From NCBI RefSeq assembly GCF_037042905.1, contig NC_087250.1:28336001-28400000 (forward strand): a stretch of DNA of 64,000 nucleotides. The letters run 5' to 3'. Positions 1 to 64,000 of this stretch are shown here, in pieces. A program made the position numbers and the translations under genes. Below the pieces are notes generated by a model, which saw nothing but the letters and a program-made list of their open reading frames with translations, did no database searches and was not told the DNA's origin. The stretch comes from Lytechinus pictus. Taxonomy: Eukaryota. Within the stretch, counting starts at the first letter, position 1. Each line of letters begins with the position of its first letter.

Positions 1-144
1 TCCATAAATTCTTAGGCGTTGGTTGAAATTCAAGATCGACATTATTTCTATTGCGAACGTGTGGCATGAAATAGTGCTTGTTAGCTGTTATTGTCTGACT
101 CGTTGTTATGTCAAATGATTTTCCCAAGCTAAATAAAAAGATGT

Positions 145-147
<3 letters not shown>

Positions 148-228
<81 letters not shown>

Positions 229-239
229 ACATATATATA
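148..239. repeat. (TA)n microsatellite
   Basis: Near-pure TA run. Further TA runs at 951-988, 1186-1221 and ~28633-28667. Confidence 0.98.
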
Positions 240-290
240 GGCGTAAATAAATCAAGCATTAACGCTAGACGTAGCTTCCAAGTATCTCTT

Positions 291-334
291 TTATTGCGAG
301 CTTTCGGCCAGTGGGGCCTTCATCAGGCCTATAA
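291..334 (-). ncRNA. Minimal hammerhead ribozyme motif (inverted copy)
   Basis: GAGCTTTCGGCCAGTGGGGCCTTCATCAG at 298-326 is the exact reverse complement of 803-831. Confidence 0.75.
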
Positions 335-794
335 TGCATTGAAACAAACAAAATAGAACAAAACCATACAAATAAAATCGTAATAACAACAAAGTAAATA
401 ATGTGTAGCAAAGGGTACAGAACAGAAGGATTACACTAAGATAACAAAAAATAACAACAGAGGGAGTTGAGTACAGAACAGAAGGGTTACAGTAAGATAA
501 CAAAAATAACAACAGAGGGGGTAATGGCTTAAACGAGATGGTGGAATACAATAGAAACGATTGGGAAACTTAAGTGTGTGGAAAGACAAGGTATTTACCA
601 GCATTGAAATTAACTTTGGTTTCTGTAGAGATCTTACTGTAACCCTTCTGTTCTGTACTCAACCCCCTCTGTTGTTATTTTTTGTAATCTTAGTGTAATC
701 CTTCTGTTCTGTACCCTTTGCTACACATTATTTACTTTGTTGTTATTACGATTTTATTTGTATGGTTTTGTTCTATTTTGTTTGTTACAATGCA

Positions 795-838
795 TTATAG
801 GCCTGATGAAGGCCCCACTGGCCGAAAGCTCGCAATAA
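795..838 (+). ncRNA. Minimal (PLE-type) hammerhead ribozyme motif
   Basis: CTGATGA(803-809)-A-GGCC-CCACT-GGCC-GAAA(824-827)-GCTC. This gives the conserved core, a 4-bp stem II and a palindromic AGCT stem III. Confidence 0.75.
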
Positions 839-946
839 AAGAGATACTTGGAAGCTACGTCTAGCGTTAATGCTTGATTTATTTACGCCTATACGTAGAA
901 CATGACGCGCTGCAATACACGTTGTGCAAAGGGCCCTCTTCCTTTT

Positions 947-990
<44 letters not shown>

Positions 991-1183
991 GTGTGTGTGT
1001 GTGTGAAGTTATACATGTACAACATCTTTGGCAACTCTTTTATTTAAATATTGTGTGAAAGAAATTGATGATTCCCGGCAGAGACATTTTTTCGGCATTG
1101 CCAATTTTTCCAAAGGGTAGATAGCTCTGGGGAACCTTGATTTAAGCCACGCCTACCATTGTTCTCTTTATCCATTTCTTTCA

Positions 1184-1224
<41 letters not shown>

Positions 1225-4200
1225 GATACAAAAGAACAATGATATATAATCGCGGAATTGCTAGAATAATATCAAGGATTAACGTCTTAGATATACTACA
1301 GTAATTATGTAACCATTGCCATCATGATAATATATTGCCGCATACTAGATTACATTGCCGCTATTATAAACTTGTTTTCATACCTGTGTATTCATGTCAC
1401 CTGAGACGGCAGGGCACTCTGAAGGCCTTTTTCATAATATAGTTGCAATCACTCACTACTCTAAAATCAAACACATCTTTATTTTCAGCCAATGAAAAGC
1501 GCGTATTACGGACTTGTGAGTAATTTTATGAGTTGCGTTCAAACGCAACTCTTTGAGCAACCTGATCCTGTTATCCTATTCCATTTTGCTATAATTATGA
1601 GCTTCCAACGTGTGGCTGATTTCTTTGGCAACCCTCAAGCAATGGATATGTTCTAGCGGGCTGGAACCCCATGAAACACGAGCAGGTATTGTGTTCTTGC
1701 TTTGGGAGATATCGCAGGGAAAAGAAAACTGGCGCGAAGATAGAGCGGGATATCTCAGCCCGGGGAGATCTAAATTCATAATTATAACAACTCGATCGAT
1801 AGAAAGCAGAATTTCGATCTTCTTTCCCGAGCCATGCAGGTGTATTATGGGACGAACGAGGATTGGATTGCCAAGGAATTTACTAAAATCATTACAGGTC
1901 AAAATAAACAATCAAAAGGGGTGTACATACATTTAAAATTGGAGAGGGTGGGGGAGGTAAGTGGAAGTTTTTATATTTTGATTCATTCTTTTTTGTTTAG
2001 TGGTCTAATGTATACTACATAAAGTTGAATGTCCCTTGGCTAATCCTTACCTCGATCGAACAAGTAAGAAAGAAGAAAATGATTGAATCAATAACTAGAT
2101 GAAATAACAATGATTGATTCATCACCTTTGAAACGAATTAATTATGTTAATAAACCTACAAATTTAACAAAGAAGATAATAGGACAACCCCCCTCGAAAC
2201 AAGTAAGAGAGAAAGCTTTCAAAGAACAGAAAAGGGGAAATATATAAAAAGGATGAAGAAAGATCAATACACGAGAGAGAAAGTTCAAGACCCACAAAAC
2301 CATAATGCTAAATGCTAATTTAAACAGAAAACATACAGACAAGCAAACAAACATTGGACAAGAAGCGCGACAATCTGATGCTAACCGGGAGGGGGGGGGG
2401 CACATGTTTATCTTTTTTTCAAGTCAACATTAAGACATTTATCACTGAAAATTCACGTTTTGAGCGCCCCTCGCCTTTGAAATAAGGCAGTGGAAGTACT
2501 TTCTCGGGCAAGATGATTTCTTGATATCACATTCTTTTGGGAATTAAATCTGCTCTATTTTGGAGCGGAAAGCAATTTTCTTGCTTGTCTGACAGATTGT
2601 GAATAAATCAACAATTTTATTATGACATTTTAACATATTTTCCTCGATCATCCCCATGTAACAGTAAGAGTTGAAACCATTACAATAATCATACTCGTCT
2701 ACTTGGGCACTCTTAATCTAATATCATGAATAATCGTCGGATAACACTCCATATTTACCTCAAATCCTATATCCGATTCTGTATGTCCTGACCTTTAAGT
2801 AACAGGGCCGGTTGGAGAAACTCTAACAAAAAATCATACGCAACCTTTATGTCATCCAATCAAATGCGTGCAATCGGGACTTACGCATGATTCATGTTGA
2901 GTTGCATTAAATCGAAAGGCTTCCTATAACCGGGGCCCCGACGATTGTTACTCCATCACTGACAAGTTGATAGCTATTTTGCGCATTTTTGACCGCGAAA
3001 TTATACGAGAGAGTGAGCGTAATTCGGGATGATACAACCGGCCCCGTCCCCCGGGGCTCGGTAATTTAGTCTCCGCAGATCGCAGTGCTAAGAAAGACAT
3101 AAAGGCCTCGTGTTGATCTTTGATAGAGTCAGAAGGAGATGTATTCTATGTCAAAACAGGAATATCTGATGATGCATCAAGCAATGAATGCTCTTTATGT
3201 CACCTCCAGGTTCAATTACATTATAGAGTCGATGCTTGCTAGCAAGGTTTGAAATGGATGCAGGAAAATGACTGTATTCCTCATTGTATCAGATTTAAAT
3301 GAAAGCTACTGCGGAATGTACGTTAGGAGGTGAAAAGAGAAATTTACCTGGACACGACTAATGTAACTATAGCCTACCCGTCGAGAACAAACAGAAAAAA
3401 GTCACGATCGTTCTATGAAGGTCCTAAAATACACCCACAATTATTATTTGCTTATCGCGTGGAATATCAAACCGTATATAGTCTTACTTTCATCATTCGA
3501 TACTGCTAATCGGTATCAATAAACTTCACTTTCTACTAATTTCGTTTTGTCTTTGTACTCCTCTTTACAAACGGTATCGATACCTTGGTATCGGTATTTT
3601 TTTTTCAATAGGTAATTGAGTGATAATAACATTAACTCAACGAATTTGGAGCAAAAACAACAAAAATTATGCTAGCATCAGTTATGGCACAATGAGCGAT
3701 TAGTTTAAATATACCCTTTCATTATTGATTATATACATGATAAATACTTGATTGAAAGGGCGAGAGAGGGACAGCTTTCTCTTGAAAAAAAAATCACCAC
3801 CCTAGAGAATAACCGATCATCATTTGGGAAGTTAGATGAGGGCCTTTTTTTGTGGGGGGGGGGGGCTCCTGCGATTTCTTGAAGATTATTGATTTTCCTC
3901 TAATTTCATAATTGCTTTAATACAAAGGTGTTACGTTCACTCAAAAAAATTTTAATTATCGTTTAAAATGTTGGAGAAGTCACAATCTTTTCCGAACGGT
4001 ATATCCAACCTGAATAAAGTTGAATCCAGCATTTTAAAGCGTTGGGTCGAAACATTTATAGTGCTAAATGCAACATTTAGAAAAGATTGGCCCTCTCACA
4101 AGCTTCCAAATGTTATTTATCATTTCATTGTTTTGAGTGTTGATGTTTTACTGATTCCATCTGATTCCAGACTAAATAGGTGATTTAATTCACACCACTA

Positions 4201-4470
4201 TGGAATGCTAAGTTTTATTATCATTAGTATTTCTTTATTTGTTTATGAAAAACGTTAGAGTACCGAAAAAATTGAAATTTATTGTATCCCCGTATCATTC
4301 TCTTCATTTTACATAATTTTTCTCTCTTCCTCACTACCTCTTACCAAATGTTTAAAGTCTTTTTTCTTGCTTAATGAGATGAAAAATGACACTCTATAGA
4401 AATGGAGTCTACGTTATTTCAGGTTGAATAAACCATTGTTATGAGAATCTAAGAATTTTCCCATAATGCC

Positions 4471-5077
4471 CAATTATATATCAGCATTAGATCAAGGCGC
4501 TTACTAAATTTACAATCATGTATCCTCTAGAAATCAACACCAGTGTCTAAAACCATGAACTAGTTTTTAAAAAAAGCCATCCAACAATCCTTAGTTGTAA
4601 TACGAACCACCAAATAGCTGATATATGGTCTGCATCGCAGCTATGAACAACAAGCTAATATACCGTCTATACATTTAGTTAATCTAATTAAAGTGCACTG
4701 AACACGTGTTCCCTGTCGTAGCAGTAAGGCCAATTACAGCATCCCTATGGCATATGACAGTGGTCCTAATTCAATTACAACCGTCTCATCCTCCTAGCCG
4801 CATTCCTCATATTATTCAAGTCTTATACAGCGTGCCTAAAAAGAGTTGAAATATTAGATAAATATTGTCATTGCTGTTTTCTTTATTATAATTATTTATT
4901 AGTAGTATAGGCACTTATGTTGTTTTTTATTCCATTAGGTAATGTATACAAGACCAACTGTGAGAGTTGGGGGATTAAAAAAAAACTAGTTTATAGTTTT
5001 AAACATTGTTGTTGATTTCTAGAGGATACATGATTGTAATAAGGGCCATGATCAGAACAATTATTTTCATAATTGAT
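4471..5077. repeat. Degenerate inverted repeat pair (old foldback or inversion)
   Basis: TTACAATCATGTATCCTCTAGAAATCAACA.. at 4510-4585 is the reverse complement of 4966-5039. Weaker matching extends outward. Confidence 0.6.
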
Positions 5078-6202
5078 TTTTTTGGAAAATACACTAAAAG
5101 TAAAAAAACCTATCTGAACGGAAACAAGTATTCATCATGGATATAAAGTATTTTTTTTCTTACTCTGTCCCATTTGTATAATAATAATAATAGTAATAGC
5201 GATATCTTATTGAGCGCACACACCGCCAAGAGACCCTCATGGCGCTAGCGCAGCAACAGTTCCTTTACATACAACTATTTTATACATGTATATAAACAAC
5301 AAATATATATATAAATATAAATCTTAAATCACTACAAGTACCATCCTACACCATCACCACTGAAATTCCCAGCTACATCCTGGTGGGGCCTGGTGCCCTT
5401 CTGCTTGCTGCCCCGTTCACCGACAATTAGTATGATTTTTTATTGTACATTATTGATAATGAATAAGGAATAAACTAATGAAATGAATTATATGTCACCC
5501 TCATCATAATAATGCACGTTTAAGCATGTTGTTATGATTTATTCCTTAACACACCGAACCCTCACACTAAACAAATGACATTTCATAGAGCGTTCTTGTA
5601 AGTTCTAATCATGGTTTTGTCAATGATGAAACTAGAATCAATAAGCGTCATAGAAACCAAAACTCTGTTTTTGAACTCCCTAATAATCCTGATTGACCTA
5701 CACTAAATCCGTTCAATATGGAATGCTTTCACGTGACGATCTATCAGTGATCCTTCGGTAAAAGTTGTTACAATCTACTGAAATGGTAGCATCTGATTGG
5801 CTTGGAGCGAATCAGTCAGAGAGGATGACTAGCAGGACGCGTTGTGAAACGACTGACCTGTACTGAATCCTCCCAGCGGATCTTCTATCGGTACCCGACC
5901 CACTGAGGCAGCCGAACCGCTGGGACGGTCTCCGACATTAGCATGCATTTGAAGATGAATTTCTTGCTAAACATGACAATATAACACCAACATAGCCCCG
6001 GGTTATACAGGCAAAGGATGCATTTACATGATTGATCGCTATTGTTATAATCTACCGAAATACTTGCATGTGATTGGTTGTATGCGGACTTGTCAGTGGA
6101 AATCACCGCCTTGATGTTTTATGAAAGCTCATCCTTCAGAGAAGAGGGATTAATATACACTGATTGATTAGAAAGAGATCATAACAGTGATGATTATTAT
6201 CT

Positions 6203-6638
6203 GGGCCTTTTCACACGTGAATCTTGAATCATTATCGTAATGATGATTGCTATTGCACACTGCAAAAACTCCGGTGTTGATTTAACACCAGCCCGGAATC
6301 TATATATGTCCACACCAGAGAAGTGTTGAAACAACACCAGTTTGGAATCAAATCGATGCTGTTTTAATACTAAATGGTGTTGTACAAACATCTATCTGGT
6401 GTTAGACCAAAACGAAACTGGTGTTGTTTAATACTTCTCTGGTGTGGACATAGATTCCGGGCTTGTGTTAAATCAACACCAGAGTTTTTGCAGTGTTTAA
6501 TCGTGACCGTGATTAACGTTCATCATTCTAATCATGTTCTAGTTTGGTTTCACACGTGCTAAATATTCGTCATTAGCCTTATTTTTCACTAGAATCATCT
6601 TTCAAATTACGATTTTTTTTTTACTGTGTGAAAGGGCG
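6203..6638. mobile_element. PIF/Harbinger-like MITE (GGCC..TTTCACAC termini) interrupted by a CACTG MITE
   Basis: Termini gggccttttcacac / gtgtgaaagggc. An uninterrupted copy lies in reverse orientation at ~40100-40288. Confidence 0.6.
6258..6495. mobile_element. CACTA/EnSpm-like MITE (CACTG termini)
   Basis: TIR CACTGCAAAAACTC..GAGTTTTTGCAGTG, internal ACACCAG motifs, palindromic body. Second copy at 37026-37246. Confidence 0.75.
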
Positions 6639-6894
6639 GTCTGTTAGACTGTCGCACGGATGAAAGCATCTCCAAACAGAACGATGGTATGTCATTGGAA
6701 ATAAGATGATAGATTTTGGTGTGTCTGAGGTTGGTTCTGTTCGAAAAAAAAGTTCTGCCTCTTCACTCATTGGATCATTATACCCTACGCTATTAATATT
6801 TTCCTCTAGAGTAGAGCACATTTATGGCGTCTTTTTACATGTTAGATATGGATTTTAATCAATAAGTGTTTGGATCATTTTCGTTGTGTCGACA

Positions 6895-7152
6895 CACAGA
6901 AAGACAGATATAGCTACGTATAATATAGATACATAGTAAGACAGATATATATATAGATACATAGACCGACCGACATACAAACAGATGGATAGATAGATAG
7001 ACAGACAGGAGATAGATATAATATAGATAGATAGATATGTAGATAGTTAGAAAGATGGATAGACAGACAGACCGATATATAGATAGATAGATAAATAGAT
7101 AGATACATAATGATATATATACAGAAGGAGGAGAGAGAGAGAGAGAGAGAGA
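6895..7152. repeat. (GATA/GACA)n and (GA)n microsatellite
   Basis: Degenerate GATA/GACA tetramers followed by a GA run. Confidence 0.9.
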
Positions 7153-7838
7153 CAAACAGAAATGGGGATGAGATGAATTTATCAAAATCCGCGTTAAAAT
7201 TTGGATAAAAGGACCAGCGAAGATGGGGGAAAAGACAGCTACGAATTATTATTATGAACAGATGAAAGGAATCTATTTGTAGACGAGACTCGTATATGTT
7301 TGTGTATGAGAGCAGAGCATTATTCTAAACACGTTTCTTACATCATCTTTGATTAGAGCCGACAGTCAACATGTGTAATATAACGGAACTGTCACACCTA
7401 CGCAACGGACTTGAAATCGACTGATGGTATTCCATTGGTAATAACTTGATCGGTGTGTAGTCGGTTTCGTTCGTATGACCGTAGAAGAAGAGAGAACATG
7501 ATGTATAATTAGCTTCATGATTTTCACCCTTTTGCAATATAAAAAAAGAATACGTGCAAAATCATCATTGACACAGTAATTTACCTCACTAAACGGCTTC
7601 ATGTACGCACTGACACATTTTTACAACTACAAAAATAATTATTATTATAACAACAACAATAATAATAATGATAGAATAACAATAATAGTAATAGTAATAA
7701 TAATGATAGTAATGAAACTAACAATATAATTGTTGACAATGATAATAATTTTGATGATGTGTTGAAGACGGCGATAATGATATTAATAATATAATTAAGA
7801 ACAATATTACACTTCTGCCAGGACCAAAATTATTTCTG

Positions 7839-8008
7839 GGGGCCGTTTCATAAAGCTGTTCGTAGGTTAAGAGCGACTTTAAGAACGACTGGTGAACCTT
7901 TCTTACGCGCCAAACCATCGCCAATGAATATACCATTTGCCACAAGAAAGGATCACCAGTCGTTCTTAAAGTCGCACTTAACTTACGAACAGCTTATTAA
8001 ACGCCCAC
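7839..8008. mobile_element. MITE with CWG TSD (PIF/Harbinger-like)
   Basis: Long imperfect TIR GGGGCCGTTTCATAAAGCTGTTCGTA.., flanked by CTG (7836-38 and 8009-11). Truncated copy at ~56791-56923. Confidence 0.7.
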
Positions 8009-11000
8009 CTGGTGGTATTGATGATGATGGTGCTAATGGTAATTATAAAAAACATCTAGACTGAAATACTTTTTCCAGAACAAAGTTTTAAAGTTTAGTT
8101 TCATAGATATTGTATTTGACATCAGTTTTTCATTGATATCTATAGCCTTATTTTCATTCGTAAACAAAAAGAAAGATTCAAAGAAAAGGATTAAGGTTTT
8201 AATGCCCTATTCCTCCCCCGTGTACATGTTTGATCAATCCCTGCCAAGAGCCTTAGTAAACACTTCTTTGGATGCTTGAGTCCCACCAACGAAACCGACT
8301 ACAAACAGAGTAGTTATCTGACACTCAAAATAACATAGTAGCTTTTATCTCGCTTGGTCCCTCTTACAGCCTCAACTATATAGAAAACCATCAATGTTAT
8401 AGACTTTTCATACATGAAATTCTCACAACTTCCCTTTGAAAAAAAAAGACACACACTGGATTCTCAAGACAATGTTGCATGTAGGAATATATATCACATT
8501 TAAAATCAAATCCAGAATTGAAAATGATAATAAGCTGAGCTGGATTCGAACGTAAAATACATCACTGTTTTGGAGCCACAGATGAAAATACACTTTTATT
8601 CGATTTTTTTTTGTACTTTGGATGCTGTGGCTGCTGGCATTCCATAGTTAGGACTAATCGGATCAATCGTAACTCTTCATAAGACTGGGCCCTGGAACCG
8701 GTTACTATGGTGTAGCTGTGGCATTAGAACGGAAGGGAAAGTTTACAAAGATGATCTGATAATACAGGATCAGCTCAGAACGTTGATAAACACACATATG
8801 ACAGAAGTTCAAGGTTATTTTGATTGCAATGATATTAATTTGATTGCGATGATTGGAGGGGATATATTAGGAACAACTAGTAAAACATGCGTCTGTTTGT
8901 TGATGAGGGGGAAAAGGGAGACAGAGGGAAGAGAGAGAGAGAGGGGGTGAGAAAGAGAAGGGGAGGGGGGGGGGGGTCGGTGTAATATATAAGGGAAAAA
9001 TATGAGGAAGGAGATAATACATTCGCATCTACTGTAGATAGCTCAAAGTACTGAATGCTTCATTGAAACAACGTTGAATATGGTGAACCTTTACTAATGG
9101 AAAATATGAATTAAAATTTTTTCAGAAGCATCCCTACTCTGTCTCTCCCCCCCCCCCCCATCCTGACTCTCTCTCTCTCTCTCCACAACATCTTATCATC
9201 AACCCACTCCCCGTGTGTCATTACTCTGGCTCTCTCTCTATAGTCCATTGTGTCTCCCCAACCCTCAACCCTTGCCTTACCACCAACCATCTCTATCTTC
9301 CTCCGCTACTCATCTCTCTCCGTAATGTATAACCCCCCCCCCCCTTTCCTCTCTCTCTCATTTATGTATTGCATCGGTTATGACTCTAGTTCTACCCCCT
9401 CTCTTTTCCTCCCCCACCCCTTTCTCATATCTCCCCCATCGATCCAACTCTTCCTCCTTTCGCTACTCATCGCTATAAACCAAGCTTGTCATCGGGATTA
9501 CTGCTCTTTGTCGGTTTTATTAGATAAAAGCCCTAACCCCATACACTTATATATTAAAGGCACTTTCAGGGCATCGTATAGGGTCGTGGGAGAAAGGGTT
9601 TATAAAAGGTGTCTTTTTGTGTATTAATGGTCCTTATTGAGTTAACCGCAAAACCGCCTAGTTCACCCAGCAATAAGCTTTATTTTTTTTTCAAATACAT
9701 ACAATCGGAAAACCAAAACCGAATAAAATACTGACGATTTAATCGAAATCGGGTGTAAAATACATTGAAAAAACGTGTTTTAAACATTAAAAGAATAGAT
9801 GCTCTCCGTGAGCTGTGATGACTTATATAAATTTCATTATTTTCTTCAAGTTGACGCCTGTCATCTGGAAAAATACAGAATCCCCCCCCCCCCCCCCCTC
9901 TGCATAAAGGTGTTAATCACCGTATCTGATTCGTTTTGCTTAACCATGTTAACGTGAGGGGTTATACTCTTTACACCACTGGGACTAGAACCAACAAAAG
10001 GGAATGCTAACACAACCGAATATGTAAATGTTCACTTGCATGTCTATATATCATGTGGAAAGCATTGTTCTAACAGTTGTTATGAGGTTTGGATTCACAT
10101 TATTCAATATCCCCAGAGGGTGTTCTCAACTCTTATACAGTACAATTATCTGATCTTCGGTTTCACTCTTTTATTCCTTAACCCATCGTCTCTCGAATTT
10201 CTTTACTCCAGTAGTCTTTATTGTGTCAATCAGATCCCTGCACTCAGCATGCTCAGAGGGTTAATTTCAATGGAAAGATAGGGACTTTCCCTATTTTCCT
10301 CCCGATATTGCATCTTAGACTGCTGAAATCCTTTACGCAGGATGCATTAGAGTTTTATGAGGAGAGCAATCTTGACAGGAATAGGAAATTAACGACACTG
10401 ACGAAACCGACTCGTGAAGAGCGTATCATGAAAGGATTTGCTCCGACAAGTCCCTTTTTTATCCGACAGTTATTATAATTAAACGACTTCACAAAATTCA
10501 TTTCGAGTAAACACCATAGATGAAGTATTAAACATTCAATTAAAATTAGTTTAGTTAATGAAAGGCATTAAATGACATGCTCTATAACTGTCCTAATTTT
10601 ATACATTAATTTTAATTACTGTAATACCAAATGCGATGATTAACCTTGGGATTTTGGACCGTGGTTAAATTAATCATGTCGCAGTCACATCATCGAAGCC
10701 AACTACAAACCGACCGATGATATACCATTGTAAATATCATAATACTTTTAATCGGTCTCTCGTTGGTTTCGTTGATGATACTGTGACTAATAATCGTGTC
10801 AATTTACAGATACAATCCGGTTATTCAATTTAGTTAATGACAATACTACAGTGTTACACTAATCTAATTTAGGACAACATTGCTTTTAATATTCTACATG
10901 GCTTAGTGGCATATGTCACGTATAGCTCGCTTACAGCAGCTCTACATGATAGAAATGCTACCTAGAATTTAGATAAATAAACCCTTAAACCTTACTTTTT

Positions 11001-11643
11001 ATTGTCTACGAGAAAATCAAGTGTTAACTGAACACCAGTCTGCTTTCGATAATGAGCATATCAGATAAGTGTTTAAATAGCACCATCATGACCAATTAAG
11101 AATTAAACAAAACTGAAAGTTTGACACCGATTGGTGTTGCTTTATTACTGAGTATTATGAATAAACATCTATTATTTCGGTGTTAGCTTGAAACCTAAAA
11201 TGTCAATCTGATGTGGTCATATTATACAGTAGACATTGTACTGGGTTGATGTAATTGTTGACACCGGTTTTTCGCAAGTCGCCAAAGAAAAATCCCCTTT
11301 CGTTGTTTACAGAGTGCTTGAATCTACTTTAACCTGTTCACGCTAATAATAGATAATGTATAGATTGATGTGTAACCGGATCGACCATTGGTTTATTCAT
11401 TCAGTAAGGGGGTTATTTGTCCCCTTATCAACCATATACACTACTCCATTGATCATATCCTCCTCATATAAATTGAACGTGCTGACATTTTACGATTGAC
11501 AAAGTTCTTCTATTATTTTCCTGCACTGGCCGTGAAATTGCCATCATTGAGGAGCAATAGGTCGTTGACATTTTTATTGCATGGGCAATAATGATAACGA
11601 TTGCCTTTTATTACGACGATTTCAATTTCATTTCATCGATAAG

Positions 11644-11877
11644 GCTACGGTTACACCAACAAATTCAAATCCCAAATCGACTATAAAATCTACCATTTTA
11701 CCAATAAGAAACCAATGATCGTATTGGAGTCCATCTTCTTGATGTGATTGTAGCATAGGGGTAAGGATACAGTCACACCGACTAATTGATCTCTAGAACG
11801 ATCAAAGCTATTACGTTATTACCAATGACATACAATCGGTATAGGTTTTGAGTCATTGTGGTCGCTGTAACTGTAGC
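11644..11877. mobile_element. Two tandem short degenerate MITEs (GCTACAGTCACACC-type termini)
   Basis: gctacggttacacc..gatgtgattgtagc followed by gatacagtcacacc..gctgtaactgtagc. Related remnants near 10680-10790, 38540-38645 and 41360-41410. Confidence 0.45.
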
Positions 11878-13128
11878 ATGTGGTAAGAGATTTCAACGGG
11901 ATGGGGACGAGTAGGATAGAGCGATAAGAAGAAAGATGAAGAAGTAAATCCATAAAATGCCAAGATGCATCCATGCTGCATGCAGCTTTTTATAAATAAT
12001 CATCGTTAAGATAGGGTTGACGGTTGACGGTGTATGTGTGTATGTTTGCATATTTCGGAGGGTGGGTGGGGGCGGGGTGAGTGTGTACATAGATGGGGTT
12101 GAATGCGTGTGTGTGTGTGTGTGTGCGTATGTTCATGGGGGCGGGGGCTCAGTGTTTGTGTAGATATGTTGGCTGTTTTATTTTGGTGATTGGTAAGTAA
12201 AAGTGTCTGTGGTTATTTTTATTTGTAAAAATGATATGTTGAAAATTGTTGTGATTTGCCAAGATAGATATATAATTAAAGATACAATGGCATTTTACTT
12301 GTTATAAAATGTCACATGGTTTTATCCCCAGCCGACAGCATTTAAATATTGTACCACTTTCATTAATTTGAAATATATAGGTATTTCATTTTAATAAATG
12401 AGATCATTTTCAGCAATATCCAGCCTATTATACAATTACTTTCTAGTATGCCAACAAGTATGATTTTACATATGAATCAAATGTTATACACCAGTTATTA
12501 TATTATTTTTTCTTGACCAAATACCTTCTTATAATCATAATAATGTTTCATATTATTATGCAACATATATACCCCTAACCTAAACACCTAGTTCTTTAAG
12601 ACGGGCATCGTATCAGTTTGGTTACCATCCATGATGATGTCTGGACCCTCTTCAATCCCCACTTGACTTCAGGGGTGATTATGCTCCTGAATTGGTCTAG
12701 AAAATAGACATAAACAGGTCAATCTGGATCTTCATGCCAGCATTCATCGACATTGAATATTAATGAGAAGATGGCAGGGGGAGGCGATAACCACAATGTG
12801 ATAACAAGAGGGGTAAAAACATTTACAAAATAAAATTTCAGGAGAAATCCAATAACAAAATTTCTTGACACCAAAGAAATGTCCACAACGTCAGTAGCGA
12901 ATGGCAGTTTTTACAGATAAACACCAGTTGTGGAAATGATCTAAAAATTAGTTCGAACAGAATCCAATGAAATTAACACCAAAGTGTTTATATGCTTTAA
13001 TAAAAAATGTGCCAAATAGCTCTGGAAAAAAAATGCGTAATCGCTGAGCTATGATAAAAATAAGTACGGAATTCCATCAAATGTCGGGAATTTTTCAAAG
13101 TAATATTAAAATACTTTGTCCCAGATAT

Positions 13129-16100
13129 AAAATATAAAACTTGATACTAACTATTGATGTATACGCTTTTTTTGTGTCCATCATATATTATGAACTATTT
13201 GAATTTTCAAATTATATTCAGATACAAAGGAAGGTATCTATATCATAATCATATGGAATAACTATTTCTCTCAACAATTATTTTATATGTACATGCTGAT
13301 GATGTTTCTAGAGTTAAAATGCGTTATGTCATTAATCTTTAATTGTTTTAATATACTGCCAAGTTAATGGACATTGAAACCTCAATGCACTTTTAAACTC
13401 GTCAAAAAAGTGTGCTTTATACTTATCTTTATTTGTCATCCCCAACTGTTAACCTGTTGTATACACATATAGGAGTGCATATAGAACTGCTTTCTTGTTG
13501 CCCCCCCCCCCCAATTTTGTTATCATCAAACTTTGCTTATTGTTGCTATATTGTGTTTTTTTTTTACGTAGGTGTATTATACTTAAAAATGATGTTCTGC
13601 AAAGATAGTTTATGCATTACTTTTGAGATATGTATACATATAGTTATACATCCTTTTACAATGTTGCTTCAAATTTACCGATCAATACATTTCCATTATT
13701 ATGCTACCCCTATAAATTACGTTTATGGAACCTAGGTCTGACCCTCTTGAAGATGTTGATCCTGACTTGCACGTATTTAATTCTTCTGAATCTTCATGTT
13801 TTCTACCTTCAGAGTTTAATGGGAAATTCTCAAACAATTCTACCTTAAGTCTTATCCATTTTAATGCTCGCAGTTTACCAAAGAATTTTGACAATATCTC
13901 TCAATTCCTATCCATGATTACTCATTCCTTTTCTTTTATAGCAATTTCTGAAACTTGGATAAATGATAATACTTTAATCAATTTTCACATAGATGACTTT
14001 AATTTTCTTAATGTTAACCGATTATCCGGAAGAGGTGGGGGCGTTGCACTTTTTGTGAAAAAAAATATACAGTACACTATAAGGAATGATACAGTTTTTA
14101 ACCAAGAAATCAACTCAGTCTGTGAATATTTATTTATTGATTTTCTAGATAAAAAACAAAAAATGTCTACTATTGGTGTCATATATAGAAAACCGGGATC
14201 AAATTATGATTTATTTTTTGAATTTTACGATAGTGTTATTAACAAATTATGCACTGAACATAGAAAAATTTATATAACTGGTGATTTTAATATTGACTTA
14301 TTCAAAGATGATGATACTGTTAACGAATTCCTCCGACTGAATTCTGTACTAGGTATATTCCCAATTATAAAAACTCCAACTCGTATTACACTAAACACAG
14401 CTACACTTATTGATAATATATTCACCAATGTTTTGGATTCATATTTTGACTCTGGTAGTCTATGTTCAGACATAAGTGATCATCTACCAATTTTTCTGAT
14501 CTCCAAATGTTCTAGTGCTAATTCCCATCAACCTAATACAACTCGCTTTACTCGTAAATACTCAGATGATAATATAAGACATTTTCAGTATGACCTTTAC
14601 CAGGAAAAATGGAATAGTCTTTATAATATTACAAATGTTAATGATGCATACTCGTTTTTTATAACTCGTTTTATCCATTTGTTTGATAAAAACTTTCCTT
14701 TGCTCAAATCTAAACCAACCAAAAGGATGTTCAATAAACCATGGATATCAAAGTATTTATTCAGATGCATTAAAAAGAAAAATCGTTACTATAAAAAATT
14801 TCTCCAAAATAATTCATTAGATAATGAAAGGAAATACAAAAAATATAGAAATAAATTGAATACTATGTTAAAGCATGCAAAAAAGAAATATTTTTCTAAT
14901 AAATTAAAGCAATACAAAGACAATTCAAAACAGACCTGGTCAGTTATAAACTCACTATTAAACAAACCTAAAACGTCTTTACCTGAATTCTTTTTTAGTG
15001 GGAGTGAAAAGGTTTGTGACCCAGAACACATAGCGACTGAATTTAATCAACATTTTATAAACTCCTCCAGACGGATAACCACATCTATAATTAATTCTCA
15101 TAATGACACTTCTTATAAAGATTTTCTCATTGATCATATTGACAAATCCTTTTTCTTAAATCCTATAACAGAAAATGAGGTAATTCAAATATGTAATTCA
15201 TTAAGTAGTAGCAATTCCACTGGATTTGATAATCTCAGTACTAATTTATTGAAAAAAATTATTTTCTATATTGTACAGCCATTGGTATTCATATTTAATC
15301 TTTCTCTCTCTACAGGATCGGTCCCTGATAAATTGAAAATAGCTAAGATTACTACAGTATTTAAAAAAGATGACCCTCATAAATTTGATAATTATAGGCC
15401 TATATCTATTCTACCGTCTATTTCTAAGTTGCTTGAAAAGTGTATTTATAATAGACTGTATTCATTTTGTTTAAACAATAAAATTCTCACAGATTCACAA
15501 TACGGGTTTAGAAAAAATCACTCTACTGCACACGCTTTGATAGAATTACAAGATAAAGTTTTGACATCCATTCATACTAATAAATTTTGCATAGGAATTT
15601 TCATGGACCTTTCTAAAGCTTTTGACGTTGTCGATCACAAAATACTTCTTTTTAAATTAGAACACTATGGGGTTAGGGGCTTGCCACTTTCTTGGTTCAA
15701 AAGTTATCTTTCTGATAGATCCCAATATGTTGTTTTTAATAATAGCTCATCAGACTTTTCCAGTATCACCCATGGTGTACCGCAAGGTTCTATTCTCGGC
15801 CCGCTATTGTTTTTAATTTACATTAACGATCTCATATATTCCTCAAATAAATTTGAATATATTATGTATGCCGATGATACTACTTTAATATACAACCAAC
15901 CTTATAATCTTAATATACAAAATGATATCAATGTTGAATTAGATAAAGTTACAAAATGGTTCAAATCAAACAGGTTGTTAATAAATCCTAGTAAAACTAA
16001 TTATATTACTTTTTTCCATAGGCAGTCTTGCATTTCTAATTTACTTAATGATTTATTGCTCGAAATAGACAAAGTTCCAATTAAAAATGTAAATAGTGTT

Positions 16101-16980
16101 AATTTTCTAGGTGTTTATATAGACTATAATATGCAATGGGACACTCATGTTCAAAAAGTCACCCAAAAAGTATCTAAATGTGTTGGTATTCTATATAGGT
16201 TAAAAGACTCCCTTCCAACTTCTGCATTATTGCTATTATACAATTCTTTCATGTTGTCATATCTTAATTATTGTGTTGTTGTTTGGGGCAATTGCAGTCG
16301 CACGAAATTAGAAAAATTATTTAAATTGCAGAAAAAAGCCCTTCGTATATGTATGGGATGTCATTATCAAGCCCATTCTGCCCCACTCTTTCGGAAAATA
16401 AAGTCTCTTAATATTTATGATTTGTATTATTTTTCTATTGCATTAATTGGTTTCTTTTATTTCCAGAATAAACTACCTCTTAATATCCATAAAATGTTTA
16501 CCCTTAATCACCGGATACATAATCACAATACTCGTTTTAAAGATTCATTTCACCTATGGCCAGTTAAAACAAATAACGTAATGAAATGTGTAAGACATAA
16601 TTTCCCTGTAATTTGGAACTCCACCCCTAGAGATGTAATTGAAAGCAAGTCTGTTAGGTCATTCAAAAAAAGATTGAAGCAGTTCCTATATCTTAAATAT
16701 GTATAGTTATTTTTGTCTTGTAGATTGACACCTTTTTATTGTTTGTTTTTCTTGTTTATACATCATGTTTAATTCTTTATCTTATTGTTTCTCTATACCA
16801 TGTCATGTTATTAATGTTTTGGGAACTGCGCTTACACAAGGCCACTTGGCTTTATTTATGCAGTTCCCCATTTCATTTTCATTTTTACTCTTGCTTGTAA
16901 ATATATTGTTTCTCATACCTTGCTTTATAATTGTTTTTATCGAGAATGAAATAAATGCAAATTGAATTGAATTGAAAAAA
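13129..16980 (+). mobile_element. CR1/L2-group LINE (young copy, no ORF1 present)
   Basis: TSD AGATAT at 13123-13128 and 16981-16986. Intact ORF2, 3' UTR hairpin GGGAACTGC..GCAGTTCCC (16821-16868), (ATTGA)n tail. Confidence 0.9.
13725..16706 (+). CDS. LINE ORF2: APE endonuclease + reverse transcriptase (993 aa)
   Basis: APE motifs HFNARS, ISETW, GDFN, IDNIF, SDHLP. RT motifs NYRPISIL, QYGFR, DLSKAFD, GVPQGSILGP, YADDT, FLGV. No stops. Confidence 0.95.
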   Translation: MEPRSDPLEDVDPDLHVFNSSESSCFLPSEFNGKFSNNSTLSLIHFNARSLPKNFDNISQFLSMITHSFSFIAISETWINDNTLINFHIDDFNFLNVNRLSGRGGGVALFVKKNIQYTIRNDTVFNQEINSVCEYLFIDFLDKKQKMSTIGVIYRKPGSNYDLFFEFYDSVINKLCTEHRKIYITGDFNIDLFKDDDTVNEFLRLNSVLGIFPIIKTPTRITLNTATLIDNIFTNVLDSYFDSGSLCSDISDHLPIFLISKCSSANSHQPNTTRFTRKYSDDNIRHFQYDLYQEKWNSLYNITNVNDAYSFFITRFIHLFDKNFPLLKSKPTKRMFNKPWISKYLFRCIKKKNRYYKKFLQNNSLDNERKYKKYRNKLNTMLKHAKKKYFSNKLKQYKDNSKQTWSVINSLLNKPKTSLPEFFFSGSEKVCDPEHIATEFNQHFINSSRRITTSIINSHNDTSYKDFLIDHIDKSFFLNPITENEVIQICNSLSSSNSTGFDNLSTNLLKKIIFYIVQPLVFIFNLSLSTGSVPDKLKIAKITTVFKKDDPHKFDNYRPISILPSISKLLEKCIYNRLYSFCLNNKILTDSQYGFRKNHSTAHALIELQDKVLTSIHTNKFCIGIFMDLSKAFDVVDHKILLFKLEHYGVRGLPLSWFKSYLSDRSQYVVFNNSSSDFSSITHGVPQGSILGPLLFLIYINDLIYSSNKFEYIMYADDTTLIYNQPYNLNIQNDINVELDKVTKWFKSNRLLINPSKTNYITFFHRQSCISNLLNDLLLEIDKVPIKNVNSVNFLGVYIDYNMQWDTHVQKVTQKVSKCVGILYRLKDSLPTSALLLLYNSFMLSYLNYCVVVWGNCSRTKLEKLFKLQKKALRICMGCHYQAHSAPLFRKIKSLNIYDLYYFSIALIGFFYFQNKLPLNIHKMFTLNHRIHNHNTRFKDSFHLWPVKTNNVMKCVRHNFPVIWNSTPRDVIESKSVRSFKKRLKQFLYLKYV

Positions 16981-17133
16981 AGATATGCTTTTGTGTGTTA
17001 GTGATCATCAGAATTATCGATTTTAAGCTAAGATTGCATGATTTTACAAAGATAAGTCTACATTAAGATGATCTTTGAAGGTTTGCATGGTGGAGAGAAT
17101 ATTGAAAGGTTTTACGGTAAACACCATGTATGT

Positions 17134-17193
17134 AGTCCTGAAAAGGACTGTTTGTTACTCTTTCTTGAATATATGTTAGCTCTGAAAAGAACT
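17134..17193 (-). promoter_or_regulatory. Inverted copy of the histone-like stem-loop/HDE/stem-loop cassette
   Basis: agtcctgaaaaggact 17134-49, tctttcttg 17159-67, agctctgaaaagaact 17178-93. Confidence 0.75.
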
Positions 17194-17212
17194 GTTATCT
17201 ATAACAGATAAC

Positions 17213-17272
17213 AGTTCTTTTCAGAGCTAACATATATTCAAGAAAGAATAAAAAACAGTCCTTTTCAGGACT
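17213..17272 (+). promoter_or_regulatory. Histone-mRNA-like stem-loop + CAAGAAAGA downstream element + second stem-loop
   Basis: AGTTCT-TTTC-AGAGCT (17213-28), AACA + 6 nt, CAAGAAAGA (17239-47), AAAC, AGTCCT-TTTC-AGGACT (17257-72), ACA. Confidence 0.75.
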
Positions 17273-18086
17273 ACATACATGGTGTTTACCGTAAAACCTT
17301 TCAAAAGTCTACATTAATGTACCAGATATAAATGCATGGTAATATTTTGAAAATTAACTGTGATAAAAAAAAAATTCTCATGAAATAATTGTTTGCTGCA
17401 ACTACTGTCTTTTACCTTAACGGAGTGACTTCGTCTGCACCAAATTCATTTAAAAAATTCTACGTATTTCGGACAGAAATACATTTAAATTCTTCGCTCA
17501 TTTCGATCGTGAGTAAATTTTAACTAAACGTCCATCACATCCACAACATAGTGCTCTAAAATTACAAAGTTGATCATGTTAGATGAGGGGCGGGACTCTG
17601 ATTTTTTTTTCATATGGATTATGACTCTTTAAATGCAATTAACAATAGTAATAAGATCCTAATTTCCACATCAGTGCCTAATAGGATGGAAAAAAAAGGG
17701 GGGGGGGGGGGAAGATGAAGAAGAAAAGAAAAAAATGAAGAAGAAGAGGGGGACGAGGAGGAGGAGGAAGAAGAATTTGTATTTAAAACTGATCTCAGTG
17801 TCTTAATGGAGTATTTAAAAAAGTGGTGGTGTAAATTATCACTGTGTTGTGTTTGATCCGTGATTTATATTTTCTTTTCTTGGGGGACACATCCGCCCCT
17901 TGACCCCCCCCCCCTTGAGGGTCATAGTCAATATTTTCAATTTAAATATGCATTTCACTTAAAAATGTGCCCCCCACCCTTGTGAGAGTAACAGCAAGCA
18001 TTTATGATAGGAATATGGCGAACATACACATATGATGACCCCCCCTTTTTTTGGCTAGGCAAATCTTTCTAAGGACGATATCCCAT

Positions 18087-18270
18087 GGAGGTGCCGTGGC
18101 CGAGTGGTCTAAGGTGCCTGACTATACATATAAAATCCGGGGTTTGATCCCCGGCCGCGGCACCTATCCCCGTGAGCAAAAGTATTTAATGTATTATGAT
18201 CTTTTATCCTGTTTTCAAATAAATGTAAAATGATATATGCATTATTGGTAACTTGGTGTGCACTTGTTAA
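18087..18270 (+). mobile_element. tRNA-derived SINE
   Basis: A box GTGGCCGAGTGG and B-box-like GGTTTGATCCC, followed by a non-tRNA body. The 3' end is approximate. Confidence 0.6.
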
Positions 18271-19629
18271 CCCCCCCCCCCCCCATTTTGGAAAATCCTA
18301 GATCCGCCCCTGATTTTGACCATCCTGTAGATAAAATACTGAAATACCACGCGATGCCTAGTTGACTGAGTACACGTTTATAATTATGTTTATCAATCAC
18401 TTGAGATCTATGAGACATACTTGAGAGTCGCCAAGAATGACCTTCATTGTATACGCTACGATGACATCATTTTATTAACATCAGTTTATCATCATCTGAA
18501 CATCGAGTCGTATCTCATTGATATATTTCATGATAAGGGAATCTGCGCAGTATGACATTAATTGATATGCCCACATAATATTATTCATACACAGCGTGGA
18601 GCCCCATAAAAGTAAATGAATACAAGATAAAAAGGAGTACAAATATTCAATATAGATAAAATAGAAATAGAAAATGAATAAAATAAAAATATAAATAAAA
18701 GAGCAAAATAGTTTAGCAAAAATTCTTAGATAAGAAAGTAATGAATAAATCAATAATGAATAGCTAACTTTAATTTATGAAATAACAGCGACAATGTTAT
18801 TGACGTTCAATCGTTTTGTTGCATAGTATTTTCATAAAAATTTTAGCAGGCAGATAAAAAAACACCCCCCAAAGGAAAGTGTATCCTAAAAGATATCAGT
18901 TTTTCTAAGAAAAAGTGGGAAACTTCTTGCCCCTTTATCATTATTTGTACCCTATATGTTTTTAGACTGTATATATAAAAAAATCATATTAATCTATAAT
19001 CATGATAATGGTCGGAGGAGTGTTATCGCCAATTGACCCTTCCAATATATCCATTCAGGAGAAGAGATAGCTTTCCAATAATACGATTATTATTTCCAAT
19101 CAATAAAGTTTGTTTCATAAAGGAGAGTGGATTCCATTAGTGAGTTAGAGTGGGCCAAGGCCTCATTCACAGATGACTACATAATCAGAATGAAAATTAC
19201 ATTATTCGTTTTGATATTGTATTATTATTATTTCATATAGAGCGGAAATGATATTGTTGTTCGATAATAATTGCATTTATGGGGCGCCATACACTCCATC
19301 AAGGAGATGAGAATACAAAATATTGAAATGTATAAGTATTCTGTAATCAGTAAGATAATTTGACTTTACTGGTAGCCAAAAATATATTCATTACCGTCTA
19401 GACTTTGAAATAAGACAATGATTCATTCATAAGTACATCTGCTCGCACGATGTACATGTAAGTCACAAATGTGAGTTTAGCAGCTTTTTGTGCGACCCTT
19501 TGATACTTTTTAATCACGCAATAACAGTAATAATACGCCCCTCTTAAACCCTATTCGGGCTTTCCATCTCGCCTTATTTTGAATTATCTCGAATTATTCA
19601 CGCTGACTTGAATGATGATAATTGTTTTA

Positions 19630-20015
19630 GGGAGGCAGCGTAGCTCAGTCGGTTAGAGCGCATGTTTGGGATAAGATCGTAGATCTCAACGTGAGGGGTT
19701 CGAGTCCCGCTCATGCCGAAACGCGTCTAACAAAAAAGTCTGATGCTATAGCGTTGTGTGTTAGCGTGCCTCACCACTGTATTCAGTGCAGGTGTGAATA
19801 CAGTTGGAAAAACACTCCGTCCATCGGAAAGGACGCAAATGTTGGTCCCGTGTATAGGAGAGGTACAACCTATGCACGTTAAAACCAATACACTATTCGT
19901 CAAAAAGTATGGTGTTAGCCCGTGTGTTGCACCTGCCGGTCCCGGCAAAATCCAGGTCAAGTACCCGATGCGTTTATGCCCAGGATGGCCCTGCATCGTA
20001 TACATCCAGATCCAG
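19630..20015 (+). mobile_element. tRNA-derived SINE with Meta-like core
   Basis: A box TAGCTCAGTCGG, B box GGTTCGAGTCC. Core ..GGACGCAAATGTTGGTCCCGTGT..GCACGTTAAAA.. and (ATCCAG)n tail. Confidence 0.7.
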
Positions 20016-22044
20016 TTCTGAAGTTTATAATGTTGATTACTCAAGAACGAAATGATTTCCATCATAATTTCTGAAATAAAAAGTAAACGTCATGTTATTT
20101 TTCATGGAGTGATTGCAAAGTATTATCCGCAAAAAAATACAAGCATTCATACACATACGCACACACACCCTCACAATTAGATATTTAAAATACATACAAT
20201 ATCGTAAAATCATCTTTCAAAGTTAATGTTAAATTTATTTGTTAAATGAATATTTGGGCATGTCGGATAAAACCCTTTACTGAAACATGTGAACTAGTGC
20301 ATCTCTCATTATTTACGTCATGTCGCATCGTGTAGTACCATCACGTGTAAAGCCTACAGAAATCCTTCCACTCCAGTCTTCAATCGATAAGAAAAACATT
20401 ACCACGTTTTTCATAAGAAAATCAAGACAAGATTTTCCCGGGCAAACTCGTTCGCGTGAGCGCGCAGACTATATTGCAAACCGGAAATTAACCTAGCATC
20501 CGTTTTCACGCTTACGCGCGCATTGCACTCTCCGCCTATTCGCTGCTGTCGTACCTTTCTAGTTGTTATCCACATGTACTTTCCACTTTACAGGAGCAGC
20601 GAAGAGACAGGTGCTGTTAACTGACGAGCCTTTCGCGTTTCTAATTTCCGGTACTTTTCCCGCGCTTTTGGCGTATTTATGCGTGATTGTGTCTTTATTA
20701 GACCCATATATTTGAACGCCCTAGGATAACAAAAATAAGTCTGAAACTATAGAAATTAGGTTATCAATATATATGAAACAATAAACGCGTAGTGGGCTCC
20801 AAAATTTTTGTCTAGTTGCTCAATTTGTCCTATTGAAAAAAGAAAAAGAAAATCGCATGCAGGACAGGGAATATATTGTAAAAATATGAAACAAAACTAT
20901 TTCATAACTCGCAACCAGTGGAGTAATAAGGACACCATTTAAAGTGCCACAGCAAAGCGTCTTTGGTGAAATTCTTATTAAAGTGCCGAACGATAGAAGC
21001 GAGCGAGCAAATAATTTTGACCCTCTAAATATGAAAAATCTCATTTTGTTATTTTGACGTAATATTCAGACAGTAACATCACCCCTTTTTTCACTTTGTC
21101 GTTTTAATTTCCTTTCTCCTTTTTTGTTGTCGTATACTTTTTTGTGCTCACAATCGTAGTTTTCTTCTTTCTCCCACATTTTTCGGTTATCCACGATACA
21201 ACGAATTCTATAAGAGAGTCCATTCCATAGCAACCTAATTCTAGTCACGTGAAGCAAAGACTGTCAGTTTCAGTTGGTTGAATCGAAATGATCTAAAAAA
21301 AACATCAAATATTCATGAGAAGAGAATCAATTTCATATCAAGTGTCTGAGCAATATATAAGCCTTTTCAATAAATATTAATGTCTCCCTAACGTACCAAA
21401 TATTTCCCCTATCAGCCATTACTCATCCAGGCGTCTTCCTGGACACTGAGACGTGATGTCAGAGGAATAATCGTTTTCTTAATCGTCCAAAATACGTGTC
21501 AAATAATCTAATTCATTTGCGAATTTGATGAATATGATGAACTTTCAATGGTAGTTTGAGTCAATGGTCATAAAGGAAATCAAGGGCTGTGATGATTTTA
21601 ATAATATTTTTAGCAGAGGTTTTTGCACTTACTGCGGCAATCAAAGGATAAGTATTATTTGATTATGATTCTCGGAAAGTCTTAGAAATGAAACGTTGAA
21701 TATTTTAAATGGACTGGATAAGTGACATTTACTTCCACACTCTTATTTTAGCAGGAAACACTCTCGCGTGGAGCGTTTTTCACAAGTGGATTATCTCGGG
21801 ACCTACCAACGGGGTTTGTGGGTTCAAATCACTGCTATGGAGTTATTTTCTTCTCCAGGAATTAAATCCATAATCTGCTTTACTCAACACAATAAACGTC
21901 CGAACACATTTACGTTTCTACATGCCAAGTCTAAAACATACACATTGATATCGTATGAAGAGCTAATTAAGGTGGGTTATAGCTTTTTCTTTCCCTTGGA
22001 CATTTGTAGAAACAAAGTCAGGCATTGAAAATTAGCTACGCCAT

Positions 22045-22257
22045 CCCAGCCATGGCGTAGTTTCCTTCAGCAAGAAATTAATCCACACTGTGCTGCACTC
22101 AACCCAGGTGAGGTGAATGCGTATCTGGCAGGAATGTATTCCTTGAAATGCCGAGCGCGTGAAAGCTGCTTGAGCTACTGCCAGGGTAAAAATATCCAAG
22201 TCATTTTGAAGCGCATAGAGACGCTATGCGCTATACAAGAACTGACTATTATTATTT
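22045..22257 (+). mobile_element. 5'-truncated Deu/Nin-core-like SINE with L2-type tail
   Basis: Core ..CTGCACTCAACCCAGGTGAGGTGAATG.. shared with the SINEs at 37372 and 41488. Tail AAGCGCATAGAGAC..TATGCGCTATA..(TAT)n. Confidence 0.7.
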
Positions 22258-22699
22258 CACCAAATAGACATGATATGGTTGACCTCCTACAAGGTTTCTG
22301 CATTTTTGCCCAATACTTCTTCACTTTTAATTCATTTTGTATACATTGCCACACAATACTCGTTGGTTCTTATGTATAATAAGACTGATGACAGTGGCGG
22401 ATCCAGGGGGGTGGCGCAGGGGGCGCGCGCCCCCCCCCCCCTAATATTTGAGCGGCGCCGAAGGCGCCGCTCAAAAAAAAACAAAAGAAAAGTAAAAGAA
22501 AGAAAAGGCGCTGCTTGAAAAAATAAAAATAAAGGAAAGAACAGAAAAGAAAAGGCGCCGCTTAAAAAATAATATACACTGATATAATAATTATTAGCAA
22601 CAGTAAGGAAAGACTATCCCCCAGCAAAGCACAATCATAACATTTTCCTTATCTTTTATTTTAACTACCCTTTTCCCAACAACTTCGCCGGTTAAAAAT

Positions 22700-23295
22700 A
22701 TAAATCAGCAGTGCGCTGCCTGCATATATCTGGCGCCAATCAAGAATAATCGGCGCCACCTTAATCTAAATCGGCGCCGGACAAGAATAATCAGCGCCAT
22801 TTGGTTATAAATCGGCGCCGGTACAGAAAAATCGACGCTGCCTGAGTTCTTAACCGGCGCCGATCAAGGATAATCAGCGCCACCTAAATCTAAATCGGGG
22901 CCGCGGACAAGAATAATCAGCGCCGTCTGGTTATAAATCGGCGCTGCCAGAGTCTTAACCGGCGCCGATCATGAATTATCAGCTCCACCTAAATCTAAAT
23001 CGGCGCCGGACAAGAATAATCAGCACCACCTGGTTAAAAATCGGCGCCAGTCAAGAATAATCGGCGCCTCCTGGTTCTAAATCGGCGCCAGTCAATTATG
23101 AATTGCCGCTGCCTGAATCTTACGTGACGTCGGTAAAAATAATCAGCACTACTTGTTCTAAATCGGCGCCGGTCAAGAATAATCAGCGTCCCCTGGTTCC
23201 AATAAATAGGCGCCGGTAGAATAATGAAAAAGGGCCTATTGCCAACCAAATCTAGATCGGCGCCGGTCAAGAATGATCAGCGGCACCTAGCTGGT
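22700..23295. repeat. GGCGCC-rich minisatellite (~20-bp monomer, ~40-bp dimer)
   Basis: Repeated aaatcggcgccggtcaagaat / aatcagcgccacctggttat units. Confidence 0.9.
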
Positions 23296-23952
23296 TATAC
23301 ATTTTATTGTTAAATGGTCATAACAAAGCTTATCGCATGCCCTTACAGAGTGGACTGGGGCGGGGCAGTTGCCCACAGAATGACAGATGTCATGAAATCT
23401 TTAATTTATTTTAAAAATCCCAGAATCATACAAAAGCGTAGAGCAAATCCTTTAATTTTGATCTTATTTTACAATGCTTTAATAAAAAGAAGGTCAGTCA
23501 CTTTTCTTCTTTACACATTCCACATTGTGCCACCTCTATGGCCTTTAGTTTAAGACAGCTTCTATATAGTGTTTTATGAAGATGATTCGATATTTTAGCC
23601 CAAAACTTTGCTAAAACCCGTTGCTAGTACCGGGAGTGTATAGTTACGCAACCAGTCGTATAATGAGATTGAGCTACACAACTCGTTCTTTATTTAAAAT
23701 CGTGCTTAAATTATCCGCTTCTCAGATTGGAATATAAAAATTTTCAGCTCGCGCTTCGCGCTCGCATCATTTCTGTAGCAAAACCCCATACTTTTCATGA
23801 TTAAATAGGTGAATAGAATGTCCCTTTTTCAGGACTAAACGTCAAAAGAACTCCCGCTTCGATTTGCAATAATCTTTTGCTGGATATAATCTTGTTCTTA
23901 ATTACAAATTGACCAGATCAATGACTACCGAAATCGACATCGCCAACGCCAC

Positions 23953-24864
23953 TTGTCTAAGTCCCCCGATTCTCTCGTCGAGAACACTGAGGCCAAATCC
24001 TCGACTTCGATGTCGACAAGCGACCAGATTAGAGATTACCGTGAAGGTCATCGTCGACGTTTCTTGTCAGAGCAGCTAAATGATGTCATCGAATGTGCTG
24101 ATACCAAACCTTCGACTTCGAAGACGATGAGTGAAGAGATCACTGATTATCAACGAAGAGATCGCCGAGGCCGCTTGTCTGAACTCCCCGATGTCGTCAT
24201 AGAAGGTGACTCGATGATAAAACACATCGTGGGCCGACTCCTCAGCCGAAAGCGGAATGTTGTCTGCCATCCAAATCCAGGGGCAAAGGTGGCTAACATC
24301 TCCTCGAATGTAACTGAGGGTGTTAAGAGGAAGGGTGACGTCATTCTTCATATTGGATCGAATGACTTATCGAAGGATAATGGAAGTCCACAGATCGCTG
24401 AAAACATCGTATCCTTAGCAGACGCTAACTCAGCGAATGGCTGTGAAGTTGGCTTGTCCAGTATAATTCACCGCAGGTGGGAATCAGCTCATCAGAGACG
24501 CCGGGTTGATGTGGTAAATGAGCGACTAAAGAGAGCTTCACGTGAAAGGGGATGGGGTTTCATCGACAACAACAACATCGGTGACAGGCACCTTGGTAAG
24601 GATGGAGTACATATAAATAAGGCAGGACAAGCTGTTCTAGCCTCAAATTTTCGACGCTTCATCGAGCGACTTCGAGGGCAAGCTCCACTTGATCAGAATA
24701 TGACCTACGCTGAAGCTCTGATGGGATCTTCAACGCAGGATTTCGAGGTGATTCCACCCAGAGGGAGGCTGAAATCAACCCCGGTCCATCCTTGGCTTCC
24801 ACAGACGAAAGATCAACAGGAGTGGCACGAGTATATACGTTTCGTCAAAGCAGCATGCAGCTAA
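23953..24864 (+). CDS. LINE ORF1 (partial), SGNH/GDSL esterase-like domain
   Basis: Motifs GDSMIK, PGAKV, HIGSND, DGVH. The annotated start is TTG, so the true start has probably been truncated. Confidence 0.85.
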   Translation: MSKSPDSLVENTEAKSSTSMSTSDQIRDYREGHRRRFLSEQLNDVIECADTKPSTSKTMSEEITDYQRRDRRGRLSELPDVVIEGDSMIKHIVGRLLSRKRNVVCHPNPGAKVANISSNVTEGVKRKGDVILHIGSNDLSKDNGSPQIAENIVSLADANSANGCEVGLSSIIHRRWESAHQRRRVDVVNERLKRASRERGWGFIDNNNIGDRHLGKDGVHINKAGQAVLASNFRRFIERLRGQAPLDQNMTYAEALMGSSTQDFEVIPPRGRLKSTPVHPWLPQTKDQQEWHEYIRFVKAACS

Positions 24865-27800
24865 ACTCTGTCTCTAACTGTGGTGAATCTTGTGGAAGCC
24901 GTGACGAATCTTATTCAATATCACCATCATTTTCTCGTAACTCTTCACAAGTTGGTAATGAGACTTTTAATCACCTTGATACATCCAGTAGGCCTACTGG
25001 TAGTTTTGAAAATGATTTTCAGGAACCATCACATCAACTGAGAAAGGGTAAAATTAATCAATTAGTAAATGGTTCAGTTCCTAGGTTTAGAAACAGAGGC
25101 TTAAAATTTGCTCATTTGAATATTCACAGTTTAATTGCTAAAATTGATGAACTTAGATTACTTCTGAGAAATTCATCATTTGATGTTGTCGGATTGAATG
25201 AGACACTTTGCGACTCAATGATTGATGATTCTGAATTGCGTATTGATGATTATGTCTTATTACGTAGAGATCGTACGAGACACGGAGGTGGTGTGGCTGT
25301 ATACATATCGAAGAAGTTCAATTACAAAAGAAGGGATGATCTGATTTCACCAAATTTAGAATGTATTTGGTTTGAATTGCATTATCCAAACAAGTCTCCA
25401 ATTCTGGTTGGGGAGTTTTATAGACCTCCGAATTCTCATGTTGATTTCTTTGAAGAATTAGACAGAAACTTGGATGCTGCTCTCTTGGAAGATATGAGCA
25501 GTATGATTTTGGGTGATTTCAACTGTGATTGTATGCCACAACAAAATGATGTGAATGGGGAAAAAATAATGTTTTATACAAATATGTACGGGCTGAGTCA
25601 GCTAATTGATACTGCTACAAGAGTCACAAATACCTCTGCCACTTTAATTGATTTGATATTTGTATCAGACAAAGAACTATACAGTGAATGGGGAATATTT
25701 GAAACTAGTATAAGTGATCATTATTTGGTGTATACAATTCGCGATTTCAGTGCTAAGATGTATAAAGATTCCGAATTTGTAGAATTTCGTTCATTTAAAA
25801 ATCTTGATGAGGAAACATTTTATAGTGAATTGAGAAATATTCCTTGGCAGGTCGTAAAAGATATAGATGATGTTGATGTTGCTTGGGATGTATGGTTGAC
25901 TTTTTTCAATGATGTAATCAACAGGCACATTCCCTTTTGTAAAAAGCGGATAAGAAAAAAAGCTTGTCCTTGGATATCTGACGAGGTCGTCAAGCTAATG
26001 AAGGAACGTGATAAGGTTCTAAAAACAGCTAAAGTTAACAAAAATAATGATATTTGGGACACATACAAATTTCTGAAAAATAAAGTTATTCATCTCATGA
26101 GAAAAAGTAAAAAAGAATATAATGCTAACCAGATTTCACAAAATCAAAACAATAGTAAGAAAATGTGGATATGTTTGAGAGAACTTGTGCCCAAGTCATT
26201 ACCTATTTCTCCCAACACCATAAACGTAGATGGAACAGATGTGTCGGGCAATGCAAATATTGCTGAAGCATTTAATGAATTTTTCATTTCAAATGCTACT
26301 AATATTACTAAGGACCTGCAAAGGGATGCGTCTCAACAGAGAGTTCAAGTAGAAGATGATACAAATGTTGGTTCAATTCACTCTCAATTTGAGCTAGAGT
26401 TGATTACTAGAGATTTTGTTTTGAAACAGATTGATAATCTGAGTATAGATAAATCAACTGGGGAAGATCATGTCAGCTGCAAACTTTTAAAGATGACAAA
26501 AAATGTTATCGCAGAGTCCCTTTGTGATATTATTAACAAATCCCTTACTACTGGAGTTGTTCCTCGTGAATGGAAAAAGGCTCGGGTAGTACCAATATTT
26601 AAATCTGGTGATATGTCTTCGTTGAATAATTACCGCCCAATTTCTATATTACCAATCGTGAGTAAAATTTTAGAAAGGGCTGTTCACCAACAGCTAAGTG
26701 AATTCTTGGACGTGAATGATTTATTACACCCAAATCAATCTGGTTTTCGGCCTATGCATTCAACAACTACTGCCCTTGCAAAACTTGTAAATCAGTGGTC
26801 GTTAAACATTGATAACAATTTAATTTCTGGAGTTGCGTTCATAGATCTTCGAAAGGCCTTTGATACCGTGGACCATGAGCTGCTTTTAAAGAAATTAACT
26901 TGCATTGGTTGTAGTAAGAGGACTATCACTTGGTTCAAATCATATTTATTTGATCGACAACAAGTGACACAATTTAAAGGAGCCAAATCGCACCCTTCAA
27001 TCGTCAAATTAGGCGTGCCACAAGGGTCAATTCTAGGTCCCCTTTTATTTTCAATATATGTTAATAGTTTACCTGAATGTATTCATGAAGGTATTATAGA
27101 TATGTACGCTGACGACACGACACTTACCGTCAGTGCGAATGATGCGACAGTTTTGGAAGAAAAATTAACTGTTGCATTAAACAAGGTCATGGCATGGATT
27201 AAAGATAATCAGCTCGTCCTCAACACTGAAAAAACTTGTGTCATGATAATAGGTTCTCGTGCTAATCTCAGGAAAATAGATTCTTTCACGATTTTGTTAA
27301 ACGGTGATTTGATAAATAGAGTTCAATTCACCAAATGCTTAGGAGTTTTGATAGATGAAGAACTGAAATGGTCAAAACAAATAGAAAATGTATGTAAACT
27401 TACTCAGAAAAGCATTGGCATAATAAAGAGAGCGAAAAGTTCTTTGCCTGTGCAGTCCTTAAAGTTGCTTTATAACAGTTTAGTGTTGCCAAGATTTGAT
27501 TACTGTTCTGCTGTATGGTCGAATAAATTTCAATCCCATACAATTAAGCTGCAAAAAATTCAGAAGAGGGCTGCAAGAATTATATTGAACAAGACATACG
27601 ACACACCGTCGGCTGATTTGTTCACAAGTCTTAAATGGATGACACTAGACAAACGATTTGAGCTCAGTCGCGTTTTGATGATATTTAAATGTGTCCATAA
27701 TTTAGCACCTTCTTACCTTCAGGTAAACTTAACCAATCCAAATGATGTACATGAACATCATACCAGACAGAGAGACAGTGGATATTTACGCGTGCCCAAG

Positions 27801-27935
27801 TTTCGCACTGATTGTTATAAGTGTAGTCCAATCGTATCTTCAATATTTAAATGGAATAAGCTTGATAATTCAATTAGAACAGCTCCTTCTGTCATTTCAT
27901 TTAAGAGAATGTTTAAAAGAACTTGTAATTTATAA
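24855..27935 (+). CDS. LINE ORF2: APE endonuclease + reverse transcriptase
   Basis: HLNIHS, LNET, GDFN, IDLIF, SDHY; NYRPISIL, QSGFR, DLRKAFD, GVPQGSILGP, YADDT. First ATG at 24855 (frame open from 24792). No stops. Confidence 0.95.
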   Translation: MQLNSVSNCGESCGSRDESYSISPSFSRNSSQVGNETFNHLDTSSRPTGSFENDFQEPSHQLRKGKINQLVNGSVPRFRNRGLKFAHLNIHSLIAKIDELRLLLRNSSFDVVGLNETLCDSMIDDSELRIDDYVLLRRDRTRHGGGVAVYISKKFNYKRRDDLISPNLECIWFELHYPNKSPILVGEFYRPPNSHVDFFEELDRNLDAALLEDMSSMILGDFNCDCMPQQNDVNGEKIMFYTNMYGLSQLIDTATRVTNTSATLIDLIFVSDKELYSEWGIFETSISDHYLVYTIRDFSAKMYKDSEFVEFRSFKNLDEETFYSELRNIPWQVVKDIDDVDVAWDVWLTFFNDVINRHIPFCKKRIRKKACPWISDEVVKLMKERDKVLKTAKVNKNNDIWDTYKFLKNKVIHLMRKSKKEYNANQISQNQNNSKKMWICLRELVPKSLPISPNTINVDGTDVSGNANIAEAFNEFFISNATNITKDLQRDASQQRVQVEDDTNVGSIHSQFELELITRDFVLKQIDNLSIDKSTGEDHVSCKLLKMTKNVIAESLCDIINKSLTTGVVPREWKKARVVPIFKSGDMSSLNNYRPISILPIVSKILERAVHQQLSEFLDVNDLLHPNQSGFRPMHSTTTALAKLVNQWSLNIDNNLISGVAFIDLRKAFDTVDHELLLKKLTCIGCSKRTITWFKSYLFDRQQVTQFKGAKSHPSIVKLGVPQGSILGPLLFSIYVNSLPECIHEGIIDMYADDTTLTVSANDATVLEEKLTVALNKVMAWIKDNQLVLNTEKTCVMIIGSRANLRKIDSFTILLNGDLINRVQFTKCLGVLIDEELKWSKQIENVCKLTQKSIGIIKRAKSSLPVQSLKLLYNSLVLPRFDYCSAVWSNKFQSHTIKLQKIQKRAARIILNKTYDTPSADLFTSLKWMTLDKRFELSRVLMIFKCVHNLAPSYLQVNLTNPNDVHEHHTRQRDSGYLRVPKFRTDCYKCSPIVSSIFKWNKLDNSIRTAPSVISFKRMFKRTCNL

Positions 27936-30349
27936 ATAACTTGCGGAACATCCACTGTTGTGCTTATTTTGTGTTAGCATGACCTTGATGATTTGGTGTA
28001 TATTATCAGTATTTTCAAGATGTCCTTCTTAATTAATTTGATTTATTGATATTTTATTATACGTCAAACGAGTGCCCGTCTGCGTTTTGTTTGCTGCTAA
28101 GTTTGTTAATGTTTCGTTTTACATTCAAATCCTATTGTGAATCTTAATGATGTAACATTCTGTACATACGTTATGCATTTTGTAAATATGTTTATTGTTA
28201 TTCAGGGCCTCATGGAAGACCACTACTTATTGGTGAATGGGCTACCCTGTCAAAATATCAGAAATAAATAAATAAATAAACAAACGTCCATCAAACTGTC
28301 ATTTTTTTCAGATCGAAATATCAAAATTTAAGCTTGCGCTTCGCGCTCGCATCTATTGTTTTATTAGATACCCAAAATTAATCATTGGTAACAAAAATGC
28401 ATAGAATATCAAGCTTTCTGGTCAGAATATAAAGAAATTTTAGCTCGCCCTCGGCACTCGCATTACCTGTGTAGTGAGATATGTATCCTCCTCATGAGTT
28501 ACTACAAAGAGTCCTGAACAGGCACCTTTTTTCCTGTTTTCAGGTCAGTATACTAAAAAATTTCAGCTCGCGCTTCGCGCTCGCATTAATTTGTTGGTGA
28601 GATATGTGTTTCTATCTCATGAGTCATATAAATATGTATACATATATATATATATATATATATATATGCATAAGTGTGTGTGTGTTTGTGTGAGTTTGTT
28701 TGTTTTGTGTGATATCGAGCGCCTTTGGAAAGTTGATTCATGATTTTGCCCCCCAAATCTTAAAAAAAGGATCGACGCCCCTCTATATATATATATATAC
28801 ATATAGTAAAAAAAAACCTTGTATCTCTATTAATATACAAAAGTATTGGCCTCATCGCAATAAAAGGGTTAATACACGAGATTTTGAAATCGCACATAAC
28901 ATGCATAATTTTGTGTTACTTTTTGCTTGTTTCTTTCTTTAATAAGTTTTTCAATCTCTCTCTATATATGTTTTAGAAAGATTATATGTTTAAATTGATG
29001 TATATTTTCTGTTATAATGAGATATGAAGTGGACTTCAGGGAATGGTCGTACGCAGCAAGGGGGAAGGGGGGGGGGGCACATTCGCGATCTGCTGTTGTG
29101 AAAAACGATTTTTTTTTTTTCCTTAACATTTCATGAAAACTATGAAAAATGTGCAAATGTGAGACGTGCACCAAATTTTCGAGTCTTGCCCCCCCCCCGG
29201 AAATATTATCTGCGTGTGGTCATGCAAAATGGCATGACTGGAAATCCTACATTTTGAAAAGAGCATTTGACAGGGTCAGACTTAACCCCTTTTTCAACAT
29301 TTTCTTTTATGGCGCCGGTGAAGTGCAAAAATATGTGCGCCGCTCGGTAGTGCGCCCCCCCTTTCGCCAAAAGCTGGATCCGCCTATGGATGATGAAAAA
29401 CGTTATGTGATGCAGGTGATATTGAAAGGTCAATACTCGCCATAGAGGTGTAGTGAAATATTCTATCAACCCAGAAAGACATTAATATTTCAAATTGACC
29501 CACTATTAACCGTACAGTCTATACTATCGTGCGATCGACACAGCTGGAGGCTGGAAATCGATAGCTTTAGAACCCAATTAAAGTTTAATTGACGCCATAT
29601 TTCTTGCAAGTAACTGGTGGATAGTTGGAGCTAAGTGTGTTTATTGGATGCATAATGGGCATTAGTATGAAGGCAATGATGTCAGGTAGGTCTATAATAA
29701 TGAACGAAAGAGGAAGAGAGAGAGGGAGAGAGACAGACTGTGTGTGAGGTTGAGGATGTGTGCGTTTATGTACGGGATTTTAAAAGAGGGGGAGGGTGTG
29801 CGTGAAATATAGAGAGAGAGAGAGAAAGGGGAGAAAGGAAGGGTTTAATGTGTGTTTGGGAGGTTTTAAACTGTATGAGGGTGTGGATGTGGGAAAGATA
29901 GACGGAGAGAGGGGGTGGGGGAGAGACAAAGAAGTAGGAAGTTGACAGGAACCCAGAACACGAAATAACTTTATGCTATCTTGCGGCACTTTATTGATAA
30001 AGATCAATTCGGAATATTGATAATAATGATGGATTCCTTTATGAAATATCAGATATTGTGAGCAAATTTCTCGCTTTATCGTAAAAAAAGAAATTTCTGG
30101 TTATCCAATCAAGTTAAATTATTTCTAAATCAATTTTGCGCTCTGATTGTAACCAGAACAGTATTCACGGTACTTCTTACATAAACACTCCCTTTACAAC
30201 AGGTACCTATCTATATTGCACAATTCGTCGACTTATTTCATTGTTTTAGTTCATTGCATCCCCTTCTGTTCCTATACACTTCCCCATTTCCCCTCCTACA
30301 TGTACCTTTCATCGAAATATTGTACAATGTAACTTCATATAGTGCATTC

Positions 30350-31272
30350 TGTTACGATGCTGCAACAAATAACAATGAAAATTTAGTTTTAAATTTGAGT
30401 TCCTTTTCTTTTATTACAGGAAATAGATCAATCCTACATGTACACTAAACAAAACAAAAGTAATAATGATCTTAGATTAGATGTCTTGAAGAGTTAGATG
30501 TGCAATCCAAGGCTATGATAGTCCTGTATTAAATACAAATAAAATCCAAGTTGGTTGGCGAAGATTCCTTAAATTACAGTTCACAATGATGGCGATGATA
30601 AAATTGATGTTGAAGCACGATGAATAACAAGAGTCACTGTAACGAGTTTAAATGTCTGTGAAGACGATGTTGATGATGATTAATTTCAGCAATCCATGGG
30701 TTGAAAAGCGTTCATTAAAACAGTTGATGATCTCGATGAGAACTAAGAATTCCTCTCTTAAAGTAACTGCAAACAGTTCATTGGTGGCGTGCAAATAATT
30801 CCACAGAAGATAAATGTTGTATTTCAGTTGGAAATAAACTATGCTCTGACATAATGTCAGGCGTGAAGTTCTGATCTGATATGATGATGTCCTTGAAGAA
30901 ACTGCCAGCTTATATATATAAATTTCTACTATTCTGGAAGCTTGTAGTATTGTCTTTAAAAAGAACATTATCCTCCTTAAGTTTCTAGAATAGTCCACTC
31001 CTAGAAGACTCTTCAATGACCTCAGTGAAATTAACAATGTAAACAACACAGCTAATCCTTTTGTCTTTTTCACTACCACTAGGAGTCTATTGTCTATCAT
31101 AGTTCATTCCAGAAATAACAAAGATTACTCTATCTCATTAAATAGACACACCTAACAAAGATTTACTGAGACATTCTGGAATAATCTATATCATTCTACG
31201 CTATGAATATCCTTAAAGGAAAAATAACTATATAAATGAATGTAATTGTTCTTATGATTCTACTTATAAACA
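30350..31272 (-). mobile_element. Probable solo LTR (Gypsy-like)
   Basis: TGTTA..TAAACA termini with 4-bp TSD ATTC (30346-49 and 31273-76). On the minus strand: TTTCCTTTAAG near the 5' end, TATATAAG TATA box at ~30910-30920, AATAAA at ~30410. Confidence 0.5.
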
Positions 31273-31366
31273 ATTCGTGATAATGCTACAGTCATGCCAA
31301 CAAGACTGGCTCAAAACTGACGTATAGTTTATCATTGGTAATAACGTTGTACACATTGTAGGTCTA

Positions 31367-33037
31367 GGGATGTTTCCCAGAGATTGAAGTATTACGTGCC
31401 ACCCAGATGTTCAGACAATCATCTCGTCATGTCTACAATCCTTGAAAAAGATGACGATATGACAAGATCTTGGATCTCGTCGTGTCTACATCCAATGGAG
31501 GAGATGATCATAATGACAAGATCTTGGATCTCGTCATGTCTACATCCAATGGAGGAGATAATCATAATGACAAGATCTTGGATCTCGTCGTGTCTACATC
31601 CAATGGAGGAGATAATCATAATGACAAGATCTTGGATCTCGTCATGTCTACATCCAATGGAGGAGATGATCATAATGACAAGATCTTGGATCTCGTCATG
31701 TTTACATCCAATGGAGGAGATGATCATAATGACAAGATCTTGGATCTCGTCATGTCTACATCCAATGGAGGAGATGATCATAATGACAAGATCTTGGATC
31801 TCGTCATGTCTACATCCAATGGAGGAGATGATCATAATGACAAGATCTTGGATCTCGTCATGTCTACATCCAATGGAGGAGATAATCATAATGACAAGAT
31901 CTTGGATCTCGTCATGTCTCCATCCAATGGAGGAGATGATCATAATGACAAGATCTTGGATCTCGTCATGTCTACATCCAATGGAGGAGATGATCATAAT
32001 GACAAGATCTTGGATCTCGTCATGTTTACATCCAATGGAGGAGATGATCATAATGACAAGATCTTGGATCTTGTCATGTCTACATCCAATGGAGGAGATG
32101 ATCATAATGACAAGATCTTGGATCTCGTCATGTCTACATCCAATGGAGGAGATGATCATAATGACAAGATCTTGGATCTAGTCATGTCTACATCCAATGG
32201 AGGAGATAATCATAATGACAAGATCTTGGATCTCGTCATGTCTACATCCAATGGAGGAGATAATCATAATGACAAGATCTTGGATCTCGTCATGTTTACA
32301 TCCAATGGAGGAGATAATCATAATGACAAGATCTTGGATCTCGTCATGTCTACATCCAATGGAGGAGATGATCATAATGACAAGATCTTGGATCTCGTCA
32401 TGTCTACATCCAATGGAGGAGATAATCATAATGAAAAGATCTTGGATCTCGTCATGTTTACATCCAATGGAGGAGATAATCATAATGACAAGATCTTGGA
32501 TCTCGTCATGTCTACATCCAATGGATGAGATAATCATAATGACAAGATCTTGGATCTAGTCATGTCTACATCCAATGGAGGAGATAATCATAATGACAAG
32601 ATCTTGGATCTCGTCATGTCTACATCCAATGGAGGAGATAATCATAATGACAAGATCTTGGATCTAGTCATGTCTACATCCAATGGAGGAGATAATCATA
32701 ATGACAAGATCTTGGATCTCGTCATGTCTACATCCTATGGGAGATATGATCAGATGACAAGATCTTGGATCCATGGTAATTCGTCATATCTACATCTTTT
32801 AAAAGAGATGATTAGATGACATGCTCATGGATCCAAGATCTTGTCATTTGATCATCTCTCCCACAGGATGTAGATATGATGAGATCCAAGACCTTGTCAT
32901 CTGATCATCTCTCCCACAGGATGTAGATATGATGATATCCAGGATTAATCATCTCATCACCTCTCCCATAGGATGTAGACATGACAAGATCCGAAGGTGC
33001 AACTATTAGTCATACTTAAATCTTTGAGTAACACCCC
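31367..33037. mobile_element. MITE termini enclosing a foldback 54-bp satellite
   Basis: Left GGGATGTTTCCCAGAGATTGAAGTAT vs right reverse complement GGGGTGTTACTCAAAGATTTAAGTAT (21/26 match). Confidence 0.6.
31459..32992. repeat. 54-bp tandem repeat (~24 direct units) followed by ~3 inverted units
   Basis: Unit ATGACAAGATCTTGGATCTCGTCATGTCTACATCCAATGGAGGAGATGATCATA from 31459 to ~32775. Orientation flips around TTTTAAAA (~32797-32804). Confidence 0.97.
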
Positions 33038-33039
33038 AG

Positions 33040-33180
33040 GGTTCCGTAACGCAAAGGTTTGCAATCATTCGCTAAATACCAATGACCAATCAAGATCATC
33101 GTTGCATGCGCGCTCTGTTCAAAATGCTGACCGGGAACCAATCAGTGAGGTTCTTTCATATTTGCGATTCATCGCAAGTG
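33040..33180. mobile_element. CWG-TSD MITE (truncated), same family as 58186-58341
   Basis: cagggttccgtaacgcaaaggtttgc.. matches the 58186 element. Confidence 0.6.
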
Positions 33181-33833
33181 AAGGTTCCCATCGGTGTGAC
33201 TGTAGCAATTTGATGTACGTCGAAAGGTTCCATGACATTTTACTCCGGCGACAATTTTTATGATGGAAAATCTACACGTAAAGCCAAATATAAACTTAAC
33301 CTCCATAACTACATGAAAGTAAACACTAAATCTTTAATTTTTACATTATTCTAAAAATAACTATGTCACAATCCTTATACTCTAACCCTATGCCTTCTGA
33401 GGTATAACACCGGAACAAAAGTCGCAGGAACATATATCGTGTCACAATGATAATACAACTCTTCGTACAGTCTTCCTTTCATGCCATTTTAGCGATCGTG
33501 CTAGTCATTCATCCGGGCATTTTATTCTCGAACTATTTCATATCTATCAGACGAGGCATGATGATTTAATTAACAGTCTATTAATATAGGCAACCTGACA
33601 CCTGCCAACAGACTCGTGTATCAGAAAGGGTTTATTGATTTTAAACTAATTACTCGAGGCAATGGGCGGAGAGAAAGAAGGTAATTTCATATGGATGGTA
33701 TGACATAGAAATCAAGGTCCGCGTATGGGGTTCAATACCAAAACACTGGGTAGGCTTATAACAATTATTTTGGAATTAATTACTTATAAAAAGTATATTA
33801 AGCTATTATTTTGCTTTCAAATAATGAATTTAA

Positions 33834-34399
33834 AGGATAAGTCCACCCCAACAAAACAATTATTAGAATCAAAATCGGATGTAAAATAAGAAAGTTATGA
33901 CATTTTAAAGTTTCGCTTAATTTCACAAAACAGTTATATGCACATCCTGGTCAGTATGCAAATGAAGAGACTGATGACGTCATCCACTCACTATTTCTTT
34001 TGTATTTTATTATATGAAATATGAAATATTCAAATGTTCTCCTCATTGTCAAGTGAAACAGTGATTAATTCTTCCCTATACATGTGGAATTAGCATCGTT
34101 TAATACTACATGTATATGGTTCAGTCGAGTTGGTCCCTTTGGTAAAATATTTAAAAAATTAAACATTGTATAATTAAAACAATAAAAACAAAAGAAATAG
34201 TGAGTGATGGACATCATCGACTGACTCATTTGCATTTCATTGAGTTGCGCATATCACTGTTTTGTGAAAAATAAGCGAAACTTTAAGATACCATAACTTT
34301 TTTATTTTACATCCGATTTTGATGAAATTTTCAATGTTATACTAGTTTGATTTTTCTCTATTTATTCAAATCAACATTTTGCTTGGGTGGACTTGACCT
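33834..34399. mobile_element. Kolobok-like MITE
   Basis: TTAA TSD (33830-33 and 34400-03), TIR AGGATAAGTCCACCC..GGGTGGACTTGACCT, long internal palindromy. Second copy at 55288-~56275. Confidence 0.8.
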
Positions 34400-34713
34400 T
34401 TAAACTGTCATTTCTTTACTCGTTGAGTGAGAAATATAGGCCTATATACGTCTCTTAGTTCACCATTTACCTCAGTTTTTTGCCCGATCATTGGGGCTTT
34501 GCATTACTTAGTTATTTATACAGACTAGTATTAATCAGTTAAGTATATATTTATGTATCGGACCGACATTTAACGTCACTATCCGAAAGGCGTAATCAAC
34601 TTGGATCACAGGTGAACGCCAATACGCTAATTGGGTAAATATTTCTTGATAAAGTGGTTAAGAGAATGGATAGGGAGTAAGGTACGGATGATACATATTA
34701 TTGTGAATACTAA

Positions 34714-34949
34714 CATGGGCGGAAATCCCTCGGGGGGACGGGTCCCCCTACTCCAAATAGTAGAGGGGGACACATTATCAAATGCCCCCCGTACTCTTTT
34801 ATAATGGAAAGAAATACATCACTCAAAATCGAAATAAAACATGTTTTTTTGACGAGTTGACCTTACTTTTTTGGTGATAACCTTTTTTTTTCTTTTCAAC
34901 TTTTCCAGCCCCTGGCCCCCCTACCTTTGGGGAGAGATTTCCGCCCTTG
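34714..34949. mobile_element. hAT-like MITE
   Basis: TIR CATGGGCGGAAATC..GATTTCCGCCCTTG with a perfect 8-bp TSD AATACTAA. Confidence 0.85.
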
Positions 34950-35623
34950 AATACTAAAAAAGGGTTTACATTTAAAAATGAAACAATGCCAGCAAACCTT
35001 TTGGTTAAGCTATGCATCCTTAGAGTCTAGAGGGAAAATAGAAAACTGTGCATTGCATTAATCTCATTCTTCTTTGCACCCGAAATGCTCGCTTTAACCT
35101 ATAAAATTAAATTTTTTATTTGTTGGGGGCATTACATTTTAGAGTTGAGGGACAACATTCGCAGATTTCTTGTAGGGTTGACCTGCACACTGACACACCA
35201 TTGTGAATAATGTGGACTATTAAAGATGCATTAATGTGCATAATAGCACACATTACCACCCTATGGGTTGCTGCTATCGGCCTATTTTGCTCCAATTTCT
35301 TAAAGTTTCAAAACTGAAACTTTATCTTGGATATAGCTGTTATCGGCAAGGCCCTTTTCATTACTGCCATCGTTTGTGTAGCTGTAGTTGTCTTCCATGT
35401 TTCAGCATCTCGCTCTTGATTTCGCTTCGAGTTGATCTTTGACCCTGTCTTCTCCTATGTTACACATACCTGTCAATCAAGTTAAAATGATTGCATTCTT
35501 GCTGGGAGAATGATGGAGAGACTTCTCATGAACGAATATGTATTGCAGGAAGCAATCGGGAGCAAACCGGACAGTAGGTCTGAAAATACAGGCAGTTCTT
35601 ATGTGTCATTACGTCTGTCTATA

Positions 35624-35895
35624 CAGGGGCGGATGCAGGATTTTCCAAAGGGGGACACATTTTTCCGAGGAAAACATTGACAAGCTCCATCCCCCTCCCA
35701 AAAAAAGACTTTTAACCAAAAATTAAAGAGATTTCTTCCCAGAAAAAAAAGTAGAAAAAAAAGGTCTTCACTTTTAAAGGGGGTGGGGGCAGCTTCTGTT
35801 CCAACGGCATGTTTACATTACAAATTTTAATTTTGCTCCTCAAAGGAAGGGGGCCACGGGCCGGCTGTGCCCCCTCCCCCATGGATCCGCAAGTG
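35624..35895. mobile_element. hAT-like MITE
   Basis: CAGGGGCGGATGCAG..TGGATCCGCAAGTG, degenerate 8-bp flanks sharing GTCTA. Confidence 0.55.
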
Positions 35896-37025
35896 GGTCT
35901 ACGTTAATCCCATAGGTATTTCCTATACAGTAGTTTAATAATTAAAGTCATGTTTCCTTCCCCATATGGACAACCGTTTGAATTACCTTCATAATAATAA
36001 TAAAAATATTATATTTCACACTTGTCTGCCCATAGAACATTTATGCCTATTATATACTTCGTAATATATTATCTAACTATTTTATCTGTATCTCTACATG
36101 CCTCTCTACGACCTTGTTACATCCTTTCTCAAGTCTATCTAGACAGTATACTGCAATGTGTCTACCTTTGATTTCAAGGAAATTCACTCGCGAGATTTCA
36201 CTTTGGTATTTATTCGCAATCTAATGTGCTTCCATTTTTTTATATATCTCACGCTTTTGTAAATTGTCTATTCCATTAGGATCTTTCATTTGGCCGTAAT
36301 TTCACCTCAGCTCCGTCAATTCTGTTCTGTGTTCAGAATTTCGAATAAAAAAGAACATTCTACAGCGCAATGCATAAGTGTTGTCCCGTTGTAGTCGTGT
36401 AATGCCCAAAAGGGTTAGAGAACTGACCTAGTTACTTCCCTGTCTTGGCCTAAACTTATCGCCGTCTTTACCAAATCATATCTTCGTCTTTGCTTTAGTT
36501 TGTATTCGACATTGTCCAAAGTTATCTCCTTAATAATTATAAAACGTTGACGGCCATTGCATCATGAGTAACAATATGAAGTCTGAATTGAATTCTTGAC
36601 AACGTCGAAATAACAAAGATGAGGGGGGGGGGGGTAAAGCGCTTCACTATATCAGGTTTATGAATATGTTTCATTAACGTCTGTGGTGCATGCATGCTAT
36701 AGAAATCATATTATGAGACCCGTATGAACTAAACGTTGAGGTACATTCTCTTTGTACATGGGTGCATGCTGATATATGCTAGCCGAGATGAATACTAAAT
36801 TCTTTAGACCCTTTTTGGCGGCAAGATCCATTAGGATGTAGAAGTTCTGGCGGAAAGCAAATCAAATTTCTCATGTTTTATTGGAAGAAAGCGAGGCACA
36901 TTCGAGTCAAGTCATTTGAATGAAAACAAATGAATTATTCCCTTTCCGTGCCCCATGTTCTATACTACTACATGGATATGATATTATAAGGCCTGTTGCA
37001 GAGAGTAGCGTTTACTACAAAAACA

Positions 37026-37246
37026 CACTGCAAAAACTCTGGTGTTGATTTAACACCAGTCCGGAGTATATATATGTCCATACCAGTTTCGTTTTGGTCT
37101 AACACCAGGTAGGTGCTTATACAACACCAATTAGTTTTAAATCAGCATCGGTTTGATTCCAAACTGGTGTTGTTTCAATACTTCTCTGGTGTGGACATAT
37201 ATAGATTCCGGGCTGGTGTTAAATCGACACCGGAGTTTTTTCAGTG
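37026..37246. mobile_element. CACTA/EnSpm-like MITE nested in another MITE (~36990-37340)
   Basis: CACTG..CAGTG termini with 2-bp TSD CA. The host resembles the repeat at ~1455-1562. Confidence 0.75.
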
Positions 37247-37371
37247 CAAGTCCCTAATACTCGCGTTCCATTGGTTGAAAATTAGGTTGGTTTGATTTTT
37301 AGAGTTGTGTTTGATCGCAACCCTTTTAGGCGAGCGACCAGAAGCCAAAATGTGACTCATTTCTTTACTTT

Positions 37372-37654
37372 TATAATAATAATAATGGTGGCTACTTATA
37401 TAGCGCACAGGTCCACATTTCGATGGTCATGGCGCTTTAAAAAAGGCCCTGCCATTATTATTATAATAACTGTAAACTCGGCAACCGATTTAGGCGCACA
37501 CAGCTTTTAGAGGAATTACTTCCTGCCGGCACTCATTTACCTCACCTGGGTCATGTGCAGCACACAGTTGATGAATTCCTTGCTGAAGGAAATTACGCCA
37601 TGGCTGGGACTTGAGCCCACGACCCGGAGACTAATCCACTTGGTCACAACGCTC
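37372..37654 (-). mobile_element. tRNA-derived Deu/Nin-core-like SINE
   Basis: Homologous to 41488-41759. (TAT)n tail on the minus strand. Confidence 0.7.
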
Positions 37655-39738
37655 TATTATTGAAAAGTGGATATGGTTGCCCGGGTAAATAATGTTGCTA
37701 GGCAACAATTCTGAAATTTAATGTATATATAATTTATATTTGGTTGCAAGGCACTATCATATAATTTTATCTGTAGTGATTTTATCCAAGTAATGGCTAA
37801 ATTTATATCTTAATCAATTTAATCAATGAACAAATGATTGATATTGAAGTATTGCCCTACATTACCACACAAATTGGCGTGGTATAATTTAAGGCTGGTT
37901 TTCATGGTGGAGTTACACTCTGCGACACTTTTTTTGCGCTCAGTTCTACAAAAAAAAAATCACAAATTCTTTTTCAAAATGATGCATGTTTTTGCTTTGT
38001 TCTAGTTTCAGGGATTAATGCCCAAAATGTGGGCATTTCCCCGCTCACCTATTTCCGCACGGACCTCATGTGATATACACTCGCAGGAACAGGAGTGGTT
38101 CATACACGAATCCACCATTTTGAGATTTCCCATTCGGTGTATCCATTAGTTTGGTTTAACCAAGACTTTGTATACTTATATTGTAATCGACCTAATATTT
38201 ATTTTTTTCTGAGACTGCAAGATTCCCTATACTATACAATGACACCAAATCATAACTGTGAAACACGTGTGCATTGACACCTAAGCATGACTTTAAGATC
38301 AACCTAATTCTTTGTGGAACACCAATTGAAATAAGACTGTATTTATCAATTCATTAATGACTGAATTACTACCAAATACAACTGTTGATGATGTTACCGC
38401 GAAAGCGATTTTTTTTATGACACGCAGGAAACCATATCAAATGGGAATGGAACCACTTTCCCCATCTGAAGGACCTATCTGCTGTACATTAGAAATAGAC
38501 CTTGCTTCATACCTCTAGTTTTCATCTCCCTTTGTGTGACAGTCACACTTACGAATCTGATTGGAAACCGACCGACTATATATCATTCCAGAATAAGGTT
38601 ATATCTGTGATCGGTCTGAAGTGGGTATCGTTGTTGTGACTATATCTTTGCCATCCCATACCAACGCCATTACATATTCCGAAGTGAAGTGGAATACCGA
38701 ATAAATGTGTAATTGCAAAACGATATCGATCGTTGAGTACAAGTGGTTTGTTTTATCATGCAGGTAGCCTACTTCACTCCTATAGTATCGAATGACCTAA
38801 CCGGTTGATATCGATCGCTGGCAAACGCTCTCCTCTTAACATGTTCTACATGGTTTAATTAGACCGCGGAAATGTCTTCTCGTATATCCTCGAAAAAAAC
38901 CAAGCAATTTTCATTCCTCTCCCCTCCTCTATCATACATTTTTTTTTCCGTTTGAGTGCCGATATGGAATGAGGCTAAGTCATTGGTAGATACCATCTCA
39001 GACATGCCTTAAAATGTACCCCATACCCCCCCCCCCTCCCTCCCCTTTCTCTCTCTCTCCCTCTTGCTCGTATGCCTACTACCCGCTTTCTCTCCATTAA
39101 ACACACACACACACCCACGCGCGCGCGAACACACCCTCCCTCGCATAGAGACACACAACCCCTTTCCCCCCTCTCTCTCTCAAATAAACATTTTTTCCCT
39201 CCATTTTTTACAATATATATATATTTTCTCAGTATGAATTATACAAAATCATTTGTCATACAAATTTCAATATAATAAAATATTTGTTAACGGTACACGA
39301 TACGAAATAAGGAAAAAGAGTGGGAAGAAGAGTGAAAAAAAGGGCAACTTTGTTTACTCTCCTTTTCGTACCTCCGCTCCTAGCTGGCCTGGAGGAATTG
39401 ATCACCCTGTATATAAAATCAGCTTATTCTGTTATCCAATATTCATTTTTCTACAGCTTAGTATCAATTTTCATGTATCATATCTCTACAATTCTTAGGA
39501 ATTACATATTTTTCTCAGACCAGTTAAAACAGATGTATCCATGAATTGGACATATCTGCCGTAATACTCTTTTTTTAAGTGGATTGGTTTTCTCCGTCAG
39601 AGTATATTCTGGATGAGGTTTATAAACAAGTGAATAAATTAATGAATACATGAATAATAAAAAAAAAATAAATAATGATAAATAAATAAATGAATTATAG
39701 TCATCATATTAAAAATGATAAGAAGAAAATATCATCAA

Positions 39739-39934
39739 GATACGAATGTAAACAAATAGCATAAAATCTAACGACAAAGCTCATCATATGAGCCCCCCCC
39801 CCTCCTTCCTTCGAAAAAAAATAGGTCCAGAACACTGCCAATGTGATACATGGAGTTATTTTTTTCGAGGGGGGGGGGGGGCTCATATGATGAGCTTTGT
39901 CGTTTGATTTTCTGCTATTTGTTCACATTCGTAC
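39739..39934. repeat. Short foldback (~85-bp arms)
   Basis: tacgaatgtaaacaaatagc..gctcatcatatgagccccc is mirrored by gggggctcatatgatgagc..gctatttgttcacattcgta. Confidence 0.85.
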
Positions 39935-40099
39935 CTTTTCATATGACTCCTCTGCCTACCCCACCCACCCAACAAATTGCCCGTATTCTGGATTAGTGTC
40001 CAGGTGTGTCCAAGAAACGAGTAACTGAAAACATAAACAAGTATATCACTTTCATTCGCACTCTACCTAAACTGACTAATATAATCCGATATCTTACCC

Positions 40100-40288
40100 G
40101 CCCTTTCACACGGTAAAAAAAATGTAATTCGAATGAATATTCAAGTGAAAATAAAGCTAATAACGAATATTTAGCGCGTGTGAATCCAAACTAGAACATG
40201 ATTAGAATCACGAACGCTAATCACAGTCACGATTACAATAGCAATTATCATTACAATAATGATTCAAGATTCACGTGTGAAAAGGCCC
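40100..40288. mobile_element. PIF/Harbinger-like MITE (empty copy of 6203-6638)
   Basis: gccctttcacac..gtgtgaaaaggccc termini. Colinear with the 6203 element minus the CACTG insert. Confidence 0.65.
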
Positions 40289-41487
40289 TAGGCCATGTAT
40301 AAAGGATGCCATTGTATTGTAATTTTAAATCTTAACTTTACATCCATGTTATAATTTCAACATACCCATACACTAAAAGGACGACATGAATATCATTTGA
40401 ACTTAATCAATTAAAAAAACAATGCTCTAAAGGTGGATTATTGATTTACGTTATTGACTGATTGTTGCTAGATTTCTATTTTGATAGCTTTTGTTTAGCT
40501 TAAAGTTGAATAAATATATCCTTTATTCTACTCTCTTTTCATCACATTCCCAGATTTGTCATCTGATGTTGTACATATCATTGTTATTTTAGGGACACGT
40601 ATAAATTCAATTTTAGTAGGTAGAGAAATCTTTGCATGAATTGTCCGAACCCCTTTTCATTTCCAACAGTTGGGCACATAAATCGTTAAATCGTTAATAC
40701 TTTAACGCTGCATTTTCTTAATCCTTACTTAACAGGTTATGATATCTGTATCTACAGATTCCATCAGAATTGAATGAGAACATTTCTACGATTATTGTCA
40801 AAAATTGATTCAAATACCATTTTTTTTCTTTTCCATCGGCTAGGATGCTTTATTCTTATTTCGATGCATATGCTTTTTTTTACTTTTTAAGTTTATAGTG
40901 GCATCATTTAGATATGTTATTTGAAGGGGGTATTTTTTATTACTTTACAATCATATTTGTACCGATTCCATTTGAGTCGATGTAAAAATATTTGCATGAA
41001 TAATGTCTAAGATTTATTTCTAAATTGCCATACCATTTTCAGCGAGAGAAGCGTCACTTTCCTTTGACAAGCCAAATACGACTGAACTTTGAGAGGATCA
41101 GAACTTGGATTTTAGATTTCTATTCTAGTAGTAGGAGAATAATACTAGGCTTATCAGAAAATGACTACTGACCTATTACTTGACGGAATAAGAGAGAGAG
41201 AAAGAAAAGAGAGTCTGTAAAACGGAAAATATTCCCTTTTTTCGCTGTTAGTGTCTGGACTCCCACGCGTTCAAAATTGCAAGATCTTACAAGTAATTTC
41301 GCAGCAACATTAAGGAAATTATGTTGAGACCGATCAAATCTATTACATTATTTTTAATGACAAATCATCGGTCGGTTTGAGTGGGTTCCGTCGATATGAC
41401 TGTCACATCGATCACGAGTAAGATGAAAACAGATTAAGGTAGAAATTGAGTAAATTATTAAACTCAATCCTTTCTAAATATATACAT

Positions 41488-41759
41488 AAATGATATAGGA
41501 TTTGTATAGCGCACGTATCCACCTTGCTAGGTGCTCAAGGCGCTCCTATATTACCCTGGCTATGCTAGTCTACCGATTCTGGGGCGCACAGCTTTTTGAG
41601 GAATTACTTCCTGCCGGTACCCATTTACCTCACCTGGGTCTAGTGCAGCAGAGTGTGGATACATTTCTTGCTGAAGAAAAACACGTCATGGCTAGGATTC
41701 GAACTCACGACCCTCTGTTTGAAAGGCGAGAGTCAGAACCACTAGACCACGTCGTGCCC
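41488..41759 (-). mobile_element. Full-length tRNA-derived Deu/Nin-core-like SINE
   Basis: Minus strand: GTGGTCTAGTGG A box, GTTCGAATCC B box, core GACCCAGGTGAGGTAAATGGGTACC, L2-type tail GCGCCTTGAGCACC..GTGCGCTATACAAAT. Confidence 0.8.
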
Positions 41760-41821
41760 ACACAGCATGAGGATATCTGCCACTGAAGAAACATAAAATA
41801 TAGGGACTAACAAAGAGATGT

Positions 41822-42208
41822 ATTTCATTTAACATTATTTATCATTTGTTTTGGCGTCGCCTGTGCCTAGGAGGCAACAAAAAAAGAATCGCGAATACCC
41901 GAAAATCTCTCCTCACGATATAACTGATCGGGGTTGTGCAAGTGGACCACTACACCAAAGTTTCCACCCACTCCTAAAAGAATAGTGCAGCTACCAGGGT
42001 GGTGACTCTGCTCTAGACCGGGCCTCCATTTAACGTCCTATCTGAGCGAAGAGGCGTTTTCCACTCTAACTTAGCCTGTATCTATAAAACAGGGAAGGGA
42101 CACGTTTACACACAACGCAGGCTTCACTCATCCGCCCGGGATGGGCTCGAACCCATGACCTTTGTTTCAAGAGGGCAGACGCCTTACCAATCGAGGTAAC
42201 CCGCTCCC
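41822..42208 (-). mobile_element. tRNA-derived SINE with Meta-like core
   Basis: Minus strand: GGGAGCGG..GATTGGTAAGGCG, GGTTCGAGCCC B box, GGACGTTAAATGGAGGCCC core, (AAATG)-like tail. Confidence 0.65.
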
Positions 42209-42703
42209 TCTTGTGGGTGTGTGTGTGTTGTTCCTAGTTCAACACCTATTACATGTGACCTGTGTGCATTAAGTACTTTTATTGAAAAAAATGTTGTTTT
42301 GTTGAGTGCGAACATTGGTTTAACACCGAACTTGAAAACACTCAATGTGATGTGACACATTTGTAATTCAAAACGATAATGAATTACATCTTCTTTTGAT
42401 CTAGCCTTATGGAAGGTATGTATTTCCACCTGTATGTATATATCCAGTCCGTCAACCTTGACGAAATATTGAAATCAAAATCATATCTTGATATTTTGCC
42501 TTACTTAAAAACTATTGCGATTAAAAGAATGATATCTTGATAATCATCTGTAAGTAAATGTTTTACGATACAGCGATGCGGAAATATTTAGCGAATCATC
42601 CGTTAAGTGCTTTAAAACTATGGGGATGACAATAATATCAAATCATCAGACTTTGGGAAAATAATGAGAATTGAAGTTAAATCTTGATATTTATCTTACT
42701 TAA

Positions 42704-43081
42704 AGGTATTGTTTAACTTTGTGAGCAGCCGATTTAAAAAATTCTCAAACCAAGATGAAACATGTGTACAAGTGCATGTATTAGAACTAATAAACCCTGA
42801 AAGCAACCATTATTGAGAATGAAAAGCTTAAACTACAAGGCAAACCCATAATTTGTAAATAGGTGTCTTATAGATGCCTAAATAGTACACATAAGTTTAT
42901 GGGATGGAATTAAGATGGTGTTTTCGGTCACTTTATAGTTCACTTTTTGAAGCACTAAATAATGATTTCTGGACGCGATTTTTTCTGGGCTTCATTTTTT
43001 AAACATATCACAGACACAGGTGACAAGTGTGACCTTATAGCTCAGATTTTTTAAAAGTCAAACCAATGTTAACCAATCACT
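42704..43081. mobile_element. Kolobok-like MITE
   Basis: TTAA flanks (42700-03 and 43082-85), imperfect TIR AGGTATTGTTTAAC..GTTAACCAATCACT. Confidence 0.65.
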
Positions 43082-43892
43082 TTAAAATGTAAGTGATTCA
43101 AATCACGATGCATCCGTATTGTGGAACTGGAATACGATAACAATACATTGTTATCATATTTCATTTGTATTTGTTTATATTATTTGTATTTGTTTATATT
43201 TATAATGTATGTTTGATTTGTATTTGCTTATAATGTTGATAATGGAAATGGAAAATAAACTTGAACTTGTGTATAAAGCAATAAGTGTTTATGTGACAGG
43301 TAGATATAGTTATGATATGCACGCATAATAAACTTAAGAACGACATGGCAATTTGAATGGTGTGTAAATAATGTAATCTCCGTTAAAAAGTATAATTAAA
43401 CTTGTGTAAGACACATCCATGAGAGCTGCGATATTGATAAATTCAACTGGGAAGTGTTGTCTTGAGATACCCATGATTTTGAAGGTTCATAAATTGATAC
43501 GTGATGCATTCAAGGTCAGATTTCATATCATTAATGTCATTTAGCTATAAGTAACCCGATAACAACCATCCTTGCCATTTCAGTCACAGGCATTGTGACG
43601 AACCCAAAGCGACACTGCAATAACAAGTATACATGCAAGTGGAATGGTGTGTAAATAATGTAATCTCCGTTAAAATGTATAACTAAACTTTGGTTTAGCA
43701 GTCTTTCACCTTTACTCTTACTTTGCCTCATTATTTTAATGTTATCTATGCTTTTTTACTTAAGATGTTTTTTTTAATGTTTTAAATTTTGATAATTTAT
43801 AATAAGTATTTTATGCAATTTTGATTAATGAATTAATTTGATTTTTAGAATTTATAATGAAATTTATTTTCCTCATAATGTTTGTATGTATA

Positions 43893-45938
43893 CACAACAA
43901 AAAAAGTAAGTCCCCCCTTAAACAAACATCAATAATTTCCGAACCAATGCGAGTTTTTAATATATTTTTACATGAGCGTGTAGGTAATTTTATAAGCTAC
44001 CCTCTGAGTAAACGTTATGGACGTATTTCACTTCATGCTTCAGTGAGCACCGTCAGAAGGCAAAAATGTCACTTTTCAAAAGTCACAAGCCAAATTTCAT
44101 GACTTTGATTCCATTTTATTGGAACTAATTTTACATTCTCATCATAAAAAATAGTCAGAAGGCTTGTAAAAGGTACTCTCTAAAAGACGATACAACTTGT
44201 TTGGCTAAATTTCACGGTTGAATAAACACAAGTTCAAATTTGCTCTAATTTGATTTTTTACACATTTATATCAATAAAAATAAAAAAGAATATGATGACA
44301 GTTATTTTTGGAAGAATTTCTTCAACAATATTAATCGTTTCACGGTTCAATGGACATTTATTGAAAACAAAAAAATACGATTTTCAAATATCATAGGCAA
44401 GTATTGGTTCATTTTGGGAACTGAAAATGACCTTTTCTCAACTTTTTCGTTATGTTCATGACCAATTAACATGCTTCAGTGATTCAAACGCGTTTGATTA
44501 AATATCCACGCTTGAATGAACATGTGGAATGCGATTAGCTCTTTTTTACGTTATTGGAAAAAATACAATTTGTTACTATGGATATCTGTCACAAACCTCC
44601 TTGCATAGTTCATTTGATTTGATTTTTATGAAAATCCCGATGTTTAATGCATCAGTGAGCACACAATATTCGAAAATTATGCAAATGAGAAGAAAGTTCA
44701 AGGCCTTGGCCCCACTCTGTGTCGTATCGAATGGTTATTTTGGTGTGCGTGCCTTTTGGATAGTGTTACTCTGAAGCCATGTACGAAGTTTCATGAAATA
44801 ACTATTGGCAGAAGTAACAAAAACCGTCCGTGAAACAAACCCTCATTTCATATTTGTTAAAATTTTGACTTCGTCTCTCATAGACTTGTGTACATTATGG
44901 GTGCACCTGTTTAATAATAAGTAACCCCTTATTCAATATAGTGGATCTTTTTTTCACGGCTGTCTTTAGCAATGTCATTTGGTAGTAATGTTTATCAACC
45001 TATGGGCAGAATTCTGTGCAAAAATGAAATCGATTTGTTTATTTATGGATGAGTGAGCACGCATCAAAGTGGGAAAATTGGTATTTTCAATGTCACAGAC
45101 TCATTTTAAAGGGTAATAAAATGAATATTGGGGGCAAATTCGGTTTCAAATTGCTATTGTTTTTATCATCCATCATTTCTATCACCACACACTTTCCGAA
45201 CTTTAAACATTTTCATGGTTGAGCGAGCACATTCGAAAACTTAGGAATGAATACCCTTTATACTGCATAAATGTATTCTTTTCCTAACAACTCCTCATGA
45301 TCAGTTTAATGTATGGACAAATCAGTGGTGGGTCCATAATTTAAAAATGGGGGAGGGGCCTATAATCGGGGGAGCCACCAACATTTTCAAATTTTAACAT
45401 GATCTAACAAGTTGTAGAGGATACTACCATAAACCCCTATGATGATACGTCACAATACAGGGGCCGGGGAAGGGTTTTCAAAGTGGGGGGGGGGGGGGGG
45501 GGGCTGGCCATGCAAAAAATCACAATCGTATGGTCATTTCTGAAGCTCCCCGCCCAGCCCCCCCCCCCCCCCCGCTTCCGCGGCCCCTGCGATACATTGT
45601 GCTCACTCAACCATGAACATTATGATATCAAAATTGTGTGTGGAGTGGCTAAATGATGGATAGTAAAACAGCATAACACCATAAAATTCCCCTAAAGACA
45701 ACATTTGCCCAACTTTGTATTTGCACAATCTGAAAAAATGACTCTTGTGACTTTCAAAAATGGTCATTTTTAATTCAATCTTTAATTACTCATGCATGAC
45801 TCAACCGATCAATCTTATTTTTCTCCAGGAGTTGCTTAATGAGTGTAGAAAACCACCTACGGAATATCATATCTCAAAATAATTCCGTTCAAAAGTTACA
45901 GCAATTTGATTTAGGGGGGACTTACTTTTTTTGTTGTG
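43893..45938. mobile_element. ~2-kb non-autonomous DNA transposon with TA TSD
   Basis: TIR CACAACAAAAAAAGTAAGTCCCCCC..GGGGGGACTTACTTTTTTTGTTGTG flanked by TA. No transposase ORF. Contains a G/C-run MITE at 45458-45589. Confidence 0.8.
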
Positions 45939-45949
45939 TATATATAATG

Positions 45950-46105
45950 GTATCATGCTATAATTATTATCTGTATACTGTCTTTTAATTTGAAATGTAA
46001 TATGTTTATTGAATATGTAAGCATGCTAAAATTTCAGCCATTTGGCTGCCATGTATGCAATTGAACTTGTCAAATAAATACCATTATTAAATTGAATTGA
46101 ATTGA
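45950..46105 (+). mobile_element. Probable 3' fragment of a LINE
   Basis: Hairpin cagccatttggctg, AATAAA, and an (ATTGA)n tail like that of the LINE at 13129-16980. Confidence 0.45.
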
Positions 46106-46751
46106 AGTGCAGGTATGTAAGGGCGGACTAAGGGGGGGGGGGGGTGTTTGTTTATAAATTCCTCCAGCCAAAATTTTTTTTTTTGCTTTCTCGATGCAAA
46201 CACACTCATAGGCTAATTCATTCTCTCTTGTATTACTATTATCTATCTCCAAATGTTATATTTTTAATGACTAGCTATTGATAAGACACAGTCAATGAGA
46301 TACTGCACAAAATGTTGATCAGTTCGCTCTCAAAGCATCGCTCCCTTTCCATCTCATCTAGGTCATCAAATGGGTTTTGTTGTGATATCTCATCCCCAAT
46401 ACCCATGCAAGACTAGGTCTAAGTCATTAACAATGTGTGTCGTTAGAGATAATTATGTAATAAAATCGGTCGCTCGTACCGACAGGCGAGGCTGGGTGTC
46501 ATGAGTTTTAAAAGGGGCGTGATGAAAATTAATGAAGCGTGTGCAGAAAGCGGGAAGCCGGTAAGCAAGGATTTATAGATGGGAATTAAGGTCAAGCTAA
46601 GGCATGATGGGAATGATGATATGATAGGTGTGAAGCTGGTAATTGATGGATGATGATAAGCTTTGAAAACATGACGGGCCATTGCATGCTGGGTAAATCA
46701 TTGTGATATAAGGAGCTTTCGATTTCTCTTCCATGACAACGAATCTTCTCA

Positions 46752-46883
46752 GGCCCGTAACACAAAGTTTATAGCAATCAATCGCAGAACAATTTTATAC
46801 GATTGATTGCATTGACTAAAATGTACAATCGATTGTAAAAATAAAACTTACGATTAATTTTTAACCTCTGTGTTACGGAACAC
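46752..46883. mobile_element. CWG-type MITE, same family as 61711-61820
   Basis: ggcccgtaacacaaag..ctgtgttacgg termini. Confidence 0.6.
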
Positions 46884-48880
46884 GGATTTAGCACGTTCAT
46901 ATCTACAGTAGATAACAAACATTAATATAGCATCGTCTATTTCTCTCTGTTTGTCCATATGATTTCCTTGACTTTCTTTCTGCCTTCTTTCGTTTTCCCC
47001 CTTTCTCTTCCTTTTCCCTCAATCACAAGGGCAGCGGAACGTAATTCTAAAGGGGGGTGGGCTGACCATGGACAAAAAAAAAACACAATCAAATGGTCAA
47101 TTTTACGTTTTTGCACATGGTTTTGGTAAAAAAAAGTAGGGAGTGGGTGAAATTACCACGGTGCTAAGAGTCACTTTTGTCTCAATGTGGCCCCTCTCCA
47201 TATGTCCCCTCCCTCCCTCTCTCTCTAATGCTGTCTTTCCTCATCTGTCTTAATTTCTCGATCTTCCTTCTCGTTCACTCAACTGGTTCTAAGAACATCC
47301 TTTGTCGCAATGTGTTCCTTTTCCATCTGATTTCTCCCTCTATTGCCACATCTCTCTCTCTCACTCTCTTTTCCTCTCTAATTCTGTCTTTCTCTCTCCT
47401 CATCTATCTCAATTTCTCTTTCTTCCTTCTAGTTTACTCAACTTGTCACCTTTGTCGCAATGTCAAGCGTTCTCCCCATCTTTCTTATTATATCTCTCTC
47501 TCTCCCCACCCCCTCTATATCATTCCCCCAATTCACTCAACACTAGTTATCAGAGCCACATACATGTATGTTCCAATGTGGTTTATATCGTCTTTTCTCT
47601 CCTTACACCCACTCTCCCCCTCTGTCCCCATATCTATCTTTTTTTTCTCTCTCGAGATAGCTGTCTCTCTCTCTCCCTTCTTATTCACTCGTCTCATCTC
47701 ATGAGCCACCTAACCCTCAATGTAATCGCGTATAATGTCTAGATTCTCTGCCTAATGCGCTCTAATTGATAACGCACTAACTTAATTAGACACGTGCAGC
47801 TCCTCAGCAGGCTGGTAAATACTCCTGTGTCATACTCAACGTCATGAATCTGTTATAATGGAAGACATAAAAGAAAAGAGAGAGGGAATGAGAGAACCAT
47901 CTTACCAACACTTGACTATCTACAGCATTCATGAGACCCCAAAACTGTATTCTATATGCATCAAATTTTGTCGAGAAAATTTGTTATTTGTTGATTGAGT
48001 TGTTATCTATCTTTTAATTTATTTATCTATCTACTCCTATCTATTCTTCCCTTTTATTTCTTATTTATCATGGATTTATATGATTCTATATTTTAGCATT
48101 TCATTATAAACTTATTAATTAATTTATTCATTTATCTTATCTTATTCATTTATTTATCGATTTTATCATTCTTTTTTTTTGGGGGGGGGGACGGCTGCAA
48201 TAAAACGATGTTTTAGCAAGATTGTCTTAGACAAAAATAAGATAAACTAGGAAGGACAAACACATGAGTATCGACCCTTCTAAAAGAAACCGAGCCAATC
48301 AGATCAGACTATCAATTTAAAAATTAAATTTGATTGTTTTCACCAACTACGGTAACACTATTCTTATAAACATACTTGCTTACAATGTCGGCCAAACCAA
48401 TTATATAAATCAAGATGACAGAAATCGTCCACTTTGCTCTGTTCCCAAATAATAAGGAAATTCTCAATCTGCTCCTCGCTTTCATGGGAGGGTTAGAGCA
48501 AATTAGGACAACGGTTTCCTCGAAAGCTCATCATAGTACTGATTTCATAATATTACATGTAACATTTTGCGGTGTATTTTAGTGTAAAGAATCACATTTC
48601 AGTTCATATTAGAACGAGGTTATTTATACTAGACGATGCGAAGTATTTTGGTAAGAATTGACTAAACGCCCCCAGTATCATAAACCTTGACCATGTAGAT
48701 AAATGCGGGGAAATATTACAAGCATTTTGAGTTGAAACATTTAACGGATTATTATTATTATTTGGAACAAATATCTAGCGACCTAATCTTGAAAAGGTAT
48801 GAAATTGCATTATTTATAAGATGGGAATCGGAGAGAAACTTTTTTAAGTCATCAGAAGTTTATATTTTCAGCATATTTAA

Positions 48881-49284
48881 AGATAAATACCAGTTGTAAC
48901 GATCTCAAAATGAGTTCGAACAGAATCCAATGAAATTACCACCAAAGTGTTTGTATGTTTAAATAAAAGAGTATGAGTCACATGATAGCTCTGGAAGAAA
49001 ATGCGTAATTGCTGAGAAATTAGCAAAAAAGGCACGGAATTTTTTCAAAATAATGTCTGGTACATGTAGTTTTTGAAGCAATATGAATACATTGTCCCAC
49101 ACATGCTCTCCTTTGTTAGCGATCATAAAAATTATCGATCTTTAGCTAAGATTTCATGATTTTAACAAAGATAAGTCTCCATTAATGTGCAAGATCTAGA
49201 TGTAAGATAGTATCATATCAATTAACCTGATTTAGAATACTTTCTCATGAAATAGTTGTTTGCTGCAATTACTGTATTTTACCT
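48881..49284. mobile_element. Kolobok-like MITE (empty copy of 12915-17416)
   Basis: TTAA/TTAT flanks. Colinear with the split element. Confidence 0.75.
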
Positions 49285-49331
49285 TTATGCTAGTCAATTA
49301 TCACTGAGCCTGACATAAATTCCACGTGTAC

Positions 49332-49656
49332 CAGTGGCGTTAGGAGCAAAAAAAAAAAAATAATAATAAATGAAGGGGCGAAAAATGACATATCCATGAT
49401 ATCGGGCAAAATCTATAAAAATAATTGCGAGTGAGCAAAGCGAGAGAGAAAACATTCCACATTTTTAATATACAGATCCAATTATGTTCGAATTGACATA
49501 ATATTCAGAAAATAATATTATATTTCACCAGTCTCTTTTTTCAATCCCTGTCTCTTTCCTTTTCTTGGTCGTTTTTCTTTGTGTTTGTTTTTATTTTGGT
49601 GGGACGGGGGGGGGGGGGGTGGGTAGGGGGTCAAGCCCCCTGTCTGTTTGCCACTG
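49332..49656. mobile_element. hAT-like MITE
   Basis: CAGTGGC..GCCACTG termini. Flanks ACGTGTAC / ACGTTAC (one indel). Confidence 0.65.
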
Positions 49657-49977
49657 ACGTTACCTCATTGGTATGACTGAAGTTCAATGTTTGTCATCTA
49701 ATATTACATGATAAACCAAACTGCTATACGTTACGTCTTAACATCTTCCAGATGGTGAATTCTATTAATTGTAGTCCGTTATCTCCAGTCTGTCATGATG
49801 AAAGATTTATCATCCACGTGTCTATTTCAATAAGATGTCATTGATGTGGTATCGTTGAAACTAAATGGGAAGGAGGTCGTGTACTTCCCGAGTAAAAAAA
49901 ATGGTTCTTTCGGGATGATATACATTTATTGTATCCATTAATCTGTTTAACCCCCCCCCCCTACCTTTCCTTTCTTT

Positions 49978-50478
<501 letters not shown>

Positions 50479-51036
50479 CAAACTCATGTATACCTCTATT
50501 TATCTATACCGATATGTATCTGTTGTAATTCTTATACTAGTTTGTTTATTTGTTATTATGCTCAGCTGATTGTTTCTTTTTTATTCGTTTACCGGCTCCA
50601 ACCTACCTTGAGATAGTACTCAAGTGCTACCTTATTTATGCTCATTACATGTTTGACAGTCCCATCATTTCACCCCCCCCCCCCCCTCTTGAACATGGAA
50701 GATGAAGTTCTCATGAAAACAGTTAAAGACATTTTCTCGCCTCTCCGTAATAATTTGATTCACTCTTCAATGCTCGTCTATCAGCTCACAGTATGATCAG
50801 AATGATGTTCACATTGATGGCGTTAAAACGGCTGGTTGTTTCATCAACAGTAATTAGCGTAAACGGCTGTTGGCGTGAGACTAATTGGTAATCAGTGTCT
50901 CAGACATGTCTTAGCATGGTATAAACGTCTTAACCAATCAGAGTATGTATTAAATACTGCCAGGACATAGCATGGTCTTGCAAGTCCTAAACTGTTTTAC
51001 TGATGTCGCTGCAATCATAATGATATGCATGTTAAA

Positions 51037-51257
51037 CATGGCCCTGGGCAGTGCTGGGAAGCGTGGGTTACCTTAACCTTTTTTATTTGCTTCTCAAATT
51101 TCTCAGGACCAGTTTCACTTCTATTTGTAGTAAAAACCCCATTTTTCTTTTCAATTTTGTCTGGATCAATTTGACTTCCTTTTTGTAGTGAAAACATTTT
51201 TTTTCTTCAAATTTACATCACCAACCCCACTAAAAGAAAATCGTTCCCAGCGCCCTG
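51037..51257. mobile_element. hAT-like MITE
   Basis: Flanks ATGTTAAA / ATGTTGAA (7/8 match). Termini CATGGCCCTGGG..CCCAGCGCCCTG. Confidence 0.55.
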
Positions 51258-51339
51258 ATGTTGAAGTGTTATCAAAATATATTCAACATGTAGTTGGCTT
51301 ATATTCTTTATGATGTTTTAATCAATGTTCTACCCTTAA

Positions 51340-52147
51340 CCCTAACTTATGGGGGTGCCTTTTTAGCCCCTCGACATTTTTCGCGATAAATCCGCTGTGC
51401 GATTTCTTACGTGCAGCTCGCTGATTTTTTACCTTCATGTTTCGCGCAATTTCTCAAACCAAATTTGTGATGTCCGGGTATATATGCGATTATATATGCA
51501 GAATATATGCGGAAATTACGCAACAGTATGTTAGTGCATGTCGGACCGAAATTGCTCAAAGATGTACATCATGTACAAAGTTAATACAAAATCCGTTTCA
51601 TCTGAAATTCATAACTGTGTTATTATTCTCACTTTTATTGACAACCGTCATTTCATTATATGCTATTAATGACTAAAGTAATTTTCCCAAATAAATTTGA
51701 TCGAAAAAACAATACAAAGAAAAAAATATTGAAAAACAGAGACATATATGCAAAATTTGAAGAAAAAAAAAATATATATAAGAAATTAATTTTGTTACCG
51801 GTTTTTTTTTCTTCATTATTTTTTATAGTTGTTAGGAATGCCATAAATAATATTTGCACCAAAATAAGCTTTCTAGGAGGTTTATTAAGTGAATAAGATC
51901 AAAAAGTATTATTTCGTGAATTAATTAACATAATTAATTCTGAATTAATTAACATAATTAATTCATAATTAATTCATATAAAATATATATGTATTTGTTC
52001 GTTTGCAATTTGCCTATGCAATGTCATAGATCATTCTCTACCTTCGTGCAATTTTTTATTGTCCCGATCGCACGATCCGCGGCCGAGATCTAACAGCCCC
52101 CCCCCCCCAGGACTTGAAGGTCGCAAAATTTCATTGGTAAGTCAGGG
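51340..52147. mobile_element. piggyBac-like non-autonomous element
   Basis: TTAA|CCCTAACTTA..TAAGTCAGGG|TTAA. A second shorter TTAA|CCCTTTG..CAAAGAG|TTGA element lies at ~52174-52418. Confidence 0.7.
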
Positions 52148-53717
52148 TTAATATCCTATGCCATTTTCATTAACCCTTTGAGTGTTCATGATGCAATTTT
52201 GCACATTCGTACAATTAAATTCAATAATCGTAATAATTAGTTTTCTCCCCTACCATCAAATTAGATAAGCTAATAAAAGGTAATAGTTCTTGGATAGCAT
52301 CTATACAGGCCTAATATTAATAAGTATAAATGGTGCAATATGGATATCTTGAATTAAATAAAATAACATGGAAACAATTGTCATTATTATCCCCCAAATC
52401 GATTCAGCGTGCAAAGAGTTGATGAGATGCAGAGAATTAACAGAAAGAACATGTTAAATAAGGACCTTACAGCTAAGATTTTGTAAAGTCTAACGAATCT
52501 GTCTTCAGGTAGTGCAGGTCACGTATCTCTATCATGTATATATCTCTAATACGGTGCTTCATGGTTCTTGATTGATTTCAACCCTTTACTGTCTACAAGA
52601 CAGGTGTTTGTATAATCAAACTTTTATGTGCTTCTTTGGCAATCCATAAATCACGATTTTTTTAAAGATGTCTACTGACGTAGGCATCTGCTTTATTACG
52701 TCATAAGTTTTTTATGGTACAGAGTATGCAACCAAATCAATCATGATTGTTAATAGTTAATTATATTTTGTTAACAATAACGCTTGATTATACACATTCG
52801 TCAGCCCTGGCATAGGGTTTATGTCCCCTCTCTATATTTCCACTTCCCTATATTGATTCCTTCTCATTTTCTCACTTGCTATTCCTTTCAGCATTTCTTT
52901 ATTTCACAACTCTTCTCAAGCTATATCCCTCCTCCTCCTCCTAAACTCAGTTTCAAGATTATATTTGTATTTACTTTTACAGCCATGAAGGCTAAATTAA
53001 CATGACATTATATGCAAAACTTATAAATTGCGCGTAAATGAGGATACCATTCTCAATTACAATATTAATACTAATTTTAATTAATACGATTCAAAATAAT
53101 AAGTGCAATGTTCAGTAGCAATTTAATATAAACAAATATATTTATAATTTATATGTTGAGTGTGTAGACAATCAGTAAACACGTTTGTTTTCTCGGTGCA
53201 AGAAAGTCTTTACCAAAACATCTATGCGCCACTCCATCAATGCAGAAACGCCCTTGTGGCATTCTCTTATGCATGCTGCTAATGGCGTTTTTGATCGGGA
53301 AAAACCCCGTATAGTTTAGTATCCTCAGCAAGAATAACCTTGTTATTGTTTTCTCCATCTTTATCATGATATTCGGTCGTTGAGTCATTGCAATAGCGAT
53401 GACCTCCGTCATACGATAGGTAATACCAGAAATACACGAAAACCTGACTGACAAACAACGATAAAAGATATCAAGAAAAATCGAAATAGAAAGGTAGGTA
53501 GAGTACATTTCAATGAAATGGAATGATTGCATTCTGATGAAGAAGCAAAATGTGATTTTTAAAGGTTTTTGTCAAGATAAGTGAATTCCATTTTTTAAAG
53601 ATCCGTTCTCCACTTAAGATTGTTACTAGTTTTGCTTCATATGTTTCTCTTTATATTTTTACTTCTATCTTACCATTAAAAGGATTGAGTAACTTTGAAG
53701 AAGCTTCCAGAAATCTC

Positions 53718-53988
53718 GGGCCCGTCTTACAAAGAGTTGCGATTGATTCGATTAATCGCAACTATGGACGACCGGCAACATCAACATCTATCATGCATGT
53801 TTGTTAAAAATATATTCTAACTATAATTTATATTCATGCATTCCATGTTTTCCTGAGAAATTCACTGTGCTTCTATTTGTTTACAAAGGACATTGAGCAA
53901 ATTTCCTGTAGAAAAAAAATATGACACTAATGCATTTCCATAGAGTTAAGATTGATTGGATCAAAGTAACTCTTTGTAAGACGGGGTC
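53718..53988. mobile_element. CWG-type MITE nested in an older inverted-repeat element (~53330-54250)
   Basis: TIR GGGCCCGTCTTACAAAGAGTT..AACTCTTTGTAAGACGGGGTC. Outer inverted repeats at 53377-53425 and 54111-54160. Confidence 0.7.
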
Positions 53989-54964
53989 CTGGTCTATGGG
54001 GTTCTACATGCTGTCGGTGGTTGTAATATTCATTATGAAACCCTGATTTTTTTATAATTTTCATAAGCATACTCTTCGCAATTTGTAAGAGAAATTGAAC
54101 ATATTCCTCCATTACCTATCGTATGACTGAGGTCATCGCTATTGCAATAGTCTCGGGCGATTCATGTCGGATCTTAAGATTTTTAGTTATGATTAAACCA
54201 TTATTAGCATTAAAAGAAATATCTTTAGATTCTGAATGAGGTTTAAAAAAGTCAATTTATTATATAAACACGATGTTTGTGTGTATGTGTAAGGGTCGGG
54301 GTGTGTGCATGAGTGTGTGTGTGTGTGTGAGTGAGTGTGCGTGTGTAGGGGATAGGGGATGGGTGGATTGCCCCCCCCCCCCCCTCTCCTGTGCTGCCAC
54401 CCTGTTTACCTCCAATAACAGACCATGAACTTCAGTTGCACACCTCTGCGGTACCAGAAAGGCGCCGCGGCAAACGCCGAAAAGCGTATCTGACGATTGC
54501 ATTTACACACGCGTCCAACATGGGCGTGACTCGTATATGAAAGTAGGTAGATGAAATAGGGCATTCTTCTCATCTCACACACGACTTCCTTTTTACGTGC
54601 AAACTGTGAGAATGAAAGGTAAATGTCAACTTTGTTTGAAGGAGGCGACCAGAAAATAAGAACGGTAATCATCGTATGATGAAAGCAAGATTAAGTTTGG
54701 CAAGTATGGAGAGAGTGGGAGCGAACAAAATATTAAGGTAGTAGACTGGAGGCAGGCGGGGGAAAAGGTGATGTGAGCTAAGAGAATGTGACGAAAGCAG
54801 TGTGAAGAAAGGACATGGGAAGGATAAGGAAAAATAAAGAGATTGAGGTGGAGAAAATTACTTTAATGAAGGAACAGCGCATTGGAAATGATCTTTTAAA
54901 GAATGAAGATGGGCGGGGGGAGACATTAGAAAAAAGGATGGAGATTCAGAAGTAAAGAGAGCAG

Positions 54965-55228
54965 TACGAATAAGAAGAAGAAGAAGTAAAAGAAAAAAAG
55001 AAGAAGAATAAAAAAGAAGAAGAAGAAAAAGGAGAAGAAAAAAAGAAGAAGAAGAAGAGGAGGAAGAATAAGAAGAAGAAAGAGAAGAAGAATATCTAGA
55101 CGAAAAGCTTTCGGCTGTAGGAGGAAGAGAAGATGAAGATGAAGAAGAAGAAGAAGAAGAAAATGAGGAAGGAGGAGGAGGAGGAGGAGAAGAAAAATTG
55201 TAAGAAGAAGAAGACGACGAAGAGAAGC
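54965..55228. repeat. (GAA/GGA)n purine-rich microsatellite
   Basis: Degenerate GAA/GAG trimers. Confidence 0.9.
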
Positions 55229-55287
55229 GGGGGGGGGGGGCGAGGCAGATCAGTATGACAATGTGTAATTCCAAGGCTATCACTTAA

Positions 55288-56275
55288 ATGTCAAGTCCAC
55301 CCCAGAAAAATGTTCATTTGATTAAATAGAGAAAAATCAAACTAGCATAATGCTGAAAATTTAATCAAAATCGGTTGTAAAATGAGAAAGTTATGACATT
55401 TTAAAATTTCGCTTATTTTTCACAAAACAGTGATACAAATACAAATACATATGGTCAAACAGCCCCTTCTTTATATGCCGCTGTACTCTGGAATTATCTA
55501 CCTTTAAATATAAGAACTGCACCATCCTTCCCCATCTTTAAATCAATGCTCAAAACTCACTTATTTTCAAAATAGTATTTTTATGATGATAAATATATTA
55601 TGTTGTTAAATATTGTAAGTTTTCATTTCATTAGTGATGTAACTTTATGTATTGATTAATTTGTTCGAATTTGTATTAAGTATTTTGGGATTAAGGTTTA
55701 GGTTTATTGTATAATTCAGATAAGATTTAATGTATTATTTATTAAATATATTTTGTAAAGCGCATAGAGAGTCTTTTGACTATTATGCGCTATATAAATT
55801 TCAAATATTATTATTATCATTATATGCACAACTTAGTAATATGTATATGAGACAGTCGATGATGTCCTTCACTCACTATTTCTTTTGTTTTTTATTGTTT
55901 GAATAATACAATATTTCATTTTTTTTCAGATTTGACAATAAGGATCAAATTGACTGAACCATATAGTATTAAACAATGTAAATACCACATGTTTAGGGAG
56001 AAATTAATCGTTGATTCACTTGACAATGAGGGAAAACTTAGAATATTTCATATAATGAAATACAAAATAAATAGTGAGTGGATGACGTCATCAGTAGCCT
56101 CATTTGCATGCCGACCAGGATGTGCATTTAACTATTTTGTGAAATTAAGCGAAAATTTCAAATGTCATAACTTTCTTATTTTACATCCGACTTTAATGAA
56201 ATTTTCAGTGTTATGCTTCGTGGATTTTTCTCTTTTTTATTCAAATAAACTTTTTGTCAGGGTGGAATAGTATCA
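55288..56275. mobile_element. Kolobok-like MITE interrupted by an L2 fragment
   Basis: Reverse-orientation copy of 33834-34399 with an extra segment at 55436-55821. Confidence 0.75.
55436..55821 (+). mobile_element. 3' fragment of an L2-type LINE
   Basis: 55441-55575 translates to TNTYGQTAPSLYAAVLWNYLPLNIRTAPSFPIFKSMLKTHLFSK*, a typical L2 ORF2 C-terminus. Tail AAAGCGCATAGAG..TATGCGCTATATAAAT..(TAT)n. Confidence 0.8.
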
Positions 56276-57094
56276 TTATAATACGAAACAATTGAATTGA
56301 AAAAAAATTAATACATGTCCTTTACCAAAGAATAAAACACTTATCAAATGTTCTGCACTCTTTAGTTTTACCTTAAAGAGGATAGAATGAAGGGGCTCAT
56401 GTTCGTGACTTGGTGTTGGTGAAATAATAAGTGAAGATTCGAGGAAGAAATAGCTTTGTGAAGAAAAAGAATGTCTATTGATGGTAGCGCGTAGTGCAAA
56501 TATTAGGCATATACCATTGAGAATAAAGAGTGAATGTAATATCATGGGGGAGGAATGGAATTGCATGAGTACGTGATGTGATAAAAGTACCGAGGATTGT
56601 CACGTGGTCTCCACTCACTTGGTCTACTCCTCGTTTCATCTTATTCTTCATAATTTATTCGGATTTATAATTCGTCTATAACCAGGCCGTCAGCTTACTG
56701 TTTTGCTTACTAGCCATTCATTTCATTCACGACTTTATCGAATTTTCAGTAGGCCATCTCCATGCTACATATCCACTTGGTCTAACTCCAGGGGGCCGTT
56801 TCATAAAGCTGTTTGTAGGTTAAGAGCAACTTTAAGAACGATTGGTGATCCTTTCTATACGCGCTAAGCCATCGTCAATTCAATATACCACTTACCCCAA
56901 GAAGGGATAACCAGTCGCTCTTTTTACAGCCAGTTATTCTACATGATTGGATGATCTATTAATGAACCACAGTTTCATTTGACGAAACACAAAAGAAAGT
57001 GAAGTGGAAATTACACCTAGTAAATATAAGAATAAATGAGAATTAGACTGTGTTGGTATTAGAACAAAGAAGTTTAGACCTAATGGCAATTATA

Positions 57095-58085
57095 CAGTGC
57101 GTATCAAAATAAAGTTTACACTTAGAAAAAATCCTGTAAAATTTAACATTTGTAATATCCTGAAGATTTTTTTCCACATTTTAACATTGGTACAGATCCA
57201 TTTAAGCAAATGACGATATAACTGTCGAAAAATATTTCCGCTTGAGTGAGCACCACTTACTTTTGAAAAGTTAGTGAAAAATTATTTGCGCAGAACTTTG
57301 AAATAGTTATGCGAATAAAAGTAGACCTTAATCCTGAAGAACACGTGGAGTTTAGCTAGTAAAATTGATTTGAAGATATCTTTTTACATTTTTTTAACTT
57401 GTTTCCTTGCCCAACACACTTCGAAGAGTGCATTGCGCCCCACCCCACCCCCCGACACACCGAGGCCATCGTGACGATATTTGCTTTACACTGAGCTGTG
57501 ATTTACATGAAATGGCTTAGGCTTGATTTTCAATTTGTTAATCATTGTCCAGCTTGGAAAAAGTGTAGAGAAACAAGTATTAAATGAAAAATGAAATGTA
57601 AACCCATTTTAAATGATAAAAACTTAGTGAAAAAAAAGCTGGAGATGTCTGATATAAACTTTTGTTCAGATTCATTTATGTCATCAGATCAAGCTGGCAC
57701 AAAAAGGGTAAAGGTTGTGCTCACTAAGTGTTGAAAATTTCAATTTGGGTGGCAAAATTGTTACAAAATGCTTGAATGTATCCGTTTTTATTTCAATTGA
57801 CTAAAAGTGCAAGGAAAATGTATGAGAAATGTTTCGCAGGATAAGTTTGATTACGCCCTTTCCCCTTGACACAGACGTGAAAACAACCATTTCTGCGCAA
57901 ACAGATATATGCAAGCTTTACAAAAATGGAGAGTACTCACTCAAGTGTAACATTCTATCAAAACTTTTACTTTCATTGGATAGATGAGACCCAAACCCAA
58001 GATTATATGTGAAAAAATTACCCACATGTTGTATATTTTTTAATTCCAAGGGCTTTTTCAAAGTGTTTTTTTTTTATACGCACTG
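57095..58085. mobile_element. Tc1/mariner-like non-autonomous element
   Basis: TA|CAGTGCGTATCAAAA..TTTTATACGCACTG|TA. Confidence 0.8.
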
Positions 58086-58185
58086 TAGACTAAAGAGAAA
58101 GTAGGTCAAATGGGTTTTCCAATCAGGTATAGACTATCAGAGAAGTTGACCAAGTACTTATCGACGAAATGAAATTAAAGTCCAG

Positions 58186-58341
58186 GGCTCCGCAACACAA
58201 AGGTTTGCGATTAATTGCAAGTATGAAAAAACGCACTGATTGGTTTCAGGTCAGTATTTTAAACAGAGTGCGCATGTAACGATGATTTTGATTGGTCATT
58301 GGTATTTAGCGATTGATTGCAAACCGTCGTGTTACGGAGCC
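58186..58341. mobile_element. CWG-TSD MITE
   Basis: CAG|GGCTCCGCAACAC..GTGTTACGGAGCC|CAG. Confidence 0.75.
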
Positions 58342-58344
58342 CAG

Positions 58345-58647
58345 GTCTGTATTCTGAAGTCGGGTTGAACTTAGACCATGGTCTAACTCTGAGCTAAAAT
58401 TATGGAAAGCCAAAAGTGTCAAAATGTTGATTGCATTGTATGTTTTCTATGTTTACTGTGCTCTTTCCTGGTTCTTTGATTGTAAAGACAATTCATAGTT
58501 ATTAGACAATTGGGAATGATTGAGAGTCAAATGAGCTAAAATATTATATCTCTACTGCTAGTTATTTATGTCACAATTGGCTTTCCATACTCAAACCACA
58601 ACTTTAGACCTGAGTTTAAATGAAATCCTACTTCAGAATACGTGCTC
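58345..58647. mobile_element. CWG-TSD MITE (different family), abutting the previous element
   Basis: CAG|GTCTGTATTCTGAAGT..ACTTCAGAATACGTGCTC|CAG. Confidence 0.65.
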
Positions 58648-60877
58648 CAGGGTTTACTTAAAACAAGGCGATACCACCTCCTGCTTAAGAGCAATAATAA
58701 AACAAATAATGCATAAGTATATCTCATCTTTTCGAGAATAACAACACCCCTCTTTTTATACTCGGCTTTATAGATTGATAGGCACATCTTTCCAAAATGA
58801 CGCCGATCCCTGTTTGGCCATCAAAAACAATTTTGAATAAATCGATTAACTGTACCCCTCCTATTTAATGAAAAGATGTATCTGCCGTGGCATTAACTAG
58901 TCAAGATTAGACTGAGAGGGTCAAGATTGGAAGAGACAGAAAAAGAGAACCAGACATAAAAAGAGAGATAATAACAAGTGAGAGAGGGACATACCGATAG
59001 AGAGGGGGAGATAGTAAGAGAGAGAGAGAGAGAGAAAAAAAAAGAGAGAGATATGTATCGAGGGTTTGCATATGTGAAAGATAATACTGAAGGATATGGA
59101 GAGAGGGTGAGAGTGGGAGGGAGGGGGATTGAAAGGTGCATCTCTTGTGCATTTTTTGTGGGTGTATAATTTCATTTTAATTAGTTAAAATTGAGAAGGA
59201 TCATTGGACAAAATGAAGGATTTGTCTTTTCGATTCGGCCTTAATAACGGAGATATGTAAGTAATCAATATTAATTATATTACAGAGAGAAAGTTGAGTT
59301 TAGAAAACAAAAATGAAAATCCAGAATACCAGATATTTAAGTCCTCAAAGTAGATAAAATATGCTGTTCCCTCTTAGAATTTAAAACAACAATTTTAATT
59401 GCATTGGTTAGTTTCAAACAGAGTTCAACATTTTAAGGAACATGCTGCCAGGGTGTGCTTACAACTATGTTTTAGCCCTAAATCCTATGATGTTTATTAC
59501 ATTATTATTTCTGAATAAATTTATAATCTCAGTTAACCAGTGATACCAAAATATAATGAATTGTTTTCCTAAAAGTCAGAGCTGAAAAGGAAGTTAAAGC
59601 AATATGGGTTTTGCGAAATGCCATCGGTATGGATTGATAAATTAGTAAGTATAATATTGTAGAAAGCTGTATGCAGATTCACTGGCGATTAATCCATGTT
59701 TGCTTTATGTCCTATTGACTGTTGATGGAGTTCTTCACATCTTTCTTTGATGTTAATTATTTAAATAAGTATCAAATTAACTAGACAGAATTTAATTGAT
59801 GATTTCGTCATTCCAATAATTCTTTATCATTTTCTCCTTGTATTTAGGGTTATGATATCTTTAAAAATACGTGCATATATTTGAGCCTCTACCAATGGGG
59901 GGGGGGGGGTATAATGGTCAATGGATCTTTATAGATTTAAGATACAGCAAGCCTCTTTGAACATGGGAGGGGTATATGGGATTCACAGAGCAAGCTATCC
60001 TCTACCAACAGGGATGTGGTATAATAAATTCAATAGAGCAAGCTTTCCTCTACCAATCATCGTCCTATTGACTTGTTATTATCTCAGCCCAATTTGATAG
60101 GTATGGAAGTGAATGGAGTTATTGACTGGGAAATAAAGGCGGAGAAAATTGAAGTGAAAGTAGGATAGAAAAAAGGGCTGGAGCCTGCACGTCTACGAAC
60201 ACGGCGAACCTAATCAACTTTCCAAACCCCCCATTTCACATTTAAAAAAGGTTTCTTTCTTTAGTCTCGTTACATACAATAAATGATATCAAACCTTTGT
60301 CCATCTTTTAGAATTTGGTGAATAAGGTACTACGGTAGAATTTACTGGAGCTGTTTCATATTATTCATACATATATTTTTATGATAATGCTATTTATTTA
60401 TGATGTAGGCCTATTCATATTACGACTAAGATCGTCATACGGTAACTGTAACCTGGTGGTATCTATCTCATTTCATGTGCGCTGGTTCGTGCGCTATGCT
60501 AACTTGCATCCACAAATCCATGCCATTCCTTATTATAAGATGTTATTAACACCAAAACTCTGCACTATGATTCAAATTCGGTTTATTGGGATTTTGAGGC
60601 AAGGATAAAAAAGAGTAACTTGGATAAATTATGTAGAAATTGATCATAGGGGAGGAGGGGGGGGGGGGTGCCATCACTCAGGTTATTGAAATGTGATACT
60701 TTGCAATTTTAAGGAAACAAAAAAAAGATCCCCGCCCTTCACTAAACTTTGAAAGCTTGGCCTGTGACCTTCAGCTGGTTCTGTCGGAAGAATATTTAAT
60801 GATTGTTTCTGTTATTGGTCTTGTTATGAAATAACGTCATGATGGAAGTGGAGACATGATGTCTGGCATGTTCTGCA

Positions 60878-61200
60878 TATAACAACCTCGTTTATACAAA
60901 TATTTAATCCGGGTCTATATAATATCATAATACAATGATCAGGTACGTATTATTGATGTTTGGCATATAATAACCTCCTTTAAAGTAATAATCAATCCGG
61001 GTCTAGGACCATCTGAAGACACAATAATCAGATACGTATCCTTGATTATCGTCATAATTCTGATAACCTCCTTTACACTGATATCTAATCCGGGTCTAAA
61101 ACCATTTGGAGAAACTATAAACGACAATAATTGGAGGTATTCTTGATGTTCGTGATAACATAAACCCGTTCACACTAATATTTAAATCAGGTCTAAGACC
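60878..61200. repeat. Degenerate ~90-100-bp tandem repeat (~3.5 units)
   Basis: ATAACCTC..AATCCGGGTCTA recurs at ~60906, 60994, 61087 and 61186. Confidence 0.7.
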
Positions 61201-61710
61201 GATACAGGGATGTTTGCTTACATGTATCTGTAAGAGGAGAGGAGACCCCGTGGCCTACTTTTTAGGGTGGTGGATAACATGAATGCATTAAGGGCATACC
61301 TAATTAAAGCTAGTTAATAACATGACTAATAAAGCATTTGCTATATTACCATTATATCAACAAGCCTTAAATTAGTATTATTATTATTATTATTATTAAT
61401 ATTATCATTGTTATTACTAATTGTATTGTTATTGTAATGCTGCTGATGAAGATGATAATGATGATGATGATGATTATCGTTTTCATTACCATTTATGATG
61501 ATATCGTCACTTAAATTGTTTTCATAATTAATATCCTTTTTGCCATTTTCTTTTTTATTCTTCTTATTATTAGTATTGTTGTTATTATTTATTTATTTAT
61601 CTATTATTACTTTTTTTTTTTTTTTTTTTTTGGGGGGGGACTCGATTTATCGGGGTTTTTTCGGGGGTGGGGCTCGGCGAATGGGGAAAATAGCAATTTC
61701 CAGTGTACTG

Positions 61711-61820
61711 GGGCCCGTGACACAAAACTTAGCAATGATCGTAGAACATTTTTCTACGATTGATTCCATAGAGTATAATGTACAATCAATCGTCAAATTC
61801 AATCGCTGTGTTACGGGACC
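61711..61820. mobile_element. CWG-type MITE
   Basis: CTG|GGGCCCGTGACACA..TGTGTTACGGGACC. Confidence 0.6.
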
Positions 61821-64000
61821 ATGGTCTAATCTCAATTGATGATATAAACAATGTCTTCATAGTTCATAGTAGAATATTAAATTGATGAATTCTAATCAGA
61901 ATATCAAAATTGTATGATTAAATATCAGGTTACATTCCATTTGAATAGAATTAAATATGCAGGATATAGCAATCATGATTAGCTATATTACTTCGTCAAA
62001 ATACTATCTGCCTCTGAACCAATCCAAACTTCAGAATACACTTCACCGTTTCATAATTTTATTTTCCCATCGATGCATTAAGGAATAACATATCCATTCA
62101 GCCTTACTTGATTGGATTTGTTTGCTGTTGCAAAGTCTCCTGCACAGAGCTTTAGTATGTAATCGGACTGAGAATTTATCCATTGTAATTCAGAAACAAA
62201 AGTATTTGATATACCACATAAAATACACCATGACAACCATGCTCAATTAACTGCAAATGTGTGAAATACCAATGCACATTTTAGGTTAATAGTCAAATAG
62301 TATTTTGCCTAACAGATACAAACACCAAACCTCAATATTATAGGAAAGTAGGTGGCAACACGAATGTATTGAAAAAAATATATGAGAAAAACTAAAGAGC
62401 ATAAATTTCAAGATTAGACTTCAAGATTAATTAATGTTGTTATTAGATTTTTCTAAAATTATTTCTGACATCAATTGTATCAAACACCAACCCCTACATA
62501 TTACTCAGAAAAATAAGCTTCTTTAACAATTGTAAAGATGTTTAAACATCCTTCGTAGGTTACTTGAAAGGTAGACTAAAGGATAGATCTTATATACCCA
62601 TTTGATGCGTCATCTCAAATGTCATGATAATGATAGCATAACAAATGTTGCAACACAATCATGCTTATAGTTACAAATTTGAATTGTAACGATTCCTATT
62701 CAGGATTCGTTCCTACAACACTACAAAGTTATATGCCCTGATTTATGTTATTTGCATAGCAAATGTTAATAGAATGATTGATTAGTGGAAGGAGCAAAAA
62801 AAAAATTCAAGGAAAGTAGAAAAATACAAGGTAACCAATATACTTACTGTGACAACTTTCATGACTAATCTGGAATAGTATATAATAAATAAGAAGTAAT
62901 GAAGAAGCGAAGCAAAACTCTCTCATACGTTTATGAGATCTAGTACTTTATCACAAAGATGAAGAGATTATAACACAAAAATAATGTCTATGATTGGAAT
63001 ACCTGAACTGAAATGAATAAAATAAAACATTGACGTTGATACCTTGATATGAATGACAGTCGTAATTAATACTCTATATTTTCTTGATAAATTTAATATT
63101 CTGTTTTCTGATTGATATGTTTACGTAAATAGATTACAATTTTACATGATTTTTGAGAGAAAGAGGAAAAATTGGAGAAGAAAAAAAATCCATTATTGCT
63201 TGGTCTTTTGGCGACCTTTCGGCCGCGTAGTTCCCGCCAGTTTCAATATTTGGCTAGAATATTTGTTTTAAGTGTGGGGCTTTTAGTCAAGAAGAACTCA
63301 ACGCCGCAAGCCACTGTCCTTTCTAACCAAAAAAGGAGAATGCATAAACCCTCGTGGTATTTGTAATTCCGTGTTCTTATTTCGATACATTAAGGTAATG
63401 GGTTCGGAGGTAGATATGTGCATTTTATGTAAATTATAGCTTCTGATAGAAGCACTTAAATTGCTCGCTGAATACACATTATGATTTGGATTAGCGGTGT
63501 TGTGCTGGGAAGCATTTTTTTACAGCTTTGCTGAAGAAATAAATGTCATATCAATTTCATATGTCTGCTGTGATTATCTTTAGTGCATGTTGAGTAATGG
63601 TGGTTGCAAATGGCGATCTTTTAACTTTTACCTGAATTTTAGTCGAGTAAGTCTTGATCATATTTTGAAGGGGGTTTTATATGGGTATATTTGATTGATA
63701 TTTAACCATTAAAGTGTTGAGCATGTAAACACATGTGATTATTTCCAATGACTACTTTTCATTCAAACCATTTCGTTATCGAACGACGAGTAGCATTATG
63801 ATTTTACACATAATTTCAACCATTTTATGTGTCAGTATATGGCACACCAAACATAATTTATTTTTTACTTAACACTTTCAATTTCAAATAAAAAATGAAA
63901 TTAATTTTGTTTTTACATTTTTCTCTTCTCTCTTTCTCCCGTCTTTACTCTCATTCTCTCGCGGTCCCTCCCCTTTTCTCTGTGCCCCTCTCTCTTTCTC

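Follow-up and report, generated by a model that had tools for sequence, protein, structure and literature searches.

Why should a short insertion in the genome of Lytechinus pictus carry what looks like the 3′-processing signal of a histone mRNA? In sea urchins that signal is said, from the classical work of Birnstiel and colleagues, to consist of a stem-loop, the sequence ACCA, a spacer and CAAGAAAGA, bound by SLBP and U7 snRNP. The stem-loop/U7 pathway is held to serve replication-dependent histone mRNAs almost exclusively, and a mobile family that kept a selected copy of both halves of the signal would be a natural experiment on the substrate range of the pathway.

The insertion, 238 bp in length, occupies positions 17067-17304 of the window (the whole 64-kb stretch of DNA that was analysed) and is bracketed by an exact 13-bp target duplication, AAGTCTACATTAA, recovered by a direct-repeat search. 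Once the insertion and one copy of the repeat are removed, the flanks align to positions 49103-49285 of the window (80.4% over 184 bp), where the target is empty and present once; the original reading of a 238-bp insertion with a 13-bp duplication, absent from the paralogue at 49173, was thereby borne out. An inverted-repeat search returned two arms, 17096-17200 and 17206-17310, 96% complementary and 5 nt apart. Chance matches, few in number, carry these 105-nt arms into the flank; what derives from the element is 99 nt in the right arm and 134 nt in the left. In each arm the letters agree with the inverted arrangement and the motif order read there earlier, which on the plus strand is AAC-AGTTCT-TTTC-AGAGCT-AACA-TATATT-CAAGAAAGA and then AAC-AGTCCT-TTTC-AGGACT-ACA. 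In the following list R1 denotes a covariance model built from only five early-histone 3′ signals of the L. pictus genome (stem-loop, spacer and CAnGAAAGAAT), all five of which follow a histone ORF, and pLTR denotes the pseudo-LTR of a Penelope-like element (PLE).

17054-17066, no strand: left copy of the target-site duplication, AAGTCTACATTAA, an exact direct repeat
17067-17101, minus strand: tail of 35 nt with which the ORF region starts, confined to the left arm, with CCACC-ATG and the ATG at 17088-17086
17102-17200, minus strand: left arm, pLTR sequence between the predicted hammerhead cut and the proximal site of RT initiation
17134-17149, minus strand: stem-loop 2 of the left arm (AGTCCT-TTTC-AGGACT), RF00032 24.4 bits, below the gathering score of 34
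17157-17167, minus strand: HDE-like motif of the left arm, CAAGAAAGAGT, with one change relative to the CAAGAAAGAAT of the family (R1)
17178-17193, minus strand: histone-type stem-loop 1 of the left arm (AGTTCT-TTTC-AGAGCT), R1 46.5 bits over 17155-17198
17201-17205, no strand: junction ATAAC, 5 nt, between the head-to-head arms, repeating the first bases of the arm
17206-17304, plus strand: right arm, the identical pLTR segment without the tail
17213-17228, plus strand: histone-type stem-loop 1 of the right arm, with 5′ flank AUAAC, stem AGUUCU/AGAGCU, loop UUUC and 3′ flank AACA, six of six pairs formed; R1 51.9 bits, E 1.7e-10, over 17208-17251
17239-17249, plus strand: HDE-like CAAGAAAGAAT of the right arm, 10 nt past the stem, identical to the HDE of two host early histone genes and at the same distance there
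17257-17272, plus strand: stem-loop 2 of the right arm (AGUCCU-UUUC-AGGACU), with no downstream element after it; R1 15.4 bits alone
17305-17317, no strand: right copy of the target-site duplication, AAGTCTACATTAA, an exact direct repeat
49173-49185, no strand: paralogous empty target site, a single AAGTCTCCATTAA, from the flank alignment

On the minus strand the tail runs CCACC-ATG-CAAACCTTCAAAGATCATC up to the target duplication. A 21-mer around hairpin 2 occurs only in the two arms within the 64-kb window, with 0 expected (100 shuffles). MicroRNA-type Rfam matches on the insertion (e.g. MIR4208, 72.8 bits against a gathering score of 140) were discarded; they are sub-threshold and reflect the long perfect hairpin formed by the two arms.

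The identity of the insertion is given by its longer relatives. Homologues map to RT-encoding elements instead of the flanks of histone genes, and the original assignment to the pseudo-LTR of a PLE holds: the long copy L031 of this family, called A here, has an ORF with a YVDD RT and a GVYRI..YIGET nuclease and bears a 1,080-nt inverted, 5′-truncated upstream copy. The Pfam domain RVT_1 is matched at 36.2 bits by the family A fragment and at 45.3 and 45.8 bits by two further families, B and C (cut-off 29.6). Family A also matches GIY-YIG at 27.7 bits (cut-off 22.6); for families B and C Pfam reports no such domain at E up to 0.01, and both align to the family A RT-EN protein, including the GIY-YIG segment, at 58-60% amino acid identity. 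An inverted second arm accompanies 13 of the 25 distinct family A places, and family B forms a tandem array with matches spaced 2,826 bp and frames of up to 858 amino acids open around them. The target duplications of PLEs are of variable length. No full-length family A copy was found: only two copies reach L031:2694, and both begin there, while the candidates L038 and L039 proved to be, respectively, rearranged and a decayed relative (71.5% identity). The N-terminal part of the family A ORF was not found among these copies, and its ATG is taken as the ORF start from family B, in which the ORF continues past the same ATG. Hence we have here a canonical PLE, inserted head to head, that is dead and non-autonomous. 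With the EN+ PLEs already described (Penelope/Poseidon, Neptune and the like; Frangieh et al. 2024, PMC11167929; Craig et al. 2021, PMC8557442) these elements share the RT with a C-terminal GIY-YIG, tandem and inverted partial copies, a target duplication, a pLTR hammerhead, a tail of 30-40 nt at one end, and a pair of internal sites, around the start of the ORF, at which RT begins; they differ in that the pLTR here adds a histone-type stem-loop and downstream element.

The ends of the copies explain the shape of the insertion. Family A copies end at two places, about Q101-105 or Q129-134. Among the family B matches listed, ends fall at query 173-176 (9/41) or at 203-213 (32/41), around the ATG, in a genome search with the pLTR in which the best 40 of 1,531 candidates were scored, so that the distribution of 5′ ends is not unbiased. 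These two end classes agree with the internal RT initiation reported for a PLE, in which there are two internal start sites and both strands are extended (PMC11167929). In each arm of the insertion the copied pLTR sequence begins no more than 1 nt from the predicted hammerhead cut and runs to one or other of two sites on either side of the ORF start, and it is because the arms end at different RT start sites that only one of them has the 35-nt tail. Both strands are extended in the anole PLE; by analogy, priming at a 13-bp staggered cut, from each of its two strands, probably gave rise to the two arms.

The cut site mentioned above belongs to a ribozyme that lies just outside the sequence kept in the insertion. 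An intact minimal hammerhead, CTGATGA-C-GACCAG..CTGGTC-GAAAC-GTC, is present in 13 of 16 aligned family A copies, immediately 5′ of hairpin 1 and directly before GATAACAG; in the remaining three it is mutated (L015) or the copy is truncated (L004 and L006). The window copy is devoid of it because both arms stop at most 1 nt from its predicted cut site. Families B and C carry the hammerhead together with the histone-like module. The assignment was made by eye from published PLE features and not by Rfam score: family A has the conserved core, leaves a nucleotide unpaired after position 9, and has a G10.1-C11.1 pair, a helix II of 6 bp and ACGU without loop 3; B and C show the same minimal type, with a long helix II, and between A and B helix II shows a compensatory change from C-G to A-U. 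Rfam hammerhead models gave no match in L031, L033, L062, L046 or L074, even at E up to 1-5, since they miss PLE minimal hammerheads, in which helix III is absent (Cervera and De la Pena 2014, PMC4209133). According to that paper, the published ribozymes share with ours the CUGANGA core, the G10.1-C11.1 pair, a long helix II, a very short helix I and a palindromic 15.2-16.2 stretch without loop 3, implying action as a dimer; the histone-type stem-loop that follows within 6-10 nt in families A and B is a difference from what is described there. Three distant PLE families, D to F (37% amino acid identity), have hammerheads without the module, and in two of the three these show the PLE minimal features, with U3-A8 variants. 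We infer that the module acts beside the hammerhead, and not instead of it as had been proposed. The position of both window arms, ending at the predicted cut, hints at hammerhead cleavage in vivo; a study of the anole PLE saw no such cleavage in RNA-seq (PMC11167929).

The resemblance of the module to the histone signals of its own genome is close. With R1, the element of the window scored 51.9 bits, family B 37.1 and family C 31.1 and 28.3, compared with 65-67 for the host signals and 15.4 for the best background (113 kb); within the window this insertion was the only match at E below 0.4. Even decayed copies, either B-like (L074, L077) or C-like (L075, L076), still match at 23-28 bits. Family A coincides with the host H4 signal at 35 of 44 positions; among the shared features are AUAAC as 5′ flank, the loop UUUC, a distance of 10 nt and CAAGAAAGAAU. 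The motif CAAGAAAGAAT, present in all three families, is identical to the HDE of two of the five host genes. Thus the claim of a histone-type stem-loop followed by CAAGAAAGA at sea-urchin spacing is sustained for the window element in both sequence and spacing. The stem-loop and the motif are conserved in A, B and C. The distance that separates them varies: families A and B have 10 nt, the main type of C has 5 nt and certain C-like copies have 11 nt, the host having 10-11 nt. With the generic model RF00032 the PLE hairpins scored 17.7-24.4 bits, below the gathering score of 34, and the host stem-loops 37.9-39.2.

When five host and five PLE stem-loops are compared, 60 of 60 pair cells form and three of the six pairs have changed on both sides. 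These compensatory changes, together with the retention of the module in three PLE families, agree with the earlier suggestion that the hairpins are selected for their structure. Two pairs (the second, G-C, and the top one, U-A) and loop positions U1, U3 and C4 are invariant. Of these, all but C4 are determinants of SLBP binding, and the two pairs are shared by family A and the sea urchin histone signal. In other respects the elements depart from that signal: (i) the 3′ flank is AACA, ACA or ACUU, not ACCA; (ii) the first pair of the stem in families A and C is A-U and not G-C; (iii) the second stem-loop of family A, whose stem is that of the single stem-loop of family C, has no downstream element, and family C has the 5-nt spacer; and (iv) the module lies in a retroelement pLTR, between ribozyme and start codon, and not behind a histone ORF.

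The exact composite motif occurs 1,363 times in the genome, against 0 for the reversed control. Among the first 100 listed, 96 are PLE-type and 80 C-type, and the composite is present at 29 of 30 loci retrieved with the RT-EN protein; it was not found in families D to F. The alignment of A, B and C keeps only the hammerhead core, the stem-loop, CAAGAAAGA, a ACATGGTGT..ACCGT block that can pair with CACCATG at the start codon, and the ATG region. Chance resemblance is ruled out by the R1 scores and the motif count, and the module very probably derives from the host histone signal, or has come to resemble it by convergence, and is under selection.

What the module does is a question of a different order. 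The sequences suggest that a Penelope-like group borrows the histone RNA machinery. In the function that we favour, the copy of the module in the downstream pLTR would act as a histone-type 3′-end signal. With SLBP on the stem-loop and U7 snRNP paired to CAAGAAAGAAU, the RNA would be cut a few nucleotides past the stem, and the resulting element mRNA, not polyadenylated, would suit S phase, eggs and cleavage embryos. We would give this function slightly less than an even chance, and an even one to the explanation as a whole. Neither AATAAA nor ATTAAA lies between the stop codon and the tail in any of the three families (0/3). The proposal carries obligations of its own. Since the module is read through, as far as the RT start sites, in every inserted copy, the transcripts that escape cleavage must be the RT templates; and since all inserted copies include sequence past the predicted cleavage site, the signal cannot define the template's 3′ end. 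Against a 3′-end signal stands the spacer of the commonest type, C, of 5 nt versus 10-11 nt in histone genes; U7 acts as a molecular ruler, and a spacing of 5 nt should impair cleavage. Also against it, the upstream pLTR carries the signal too, about 50-70 nt from where transcription likely begins; cleavage at that point would abort the transcript, so that differential use of the two pLTRs must be assumed. The RF00032 scores of the PLE hairpins, below the gathering score, and the A-U first stem pair of families A and C weigh against it as well.

RNA reads were consulted by aligning three ribo-depleted RNA runs and one cDNA run to the family B unit L062:1200-3771. In these runs there is no place on the unit where many molecules begin or end, which also counts against the proposal. 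The ORF is almost uncovered, and 288-450 reads per run fall on the pLTR, on both strands; 88-96% of these run on into unrelated sequence, and therefore come from dispersed fragments inside host transcripts. Some copy ends, seen as read joints and loose ends, sit at the predicted cut site (L062 position 2597), and joints at the initiator outnumber those at the cut site.

The same module might instead serve the 5′ end of the element RNA. Left uncapped by hammerhead self-cleavage, this RNA would start 6-10 nt before the stem-loop, and SLBP would protect it, replace the cap, or tie its translation to S phase or early development. The geometry in two families fits, the stem-loop being 6 nt (A) or 10 nt (B) past the predicted cut and upstream of the ATG; the arms of the window and the family B copies that end at position 2597 mean that RNAs with this 5′ end existed; and if no cleavage is needed the 5-nt spacing of family C is no obstacle. 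In family C, however, the stem-loop is 106 nt from the cut site, and the read joints of family B favour the initiator. The conserved 11-nt match to the host downstream element in three families would be left unexplained, and pairing of U7 with it would cut the stem-loop off the ORF. Overall we consider a 5′-end role unlikely. Similarly improbable is a role as a cis-element of the element's own RNP, in RT binding, RNA folding or the choice of RT start site, with the likeness to histone signals reflecting origin only. The module is among the conserved blocks near the RT start sites, such as ACATGGTGT..ACCGT with its capacity to pair with CACCATG, and the distance between stem and CAAGAAAGA varies between families (5, 10 or 11 nt). 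But the motif stays identical to the host CAAGAAAGAAT and the invariant positions of the stem-loop are those of the host histone stem-loops, and an RT-binding site has no reason to track a host signal. Besides, families D to F do without the module, and in the anole PLE the RNA needed in vitro lies downstream from the start codon, with the upstream pLTR sequence dispensable (PMC11167929).

A lower probability still attaches to the motif being a handle for host control, U7 pairing with it to repress the element, or a drifting relic of a captured histone flank. There is precedent for the former in human HERV1/LTR12, where HDE-like motifs mediate repression by U7 snRNA and knockdown of U7 derepresses the element (Plewka et al., bioRxiv 10.1101/2023.08.25.554787, available part), and the RNA reads give no RNA-end evidence of cleavage. 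In the available part of that report, LTR12 is likewise a retroelement terminal repeat with sequence complementary to the 5′ end of U7 snRNA, but its motifs stand alone, with no stem-loop at histone processing distance, and the effect is transcriptional repression by the host and not RNA 3′-end formation. With only short blocks otherwise kept in the pLTRs of the three families, a relic, or a motif harmful to the element, would not have persisted there, and the compensatory changes in the stem speak against drift. Finally, the original idea of a PLE lineage without a hammerhead, in which U7/SLBP cleavage cuts the tandem transcripts, would agree with the lack of the ribozyme in the window copy and with the silence of Rfam in every copy tested, but it is contradicted by the hammerheads of the longer copies and of families B and C, and with that silence accounted for by the missing helix III it can be set aside as extremely improbable.

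Returning to the 3′-end signal, we tentatively propose, as a reading that may well prove wrong, that a PLE clade took over the SLBP and U7 snRNP machinery to form non-polyadenylated mRNAs for S phase or the early embryo, which would make it the first selfish, non-histone client of this machinery. No prior description of a histone-type 3′ signal in Penelope-like elements was found in the open-access PMC and bioRxiv literature, where the LTR12 preprint was the one related paper; in the available part of PMC8557442 the words ‘histone’, ‘stem-loop’ and ‘hairpin’ each occur 0 times. The processing of PLE RNA is little understood, with hammerheads that cleave poorly in vitro, and the module could help to explain the 3′ ends of PLE mRNAs. 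If the proposal is right, expression of the transposon would be tied to S phase, oogenesis and cleavage stages, where new insertions are heritable; cutting by hammerhead and U7 together would free a stem-loop RNA some 27 nt long, as long as a minimal SLBP ligand; and the 1,363 dispersed signals may give host genes premature histone-type ends, or else titrate SLBP and U7.

A minor observation concerns the 5′ ends of truncated arms, which in several cases start at Q32-39 in family A and at L062 2642-2652 for the second arms of family B. A footprint of U7 was considered for these clusters and rejected, as their positions relative to CAAGAAAGA differ between the two families. At L062 2642, part of the cluster results from the alignment breaking at a 1-nt deletion; moreover, the RT could be stalled by a stem of CATGGTG with CACCATG.

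The insertion and its paralogous empty site are located as follows (window coordinates):

17054-17066 and 17305-17317: 13-bp target duplication AAGTCTACATTAA, an exact direct repeat bracketing the insertion
17067-17304: insertion of 238 bp
49173-49185: empty paralogous site with a single AAGTCTCCATTAA

When the insertion and one repeat copy are removed, the flanks align unbroken to window 49103-49285 (80.4% over 184 bp). The insertion is built of two inverted arms, 96% complementary and separated by 5 nt. The arm reads AAC-AGTTCT-TTTC-AGAGCT-AACA-TATATT-CAAGAAAGA and, after CAAGAAAGA, AAC-AGTCCT-TTTC-AGGACT-ACA; the minus-strand arm alone carries a 35-nt extension, the tail, through CCACC-ATG up to the target duplication. 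The original prediction proved accurate in its description of insertion, duplication, empty site and arm sequence. The host of the insertion is a short repeated sequence of ~184 bp (window 16985-17420 and 49103-49285), whose copies at 17 kb and 49 kb are 80% identical. The same structure occurs at C34:401659-401902 (loci L001, L029), with the long arm 100% identical and one more base different in the short arm; this is probably an alternative-haplotype scaffold or duplicate assembly of the same locus, not a second insertion.

The 811-Mb assembly, in which the window lies at C6:28336001-28400000, was searched with the reverse complement of 17067-17200 (query Q), giving 54 matches from 232 candidates, 40 of which were scored. 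A second, inverted arm was present at 13 of the 25 distinct places fetched, and the ends of the Q copies fell into two classes, at ~Q101-105 or Q129-134. Upstream of Q, one long copy (L031, on C8) codes for a reverse transcriptase (RT) with the YVDD motif and for a nuclease of the GIY-YIG type (GVYRI...YIGET), and Pfam RVT_1 and GIY-YIG both exceed their cut-offs. L031 has in addition a 1,080-nt inverted, 5′-truncated partner copy. Canonical Penelope-like elements (PLEs) show partial tandem or inverted copies and a 30-40-nt tail at one end (PMC8557442). By anatomy, the source of the window insertion is a canonical PLE, an assignment suggested as possible from the sequence beforehand and borne out by the two enzymes, the inverted truncated partner and the one-sided tail. 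Assembly searches found no full-length copy of this family (family A), so the window ATG is read as the ORF start from comparison with the related family B, whose ORF runs on from the same conserved ATG. Family B also forms an array at C10:11884419-11903818 (L057-L063), with two opposed tandem blocks, matches 2,826 bp apart, open frames of as much as 858 aa around these matches, and listed pseudo-LTR (pLTR) copies mutually 100% identical.

Host histone signals were found in a 7.3-kb tandem repeat (L070) with five histone genes, H2B-like, H4, H1, H2A and H3, each followed by AAC-GGCYCT-T(T/A)TC-AGRGCC-ACCA (ACAC in one), 6-7 nt and CA(A/C/T)GAAAGAAT. A covariance model, R1, was trained on these five signals only.

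Scores of PLE and host sequences with model R1
Host signals: 65-67 bits
Family A hairpin 1 with CAAGAAAGAAT: 51.9 bits (E 1.7e-10)
The window's other arm: 46.5 bits
Family B: 37.1 bits
Family C: 31.1 and 28.3 bits
Best remaining match over both strands of 113 kb, family A hairpin 2 alone: 15.4 bits (E 0.4)

Outside the PLE module, the best R1 match in the 113 kb (both strands) reached 15.2 bits. By our own count, 35 of the 44 positions in the host H4 signal are identical in family A; among them are the AUAAC 5′ flank, the loop, the distance of 10 nt and CAAGAAAGAAU over its full 11 nt. This identity and the R1 score of hairpin 1 uphold the predicted histone-type stem-loop and downstream element at host spacing. 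With the general Rfam histone stem-loop model the PLE hairpins score 17.7-24.4 bits, below the threshold of 34, and the host stem-loops 37.9-39.2. Across five host and five PLE stem-loops all 60 of 60 pair cells form, and three of the six stem pairs vary on both sides. Invariant in all ten are the G-C pair at the second position, the U-A pair at the top of the stem and, in the loop, U1, U3 and C4; these are the SLBP determinants.

Searching the assembly with the RT-EN protein yielded 147 matches out of 714 candidates. Of the 30 loci fetched, 29 combine a perfect 6-bp stem with a TNTN loop and CAnGAAAGA, and they fall into three families (A, B and C) with 58-60% amino-acid identity in RT-EN; conservation among copies, a point raised by the original prediction, extends to the stem-loop and CAAGAAAGA in all three. 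Their pLTRs have in common only the hammerhead core, the stem-loop, CAAGAAAGA, a ACATGGTGT..ACCGT block and the CCATG-SAAACCTTCA start region. R1 still recognises decayed B-like (L074, L077) and C-like (L075, L076) copies, with scores of 23-28 bits. Hammerheads also occur in three distant PLE families (37% identity), in two of them with the published U3-A8 core variant; stem-loop and downstream element are absent from all three.

The proposal that the module acts instead of a hammerhead was wrong. The motif CTGATGA-C-GACCAG-AACACG-CTGGTC-GAAAC-GTC stands intact directly before GATAACAG in 13 of 16 aligned longer family A copies; the remaining three comprise one mutated copy and two that break off within the motif. 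Rfam hammerhead models reported no hammerhead in the copies tested. The motif has every feature of PLE minimal hammerheads given by Cervera and De la Pena (PMC4209133): a conserved core, an unpaired nucleotide after position 9, the G10.1-C11.1 pair, a helix II that is long and a helix I that is very short, and a palindromic ACGU with no loop 3, implying action as a dimer. Helix II of family B, GACAAG/CTTGTC, carries a compensatory change relative to family A. In the distant PLEs L072 and L073, TTGACAA or TTGATAA replaces CTGANGA, matching the U3-A8 core covariation described by the same authors, and L073 has GAAAG-CTC, with the palindrome kept as AGCT. Since the predicted cut between GTC and GATAACAG lies no more than 1 nt from the start of either window arm, the template of the insertion was probably a hammerhead-cleaved RNA. 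Such a start is not general, as all 16 other aligned copies keep hammerhead sequence. Upstream of the hammerhead, 5-7 nt from its CUGA box, families A and B have a TATA-like box and a TCATTC initiator:

L062 (family B unit) 2530-2560: TATA-like box and initiator region
L033 (family A) about 3470-3496: TATA-like box and initiator region

RNA-read joints place many family B copy ends at the initiator (L062 2556-2561), whereas the cut site of the hammerhead (2597) has fewer, so most templates were probably uncleaved.

According to Frangieh et al. (PMC11167929), the protein of an anole PLE cuts and extends both DNA strands. Its reverse transcription begins at two internal, neighbouring sites close to the ORF start, and the stretch between the two is the tail. 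The window insertion fits this model. By analogy, the tailed arm would have started at the distal site, hence a tail on that arm only, and the other arm at the proximal site, while staggered cuts would have given the 13-bp duplication. A CATGGTG block conserved in families A, B and C is able to base-pair with the start-codon sequence (C)ACCATG:

L062 2646-2652 with 2681-2688: pairing partners, family B
17122-17128 with 17086-17092, minus strand: pairing partners, window

The pairing is present in the minimum-energy fold of family A, with the proximal RT start site inside its loop, and may be the counterpart of the stem-loop reported at the anole RT start site. In head-to-head insertions the short second arm tends to end immediately 3′ of CAAGAAAGA in family B (L062 2642-2652) and at the 5′ edge of CAAGAAAGA in family A (Q32-39). 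These stops could come from RT stalling at RNA structure or bound host factors, or from an alignment break at a common 1-nt deletion.

PLE, hammerhead, tail and inverted arms are of known kinds. No description of a histone-type stem-loop with downstream element in a retroelement was found in the literature (open-access PMC and bioRxiv). The interest of the module is high because the stem-loop/U7 pathway is otherwise regarded as almost private to histone mRNAs, and the retroelement would be a putative client of it. The module is present, significant and conserved; we infer that it is under selection and that it either derives from the host histone signal or came to resemble it by convergence. 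A histone-type 3′-end role would be its most economical use, since it accounts for both module halves as well as for the host-like spacing. When read as part of the downstream pLTR, the module would direct SLBP- and U7-dependent cleavage a few nt after the stem, giving a non-polyadenylated element mRNA; neither AATAAA nor ATTAAA occurs between stop codon and tail in any of the three families. All inserted copies extend across the module as far as the RT start sites, so the RT template would have to be RNA that escaped this cleavage. Three features are difficult for the 3′-end role: (i) the same signal lies ~50-70 nt from the probable transcription start in the upstream pLTR; (ii) the most abundant family has only 5 nt from stem to CAAGAAAGA, and (iii) in families A and C the stem opens with an A-U pair. 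Reads from three ribo-depleted runs and a cDNA run were mapped to one family B unit (L062). Its ORF was almost unread in the four runs, its pLTR had 288-450 reads per run on both strands, and 88-96% of these ran on into unrelated sequence; no pile-up of RNA ends was found on this unit. The data weigh only weakly against the 3′-end role, because the reads come from dispersed fragments in unidentified tissues. Alternatively, SLBP might act at the 5′ end, on hammerhead-cleaved, uncapped RNA, or the module might be a cis-element for the element's own RT. It might also be a handle for U7-mediated repression, as reported for human LTR12.

Genome-wide, there are 1,363 occurrences of the composite pattern of stem-loop, spacer and downstream element and 0 of the reversed control; among the first 100 listed, type C accounts for 80, types A and B for 8 each and the histone type for 4. 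Exact motifs of stem-loop and CAAGAAAGAAT, numbering more than 1,300, are dispersed on chromosomes, most of them PLE-derived, and the four histone-type motifs among the first 100 lie outside large tandem arrays. If any dispersed motifs are functional, premature ends of host transcripts are possible. In run X24, from a second labelled organism (B), reads are 95-99% identical to the family B pLTR (L062). As these reads carry an intact stem-loop and CAAGAAAG, the module is common to at least two labelled organisms; two spacer changes (2627-2628) are nearly fixed in them.
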